A stretch of 54,770 bases of DNA, the filler included, from Sluysia triapertura (lineage: Eukaryota): assembly GCA_046118255.1 (NCBI GenBank). It is 4 parts of 4 records of this genome, joined end to end, with 100 filler letters (N's around TTAATTAATTAA, not from the genome) between each part and the next. Parts side by side here need not be neighbours in the genome. Positions count along the whole stretch, not along the records: positions 1 to 16,292 come from JBJNIA010207368.1; 3 more parts are not named here. One strand, 5' to 3'. Every line of letters starts with the position of its first letter. Position 1 is the first letter of the stretch. This document shows, piece after piece, positions 1 through 54,770 of the stretch. Below the pieces are notes generated by a model that was given only the letters and a program-made list of their open reading frames with translations, searched no databases and was not told the origin of the DNA. The position numbers and the translations under genes were made by a program.

Positions 1-947
1 TAAACAAACCAAAATTACGATTTTTTAATAAAGCATTGAATGTATTTTCATTGTTTTTGTATTATACTAGTATTTTTTTATTATTTTGCGGATTATCCGT
101 GCCGGCCCTCCCCATCATCAGCCTGGATAATCGGAGTCACTCAATTATGGATGTTTCAGTTTCAAATAATCAGTAAGAAAAATTGAAGATGGAATATTTT
201 CACCAATGTTGTATCTATGTAATCAATTCGAATGTGAAAATCGAGTTCCATAAGAGTAATTTCACACTTTTCCTTTTAGTATTTGATTGGTTTTTGATGT
301 TTCCTCATGTTTGAATGTAATATGCGCAACAATACGTGCAAACTCGAATATTGTTTTCATTTCCATTTAATAACACCATGAGCAAATATAAGTTAATTTT
401 TTAATTTTTGCTTGTATTTTATTTAGCAACACTCAATTGTTTGCTTGTATACACCAGTATTTTGATATTCGAAGGCTTCTTCCACCTTCGACTCCTTGAT
501 TGATTATTATTAAAACAAATCATGAATATTCTCCAATCTACGTATTTTATTTGTTATTTGTTAATTTTCTCGGCTCAGATTTATAAGGAAATATCCAAAA
601 ATCTCCAGTTACAGTTTGTTTTTACTAGGGACACGAAAATGTATAGATTTATGTAGAAATTCCACCTTTCATCTGAATAGGGAACTTCCAGGGGCCATAA
701 ACAGTTTATGGACATATTCGCGGATAAATTAAATGTAGGGAAAAACAGGTACAACCCGAATTTGATGATTATGTGTTATGTAGATAAATTAAACATTATG
801 TAAAGGTATTTTAAAAGCTGGATTTTCTAAAGAACTTTGATTAACAAATTTGGACCACGGAATTCCCGGTAGTAGGAACAGGTGAATAGGACATTGGTTT
901 TATAATTTTATTAAATGTTGTTGAATGACACAAGCTTTTATTCACAG

Positions 948-1182
948 GTATTCCTAGAAGAGACTCAAGAAAATGTCTTCCAATGTTACTACACTCCTGA
1001 ACATCCAGATCAATACGAAATACGAGTTTACTTCAATAACTCAGAGGTACCAAACTCACCATTCTTTGTAACTGCACTGTCATCAGAGCCGAATTTGAAA
1101 AATGTCAAGGTTTACGGACCCGGTGTGGAAGAGCATGGAGTCCTTGTTAATACAGTTACTGAATTCACAGTGAACTTAAAAG
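948..1182 (+). CDS. FLN: Filamin exon (end of one repeat, start of repeat-2-like unit)
   Basis: Acceptor ttcacag|GTA; encodes VFLEETQ...VPNSPFFV...VKVYGPGVE...FTVNLK; phase-1 donor G|gttatt. Confidence 0.9.
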
Positions 1183-4100
1183 GTTATTTCGGTGTTACTC
1201 GATTATATGTTTGTATGTTACCTACCAAGAAATACAATATTTTGTAGTATCTCGAAGAATAAATTTATATTCAATTTAATTTGCTTGAATGATTTGTCTT
1301 GTTAGCACGCGGAGAAAGATTATTCGTTTATGGAAGTTAAGGTTCCCAGCCTTTGGAACCGATTGTTCTTGAATAAATTACGCAATAAGTACGGTATTTC
1401 TCTGGGTTCTTCGGAGATTTCATCATTCCATCTATATGCTTTTGTGTCCCAAAGACAATAATTGAAGACCTCTAGTCCAACTTATCAAGATGGGAGATCA
1501 ACATCATCATAAGTCGTACAACAACAATAGGCATCCGAATATTTTGTGTAGAATTTAAATGAAGTATTTCTCGAATCCGCAATAATCTAAACTAAATGAA
1601 ATGAGATACAAACATGCATAAGTTTTTAGACATTTAATAGTTGTTTCTTTTGGTGACCATTTCTCTCAGTAATCATCAAAAGGAGGTTGTCTGACGCGTA
1701 AAGTTCCATAACGATGAACGAAGTGAAATGATAAATAAATAGAAATAGAAAAACAGATTTTCAGAAACAGCAATTGGTTAGATATAGTGTCGCAAAGAAT
1801 TCCGTATTCCAAGCGATTTTGAATCGCTATTTCATAATAGATATATCGCTACTACACTGTGTTTTGCAGAATTAATGATAGATGAGGGTACTGCAAAGTG
1901 AATATACTTCATATTGTTTATATTTTCGATGAATTCTATTGGATGTTTTAATTTTCTGTTTTCAGACTTTGTTGGAGCTAATTTGGATTGTGTTATCCTG
2001 GATTCTGAAAATAACAAAAATTCCGTGGTACCAGTAATCGTACCCGAAAGCGATAACAAGTATGCAGTTCAATACAAACCAGTTTCAGAGGGTGTTCATT
2101 CTGTCAATGTTTATTTAAATGGTCAACAAGTTCCAAATTCCCCGTTCCGAGTGAACGTATCTCCAAGTTAGTGTATTTTACTAAAACTATTCGATTTTAT
2201 CTTCATTTCCACTTATGAATAACAATCCATGTATGCTAGTCTTAAGATCTTAGTCTTTTCGAGCTTCTCGCCATACTTAGAAAGTAACGGATTGGTGCAT
2301 CAGTTCGTGTGGTTTTTTACAATCATGAAAAATGCATACAGATCAAGAATAAAAACATGCAAAAAATTCCAGATGACAAAATGAATTTATTAAATCATTA
2401 GAAAAAACAAATACCTTAGTCTCAATCGGTGAGGTATTCTCCGCCACAATCGATCACTTCTTTTTCTACACCGTTCTGGCAGTTTGTCAATCCAACATTT
2501 TGTAATTTTTGGTAGAAAAATTCTTCAATCCACATTGTTATTGCTTCTTCGTTTTCAAATATGAAACCAGAAAGATGATTCGACATGGAGCGGAATTGTT
2601 CATTTTTTTCTACCTGACACTCCATTTTAATGAGGGTAATGAAAGTGAAAGTTCGTCTAAAACGAATATAACTCAAATCAGTTAAAACAAGAAGTTGGTC
2701 TGCTTTCTTTGCAACAAATAAAACCTCACGAATGTATGCACCAACATAATAGCAAGAATTCATGTGATCATTTGAAGTATTAGTCACTTAGATATTACAA
2801 TGTTTCACTAGAATGTAAACAAGTCTTATTTTTAGTATTATGATTAGTGCACATTAATAATAATAATGATAATGATAATAGTAATATTGTAATAATATAA
2901 TTATTCTTTGTACTCACAACATCCAAGACAATTGCAATGTGAACAATGCATTTCTTGATAAATTATTAATTATTAAATCTATGCTTACAACAATTACAAA
3001 AATAAAATGGTTACACACTTAGTAGTTCTATCACTACTACTACTAAAACAATTCTTCTACTTCAATGTAATACAATGAATACGAAGTACACATGATTTTA
3101 CTATGTGTATGAGCATATTGTTAGATATTTATTTGTTGTATTACATATTGTCGTATGTGAACAAATTAATCAATGAAAATGATCTTCGAAATGAAACGTT
3201 ATATTGAAATTTACAATTAAAATTAATTTACACCATTAAATTGCAATTAAATTTACAATTTACAACGACGAATAGTGAAGATTGCACATTGTGCTTTGTA
3301 ACGATGTAGGTCGTATTTGGAAATGTATAAGTGATATATTAAAGAATTTCACACTGAATATCAATGAAATGCCGAAGTTTGAATGTTGGAACACAGTGAT
3401 AATGTTTGTCAGGGAATGTCAAATCAGTAGAAGGTTATGAAATATTTAAGATTTCAAAGTTTTTAAATAATAATAATAATAAAGATCAAACGAAAATGAT
3501 GATATTGTAAAATTAGGATGTAATCCGAATCTGGTCGTTGTGACGGGTCGTGGAATTCAGTCGACTGGAATACGGGTCGAGGATAATGCCGATTTTGTGG
3601 TCGATACTTCCAAAGCTGGCAAAGGTGAACTGAAGGTGAGGTTGCTGGATCCGACTCGAAAAGAGGCGGAGGTTAAAATTGTGGAACAGAAACCTAATAT
3701 TTACAAGTGCATTTATGTACCATCAAAACAAGGTCAGTATCAATTGAACGTTGATTACGATGGTGTCCCAGTTCACAAATCACCTTACAAGATACAAGTT
3801 CTGCCTTACAAGGACTCGTGCATCAAGGCTTATGGTCCTGGGCTGGAGTGCAGTGTTGTAGATAAACCGGCTATTTTTGTGGTAGATACTGATGGTGACG
3901 CAGGAGCATTGGGTAGGTTCATTTGTGATTTCTAATTATATCACTGTCGACATGTTCCTCATCACTTTGTCTCATTCTAATCAAGTATTCTGATAAGTTT
4001 ATATTCTTATTGTACTTTCCAGGCTTTTCAATAGAAGGTCCAAGCCAAGCAAAAATCGAATGTTGCGACAATCAGGACTCTAGCGTGACTGTGTGTTACT

Positions 4101-5688
4101 GGCCCACGGAACCTGGCATGTATGCGATACACATCAGGTCGAATAATGAAGATATACCAAATTCGCCTTTCATGGCTCAAATTATTCCTAAAGAAGGCAA
4201 ATCTGATGTTTCCAAGGTTACCACTTCATTTTAATGTTGATTCGATATTAAACAGACCCAATAATATTAATAACAAAGGGAATAGTAATAATAGTAATAA
4301 TAATAATGATTATAATAAAGTAGAAAGCACATTAAATTGTTTAAATTTGAATAAAACTCATTTTATAAATTTAATATTTTGTGATTGTAATATTTAATAA
4401 ATTGTGATGAGCCATTAATAATAATTAAATAAATGTATTAAATTTCGAAATTAGTAGTATTGCTGTAATTTTTCTAACACTTACTATTTTTTGACAGGGT
4501 CCGGTTACAGTTGGCATTTCTGCAACTTGATAAGTTAATAACTACCTTAATTCTGATCTTACAGCCTTAAAACTGGCAGTTGAATTTAATACTTTTAAAG
4601 TACTTAAGGGTCTTCACACAAGGATACTTTACAAATGCTATTTTAACACAACGAATAGGACCAAAAACTCAAAAAATTTATATAAAAATTTAATAATTTA
4701 CAAAATTGTAATAGATATAATGAGAAAAAGGCAGAATAAAATTATTTATAAATATTAAACTATTTTAATATTTAACTTATTTATTGATGCTTAAGTTACT
4801 CTGTATTTTGCCACTCGATATATCGGGGAGACTTTAGAAATTTAATTTTATTAATCAAAATTAGTATCACCTCACAAAAAATAACTTCAATTTAACATGA
4901 ATTTGATAAAAAAGCGATTGTGAATAAAACAGCTAAATAAAATTTCCAAAATGGAGATTTTCATTAAATTGATGCTTGTTTATATGCTGGTCATCAACCA
5001 ATGAGACTCGATGGAATGCTCTGTAACATTCTAGAAGCTTCTATTCTATTTTTGGAAACGGATTTTCTTTTTTCTAAAATTTATTTTTTGGAAAATAATT
5101 ATTTTAAAATGATTTTAAAGATTTAAAAATGATTTTAAAGCATTTTAGAGGGCTGTGATGACGCATAAAGTAATGCAATTTTTATAATCTGCGGTTAACC
5201 AGGTGAGACGACGTGTACGCATTGAGTTTATAAGGAGTCAAAAAATGAAATGTTTGCACAATAAAACAAAAAGTTATAAAAATATCAATCATTTGTGTTA
5301 TCACTTACAATCTCCAAATGTGGCATTTGTACAAACAACCTTGATCGAAGTACATCGTTTACTGAACGTTTTTGGTATATTCACATCAATTTCTGGTGTA
5401 AAAGATCACATAAATATATCACTCCATTGAGACTGAACAAGCTCCACATTAGAGATATCTGTTCGCAGATTCTTTCGTGGTTATAAAGCTTATTCTTAGT
5501 TATCATTAGAAGTCTATCATTAAAATCCCTTCTAACTTATTGTCCAAAGTAATCTTAAAATTTTAAATGCGCTATATTTTTATTTCACATTATTTCACAT
5601 TTCTTATCAAATACATCATTGATATTTATTATGTTTTGTAAATATGATTCAAGTATTGATTTAGACCATCATTTAAAGTTATCTGTGC

Positions 5689-5738
<50 letters not shown>

Positions 5739-8700
5739 CAGTATTTGTTGAAATTTTATTTTATTTGTTGAATTTTATTTGATTGAATCAACAGATCTAG
5801 TAACCATGCGTAGTGGACGCTCGAAATAAAAAATCGATAAACAATTTGGTGTCTAAATAACCTCATAAACGACTCCATATTTAATAGGAAAACAAAGATT
5901 ATTGAAGGAACTCGAGTAACATTAGAAAATGGTCCCCTTAGAAGTCAGTAATTGAGTCAAACCGATGTTAAGATCGTGTGTACCTGTCTCTGGTAAGGGT
6001 GTAAATCGCGCACTGTAGACGAACTCTTATTTTGTAATTAATTATTATTATTAAACAATGACACATTCTCAGATTGAAATGACAATGAAAATTACTTTGA
6101 CTGTTTGAATAACTCAGATATTGACGATCCAAAATGATTCGTTTTTATTATGACTAAAAAAGGAGAAATGAAAATGATTATTAGAACAATTGTCTAGTTG
6201 AAATAAACAGTTGGATTACTCGAAATCGAGAGGTATTCGACGAACAGATTCCTTAATAATTACTAAAAATAGTTCAGTGTCAACTAATCAATAAATTTAT
6301 CCTTAATTTCGGATACTTTTGTGACGTCATATTTATCATTGACAATTTCTAAATTTTTATTAAAGTTGTGTTACTTATAAAAGTAAGTAGATAATTGTTA
6401 CTTTTTAATTCAGATTCAAGTAACTGGTCAAGGTGTAGTTGCTAATAAAGTTTATCTGGACAAAATGAATGAATTTGTAATTGATTGTACAGAATATGCA
6501 GAATATAACAATCACAATCCGATTGTCAAATGTTACCAGAGTGATGGGCAAGAAGTGCCTGTTAATATGACGTCTAGTGGGAAAAAATACTTATGCAAAT
6601 ATCAGCCTAAGTTGGCAGGTAATCATAAAGTCTTCATTACTGTTGATGATCAATCCATTGCTAAGAGTCCCTATCGAGTAAGTGTGTCGCAGTAATCGAA
6701 AAACTAATTTATTCAGATTCATGTTCCAAAACTAGCAGAACCTGAGAAAGTGCGAGTATTTGGTGACGGTGCTTCTCATGCCCAGCGATTTAAGCCCTCC
6801 AAATTCATCATCGACACCACTAACGCAGGTGATGCAAATCTAATGGTTGATATAACTGACGAATTCGGAAATTCGATTTCTTCCAAGATCACCCGCGATG
6901 CAGATCCGTACATTTACGAGGTCGAATATACGCCAGTCACCGTGGGGCCTGCATATACGTGCTCTGTTCTGTTCAACGGTGTTCCCATACCAAGCAGTCC
7001 TTTCATAATCAAAATTGAACCCGACATTGATGTGTCTGACGTTTTTGTGGAAAATCTAGAAAAAAGTATTTAATTCTTTTCAATATATTTTATAAATGAA
7101 TATTCGAACTGAAGTAGCAGTTGTGCAACTTATTAGTAGCACGAATAATTGTTAAAAGGGCGGGCAAGCCGGGCGAATGCTCAGAACGCCGATATAAAAA
7201 TATAATATTGTTTTACATTCATTATTTTTTTGATTTTATAAATTACAATCTATCATTTTTATGAGATATCGATTTTTTTAGCAAGCAATAACTTTTTTCT
7301 TTAATAATACCAAATAAAGGTCATAACGCTAATTATTTTAATATTGTAAACTGCTTACAAACTGATTTTCAAAAAAAATTAATTTAATTAACTGTTATTG
7401 AATTTTTGACAAATAGCATTACAAAAGATCTTGTACGTCACACGTATGCAACTGGAATAGCATGACTTGCTTTTCAAAGTTCTCATCCTTTCGTCGCTCT
7501 AACTTCAAATGTGCTCGTTATGTTATTCCATATGTTGTATTGCTTTTAAGTAAATAACTATCTCGTTACTTTTTAAATAACTAAATTTTTTACAGTTATT
7601 TATTGTGTAATTTTGATTTTATGTCCTTTTTTTACTATTTTTTAAATTCGCACTAAATGTGTATATTCTTGTATAAAAGGGCGTCAAATTTTGTTTTGTC
7701 CGGGTTGCTCAAAACCCTAGATCTGGCATTGCTTGACAAATGAAAATGTAAAGCGAGACAGAATATATTGATTCTTCTTCGTGACATCACATTTGAACGA
7801 ATTAGTGAATGCGCTTTCAAGAAAAATTTCTACCGGAAGTTCCATTTAATTGATTTAATTGAATTAATTGGTCAGTACTTTACAAATCAGAACAGATATC
7901 TGTAATAACACGATAGTCAACACAGATAAGTATTTTTGTACGACCGCTAACATTTCTTAATTGCTTGATGCTGAATGTTGAAAAGCATTTTAAAAATAGT
8001 TCTAATAAACGTTGATGCGGTTGTGAATATTTAGATGTCTCGTTTTTATTTGATTGTTAGTCGGTTTTATGCGGTAAGGCCCTCTTTCTGATCGTATTAT
8101 CGAACTATCGAATGGATTTATAATTTAAAATAAGACACAATAGAGCGTCTCAGTAATGATCTCAGTAGCTTCTGAAATCAATAAAGAATGGAGTTTTTCT
8201 AAAAAAAAAGTGTAATAAAGACGAAGTGGAACTTATTACTTTTAGTAGCATTTTAATAAGACATGAAAAAACGAATACTAAGAGACAAATTAATAAATTA
8301 TAATATTATAGAAGAAAATTAATGAATGACCGGATGAAATTGGCCACATTATCATATACATACTATTAACTGTAAAAAATAATAATATAAATGAATTATA
8401 GACAAATTATTGTAGAATGGAATCGAAGAATTAATTGGTCATGCCGGTGAATAATACTGCATAAATGGGGTTTTTCGTATATTATTGAGATCGCATATTG
8501 AAGATCATAATTATTTGAATTTTTTAGAAATATTCCAAGAGTCTTTTGTCCGATTCGGTGTCAATGCTACCGCAATCGATAAATCTGGCAAGGGTATTGT
8601 AAAGGCGATTTTCACGGATTCAAATGGTTATAAGTCGGCTAGTGTGGTGAAGAATATGGGCGACGGTCACTACAAGTGCAATTATTCACCGTTTAATGCT

Positions 8701-11700
8701 GGTTCGTCAATAATTTATTATTGATTTTATAAGAATATGCTTATTTCAAGATATTGCAAGCCTGAGAAGTTGTCGGGCAATGAGGCATCTGCATTGTACC
8801 GATATTTTTTTAACTTTTGTATCTTTTTCCATATCGCATACGAACTCCAAAGTGCGTATTAGAACATTTTAAAATGAAATAACAGATTTTTGATATCTTT
8901 TCTTCACTCGACCGAATTTTTGTAATTGAATCTCGAATCGGTCCGGAATGTTTCAGTAAATAAATGTGCATTATTTGATCTTATTATTTTAGGTATGTAT
9001 GAATTGAACGTGACCTACAACGATTTGCCGTTAAAGACGAACCCAATAATGGTAGAAGTGGTTCCTGGTTGCGATGCCAGTCGTATTACGGTATCTGGTG
9101 ACGGTCTCCAAGGTGGTATTACGAATAAGCTTTCAGTATTCACTATCGATCTCGATGGAGCTGGTCAAGGCAATCTTAGTTTGGCTATTGAAGGTCCATC
9201 TGATGCCAAGATCAAATGCGTGGATAATATGGATGGAACTTGTACAGTAGAATACAGTTCAACATTACCGGGCTTGTACGACATCTATATCAAGTTCAAT
9301 GACGAAGATATTAAAGGTTTATATTTGTTTAGAGTCAGTTGTTTCAATCTTTATTTTTGTTCCTTTCGAGTACCGTTCTGTTCTAGTAGCATGCTCAAAA
9401 ATAGATTTATTTGAACTTTTATCCTCGTTAGGTTTTCCCATTCGGGTTTATCATAAGGATCAAGATTCAACTAGAGAAGATAAAATTGTCTGTAACTCTC
9501 CAAATGCCATTGACGATACGGAACGAACAGATGCAGATAGTATTCTCCAGTCTCTGACTACTGCTGCCGACAATTTATCTCCATCTGTTCAGTCGCATCA
9601 TCGTTTTGGTGCTTGTCTCAATCCGTGCACTGCCAATACCACATATTCTGTTACATCACCAGTAAATCACAATATGTCATCCTCAGAACATGTCGGTGAT
9701 TCGTATTTCGATATAACATATGCGCAGACCGTACAAACGAACATCAACAATGATCTGGGTTGCAATGTTGACTCTGCTTATTCCTCAATCACGCCTCTGT
9801 CTACCACCACAAAATGTATCGTCAAACGCGACCCTCAGAACATTAACTTCAGTTTTCCTAGCAATCAATCGTATTTTTCAATGACCTTTGTAGATAGTAG
9901 ACATTCTGGTGGCGATAATAGCAGCTTATCCATACCATCAGAGTTCTCTGACATATTTCTGGATGCTACTACAGGAGGGCTGCTGGATGCCAGAGCATTT
10001 TTGACGGAGAAATATTTGAAAAGCTTTTTTACGGATAAGTCCCAGACCTTGAACGAAACTGCAAATACTAAGGCCGACTCTAACGAAATCGAAGATGACG
10101 ATGAAGCTCAATTATATGGATGCAGTAGTGTTAATTCATATGACGACTTTCTCGACGAAGAATTTGACTCTGGGCCAAATGACAAGGAGCCGAATGAAAA
10201 TAATGGTCGCAAAATGAACAACGGAGGCGCTGTGTGTTCTGTGAGATTGTCTACACTGGTCGAGGACTCTAATGAAGACGCGTACACTGACAACACTTTA
10301 GTCGGAGCTAGTAACCGAACTAGCAAAGCCACAAGTCGATCGTCGATTCGAGAAGAAGCTATGAGTTTTGATAAAGAAAATGATGACTATGAAAGTGATA
10401 ACACAGCTAAATCCAACTCCAATTTGACTCCGTGTCGATGGAAAACCAACAATTTGGCCTTGAAAAGCGCACCTCAGTCACCTACCAAAGAAATGAAAGA
10501 ACAAATTCCCATTAATGGACCGCCTAAAAAATCGTTTTCTTCCGACAACATCTTCAATGTAAAGAGTGTATTTCCAAGTACAATTTCTTTCGACATTGAT
10601 TTAAAATCGTCAAATAAAGTTTTAGCTCGACTTCTGTTCGAAAAAAGTCGTAAACCTCCGATTCCACAACGTAGTAATAAAGAAATGTGTTGCTCTCAAT
10701 TTCCGGAACCGCCCACACACAACTTTGCAGCTTCATCTGAATCTATGAGCCAGAATGGAAGTGACGACCAAGCATTTAATTTGCCGAGTTTCCCGAAACA
10801 AGATAACTTTGATTCCGAAGTTGAATGCGAAGACGAAGACGAACAAGCAGCTAATATCAATCAGAGGTCGATTGAATGTGTCAGCAAAACCGACTTCGAA
10901 GATGACGATAATGCCAATGATGTCACGTGGACTGAGTCGTTTTGTTTTCCGAAATTCCATCAAGTGGTTTATGAAACTATTCAATCTTTTATTGACGAAT
11001 TCCATAATACTAAACCAGAATGCACTTCAGAGGAATTACATATCCTAAATTTTTCCAGAAATATTCAAGTGTTTCAAGTACGGACTTGGCTCAGTACTTG
11101 CGCGATAAACCGTGTTTTCTGTCAAGAGTTGTCGGATCACGATGTAGCACTAAGTAACGACAGTTATTCTGGAACGAAATTTTCAATACCTTCAAATATT
11201 ATAAAATTATGTGACAATGTTTCCTTTGAAATGACAAGTAATAACTGCAATAACTCTCGAATCGAAAATCACTGCAACCAGGATAAATCTAAGCAGAGCA
11301 AGTCAATATCGGTGTCAGTTTCTCTGTCTAAAAGCACCTCAACCAATGTACCCAGCCACAATGCACTGCTGCGTGCAGAAGAATTGCAACCCATGCTCGA
11401 CTATATAGACATAACACAAGAACTGCCCTATGTTGTTATACCCAGATATTACTACTATTTCAAAGAAGTCATTAAAGTACGCAAGAAAGTACCATTTTAT
11501 GTGAGTTTCAGTTTTCCAAATATTGCAACTTATCGAAATCCGAACGGGACAAATATTGCACTGAATTCGCTGACTAATATTTTTCCTCGAAAAACAAGTC
11601 CAAAGTCAGTCTATTCTTCCAGTAATATCGATTCTTGGAATTTTACTCAAGAGCCAGATGAACTGTCGTACACACTGCCACCACCACCTCCATCGCCATT

Positions 11701-14700
11701 TTCCTTTGATTTTATTTGCAGCCCGAATCAATCGGAATACTTTAATAAAGCCCAAGTTTCTTTGGACGACTTGATACAACAAACTTCATTCATTGACAGT
11801 CTTGTTCAACGAAATACCGAGTCCTTGAAACAAGAACTTGGTCTTAATGACTCCAAAACGAATTTAGGTAAGTTCTCTATGAATGCAGATTCCGCTATGA
11901 GACATTCTCACATTAGAAGCAAGTCTGCTGATAATAAACTGGTGTCAGAGAGATTTGTCAATTCGACGACACAATCTTTCCCGGAAAATTATGTAAATCT
12001 ATCCAAATCGAATTTAAATCAGCCGAAACGAAAGTCTCTTGTGTCGGTGCAGGCTTCATCAATATCACAGATTAATAATGTTCGTCCTCAATTCGATTCT
12101 TGCGATTCTTCGTTATCTAAGTGGTGGAGTGAATCAACAAATGAAAATTTATTAAAACAAATACAGTACAACAATCTGTGCCCATTCCCGCTCGTTAGGA
12201 ATACGTTTCTGTCATCGATATCTTCGTCATCGTCATCCACATCAACGTTATTAGGAAAATCGAATCCGTATCAACTTGAAAATGAGCATCGGAATCAACG
12301 GCACCCACGACAACATTTGCGACACCACAACCGCCATTCTCGACAAATTATTCGAAATACTAGTACAAACATTTTCGGATCCGACAACAGTTGTTACGAA
12401 ATTTACAATAAAAATTGTAGAAATATGAACTTAAACACCATTAGTTCTTTGATTCGCAACAACACCGGTTATTGAATAAACATTTTTTTGTTTATAGTTC
12501 AGTGTTTGTTTACCGAGTTGATTTTTTAACCAAAAACAATGCGCATATATCATATTGTTTATTTTATGAAAATGAATCAACTTGTCTAAATGTACTAAGT
12601 ATTTTTTTGTACTGGCCAAGTTCAATTAATTGTTTCCTTAATTTATTGTTTCGCACATTTTCCTTCAATGCTTGCTACATTGTAAACAATTCATTCTAGA
12701 TGAGATTAATAATATGTCAATTTTCTATTGGCTGATACAATTATAAGTACTTTGAAATTTTATCAAATAAAAAACCAAATTTTCAAAATAATTTTTCATT
12801 CTAATTATGAGTCATTGTTTTGATGATACCATTTATTCATCATTATTGTAAAGTAGGACGAGAAAATTATTCACCAATGACAAATTATTCATCTTCGAGC
12901 ATTTTTTGGTTATCTTTTAATTGAACAAACACATTTTGCTGCTACTTATAATTTATATTTTTCTTACTTTAGGTAGTCCGTTCAGAGTTCCAATTAAAGA
13001 TCCAGTTAATGCAGAGAAAGTTAAATGTTTCGGTTCTATTTTAAATCCAGAAGCAGTCCATCGTGCAGACACTCCAATCAAATTTGTCGTAGATGTTTCC
13101 AGAGCTGGAGAAGCGCCTTTAACGGTAAGGATGAATTAATTTAAATTGTGTTTCATACTTTTTCCTGCAAAACTTATAATTTTAGTCTTTCGATATTCGA
13201 TTCTTTCAAGTGGTGGTGACAAAATGCTATATTAAAAAGATATATTACCACTACTTTCATTTTTATAAATGATAAGCATTAGTTCGTGTAAGATACGAAA
13301 TTCCAGACAGTTTTGTTGCTAACCAAACTATAAGCCTATAGATACATGTCGCACAAAATTAATTGTATCTGTGCCTCATTTATTTATTACCTTTTATTAA
13401 TTTCTTGAATTTCAAACTTTTTAGCTATTTCACGGCGATACTTACGCTTTTTCTTCATTATTTTTGGCATGGTGCTACCATTTTTCGAGTCCACGAATTC
13501 GCTTATTGTCATTATTATCCTTAATCCCTATTACATTATTGATTTCAAGTATTTTCAGCACCACAAAGTATTTAATAACCTTGTGATAATTGACATGAAG
13601 TTGGACAATTAACTACTGATACATTATTTAAAAATCTGTGCTGTTGATGTAAAAATTCAATAAAAAGAATCGAGCTTAACAAGTATAACTTATATATCTA
13701 TTTTTAATGATATTTCTTTGGTTTACCTGTATAATTTATTCAATCAATTTATCAAACAGTTTCAAATTAAAATTTATTGAAATAATTCGACCGATATGCA
13801 TTCCTCACGCGAAGCTTTATTTGCCATAACATCTTTTATTACATTGTTCAATACTTAGATTTAAAAATTATTGTTATTTTATATAAGATAATAATAATTT
13901 ATTTAGATTGAAGTAAAAGATAGTCATGGCAATCTGTTGCCAATATCAATGGAACAGAGAAATGTGGCTGCACCAGGAATATACGATGTCAGCGTAATTC
14001 CAGAAATTGCCGACAAATACGAATTAGATATTCAATTTGCAAATCAGAACGTTCTTCCGGAATCCCCATATTTTGTTAATGTGCTACCGTCATCGGAACC
14101 AGACAAAGTTTTGTTAGACGGAGATGGAATCTTTCCAGAATTAGGGTACCTGGAAGCTGGTGTACCGGTACAATTTACCGTGGACGCTTCTAAAGCCGGA
14201 AAAGGAGATTTGGAAATTTCAATATTAGTTAGTACTTGAAAGCTTAAATGGTTAATGATAATATCGAATTAGAGAAGTATTTTAAGTATTTTTAATTGTG
14301 GAATGATTTAGAGGTTGTACCAAAGAACCGTGATATTACACAAACTCGACGGCTAGCTCATTTTCGAACTTCTTTATAATGATAATATTTTTATTTTCCT
14401 GCTCTACTTTAATGATTGTATTTTAATTTAGAATCCAGAAGGCCAACCAATTGCAATCCACGTAGTCGACGAAGGAAATGGAATATATAAGTGTCATTAC
14501 ACTCCGCAAGATGCTGGTCATAACCGTGTCAATGTTTCTTTCAATAATCATTTGATTACTGGAAAACCAATAAATGTCAAAGTAGTTCCTGTTGGTCAAG
14601 CTAAATCATGTTTTATAGAAGGTTTATTTGTTTTTTTATTCATAATTAAAAACAGATGGGAAAATCGAATATGTGCTACAAAATTCTGAATGTATCATTA

Positions 14701-15274
14701 CTGTCAATACAGCTGAAGCCGGTTTAGATGGAAAATTGTCCTGTCGAATTTTGCCAACAGCTGTTATCAATTCAAATGACCCCAAAGAGTTTGTTTATCA
14801 ATTGGTAAACTGTGATATTGATAATAATGATAATGGCACACATTCAATATATTATGTGCCAAAGCAACTTGGAGAACACACCATCGAAATAAAATTTGGT
14901 GGAGTATTAATCCCTGGCGGAAGATTCCAACAACAAGTATTAATTTGTATATTAAACAAATAATTAATTTTTATGCTACTCACTATAATAAATAGAATAA
15001 ATTTTATATTTCAGGTAGTCGATCAGATTAATTTATGCGAAGAAAAGGTATATATATTGTTGTATATTCTATTCATAACAATAATTATTGATTTTACTGA
15101 CTTTTAGTCTTATTGTATATTGGTTTAATGACAATATTTTTCTATTGGTTTAGTTTGAAATGAAAAAATCGAAATTACAAAATACTTCGTTACCTGCTAA
15201 TGGTTTGGATGAATCGCAATACGGTTTGTACCCTGTTACATTCAAATTTCCATATTCTGGTGACAATAATGAAT
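948..15274 (+). CDS. FLN: Filamin (actin cross-linker, Ig-like filamin repeats), partial multi-exon gene; 5' part lies before the window and 3' part is cut off by the contig end
   Basis: 14 exons joined at GT-AG sites with consistent phase give continuous filamin repeats with signature motifs ([53 protein letters not shown]), then a hinge-like linker and the start of a repeat-16-like segment ([11 protein letters not shown]). Confidence 0.96.
1305..1420 (+). mobile_element. Possible 3' remnant of an L2/CR1-type LINE in a filamin intron
   Basis: Broken-frame translation G-E-R-L-F...VPSLWNRL resembles the L2 C-terminal GxRxFS...PxLWNxL motif. Confidence 0.3.
1966..2166 (+). CDS. FLN: Filamin exon
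   Basis: Acceptor ttttcag|AC (phase 1); encodes DFVGANLDC...[26 protein letters not shown]; donor A|gttagt. Confidence 0.9.
2285..2751 (-). mobile_element. Internally deleted mariner element (~465 bp) with both TIRs, in a filamin intron
   Basis: Imperfect TIRs ttggtgcatcagttcgtg (2292-2309) and cacgaatgtatgcaccaa (2727-2744), with TA at both outer ends. The minus-strand ORF ends [27 protein letters not shown]...[12 protein letters not shown], a typical mariner transposase C-terminus. Confidence 0.8.
3517..3912 (+). CDS. FLN: Filamin exon (repeat-3-like and start of repeat-4-like)
   Basis: Acceptor aattag|GA; encodes [26 protein letters not shown]...AYGPGLE...DAGALG; donor G|gtaggt. Confidence 0.93.
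4023..4216 (+). CDS. FLN: Filamin exon (repeat-4-like)
   Basis: Acceptor ttccag|GC; encodes [19 protein letters not shown]...[12 protein letters not shown]...SPFMA; donor AAG|gttacc. Confidence 0.93.
5200..5490 (-). mobile_element. Possible Tc1-like transposase remnant
   Basis: Minus-strand frame [23 protein letters not shown] loosely resembles the Tc1 SVMVWGCFS..G.G.L segment; heavily degraded. Confidence 0.3.
5689..5737. repeat. (TTA)n microsatellite
   Basis: Read directly from the sequence. Confidence 0.95.
6414..6677 (+). CDS. FLN: Filamin exon (repeat-5-like)
   Basis: Acceptor ttcag|ATT; encodes IQVTGQGV...[11 protein letters not shown]...KSPYR; donor |gtaagt followed by a 39-nt intron. 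Confidence 0.9.
6717..7065 (+). CDS. FLN: Filamin exon (repeat-10-like)
   Basis: Acceptor attcag|ATT; encodes [11 protein letters not shown]...[11 protein letters not shown]...[11 protein letters not shown]; donor A|gtattt. Confidence 0.9.
7150..7731. mobile_element. Probable non-autonomous hAT-like element in a filamin intron
   Basis: GC-rich ends gggcgggcaagccgggcgaatgctcagaacgcc and aagggcgtcaaatttt...gtccgggttgctcaaaaccctagatctggcattg resemble common hAT-MITE termini; AT-rich interior. Confidence 0.4.
8528..8701 (+). CDS. FLN: Filamin exon (repeat-11-like)
   Basis: Acceptor ttttag|AA; encodes [16 protein letters not shown]...[17 protein letters not shown]; donor G|gttcgt. Confidence 0.88.
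8993..9316 (+). CDS. FLN: Filamin exon (repeat-12-like, up to just before the final beta strand)
   Basis: Acceptor ttttag|GT; encodes [17 protein letters not shown]...[22 protein letters not shown]...DEDIK; phase-1 donor G|gtttat. Confidence 0.93.
9432..12475 (+). CDS. Putative giant alternative exon of filamin (~1,012-1,014 aa, Ser/Asn/Asp-rich, probably largely disordered); cassette 9432-12467 or terminal exon ending at TGA 12475
   Basis: Open ORF of 1058 codons (9299-12475) in very AT-rich DNA. Acceptor ctcgttag|GT at 9431/9432 is in phase with the 9316 donor. Candidate donor G|gttatt at 12467/12468 is in phase with the 12973 acceptor. AATAAA at 12475-12480. Confidence 0.7.
12973..13124 (+). 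CDS. FLN: Filamin exon (end of repeat-12-like, start of repeat-13-like)
   Basis: Acceptor ctttag|GT (phase 1); encodes [21 protein letters not shown]...[12 protein letters not shown]; donor |gtaagg. Confidence 0.92.
13907..14227 (+). CDS. FLN: Filamin exon (repeat-13/14-like)
   Basis: Acceptor atttag|ATT; encodes IEVKDSHG...ESPYFVNV...[24 protein letters not shown]; donor |gttagt. Confidence 0.9.
14432..14621 (+). CDS. FLN: Filamin exon (repeat-14-like; absent from the ORF track)
   Basis: Manual translation [63 protein letters not shown]; flanked by tttag and G|gtttat; followed by a 34-nt intron. Confidence 0.9.
14656..14936 (+). CDS. FLN: Filamin exon (repeat-15-like)
   Basis: Acceptor aacag|AT; encodes [16 protein letters not shown]...[31 protein letters not shown]; donor |gtatta. 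Confidence 0.9.
15015..15047 (+). CDS. FLN: Filamin 33-nt microexon (hinge-1 region)
   Basis: tttcag|GTAGTC...GAAAAG|gtatat; encodes [11 protein letters not shown]; phase 0-0. Confidence 0.7.
15154..15274 (+). CDS. FLN: Filamin exon (hinge 1 and start of repeat-16-like)
   Basis: gtttag|TTT; encodes [40 protein letters not shown]; donor T|gttagt. Confidence 0.75.
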
Positions 15275-15966
15275 GTTAGTTGTTTAATTTGTTTTATTTT
15301 CAATATATACTTTGACGGTACCGCTATTTCTTTGACCACCATCATTTGAAATAACTTTTAAGTGGATAATAATAATTCCAAGATTTACAGGTGACGCAAT
15401 TCAAAATCAATGACTTGATTTTTTAAGAATATCATAATTCTGTGTTCAGTCGTCATCATTATTATCAGTTATGACGTAAGAAGCATCTGGTTCTAACTCG
15501 AAGTATCCCACTCTATTAATTTATGTTTGAATGATGGTGACATTTCACTATTATAAAATGGATAATGTGATTCTTATAACATTCGAATTATATAAGTGAA
15601 TTTTCTGCCAAATTTTATGTACTACAATTGATTAATCTCGTCTTTTTTTGTAAAACTTTAAAATAAGAACAATATTTATTTGATTCCGTCGTACGACTCG
15701 TTTTTCTATTCTCAATTTACAAAATTCAATAGTATGTGGTGTCTGGGAATTCAGTTAGATATAAATCGGAAGTGTATCTGTTGATTAAGTGAGATAATTA
15801 TTTAAAATGCATTATCTACTTATTTTAATAAGTAGATAATATTAAATTTATTTTATAATTAAACGCTTGATGTTTTATTTCGAAGTAGATATCAATAAAA
15901 TACTTACTAGACTAATTCAAATTTTCATTTTTTGACTAATTTCATTATTATTTGACTAAGTTCTCT

Positions 15967-16292
15967 ATTAAATACCATATATATGCTGATGACGTGCAAA
16001 TATATACTCAATTTGAAATGACCAACATAGAAAATACCATTCAAAGAACAGAAGAACTAGTATCTGAATTGATAAAATAGTTTGGAAATAAATACTTGAA
16101 AATAATCAATGAAGAAAAGTGAGAATTTATAATCTTCAGTAATAAAAATAGCGACAATACCAAAATAAATGAAACAGTGTTAATTGTAGATGCGAAGCAA
16201 AAATTATAGGCTATTTTATATGGATTCAAAATGAACATGGAAGAAAATATTAATTGTATTGTTAAAAAGTGTAAATATCAATTAAATAAAAT
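15967..16292 (+). mobile_element. LINE (L2/CR1-like) reverse transcriptase remnant, truncated by the contig end
   Basis: Encodes IKYHIYADDVQIYTQF (YADD catalytic motif at 15982-15993) and later MNMEENINCIVKKCKYQL; interrupted by stops and frameshifts. Confidence 0.8.
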
Positions 16293-16392
16293 NNNNNNNN
16301 NNNNNNNNNNNNNNNNNNNNNNNNNNNNNNNNNNNNTTAATTAATTAANNNNNNNNNNNNNNNNNNNNNNNNNNNNNNNNNNNNNNNNNNNN
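16293..16392. other. Artificial contig spacer (44 N + TTAATTAATTAA + 44 N)
   Basis: The same 100-nt structure occurs three times; the 12-mer puts stop codons in all six frames. Confidence 0.97.
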
Positions 16393-18026
16393 ATTATAAT
16401 AAATTCGATTATCATTGTAAATAAATATAAAATTTAGGTAATGAATAAAATTTTAAATTTATATTTAAATGAATAAAATTAATTTTAAAAAATATAAAAA
16501 AATTTAAACTATTTTTTAATTTAATCATATAAAATTGTTTTAATAAATCAATTGTAAACAAGCAATATGGCGTCCAGAATTACGATGCATAAGTAATGAA
16601 TTTTGGAAGTCATATGACCACAATATAATTGTAAACTTCAAAGAGGAAACAATCGAAAATCCATGATAAGAAAGTAAGATCATTGTTGTTAAGTTTAATC
16701 ACGTCCTCGTTTTAATTAGCTAAATTTGTAATATTAAAATGCTAATACTAAGGAATTATATTCCTTGAGTATAATTTAGAAGTATTATTGATATTATAAT
16801 TTTGTTTTGTATTTTTTGTGTATCATTTTGAGTGTGTATAAATAATATAAGGACTTTAGCTCTTACTGCCTTTTTAATAAATTAATTCCCAACATTCATT
16901 TTCCATACCTTAAAAAGGCTAGCTTAGTTTGTAAATTTCTTTTTAACATAACTAAAATCAATTAAACTGTACGCTAGAGCATAAATGCTAGATTAACCTC
17001 TTTGTATAACTGCACCATAACGGCTAGTTTAATTTGTAAATTTCAATTTAATTACGTGACTTTAATAAGAACACCTCTTAACCAGAAACTTACGAAACTG
17101 TGTAATCTACTTATTGAAAATTCAAGAAAAACGAATAGGACGTCCTCCTCATAGAGATAAATCGTACTAAGGCCTCTAGATGTTTGTGTAAGATTAGGAT
17201 TATTGCTCTTTCGTGTAAAAAATTTTGTTACATAAAAATAAAATAAGTCGTTTAATAATTTAACATTAAATAATTCACCCAAAATATTAATTAATGCTTT
17301 AATTTCAAAGCATATATATTAAATTTCATATTTACATTTTAAATGACATTAGTAAAGTAAACATTGTTAAATAAATATTATTAGTCACATGCTTTAAAAA
17401 TTTTTTTGAAAATGTGATACATAATGTTTTGTCTTCAATAATGCTATATTTATATACTTAACTAGGAATCCAACTTTGTGGGTTATCGATCATTTTTTCA
17501 TTGTTTATTATTGTTGTTGTTTTGCTGTTTATTTCATGAAAAGTAACGACAATATCACTAATACAATTAAGCTTACTTGTTCGTGCAACCGTCATTAACA
17601 AATATATAATTATTAATAATATTAATTAATTTCGAGCTTGGAAATAATTTGAATATAAGAAACCTTGCTCTTTTTTTTAAAATTCACCTCAATATATAAA
17701 TAATAATAATAAACAACAAAATAAAATTATGTTCGAATAAATATATAATTTTAAAAATAAAGTATGTTTACTCGATTATTTAAATAAATTATTTTAAAAT
17801 AATAAGAAATAATAAATCATTTTTTCATAACTGTCTAACATTGAATGCATACATTTGTAATAAAATATTTGAAATAATTACATACTATGTTTAGAACACA
17901 TTTAACAATTTGGATTTCGTTAAAAATCAAACAGAATATTTCATAGATTAAATGTAAAAGTTCAATAAAATCAGTGGTTTCAAGCAATATAAAATTATCT
18001 TCTAAACATTTTGTTGATTTTTAAGC

Positions 18027-18089
<63 letters not shown>
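18027..18089. repeat. (TTA)n microsatellite
   Basis: Read directly from the sequence. Confidence 0.95.
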
Positions 18090-18090
<1 letters not shown>

Positions 18091-21000
18091 AATAATAAAA
18101 TTATAAAATTATTTATAAAATAATAAAATAATTTTTCCTACTGAGTTCCAAAACAATCGACGACTTAAAACGTACAATAAGCGTGTCTATAGCTATGACA
18201 ACGATTACAGAACATAGACGTTAATATCTCCAAACACTAATTATTCTGTTGTGACTTAAAATGTCAAAAAAGCACACAGCATTTTCTTTACAGTAAAACC
18301 TAAAAACACCCAATAAAAAAAGCAAAACAAAAGTTCTTTTATTTTAAAATATTTTATTTTAGACTTCATTAAATCGAGCGGGAAAATGTAATTGATAGAT
18401 TTTGAGTCAAAATTTAAGGTTTATATTTAAGTTTAATATATTTCTCTAAATTAGTAATTAGAATTGGACTTTTGGAATTTGTTTATAAATGTTTTACTTT
18501 ACTTGTAACTTATTCAAGCTTTTAAAAATCTAATAAAAATTTTCTAACCTCTTTTTGCATCATCTGTAGTATTTTCATTATTATTTTTCTTTTAGGTTAT
18601 AATTATTTTTATCATTATTTAGATAAATTTCCATAAGAGTTACATAAAGATAAATCGTAATAAAAATAAACTTCAAAATCGTGATAAAAAAATATACACA
18701 ATTGTTTCCTACAACCATATTAGACATTTGTGAAGATTCTTCAAATGTATCTTTCAGTTTTCGTATATGTTTACAAAAATGTATTTCATTATATGGGTTA
18801 AATTTTTATTGTTTTATTAACATGTCGACGTACACTTTTTTCCTCATTTTGCCCAAAAACGCGGAAAATTATTTGATTTTGAAATTATTTGATGCTGCCT
18901 TAAGCAAATAAATATAATTTAAAACTAAAATTATCACGCATTTTTCAAAAAAAGTCTATAACCGTCAAGACATTAATATTCGTACAAAAAACGTTCTTCG
19001 CTGTTATATTTTTTGTTCATTGGAAGACTGCATTAATGCACGATGTGTGTTCATTATGGTCCGTTTTTATTAATGGAAATATTTTTGTCGGCAACATGTT
19101 GAAAGAAAATAATTTGTAATTATCTTTTTTTAGTACTTATTTAAATTTCTGAAAACTGTGTTTTAATATTATATCATCTTACTTTCAAAAAAATTAAAAT
19201 TTAAAAGACACTTAGATCTGTGCACGTATAACTGCACGTTTCAAAACATATGAACAGCATTAACATTTAATCAATATGCAAATAGTGCATTGTAGTTCAA
19301 AGTTAATTAACGTAAAATACACATTGATTGCAATCGTTTTTATTTTTATTATTCGTGATTATATTAACTTATACCAATTTCATCACTTTTATTTATGTCG
19401 AAATATGTCAAGGTCAAAATATTAATATCTATAATTATCTCGTTTTTGATTATTAATTTAAATTTATATTAATACTGTTTAGTTGAATAATTTATTCGAA
19501 ATAATTATATAATAAAATAATCAGATTTTTTCAAAATATAATTAATAAATTTGATCATAAAACAGATCGAATAACAATAGAAATTTATTCAATACTAAAT
19601 ATTTGCACAATCACTGATAATTTATGTATATTATATTATTATACAAAAGTGGCATTTGAAATTTCAAAATTTCATGATTCAAAATAAGTTAACCTATTAT
19701 TGGTGGTTATTTGGTCCATAAATAAAGCAATAAAAATCTAATTTTTCATTTAATAACCTTAGCTGATCTTAAATGACATTAATATTCTATGAAGTGATTT
19801 CGTTGAAGCTAAGACCACGGCATGTTCGATGACAGAATAATGTAATCGATTCTCTTGTAATCTATGTTCAACACATAAGATCTAATAAATTATACATAAA
19901 TCTTTTGACATTTCTTTATATTTACTGAGCCGTTTTATTGGACTATTTAAAAGATAAGCAAATTGTACTTTAAACTGTACTTTAAATAAGGTTGTCATTG
20001 CAGCTAATAAAGTGCAGTTTAGATTGTGGAAAATGATACTAATTAGTTAATATAAAAATCGTATTAATTTTTTTATTTAAAATGATATAAATGGTTGTAT
20101 ATGAGATATCATTTTGTTTATACTCATTAATATAACCTTGAGTTTCAATCAAGTAACGAACATTTAAGGATATTGTCCATGATTTAAACCGATAATTATC
20201 AGAATTATATTTCTATTTTAGAAATACTGTTTCTCTTTATACTAAACACCTTGCAGTTACATATATAACAAAAATTTTATAGCAGGGTACAAATTTAAAA
20301 AAAACTTAAGGAAACAATTTGTAGCAATTTTGACATACGAATATCCTTCTTCAATGTAAACAAGAATTATTTATCGTTCCACTTCTATAACTTCTTTCTT
20401 TTCGCCATTATAGAAAGATGTAGAATATTGTGAGTATTATGTCGCTTCAACAATAAATATAATAATCACAATCATAATAATAATTAAGACGTGACCCTCA
20501 TATAAATCGTGAAAGTACTATATAAAGCCACCAAAATGCTTAGTTAAAAAGACGACATTAATTAGTAACGTTATTAACTCCGAAATCTTTAGACAATTTT
20601 GTATTTTTTAGTGTAACATGGCATCGAACGGAGTATTAATCATAGATATCAACACATTTTTAAAATGAATATCTGAATTGTACTAAAATCTATCATATAC
20701 TTTTATACTTTTAATGTTGCAATAATAATATATGCAAACTTTCATTATGAAATATTTTATAAAGTAACTAAAGCAAAATAAAATAATATATATATATTTT
20801 TCTTTTTTCTATTAATCGTATTTAACAGTCAAATATCTTCTCTTGATTAATGATACAACACGACATCCACATCAAATGATTGGATTAATATGACCTCTCT
20901 TTGTGTTGCATATTTTAATAGAGTAGAGTATGAAAGGTCATCATATTAAATGTCAACTATGTTCTTAATTTGAATAACAATTTAACTTTGATTAGTGGCT

Positions 21001-21563
21001 ATCGTTAATTAAGTAATATCTTAAAATTTACAAAATCGAATAATGATTGATAATTAGATAAAATATTTATTAAATTATACTTAGGCAGTTGACATTTTCT
21101 TAAAATTATATATGGTTAGGTTGCCATTACAAATTTTAACAAAATTCTGAAATTTTCCTTCATTCTTAGTTTGACACAGTAAAATGTTTCAACTAGTTTC
21201 AACACGATCTTGGAGGTTGCACAATATCGTCAATTCATCAGGATAATTTAATTACCATGATTTATATTTGCCGATAATTTTGATTAATAGTAAGTTTATT
21301 CATTTAAGGACTTTAAAACATTTCATTAATTATTTATTTAGGCTAACCTCATTTTAAACTCAGTACATTATTATAATTAAAGACGAAAATTCCTTAATTT
21401 GTAAATTAACGATTATATACTTTATTTTCTTATTTTGAGTACTATTTTTTAATTTTGTTATTAATGTTTGTGTCTAACGCACAATAAAGTGTACTTAATA
21501 AAATTGTACTTTAAATATTAGGTTTGTTCCATTTGTATTTAAAGTTTAAAAAAGAATAAGCTG

Positions 21564-21716
21564 TTTGACTTCAATAAATTGACTGACCGGGAATCGAACC
21601 CGGGACCTATCGCTTCATAGCCATACAGTTCGATGCTATGACCACTGAGCTAACAATTTTAACTTTTTTAAAATATAGTCAATTATGGTATCAATATTCT
21701 AAATGGCTCTTTAGAA
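21564..21716 (-). mobile_element. tRNA-derived interspersed repeat (SINE-like or tRNA pseudogene), copy 1
   Basis: Minus strand has A-box TAGCTCAGTGG and T-arm/B-box CCGGG-TTCGATT-CCCGG. The 5' acceptor strand is missing. Flanks are shared with the copy at 28167-28316. Confidence 0.75.
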
Positions 21717-22769
21717 ATATTAGAAATACTTCAACAAAGAGAAATATTAGAAGTAAAATATAAATACCGTCGTAAATGTGTAATTTAAAGAAAATACAAT
21801 TTTTATAAAAATTTTCCTTAAAGCAATTGGTCCACCTATAAGGTACGATTTACGACCACCTTGTAGGATTTAACTACTTGAAATAATTCATCGTGTGGGT
21901 CTATGTAAGTCAATAGTCCAATCAGAAAATTCTCAAAATCGTTAGGGGAATTAAGATATTTGTTCAAATTTGTTCACTAAAATTGTATAAAATTACACAC
22001 TAAATAAGTATAAATATATTAAAGCTAAATTTTAGCTAATTAATGCGGAAATGTTTTAACAAGATCGAAACTAAACTAAAGTTAAAACTAATTAATTAAT
22101 TAATTAATAATAGTGAAAAATATCAAATTATATAACTTTGTAATTAACTTACGTAATACTTCGTACCGATAACCTCCCAAATATTATTACGTAACTAATC
22201 AATATTATCAAATCCATACATTTTGTAAAATTGGCCAATAACAATTAAGGATGTATAATTCTTGTTTTTGTTAGTTAATTTTCTTACTATTAACGTAGTT
22301 ATAGATCAAAAAATAAAATACAAAAATATGTTAATATCATAGTTCATTACTTGACAATAAATACAATAAAAGATGAAACAGAAAAATTAAGCACTTTTTA
22401 TGATCATATCGCTTAAATAAGACTTGTAAAGTACATATAAATGTAATAAGGCCTTCTGCCTTACAATCTTTAAAAATGTACTTAATATGTTATGAATATA
22501 AAGCATATTCACGTCTACGCTAGACATCCTGCGTTCGATAATTCTCATTCGTAATGACCATGTTTTATCAAGAAAATATAAGTGAAAAATAAAATTATTT
22601 ATTCATAAACATTTAATATCATTAAGTATTGAAAAATTATCTTTTGGAAATTATTATTATTTTATGACTAATAATGATTAAATTTCATTTTATAATTTTT
22701 TTAAAAATAATTAATTAATTTAATTTATATTTCAATTTATGTAATTAATATACTTTATATATTCAGCAG

Positions 22770-22858
22770 ATGATGTGTGTTTGGGTTGGTTTAGCACAGG
22801 TGTGATCCACTATGATTTCATAAAACATGGCTCATGGATCCCGGCAGAAATATATATT
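22770..22858 (+). mobile_element. Mariner transposase fragment
   Basis: MMCVW, then after a frameshift WFSTGVIHYDFIKHGSWIPAEIY, matching the mariner MLCVWWD..GVIHYELL..G.TI.AE.Y segment. Confidence 0.6.
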
Positions 22859-22879
22859 CAAAATGATGCCAAAACTTAA

Positions 22880-23070
22880 ATAAAAATAGTCAACATATCA
22901 ACTCCTAACACTAGACCATACACTACACCTACAATAATTGGTGTCGGAATTTCCTCTACATTTACCAGACTTCGCTACCACTTCTTTCGCAATTTGGACT
23001 TTTTAATAGAAAAGCAATTTATGACATTGTTGTAAAACTGCCTTACAGTTATTCATCTGCCACTTAAATG
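22880..23070 (-). mobile_element. Possible piggyBac transposase C-terminal fragment
   Basis: Minus frame VEEIPTPIIVGVVYGLVLGVDML resembles piggyBac P.I...YN..MGGVD..D. Confidence 0.35.
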
Positions 23071-26000
23071 CAAGTGTACACACACAATATGGTGCATACG
23101 TTGATTAATAAGTTAATTCCTTATATTTGTAAGTTATCAATCAACTTTACCTCCTTTTCTATGAATTGCATCATGACCATCATGATGTGTTTATAATTAT
23201 TTAAATTAATGTGTAATTTCTATTTTTACTCTACTTGAAATATTATTAAGTAGATAACATTATCGTCACATTGAAAATAAAGTATTTAATAATAAGATAA
23301 TATTATTATCTCATACAATTAAATAACCGTGTAATATTCTCATAATTTTGACATAACCACGAAAAGCTTTATTATCATAGTGACTCATTTCGAAAACTAA
23401 TACTATTATTTACAACATATCGATTTTTTTATAATGTAATAATAAATTTTTTTATTGTAATTATTAAAAGATTGTGGTAAGTAAAAAATTTTATTTTGTT
23501 ATTGGAAAATGTGTTCTAATTTGTTGCCATCTTTTGTAGGATTTTATAATCAAATGGCAATATGACCATCTTTTATGAAAGTGTAATAGTAAACAATAGT
23601 CAAGATTATGTTTGATTGATAATTACGTCAAGTACGTCAGGTTTAAGTACAAAAAGCATCTACCTGCTTGTGTATACGTATTATGAAAACATGTATGCAA
23701 TCCAACTTTTTAAAAATGTAAAGAAAATTGTGTATGTTTTCAAAAAAACAATCTAATAATCAAATATAACTCAATAGAAATTATATTTCGGTTATTTGAA
23801 TCAAAATATATTGTCAAATTATGTAAACCTTATACTTCTTCAATGAAGATGAACAAAAATATAATATTTCAAGTAACACCTACCTTACAAGCAAATACGA
23901 AGAAAATAATGTGGAGATAAAGATACCTTTGTTCTATAATTATGTGTTAATTTATGAAATTAAAGTATTACATGCTATAAATCGATTTCATATTGAATTC
24001 ATTTTACAAAAGATTTAAATGCAAAACACAAAAAAAATGCCTGACTCAAAAAACATACTCAAATCGAATTTAAATTATGTATTTATTAATTTTATTTTAC
24101 TCCATTTAGTTTAAATATAGTGGCGCTTTTTTTAAAATTTAATTGGAATCAGTGTACTTTATACGTGTAATACAGTGATAATAAAAAATATGAGATGAGT
24201 TATTTAAATGTTAAGTAGAAAAACATTAAATCGCATTAAATCTTTGAAATCAATAATATAATAAGTTAATAATATTTTAATGGTGTTTTGTATTAAACAA
24301 ATAAAATTATTGTCTTATGATTTATGATTAATGAATTATGATTTATAAAGTAAAGTAATTTGTAAAGTATTTGTTGCTTTTAAATTGGAGGATAGAAGTA
24401 TTTAAAATTTTAGAATCTTGCTGATTCAGATAATCTAATTTATAAGAAGTTAAACTTTTACATCACTTTTCGAATTGATGATAGTAGATAATAATTTCTA
24501 TTCAAAGCACTAAGGTGACCACTTCTGTCCACTCTATTAGCATTACAATGATCGTCACTGTAATCTTTATTATTGTTATTATCGTTGTCATCATCAGTAT
24601 CGAGCATCATAAAGTAAAAATTAAAATTTTATGGTCTTGAAGGTCACTGTATGTTTTAAATAAACTTTATACCGTTAAGTGATAAAACTTTAAAAAATAA
24701 TAATATAATAATAATTATAATGAAGTTATAATTACAATAAAAACTAATAATGATAATAATAATAATAAAATAATATAATTAAAATTAAAGCAATAATTAA
24801 TTTGAAGATTAATTTTCTGAATGAATATTTGTTATTATTTTTATTAATAAAGTTGAGTTAATAAGCTATTTTCGCAGTAGTAACAACGAAAAAAACACTT
24901 AGACTAGACGGATTCGATTAATCCAACAAAATTCAATGAAAGTACAAATATTTCTAATTTTATTTCTTTCAATTACATTGGATTATTTATTTCAAATACA
25001 GTTTGGTCACAGGACGGAAGAAATTTCTTAGAATCTGGACAATCTCGTCTTGAATAATATAATAAGTTTGCTGGAGTAAGGTTCAAGTTTGTTTAAAGCA
25101 AGCTTAATATTTTGATAATCTTTCTGTTTAAATTTTTCGATTTTGTTTTTATTATCATATAAGCATAACTTAGCATTGCACATATAAATTAATAGTAATA
25201 TATTGATAAAATTCTATAAGGATGCCTATCAGAAGTTCATAAATCACTCATTATAGACAAACCAAATAATTTTTTTATATTTGTCATAGGTTGGAATAAT
25301 ATGAAACCACAACATAAAATATGTAGTAACACTAATCCACAGAAAAAATAATTCAAAATGGGGAAACATCTTTATTAGATAAAAAGAGAGTAAGAATGTT
25401 AGTAAAATTTGATGATTTTGTAGCATTTGATGGTAAAATAAACAATGAGTAATAAATAAACTTTGTTCAACAAGTTAAAAAGTATAATCTTTATTTTACA
25501 TTATTTGTATGATAATGCATCCATTCATGCAATTATACTTACATTATACTTATATTATACTTATATTATACTTATATTTTAAAAAGAATTTTTTATTAGA
25601 TTTTAACCATCACATAAAACGGAAATGTCTGAAATTCTAAAATTTGTAATTTATTAAAATTAAAATAAGTATCTATAAATAAGATAAATATTTTGAAAGT
25701 TTTGCACATTTATTTGCATGATATATGAAAATAAAGTGCGTTTTAATAATAATATAATTATCTCGGTTTATAAGTCAAGTACCTTTTTATTGTTTGTAAT
25801 ATTACCTATCTCAAAATTATTAAAACTGTATTATTCCTCTATTGTTTTTATTATATTAATACATTATTTTGTTTTAATTAACACATTGAGGACGGATAAC
25901 GGAAATTCATGCAATAAATAAACTTTCTCCGAAGTTTTTATTACTTTTTTTTATTAAATATTTACTAAAAACATTCGGGAATTCAAGCTATATACTTTTC

Positions 26001-28166
26001 ACTACAAATTGCGCTCTATGTGTTAAAATTATTATGTTACAAATGAGTATGACTGACGGAAAACCATTAAAATGATACCAATTAACGACAAACTATTTCT
26101 GTGTATGGTTTTATCGAATTAAATATGTTTTGTTTACTGCAACTTTGAATATAATTTTGTCTATAAATATTTTAAATATTTGAAATATTTTTAAAATTTA
26201 TAAAATGGTTAAGATAAATATTTTAAAAGTATAAAAATAGTAAGTACGGTGGATATAAAAAAATCCTCGAAAAAGAAAACTTAGTACTAATTTTTTCCTT
26301 ATGAGTGTAATATCTGTAAATAAATTGGTTCTGCGAATTTTACCATAATTGCGGTCTCTAGAGTAAAAATAAATTATTCATTTTTAAACAACTTTCCGAC
26401 TTTCCATCTTCGAAACCTCCAATCAATCATAAAGGCGATTACAACATTACCGATAATGCAATACTTTTCACATGGTTTTCCTGTTCTATCGAAGATCACT
26501 TGTTATTCTTATTCACAACAAATAAATATACAGTATACCTGTTTGCTTGAACTCTGATCCTCTTTCTTTTTTCTACCAGCTCCTGGATTGTCAAACGTAT
26601 CATAAATAATGTCTTTATAAACTATTAACGCTTATTAAACGTTGCCATAATTCTTCAACACATTACAAATGGTTTGTTCACATTACACAGCCACATTGGT
26701 TGCTAGTTTGTATGTCTGTTAGTAACATTTCTCCTTATCTCATCATCCCGACGACAATAATTCTCAACTCTGGCAGCATCAAGAACTAAACTCCTAATGC
26801 ACTAAAAATTGACATTTATATATGTATTGTGTAACAGACTAAATGTCCTTATGTATATAAAAGTAATCTCTATCTTTTGTTTTTTATACAAGTAAAAAAA
26901 TTAAAAATTAAGTTTTGTATTTATTATCGTTACACATATTGTTGATTTACCACCTAAGTATTAATTTTTCAAATTCTTCAAAAAAATTAATTAAGATTAA
27001 TCCAAAAAACTTATACTAAATAGTTCAATTATGAATGATGAACAAACCAAATAGTTGTAAAAAAATCATGATTAAATATCGAAAGATAAAATTTTTATAT
27101 AGATAATTTATGAATTTTGTATTTTACAAATTAAACAACTTACTTTATTTTTATCTAATTCAAAAATATGAATTTGAATTTAAAATATTTTTACAATTGT
27201 ACTTAACACAAACTCATTTTTTCATCTACATTTTTAATTTAATTAATAGACAACATTAAAACTTCAATCAATATAAAATGAATTTTATTATACAAATAAA
27301 CATACTTAAAACTTACCTAATAATAATAATTTCAGACATGATTTTTGTTTCTTTTCGTGATTGATAACTTTATTAATTTTTTTGTTAAGTTGTCTTCTTT
27401 GGTGATTAATAGAATCAGTAGCTATTGCTTCATCGGATTTTGCTTTAGAAATACAGTGCATCCACAAAATAGTATAATTTTCAAATTAATAATCCAGTAC
27501 GAGAAATAAAATTGTTCTTTTTAGTTTCAAATTAGTATATACCTTTTATATTTATATATACCTTATATATATTTTTAGTTCAAAGTTTATGTAAAATTAG
27601 TACAAATTAAATATATATATATTACATAAACTTGTTTTATTCAATAATAATTGACAATTCAAAAGTCAATCATTCTTCGTTAATTTAGAAGTTCACTCAT
27701 AATTACTTGAACGTTTAAATACGATAATATTATGCAGTGTGTGCAAAATAGATCCACAACAATAGTGTATAAAATAGAACATTTATAAAGTCCTCGAATT
27801 AGTACACATGCCTTCATAATAATTTAATTTTTCTGCGTGTATTAAATTACTACATTATACTAAATTTTAAATTACTATTTAAAGTAAATAATCAGACAAT
27901 TATATTTTATTCTTGTAATAAAAATTAATTTTTTTTAAATTATTTTGTTTTACTTATGGTGCAATTACACTAAGATTCACAAAATTATTTATTTTCAATT
28001 ATAAAATTATAACTTTGTTGGTGATCATAACTTTATGTAGATGTTTTGTATCTTTACTAAGAATACTTACCTTTAAAGATCCTTTTCATATTGTGTTAGC
28101 TTTATGATTCAAATTAATCAATGAAGTTAATATATTTAGTTCTTAAGTTGTCTCTGGTGGTAGTGT

Positions 28167-28316
28167 TAGACTTCAATAAATGCACTGATCGGGAATCGAA
28201 CCCGGACCCTCTTACTTCACATCTGTGTGTTAGATGCTCTGACCACTAAGTTATCAGTCCCGTCTAACAATTTTATTTTGATATAGTTATACTATCATTC
28301 TAAATGGCACTTTAGA
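28167..28316 (-). mobile_element. tRNA-derived interspersed repeat, copy 2
   Basis: Minus strand reads GGACTGATAACTTAGTGGTCAGAGC...CCGGGTTCGATTCCCGATCAGTGC, then ATTTATTGAAGTC as in copy 1. Confidence 0.75.
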
Positions 28317-29299
28317 CCTTTATTGTGAAAGAAAATGTAATGATACAGTCAACAAGAAAATAATGTTTTTTTAAATTTAGTGTTTTATTTGAAAACTACT
28401 TACAAAATGAGTTTCATATACTAATTGTGGGTTCGGCTGTAGTGAACGGTTTGTCAGGACCATGGATTACCACATATAGATTCTGAAATAATAATAATAA
28501 TAATGATAATAATAATAATATTTATAACAAACTAAATAACCTAAGATATGATTATCTGCAATGTGGTATTAATAATTCTAACCTGTTTTGTACTAATGAA
28601 AATAATTTTATATAAAATAAAGTAAATAATTAATTGAGAAAAACGTACTGATAACTTGATTTATTTACATATATAAATGAATCATGTAGCTTAGTGATGA
28701 CCAGAATTTAGTAATTAGTATATTGTTCGTCACATTGTTGGTTGCTACCCTGTGATTCGGTATTGGTATTATTCGTGGAAGAGTGCGCTCATCACATTGC
28801 TGGTTATTAATTTACAGTTCGATTGTGGTATTATTCTTAAGACAGCGAGATCATTAATTTTCCTCTGTTTAACGTTTATTTGGTTGTTTCCGTCAAATTA
28901 CATTTTATTAATTTATTTTTCAAAGAACAACCTAATTTTATTGATCACAATCAAGTTATCAATAAGTTGATTCTGTTCGAAGTAAATTACTTGTTAATTG
29001 TGTGTCTAGTTCTACACCAGACATAATTAAGTTTTTAAATTTCTTTTAAAAACAACACCAGAGGTGACTCTAGCTATAATAATTTATATTTATTATTTTA
29101 TATTAGTTTATATTAATTATAACTTTTGTCTATAAATGTGTTCAGTAACTTTGTATGTAATAGTTTTAATCGGTGTTGTTTTAATAGACTGTAGTGTTTT
29201 ATTTAATTCTTTTCATTCGAATAATAAAAACAACTTTAATCGAAGAAAGTAATAATAATTGTTAATGTAATTGTGAATAAGCAAAAAAGAAAGCATTAA

Positions 29300-29490
29300 T
29301 TATTAATAAAAGAATGTTATAAAGTATTAGGACATGCTTTGATTAAGTAAATAATAAGATGATTCAGGCAAGATATTACTAATTTCGAAGAAACAACTTA
29401 ATGAAAGTTTTGATAATTCAGATCACAATCAAACACAAATTAACTATTAAACGAGAAGTTGATCAAGGAAGTAGTTTAAATTTTAGATGA
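29300..29490 (+). mobile_element. Possible LINE RT remnant
   Basis: ITIKHKLTIKREVDQGSSL resembles the RT I.RGV.QG..LSP motif; otherwise degraded. Confidence 0.3.
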
Positions 29491-30626
29491 TGATACCATA
29501 GTAAGTATTTAAGAAGTAAGTTTAAATATAATTTTGTTTGTGGTAATTGATTGTAAAAGAATTATTTACTCTAACTGCAGAAATAAATAATAAAAATAGT
29601 CGAGAACATATTGATCGAATTTTAAAGGAAAAAATTAAGGAAAATTAAATAAGCATTATTCACATAGTATAAGGACGAAGTGTGCTTCACTCTTAGTACT
29701 TGCATTTAGTAAACCCCACTGACTCGATAAATTCGAAAAATTTGTAAGTATCAAAAATTTATAACCCCTAGTAAAGAAATATTAAGAGAAAGAGTACAGT
29801 AAGAAAAGCGATTGTATAATATTAACTTAAGACGCAAGAAGCTATAGTAACGACTCGAAAGCTTCAAAGTTTGGCAATAACATTTTTTTAAAGAAGATTT
29901 TAAGTAAAAGAGAATAATCTCGAATTTATAACTGCTGTTACGTACAAATACGTCACCTTAGATTTAAACCGTATATCGTAAGTGGACCCTGATTATATTT
30001 TATAATTTGCTAAAATAAGAGTAAACACTAGCCAGTTTGCATCTATAGGATTTTGGAATTAAAATGAAGTTTAATCTCTGCTAATGATCTTTACTTAAAA
30101 TATGCTCTAATCAAATTTGTTGACACTTTTAAATGACTCCTCTTAGTACAATTCATTTACTAAATAACTCGTAATTAGTAATATAATAACTTATTCCTCT
30201 TATTTAATTCCCTCATAAAATATTTTTCGTTAATCCTTTAAAACAATTTGGTTCTCCTATTTTAGTTTCCTTTTATCTTTTATAAAAAGATACAGTTTAC
30301 AATGTTAATATATACAATTTATAACATACAAATTAAACTACTAATAGTAACATTTTGATTTTTTGTAATTAGACATATTCTAACTTCGAAAATTATAATG
30401 TTATGTTTCTTCAGATTTTATCCCTAAGTTTAATTAAGGTTACAACTTCTTAAAAAAACTTACGACGTTACATATATGCAAGATTTAGTATGAAAAGTAT
30501 GTAGAATAAAACTTAAAGCTAGTGAGTTCACCAACGTATTGGACTTACTAACTGAATGGCCAACCGTTGGATTTTCTTAACGTAAAAAGTAAAATGGAGG
30601 TCAAAAGGATTAGTCGAATATTAATA

Positions 30627-30726
30627 NNNNNNNNNNNNNNNNNNNNNNNNNNNNNNNNNNNNNNNNNNNNTTAATTAATTAANNNNNNNNNNNNNNNNNN
30701 NNNNNNNNNNNNNNNNNNNNNNNNNN
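30627..30726. other. Artificial contig spacer
   Basis: Same N44-TTAATTAATTAA-N44 structure. Confidence 0.97.
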
Positions 30727-30822
30727 TAAAATATTTAAATGTAAAAATTCTCACTTTTAATAATCCACATAAAATTATTGATAAAAATCCGAAAGTTTTT
30801 TACATAATAAACATAATTTAAG

Positions 30823-30924
30823 TTCAAATGTTCATAATCATAATAAATATAATCAAAGTTCATGTTTAACTTAAATTTCAAATGTTCATAATCATAATAA
30901 ATATAATCAAAGTTCATGTTTAAC
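30823..30924. repeat. Two-copy tandem duplication, period 54 bp
   Basis: ttcaaatgttcataatcataataaatataatcaaagttcatgtttaac occurs at 30823-30870 and 30877-30924. Confidence 0.9.
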
Positions 30925-31140
30925 ATTACTGTATGCAAGTTTATATCACGATTTTATGTATATTACCTTAATGGACATTGTGTCCAAAAGTCGATATAAA
31001 ATTATCTCAATTCATGCAGTAGACATTGGTAACCAACATGTTTTGCGAAACTCGTTTAAATTTAAGTTTTCATATTACAAACAGATTTATGTCATAATTT
31101 TACTTCATTTATCTTAACAAGGAAAGCGATCAGATATCAT

Positions 31141-31143
<3 letters not shown>

Positions 31144-31177
<34 letters not shown>
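31144..31177. repeat. (TA)n microsatellite
   Basis: Read directly from the sequence. Confidence 0.95.
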
Positions 31178-31180
<3 letters not shown>

Positions 31181-34043
31181 TGTGTGTTCCACGAACAAAT
31201 CAAACATTAGTTATGTATTTATTTATCAATATGAAAAAATAATTATTACAAAAGGTGTATTATACAAAAACTAAATAAATTAAATTCACACAATTAGTTT
31301 ACATAAGTAAAGAATAATAATATAAGCAATAATATTGATAATCGTTTTAAATAAAATGCCGATTACTCGGTCATGTTGATCGTATTTTGTGATTTATCGC
31401 AAGGACCAACAGAAATAAAATGATTTTATAATTTAGTATTACTTTATTATTGGTCTTAAGGACGAACAGAAATATAGATATTTTACGTAGATTTTATAAC
31501 TCTTGCGAGTATACAAGTACTTATATAATTTAAACTTACTACTTGGTTTTACAAATGAATAAAATATTCGATTTCCACAGTCGTCCGAATTGAATATCTA
31601 GGATTGACTTTATCTTTGTAATCTCACACCAATTGTAATATCAAATAGCAATGAAAATTATACAATCTTTGTCTAATTTCTTAATTTTCACTTGCACATT
31701 AATTGTGCTCTTTATCATAAAATTGTAATTGTAACTAGTTTTGTTGCTATTTAAATAGTATACTGGCTATAAAAAGCCATATTAATAATTTTAATTAATT
31801 TAAACAATTTGTTCTAGTATATTCCTTTTTAATTAATTTTTCAATATAATTAAATTTTATTTTTTAATTTTAATACAATTTAATTATAATTTTTTAACTA
31901 AGAATAATTTTAAAATCAACTCAAATTTCAATTGTTATTTGTGGCTCGAATAATTCCAGCTTTAAAATAAATATAAATTTTTTAAATAAATTTTTTATAT
32001 AAATAAATATAAATTATTAAAACATTTATATTTATTATAAAGGATAATTAATTGTTATTCATTATGTGATTTATTTTTGTCTGACAATATATCTAGTATC
32101 TATTTACATCAATTTTATTAAATGTATTTAAATTTTGTTTTTTTCTTGTAATACATATTCACATTATTTAATTTTTATTAAATTAGAAAGTTAGAATTAA
32201 CTAAATTAAGCATAAATTACGTCTTAATAAGAACAGAAAGAGATAAAAAAATCATTAATAAGAATCATATTAAAGGTGTAAAAACAAATAAAGGTCCTTA
32301 GTATTAACTAATTTCGAATTATATAAAATCCTGGATGTGTCTTCAGAAAAATGCGTCGATTACAGGCGGACCCGAATAATAATTTATATTTGCTAAGTAA
32401 ACTAAATTTTAAAGATAGCAAAAGCAAATATGATCCTGTTACCTTATTCTTAGATTCATTCACTAGTAGATGTATAAGCGTATTCACGAATAAATATATA
32501 ATGGAATTTCAAAATAGTTCTACACCAACCACATGGCTCATTTACGACACGTCGTTCGCAAAAAAACTTCTATCATGCATATTAATATTACAAAAAGATC
32601 AAATTGAAACGTTCTTTCAAAATCTCAACAAAGTAAAAAATAACAAAACCTAGATCAATTAAAATCGATTTCCAAAGTTACAACACAATTACAATCTAAA
32701 TTCAATTTTAAAATCAAACGTAATTTGAATTAGAAAAGGAATTTATATATTTATATTTTAAATTAATTTAGGCAGAATTTTAAATTCAGGATAACATACT
32801 TTATAGTATCACACACATTATTTCCAAATATCAAAATTAATCTATAAATGTTCTCCGACAATATAAATGTGGTGGCCAACCTATTACCTTAATAAATTTT
32901 ATCAAAAATTTATATTACACAATTTCAAAATTCATCAAAAACATTCTTCTTACACAAGTTTTTAGTCAACACAACCTCACTCCCAAAATCAACAACTTAC
33001 ATTTCTAAATTCACAATTTAATTCAATATAATTAAAATCATATCCGTTCCAACACCACATAACAACTTTGTTATATCTTATTTCTTTTCACATTCACCAA
33101 AATCAACTTCAATTATTCAAAACATTTCAAAATCTACCATTTATATTCTAAAATCAACGTAAAACAATATTAAACTAAATCAACATATTATACATAAAAT
33201 CATACTCTTAAACATTTTAACATTCTCATATTTATTTCCTCTACATCCACTAAAACAATTCATCCTCTAAAATCAATTTAAATCAATTTAAGCAAGATTA
33301 CTTATTTACTTAAAGAAAATAAATCACATTTTCAACATTGTACAATCACCTTTTGAACACATCACAAACTAGACTATAACTTATCTATTGCTCATACACT
33401 AAACTATTTCCTTATAACATATTAGTAACTCGCAATCTATTAACATTTTCAGCTAGAAACATTATTTCATTTAGAACATTAAGGTCTATTCTAAAATCTA
33501 CATAAAACATTCATATTGTTTCAAAATATTTAAAACCTAAAATTATTTTCGCTTGAAATGATCAAACAGTATTAAATTTACACTAAAACGCTTTACGCAT
33601 TATCTTACAAAATCAGCGTCACTATTACACCTTGAAGTCTTATCCAGGACGCGTAACATTAGGCTGAAGTATCATAATTCATAATTCTTTAAGATTGGTC
33701 TATTTCAAAAATTTAAATATATAAGAAAAATTAAAGATAAAAGAAAAGATTGTTTTTAAGTAATCTAAAGACTTGGTGCAGTTATAGCAATAATAATGAC
33801 AATAACATTGTTGTTATAAAATTATTATTGTTATCATCGTTTTTCCTCCTTGTTTTCAACTTTAATGTGTCGAGAAGCTTAAGATATAACAGAAAGTTTA
33901 TGTTCTAAAACATTCCAAGAATTTTTGCGTTTTTAGGATTATAATAGTAATATTTTTGTTGTTAGTATTATTAGCACCATTTTTTAATTTTAACATTTGT
34001 ATTTTTAATTAATTTTATCGCGATATTCATTAATTTAGTAACT

Positions 34044-34105
34044 ACCACTATAAGTGGTGACTGCATTCATTTACATTTACAGTCAATGTCACCACTGATA
34101 GTGGT
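34044..34105. repeat. Inverted repeat with self-palindromic arms (hairpin or MITE-like)
   Basis: accactataagtggtgac (34044-34061) versus gtcaccactgatagtggt (34088-34105), 17/18 complementary. Confidence 0.75.
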
Positions 34106-34338
34106 TTGCATATATTATCGTTCATTGCTACTACTAATGCATTACTGCTTTTATTATTTCAATACTTCTGGTCGGATGACCAATCAAGAATAACTTTATC
34201 TCAAATTTGACAGTAATTAAAAAAATTGTAAAACATTTTATAGATTTGTTGTTCTAATTCTAAGAATACTGAAACTTATTTATGCTGTGTGCTAAATCTA
34301 AACGTTATGAAAGGTTTGACGCTGGAGGTGAATTAATA

Positions 34339-34512
34339 AACGACAATGATTACAAACTTAACAATTATAAAGGTGATGATTTCAAAGCTAACGATTATAA
34401 AGATGATGATTACGAAATTAACGATGATAAAGATGATGATTACAAGGTTAACGATAACAAAATTGTTGATTACGAACTTAACGATTATAATAATGATGAT
34501 TACGAAGCTAAC
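34339..34512 (+). repeat. 30-bp minisatellite (~6 units), open in one frame (NDYKDDDY[KE]x-like)
   Basis: A unit close to aacgattataaagatgatgattacgaaatt recurs at 30-bp spacing inside ORF 34282-34611. Confidence 0.88.
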
Positions 34513-34719
34513 ATGATTGCCTTTTGTCCATTCGCCACGGATAAATATGGCATGTCTAAAGAATGGAAGTCATTGTTGTTAAGCGCATACAGTATACGAA
34601 TTAGAATCTAACAAAAAGAATGAAACAAGTTGTGATCATCAATCAGCAAGAATAGTTGGACTACTCAGAAGCACAAATATTTAAGTTAAATTATTGTTAT
34701 ATTAATATTACTTATTATT

Positions 34720-35230
34720 TTTAGATGTTTTATGATGAGATTCATATTCGATATTGAATCTTCTTCAAGCTTAACATTGAAAGGTCTTAATGAAATTTCG
34801 AAAAAATATGCAGATTCTATAAGACATAGAACAGTTTAAAAAATTATGATAAGGAAACTACGACTTACAAATACATAAATAACGTACAGCTTCTTTAAAT
34901 CATTTAAAAATGGGAAAGATACTAAGATGCAATGTTTGTGTTCCATATAATTTGCAACAGAGACGTTTCGTAGAGTGCCGGTCTTTTTGGACAGACTTGT
35001 TACAAAAAGCATTGACTTTTATGTGTCATCAATAAAAGTTTCTGCATTTGGAAAATGACTGGAGCCACAAGGTATGAATTAATGAAAATGCTAAAAATTT
35101 ATCGCAGAAATTACACCTCTTAAACCAGAAAATACTAGAAATTTGACCAGCATTGATCAAAAGGAAAGGTGTGATTTTGCTTCTTGACAATACTTCAAAA
35201 TTGTCAATTTGAAAATTCTGCCGCACATCA
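34720..35230 (+). mobile_element. Decayed mariner transposase
   Basis: Fragments KMGKILRCNVCVPYNL (WVPHEL-like) and PALIKRKGVILLLDN...PH (compare mariner RPALVNRKGVILLHDNARPH); many stops. Confidence 0.7.
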
Positions 35231-49795: not shown

Positions 49796-52700
49796 TCTCT
49801 AAATCACTTCATAATTTTACAATATTTTATTTGGCAATTAAAAGAAATATTAAAAGAATAATTAGTTTCTAATTAAAATAAATATTTTAAAAATAAAAAG
49901 CATTTTTTCAAAACAACGAGTTTTTATTGAACATCTACTTCTATTAGATTTCGACATGATGACTAATTATAGAAGGAAATATATTGATAAATAACTTAAT
50001 AATAATAATAAAATTCTAAAACATTTCAATGAATTTAATGAATTTTACAAGTATAATACTTTTTGATTAGGCTTGAAGCTCGTTTAAAAAGAAAATAAAA
50101 ATAAAAGTGAAAGCCAATTAAATTATTATAAGTAAAATTACATCAAACTCTAATATTTATCAAGTTGTTAAAACTTTAATAATAAGTATTAGACATTATT
50201 ATATTAAATATATCGTATAATATATTTTAGAACCTATTTTTTTATTTTTATAGTATTTATGTTTTCTGCAACATTTTTATATAAAGTAATCAAGAAATAA
50301 TATTTTAAATGATATATTTTAAATAGACTTTAAATTATTTATTATATTTTCAATAATATAAATCACTTTTTATTATTCATTGAATATTAATCAAATTTAT
50401 CCTAAAATATTATTTTTATTTAAGTGAAAATGCACTTAAATAACATGAAATATTAAGGTTTGTAATTTCAATTGTTTTATTTATTTAAATTCATAATTTT
50501 AAATTGATCCCAGTTTTATGTTTACAATTTTATTTCATATTTTTACTTTTGCTTCTTTATTTTTAAATATTTTGTCCAAATTTTCAAAGCTTTCTCATAT
50601 TACAGCCTCATTTTCATAAATGTAACTAACCATAAAGTCTTTTCAATTAAAACTTTAATAAATTGTTAATAAATTCAATAAAATTCAATTATTTAATAAA
50701 ATTTGAATAAATTTATAATTTTTATTTAATCATATAAATTAAAATGTTCGTTTAAATTTAAAATTTTTTCCTACCCTTCATAAGTTTAAAATTTTACCCT
50801 GAATTTAAAAATAAATTTAATTATAAATTTAATATTTGCTACAATTGTGTTAATTTAATACAGTAACAAAATGTAACAATAACATTAATCGAAAAAGCTG
50901 ATAATTTTCGTCAATAATATTTCGGAACAGTCAAAAATACTTGATAATATTTCAGAAATAATAATTGAACCGAATTTTTTAATTTTCTACATTCAAAAAA
51001 CAATTTAAAGTTTTACTTTTCATTATCTAAGTTAAGCGCCAACTGAAACATCCATCTATTTACACCTTACAGATTATCTTAAAATTATACGTAAGACTTA
51101 ATCAAAAAGTCGATTTTTAATAAAATCCTAATTGATTTATTCGTAATTTTCATCTGTGTAAAAAATGAAAAGTTAGTTAACTTTTATTTTATTTCACACT
51201 TATTATTTTATCATTTGTTCATTCTATCAAAAACTGTTTTGATTTAAATATAATAACAAAAATTACAAACTTACAAAATATTATAATAATATTAAAATAA
51301 AATATTAAATAGGATAAAACTAAAGTCTTAGTAATTTTAAAAGAAACATCTCAAAATGTTCGGAAATAACAAGTAAACAAAATAAAGCAGAAGTAACCTA
51401 TAAAAGTCATTAATTGGAACTTGATTAGAAAGTGCAGAAGATTTCTTGCTAGTCAGAGTTTAATATTAATTAAAAGTACAGTATTAAATCGAGTTTTCCA
51501 GAGACAAAATCATAATTGATATTGATAAATGCTATTATTAATAGAAATTTATAATTAATATTACAAAATGTTATTGCTATTTGGAAATTATAACCTATAA
51601 GTAGTATAACCATAAGTGAATAAGATTTTAGATATTAAGCACGGTCTCTATGAATGTAACTGTGTTTAATTGCATTTACTTCATCACATTATTAAATACA
51701 ACTTTGTATATCAAGCAATTAATTTATTGGAATTTAAACTAGACTTATATTTATTCCATCAGGAGCAAATTAAGAACTAACTTTCACGATCAAATATTAA
51801 TCATAAAAATAAAAGTAATAATGAAACAGTTTTAAATAATTTAAGTAGAAAAAGAAAACTATGCAAAATATAGAATTAGAAAAAAATAACTTGTTTTAAT
51901 GGAAAAATTTATAATTTAAAGGAAATTTCGTTTTTTATTATAACAAAATCTTCTATAACAAATTTATTTTGGGCTGTTGCTCCTCTGAATAATTGGATCA
52001 TTTTAAACAAATCAAATTTGAAATTATTTTGACATTTATTTATTCCTTAAAAATGGAAAAATATTTAAAATAATATTAGAAAAAATTATAAATTATAAAT
52101 AATAAAGTGTATTTAAATTTTTAGTATTTTGTTTTTTTCATTTTTATTTAAACCGCCTTTAGGATTATTTGACAATATCTAAAATTATTTTTACTTAAAA
52201 TAAATGAATGTTTTTTTGGTACAATTATACATTCTTACATAATGGATAATTTTCTTTTTCAGTTTTCTTGTTTTACTTATTGATTTTCTATTTCAGATCA
52301 ATTAAAAATGTTTATAATTAACCAACCATTAAATTATTTTTAATAATGACGCTCAAATTTATTTAAATAAAAATAAATTTTTATATTTTCTTAACTTTTC
52401 TTAAGTTTCATTAAATTGTTCAAAATAAACATTACGTTTTACAAAACTTTTGGAATAGAATTTTAAAAACAAATATTCATATTATTTTATTAAAAGTTGA
52501 ACAGTAATTTGTGAAGCTAATTGTATAAAATATTTGTTACAAAAATCTTATTATTAGTGCAACACTATTTTTGTTTCTAAAAATTGTATTATTATTATTA
52601 TTATAAACTTTTTTTAATTAAAGAATGTTTTTTCTTTTTTTCAATATTTTTTCGTTTTGAAGATTTTTCTTTTTTTCAGTTTTAGATTTGGCTTTTTATT

Positions 52701-53198
52701 CTTTTAATATTTCTTTATTTTATTGGTTGAATTTGATATACTTTAATATTTTATACTTTTAAGTTTTAATAGATAATTGTTTTGACTTATTTTTAAGTTA
52801 ATGACTTTAACTTTTATAACTTTAATTTCAAAATGATTAAATTAAATTAAATTATTTTTAATTTAATAATACAATTGTATTTTATTGTAAAAATGTTCAA
52901 ATTCTATTTTTTAAAAATAGTAATTTAACTTGTTAATATTAATGATTGATATTATCATTATATTTAATAACTATTATTTCTAAATTTGAGAATATATTTG
53001 TAGAATATGCCTGTACAAATAAAACTAAATAGAAATTTGAAACCAAACAAAATAAATGTTACATTATTATACATATTAATTTTGTTTTGTTATTCTTTGA
53101 TAATATTATCATAATAAATATATTTTTAATAATTATTAAAATACTTTAAATAAATATATATATATATATATAAAATTAAAGTATTTAATATATTGTGT

Positions 53199-53515
53199 TT
53201 GTCATGATCTCATTTTTGTATGGTTAATAGTTTAAAGTGGGCCTTGGATGTTGTAGAGGTCGATTTATTTGAGTTTATCGATAGATTTACTTGAATTGAA
53301 GTCGTGGAAAGCCTCGAGGGCTTGATTCTGTGCAAAAAATGACGATGTTGGCGTAATTCGATCTCGCGAACATTATATTTATCTATAGCACAAGCAGGGT
53401 ACAAAAGCTTAAGAAACTCAAATTTAGGTTGAACTAGATTATTGACTTTTAAAATGATCTCATTGTCATGATCTCATTTTTGTATGGTTAATAGTTTAAA
53501 GTGGGCCTTGGATGT
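53199..53515. repeat. Perfect 53-bp direct repeat bracketing ~210 bp
   Basis: ttgtcatgatctcatttttgtatggttaatagtttaaagtgggccttggatgt at 53199-53251 and 53463-53515. Confidence 0.9.
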
Positions 53516-54004
53516 CTTTGTAGTTTTTATCGTATATATTATGAAAGACATTAATAATTGTTGAATGGGTTGTGTTTGAAAATTTAGTTTGAACTGTTCG
53601 AAAATTTGCTACTCGGTGACTTTGTACTACAAATGTCGTATCCATTGGAGCTACGAAACTGAGATCTTAGCAGAACTACAAATATAAAACCACCAATGAC
53701 AATATTTTTGAATTAGTTTGATGAAAAGTTTTCAATGATTTTTGTTTGAACAAAATAAAGATTTCTGTAGAGTTCCTGACAAACAAAAATATAAATAAAT
53801 TTCATATTAACACCAAATGGAAAAACCTTTCATTATTTAACAAACACAATGTTGTAAACAACATAAGGGTTGGTACTATGCTATTCATTATATACGGGTG
53901 TCATTAATAACGTTGATGAGTGGGCATCTTTGATTAAAAATTATTGAGTAATAATTATTGATTATGAAATTACCGGATTTAACAAAAATTACGCAACTAA
54001 TAGG

Positions 54005-54005
<1 letters not shown>

Positions 54006-54055
<50 letters not shown>
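54006..54055. repeat. (ATT)n microsatellite (source of the spurious poly-Ile ORF)
   Basis: Read directly from the sequence. Confidence 0.95.
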
Positions 54056-54056
<1 letters not shown>

Positions 54057-54770
54057 ATTAAACTTTATAACTTAAAATCCTTGCTTTCACACAATCTTAA
54101 CATAAATAAGTCTAACAATGAACTATTATTTATTGAACTTGAAATAGTATAATACAATTATTGAATGTAATAGTTAAAAATGTAAATTATATGAGGTATG
54201 TTGAAATATTTGTGATCTTTGAAAGTGATTATGCTTACAAATTTTGCAGAACGTTTATGTTTCATTGCTAGATCTTTTTTGTTTATAGAGTTTGGATTTT
54301 ATGTATAATCTTTGTATCTGTTGGATTTTGTAAATTTGTTATTTGGAGTGAATTTAATGGCTTCATGAATAACGTTGGGAATTAGTTGGTTATAAAAATT
54401 GTAAGGTACATAATTTGTAATTAAAAATTGGGGGGCGGTGTTTTTAACCCTTTCGCCGCCGCTGGGACCAATTAGTCCCAATCGTATTTCTGCAAGTTTC
54501 TCAGGCTTAATCAAGTCATGTTATATATTTCTTTAGAGGATTAATTAAGGACAATGTTTTACATAATCGTTTCTGCTTTTAAAGTGTGTGCACCAAGTTA
54601 TTTCAATAATTTACCACGATTTTGTGAGAAAAATATTAGAATCAAATAAAATAAGTGAAAATATTATAAAGTCTAAAGTTATTATTACTTTTATTAGAAG
54701 ATGGCAGATTGCTTTAGAACATTCCACACTATATTACACTTTGATAGAGAATACTAAATTTACCAATTTT

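What the first reader, a model, noticed from the sequence alone, without database searches (positions are those of the whole stretch)
9432..12475. Hidden ~3-kb giant alternative exon inside the filamin gene, implying a 'giant filamin' isoform
Seen: the 3,656-nt intron between exons 8993-9316 and 12973-13124 contains a same-strand ORF of >1,000 codons, which is very unlikely by chance in DNA this AT-rich. It has an AG acceptor (9430-9431) in exactly the phase of the upstream donor. A candidate donor G|GTTATT at 12467/12468 has the same hexamer as the donor at 1182/1183. This gives a 3,036-nt (1,012-codon) symmetric phase-1 cassette that rejoins exon 12973 in frame, and the ORF closes only two codons past that donor. 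The product is S/N/D/T-rich with no filamin repeat, transposase or RT motif. Known: giant alternative exons convert cytoskeletal adaptors such as ankyrins into specialised giant isoforms, and vertebrate FLNC has a short insertion in repeat 20. Inference: this lineage makes a filamin with a ~1,000-aa spacer or scaffold at the end of the repeat-12-like domain. I do not know of such an insertion at this position.
Basis: partly seen in the sequence, partly recalled or inferred. Interest (0 to 1): 0.85.

Follow-up and report, generated by a model that had tools for sequence, protein, structure and literature searches.

The report
Giant alternative exon in filamin gene
A 3-kb protein-coding stretch with no known relatives lies in an intron of a filamin gene and carries the signals of an optional exon that could add about 1,000 disordered residues to filamin or end it early with a long tail, but there is no RNA data to show which is made.

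Summary
A same-strand open frame of 1,074 codons (9251-12472, stop 12473-12475) fills most of the 3,656-nt intron between filamin exons 8993-9316 and 12973-13124. Chance probability is about 1e-30. Its GC content and codon usage are exon-like in that frame only.

It is single copy in the one DNA run. It has no LTR or TIR, no Pfam domain, no PDB match, and no homolog among 1.84 billion representative proteins.

The AG at 9430-9431 is in phase but weak. The donor CCG|GTTATT at 12467|12468 ranks 4th of 150 GTs in the ORF.

This is followed by an unusually T/G-rich 50 nt, which looks like a poly(A) site.

My best reading is an optional filamin exon with a composite 3' end. Splicing on gives a giant filamin. 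Polyadenylation gives a filamin truncated after about Ig8, with a 1,014-residue disordered tail.

The insertion point is repeat 8 by colinear count, not repeat 12, and it falls just before strand G.

No RNA run and no orthologous locus could be found. Expression, and the choice between cassette and terminal use, are untested.

The parts
8993..9316 (+). Constitutive filamin exon: the end of Ig7 plus strands A-F of Ig8. Its donor is AAG|GTTTAT, phase 1.
   Evidence: Pfam Filamin E=3e-19. PDB FLNA Ig19/Ig17-like hits. Leave-one-out donor score 7.0 bits. The ortholog exon in L001 has the same boundaries.
9317..9431 (+). Proposed 115-nt intron ending in a pyrimidine tract and AG (9430-9431). It would be removed when the giant exon is used.
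   Evidence: GC 0.30 and T 0.48. Codon score -0.10, which is intron-like. Acceptor score 0.96 bits against -0.7 to 12.7 for the 12 real acceptors. It is open in the ORF frame, but 7% of intronic 38-codon windows are open too.
9432..12467 (+). Giant optional coding exon in its cassette form: 3,036 nt, 1,012 codons, phase 1 to phase 1. The product is S/N/D/T-rich and mostly predicted to be disordered.
   Evidence: Open frame with P about 1e-30. Codon log-likelihood +0.19 bits/codon, against -0.70+-0.24 for introns and negative values in the other frames. GC 0.36-0.43 against 0.26-0.30 in introns. AF2 mean pLDDT 30. No Pfam, NCBIfam or PDB match and no homologs.
9432..9458 (+). The exon start encodes (G)FPIRVYHKD. 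This resembles strand G of a filamin repeat; compare (G)SPFRVPIKD at the start of exon 12973.
   Evidence: Against a profile of this gene's own strand-G segments it ranks 12th of 1,006 positions, or 44th without the exon-9 segment. This is modest support only.
11865..11875 (+). Second in-phase candidate donor, TAG|GTAAGT (exon end 11867). It is the best-scoring GT in the ORF and would give a shorter 812-codon cassette.
   Evidence: 8.5-9.2 bits. The codon score weakens after about 11950, but the frame stays open for about 200 more codons.
12465..12475 (+). Candidate 5' splice site CCG|GTTATTGA (exon end 12467). It is in phase with exon 12973.
   Evidence: 6.77 bits, or 6.45 with site 1182 left out of the matrix. 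It ranks 4th of 150 GTs in the ORF and 2nd of 54 in phase. Only 0.8% of 360 intronic GTs score as high.
12473..12475 (+). TGA stop codon of the open frame. It is used if the donor is not spliced.
12475..12530 (+). Candidate poly(A) site: AATAAA (12475-12480) followed by a T/G-rich downstream element (12481-12530).
   Evidence: AATAAA occurs 3.4 times per kb in introns. The following 50 nt are 72% T+G, in the top 1.1% of intronic windows. That is above the matching stretch after all 12 real donors, which ranges 0.40-0.66.
12973..13124 (+). Constitutive downstream filamin exon: strand G of Ig8 (SPFRVPI) plus the start of Ig9. It has a strong acceptor.
   Evidence: Pfam Filamin. Acceptor 9.9 bits.

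Best explanation
The ORF is an optional, lineage-specific coding exon of the filamin gene.

**Entry into the exon.** Normally the strong donor at 9316 joins the strong acceptor at 12973. In some cells or stages the weak acceptor at 9431|9432 would be chosen instead. Translation then runs from Ig8 strand F into the ORF, whose first residues (FPIRV) may stand in for strand G.

**Two exits at the 3' end.** The exon carries two competing signals 8 nt apart.
- An in-phase 5' splice site at 12467|12468. Using it gives a full-length filamin with a 1,012-residue disordered insert.
- A stop codon overlapping AATAAA, followed by a T/G-rich element. Using it gives a filamin of ABD plus Ig1-8 plus a 1,014-residue tail, with no C-terminal dimerisation repeat.

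This is the layout of a composite internal/terminal exon.

**What is shown and what is inferred.**
- Shown: the ORF, its coding-like statistics, and the sequence signals.
- Inferred: that any of these signals is used.

**My odds.**
- It is a filamin exon entered from 9316: about 0.65. That is the confidence given for this explanation.
- Given that, both exits are used 0.4, cassette only 0.3, terminal only 0.3.
For: - **The ORF cannot be chance.** P is about 1e-30.
- **Exon-like statistics.** GC content and frame-specific codon usage resemble the filamin exons.
- **Coding starts before the first internal Met.** The stretch 9431-9673 scores +0.29 bits/codon with GC 0.41. The first internal Met is residue 82, at 9674. 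The coding region therefore needs an upstream start, which the filamin exon supplies in the right phase.
- **Intron-like gap.** The 115 nt between them is intron-like in composition.
- **Strand-G-like start.** The start ranks 12th to 44th of 1,006 positions.
- **Good donor at the end.** A donor this good occurs in phase only twice in 1,014 codons, yet one lies in the last three codons.
- **Poly(A) signals.** AATAAA overlaps the stop, and the next 50 nt are more T/G-rich than 99% of intron windows and than all 12 real intron starts.
- **Not a mobile element.** Depth is single copy, no extra contigs lie on the ORF, and no flanking repeats were found.
- **The concept is established.** Composite terminal exons are described in PMC4227790 and PMC3708835.
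Against: - No RNA run holds the sequence, so no junction or 3' end was seen.
- No homolog was found in any database, so conservation and purifying selection cannot be shown.
- The acceptor is weak at 0.96 bits. Other in-phase AGs exist at 9387, 9390, 9405 and 9465.
- The strand-G resemblance is only p about 0.01-0.04.
- In the one relative found, the first 279 nt of the orthologous intron hold no comparable ORF start.
- Splice matrices were built from only 12 sites of one gene.
- A cassette would leave Ig8 with two candidate G strands 1,000 residues apart.
- A poly(A) signal overlapping the stop would give an unusually short 3' UTR.
Confidence: 0.65

Rival explanations
1. Pure in-frame cassette. 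The exon is always spliced 12467>12973 and gives only a giant filamin. The stop and AATAAA just after the donor are ordinary AT-rich intron sequence. This is a sub-case of the best explanation that differs only in the 3' fate, so its confidence is part of the 0.65 and not additional to it.
For: The donor is in phase and high-scoring. It has the same hexamer as the real donor at 1182. A stop within two codons of the end of constraint has a chance of about 0.15 at this composition. The cassette is symmetric phase 1-1, like exons 2, 3, 7 and 8 of this gene.
Against: An AATAAA within 10 nt has a chance of about 3%, and the T/G-rich 50 nt are in the top 1%. Together they are hard to dismiss. The insert splits an Ig fold before strand G, and the exon appears to bring its own G-like strand.
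Confidence: 0.2
2. Pure alternative last exon. The transcript always ends at the poly(A) site after 12480. The product is ABD plus Ig1-8 plus a 1,014-residue tail, and the GT at 12468 is a coincidence. This is also a sub-case of the best explanation, so its confidence is part of the 0.65.
For: Stop, AATAAA and a T/G-rich element are all present. The G-strand-like start completes Ig8 locally. Long unique exons are far more often terminal than internal (general knowledge). Truncated actin-binding filamin isoforms exist, for example Drosophila Jbug-PL (bioRxiv 10.1101/2020.10.13.337626).
Against: Finding an in-phase donor of this quality in the last three codons has a chance of about 0.006.
Confidence: 0.2
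3. Independent gene nested in the intron on the same strand, with its own promoter. It would start at ATG 9299 inside filamin exon 8, with the 115 nt retained and a hydrophobic N-terminus, or from an unseen upstream exon of its own.
For: The frame is open from 9251 through the 115-nt segment. The residues after ATG 9299 read like a signal peptide, and the product is S/T/N-rich with many N-x-S/T sites.
Against: 7% of intronic 38-codon windows are open by chance. This segment has intron-like GC (0.30) and an intron-like codon score, and T-rich introns translate as hydrophobic by default. A start codon 18 nt before a strong host donor is awkward. The in-phase donor at the end, the phase match and the G-strand-like start would all be coincidences. 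The first Met inside the exon proper is residue 82, with clearly coding sequence upstream of it.
Confidence: 0.15
4. Recently acquired foreign or mobile-element ORF, or a retrocopy, that is still intact but is not part of filamin expression.
For: The sequence is an orphan with no homolog anywhere. The codon score is lower than in filamin exons, +0.19 against 0.33-0.68.
Against: No RT, transposase or integrase domain. No LTR, TIR or poly(A) tail remnant. Depth is single copy and no second contig lies on the ORF at 95% likeness. No viral relative. There is no ATG at the start of the coding-like part.
Confidence: 0.08

Closest known systems
Giant exons of ankyrins (vertebrate 480-kDa ankyrin-G and 440-kDa ankyrin-B; Drosophila Ank2-L/XL). 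From my own knowledge, not tested here.
   Same: A single multi-kilobase, in-frame, mostly disordered, lineage-restricted optional exon turns a cytoskeletal adaptor into a giant isoform.
   Different: The host protein is different, and there is no sequence similarity. In ankyrins the insert lies between folded domains; here it would fall inside an Ig repeat before its last strand. Ankyrin inclusion is documented by cDNA and protein, and here nothing is.
Drosophila Jitterbug isoform Jbug-PL, and the short and long Cheerio isoforms (bioRxiv 10.1101/2020.10.13.337626)
   Same: One filamin-type gene gives isoforms with actin-binding domains and only the first part of the Ig rod, through alternative 3' ends. 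This matches the terminal-exon outcome proposed here.
   Different: The paper describes Jbug-PL as three CH domains plus seven Ig repeats. It reports no 1,000-residue unique tail. This window's gene is the canonical FLNA/Cheerio type by its best PDB matches.
Composite terminal exons, where an internal exon becomes a 3' end when its 5' splice site loses to a nearby intronic poly(A) site (PMC4227790, PMC3708835; the immunoglobulin mu secreted/membrane switch from my own knowledge)
   Same: A 5' splice site is followed within a few nucleotides by an in-frame stop, an AATAAA and a U/GU-rich element.
   Different: The known cases have mapped 3' ends. Here only the sequence signals exist, and the exon is itself optional and unusually long.
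Vertebrate filamin variable regions (the FLNC insertion in Ig20, and hinge-1 alternative exons). From my own knowledge.
   Same: Optional unstructured sequence is inserted in the filamin rod.
   Different: Those inserts are tens of residues, not about 1,000. They lie in rod 2 or the hinge, not in Ig8, and they are conserved across vertebrates.

Membership tests
Filamin (host gene) | Tandem Filamin/ABP280 Ig repeats (Pfam PF00630) | tested here: met
   Exons 8995-9315 (E=3e-19) and 12975-13124 match PF00630. Exon 3483-3920 matches FLNA Ig3-5 at E=2e-34. Exon 8 matches FLNA Ig19 and Ig17.
Filamin (the ORF itself) | The ORF product contains filamin repeats or CH domains | tested here: not met
   No Pfam family at E<=1 and no PDB sequence match at E<=1. 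Only the first 9 residues resemble a strand G.
Giant in-frame cassette exon (ankyrin-type) | Uninterrupted open exon of over 2 kb, a multiple of 3, with phase-matched acceptor and donor | tested here: met
   9432-12467 is 3,036 nt, phase 1 to phase 1. Donor 6.5-6.8 bits and acceptor 0.96 bits.
Giant in-frame cassette exon (ankyrin-type) | Both junctions seen in mRNA | not testable with these tools
   The only run that holds the sequence is the DNA source.
Giant in-frame cassette exon (ankyrin-type) | The exon is conserved as an open frame in related species | tested here: inconclusive
   Zero homologs. The one relative's contig ends 279 nt into the orthologous intron.
Composite internal/terminal exon | A 5' splice site followed closely by an in-frame stop and a poly(A) signal with a U/GU-rich downstream element | tested here: met
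   The donor at 12467|12468, TGA at 12473-75, AATAAA at 12475-80 and 72% T+G in 12481-12530, which is the top 1.1% of intron windows.
Composite internal/terminal exon | Mapped cleavage site and competing spliced product | not testable with these tools
   No RNA or 3'-end data.
Transposable element or viral ORF | RT, integrase, transposase or capsid domain; terminal repeats; multiple copies | tested here: not met
   No Pfam domain. No LTR or TIR. Uniform depth of 22 with no second contig on the ORF. No viral-contig relative.
Nested independent gene | Own initiation codon at the start of the coding-like region | tested here: not met
   Coding-like sequence (+0.29 bits/codon) runs for 81 codons before the first Met inside the exon. 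The only upstream ATG, at 9299, lies inside filamin exon 8 and needs an intron-like segment to be retained.

The most novel reading that the evidence does not exclude
The cassette form is made. Its 1,012-residue insert sits between strands F and G of filamin Ig8, so the domain has two alternative G strands: the exon's own FPIRV next to strand F, and the constitutive SPFRV about 1,000 residues away. That would create a strand-swap or force-sensitive module inside rod 1. A U1-versus-poly(A) competition 8 nt from the stop would then decide between this giant filamin and a monomeric truncated one.
Probability: 0.12. Interest if true: 0.75.

Novelty: new variant of a known kind. Interest (0 to 1): 0.45.

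Why it matters
Filamins are usually described as a fixed rod of Ig repeats whose known variable parts are tens of residues long. I found no paper that mentions both filamin and a giant exon.

If this exon is used, two things follow:
- Filamin would join ankyrins among cytoskeletal adaptors that gain a lineage-specific giant disordered module from a single exon.
- One gene could switch between two products. One is a dimeric cross-linker with a long flexible spacer. The other is a monomeric actin-binding scaffold that lacks the dimerisation repeat.

The paired donor and poly(A) signals make this directly testable by RT-PCR and 3'-end mapping.

If the organism is a flatworm, as its 34-39-nt mini-introns suggest, the orphan tail could matter for tegument or muscle biology in that group.

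If the exon is not expressed, the locus is still a clear example of a long orphan ORF kept open inside an intron.

Tried and rejected
**Searches that found nothing**
- Homology for the ORF: word-indexed search (only proteins of 558-1,775 aa), full phmmer against 1.84 billion representatives, Pfam and NCBIfam, PDB sequences and viral contigs. All were empty.
- Exact-sequence look-up of the ORF: not on record.
Laying its contigs showed one contig across 8400-13400 with uniform depth, and no joints.

**Search for orthologous loci**
- The exon-8 search gave two fragments.
- One was a 1,583-nt Logan contig that ends 279 nt into the intron. The other had no DNA.
- The exon-10 search found nothing.
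- The metagenome scan gave one bacterial false positive, L002, carrying efflux-pump genes.

**Other attempts**
- AF2 on the single sequence gave mean pLDDT 30 and is uninformative about fold. No fold search was run on it.
- My first recollection was that Drosophila Jbug-PI has a long unique tail. The paper showed this was wrong: PI is 16 Ig repeats without CH domains.
- I first thought the strand-G mimic was strong evidence. A profile ranking showed it is only modest.
- I first thought GTTATT was a weak donor. This gene's donors are mostly GTT..., so it is a good one here.


Full report
**The observation**

The window holds 12 exons of a canonical filamin gene on the + strand. I placed them by open stretches, GT/AG sites and phase arithmetic. 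The introns range from 34 to 3,656 nt.

The largest intron, 9317-12972, lies between exon 8993-9316 and exon 12973-13124. Both of these exons match Pfam Filamin.

Inside this intron, on the same strand, one frame is open from 9251 to 12472, which is 1,074 codons. The stop is TGA at 12473-12475.

- At the window's base composition, the probability of an open frame this long is about 3e-37. At the ORF's own composition it is 2e-30.
- The other five frames of the same DNA carry 42-102 stops.

- The AG at 9430-9431 follows a pyrimidine-rich tract. The exon start at 9432 completes the split codon G|GT.
- The donor CCG|GTTATT at 12467|12468 has the same hexamer as the donor at 1182|1183.
- The cassette is 3,036 nt, a multiple of three.
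- The frame closes two codons after the donor.

**Is it coding, and whose is it?**

- GC content is 0.36-0.43 across the ORF, against 0.26-0.30 in the flanking introns.
- I built a codon log-likelihood from the 1,020 filamin codons of the window against intron trinucleotides.
  - It gives +0.19 bits/codon in the ORF frame and -0.34 and -0.63 in the other two frames.
  - Intron windows give -0.70 ± 0.24.
  - The signal holds along the exon and fades after about 11950.
- The sequence is single copy in the one DNA run that holds it. A single contig spans 8400-13400, and no other contig lies on the ORF.
- There are no flanking direct or inverted repeats.
- There is no Pfam or NCBIfam domain, no PDB sequence match and no viral-contig relative.
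- There is no homolog in the word-indexed search, nor in a full phmmer pass over 1.84 billion representative proteins.

The ORF is therefore an orphan, and nothing marks it as a mobile element.

The product is 14.7% S and 10.2% N. It has no transmembrane-like segment. AF2 on the single sequence gives mean pLDDT 30, with weak helices only at about residues 508-569. This fits a mostly disordered protein, although a single-sequence model is weak evidence.

**The 5' end**

The first Met inside the exon proper is residue 82, at position 9674. The 81 codons before it are clearly coding-like, at +0.29 bits/codon and GC 0.41. Translation must therefore enter from upstream.

The filamin donor at 9316 leaves one base of a codon, and the AG at 9430-9431 restores the ORF frame exactly.

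The 115 nt in between are intron-like: GC 0.30, T 0.48 and codon score -0.10. That segment is open in the ORF frame, but so are 7% of intronic 38-codon windows.

The acceptor scores only 0.96 bits on a matrix of this gene's 12 acceptors, whose leave-one-out range is -0.7 to 12.7. The constitutive acceptor at 12973 scores 9.9. A weak site competing with a strong one is what a regulated optional exon would show. It also means the site is not proven.

The junction falls just before the last β-strand of the repeat. The constitutive next exon begins (G)SPFRVPIKD, and the ORF begins (G)FPIRVYHKD. Against a profile of this gene's own strand-G segments, the ORF start ranks 12th of 1,006 positions, or 44th if the exon-9 segment is left out. 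This is suggestive but not strong.

**The 3' end**

This gene's donors are unusual. Seven of 12 begin GTT, so GTTATT is a good donor here.

- It scores 6.77 bits, or 6.45 with the identical site at 1182 removed from the matrix.
- It ranks 4th of 150 GTs in the ORF and 2nd of 54 in phase.
- Only 0.8% of 360 intronic GTs score as high.
- In-phase sites of that quality occur twice in 1,014 codons. Finding one in the last three codons by chance has a probability of about 0.006.

The same few bases also read TGA-ATAAA, so an AATAAA at 12475-12480 overlaps the stop.

- AATAAA occurs 3.4 times per kb in the introns. One within 10 nt of the stop has a chance of about 3%.
- The next 50 nt are 72% T+G. 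That is in the top 1.1% of intronic windows and above the matching stretch after all 12 real donors, which ranges 0.40-0.66.

This is the layout of a metazoan poly(A) site.

A 5' splice site followed within a few nucleotides by a stop and a poly(A) signal is how composite internal/terminal exons are built (PMC4227790, PMC3708835). My reading is that the sequence encodes both exits. I cannot say which is used.

A second strong in-phase donor, TAG|GTAAGT at 11867, could give a shorter cassette of 812 codons.

**Where in filamin**

Exon 3483-3920 aligns to FLNA Ig3-5 (PDB 4m9p, residues 3-135, E=2e-34). Counting repeats colinearly from that anchor, exon 8993-9316 holds the end of Ig7 and strands A-F of Ig8.

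By sequence this repeat is closest to FLNA Ig19 and Ig17.

The two possible products are:

- **Terminal form:** the actin-binding domain, Ig1-8 and a 1,014-residue tail, with no C-terminal dimerisation repeat.
- **Cassette form:** the whole rod, with 1,012 residues inserted before strand G of Ig8.

**Rivals**

- **A nested gene starting at ATG 9299.**
  - It would have a hydrophobic N-terminus, but it needs an intron-like segment to be retained, and its start codon would lie 18 nt before a strong host donor.
  - It would also leave the phase match, the strand-G-like start and the terminal donor as coincidences.
  - I give it 0.15.
- **A recently acquired foreign or mobile ORF.** There is no supporting feature beyond orphan status. 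I give it 0.08.

**Relatives and lineage**

Only two fragmentary relatives of exon 8 exist in the protein collection, at 73-74% identity.

The one with DNA, L001, has introns of about 50-60 nt around the orthologous exons. After the exon-8 donor, however, it has at least 279 nt of intron that contain neither exon 9 nor an ORF start. The orthologous intron is therefore enlarged there too, but the contig ends before it can say more.

The window's mini-introns of 34 and 39 nt match the roughly 36-bp intron class described for flatworms (PMC5036155). That is an inference about the lineage, not an identification.

**Comparison with what is known, and verdict**

The closest analogues are listed here.

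- Ankyrin giant exons (my own knowledge).
- Truncated actin-binding filamin isoforms such as Drosophila Jbug-PL (bioRxiv 10.1101/2020.10.13.337626).
- Composite terminal exons.

A search for papers holding both "filamin" and "giant exon" found none.

I rate this as a new variant of a known kind.

- The exon interpretation is plausible, at about 0.65.
- The specific giant-filamin cassette is one of two roughly equally supported outcomes.
- Nothing about expression has been tested.

Noticed in passing
window 6678-6716 and 14622-14655: Two mini-introns of 39 and 34 nt sit beside introns of 0.1-3.7 kb. Seven of the gene's 12 donors begin GTT rather than GTA/GTG. The roughly 36-nt intron class is described for flatworms (PMC5036155), so the genome may be a flatworm's. 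This is an inference only.
   Followed up: partly
window 15940-16077 (+): A short open stretch with an ADD-containing motif (YADDVQIY) weakly matches reverse transcriptase RVT_1 (E=0.042, below Pfam's cut-off). It is probably a decayed retroelement fragment downstream of the last filamin exon seen.
   Followed up: partly
L001 1305-1583: In the only relative with DNA (Logan contig, 73% identical exon 8), the orthologous intron is at least 279 nt, while its neighbouring introns are about 50-60 nt. The contig ends before showing what the intron contains.
   Followed up: partly
window 10084-10107, 10828-10851, 10891-10914: There are three copies of a 24-nt motif. Each encodes an acidic cluster in the ORF product: [16 protein letters not shown] and DFEDDDNA. 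The product also has an LPPPPPSP proline run near residue 750 and a His/Arg/Gln-rich stretch near the C-terminus. These may be short linear motifs.
   Followed up: no
window 5619-5771 (+): A trinucleotide repeat in the 2.2-kb intron reads as a run of about 20 leucines in one frame. It is a simple repeat, not a gene.
   Followed up: no
window 2422-2787 (-): A 121-codon ORF lies on the opposite strand inside the 1.35-kb intron. It has no Pfam match. I did not examine it further.
   Followed up: partly
window 11867|11868: The best-scoring GT in the whole ORF (TAG|GTAAGT, 8.5-9.2 bits) is also in phase with exon 12973. The codon-usage signal weakens downstream of it. A shorter 812-codon cassette is therefore possible.
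   Followed up: partly
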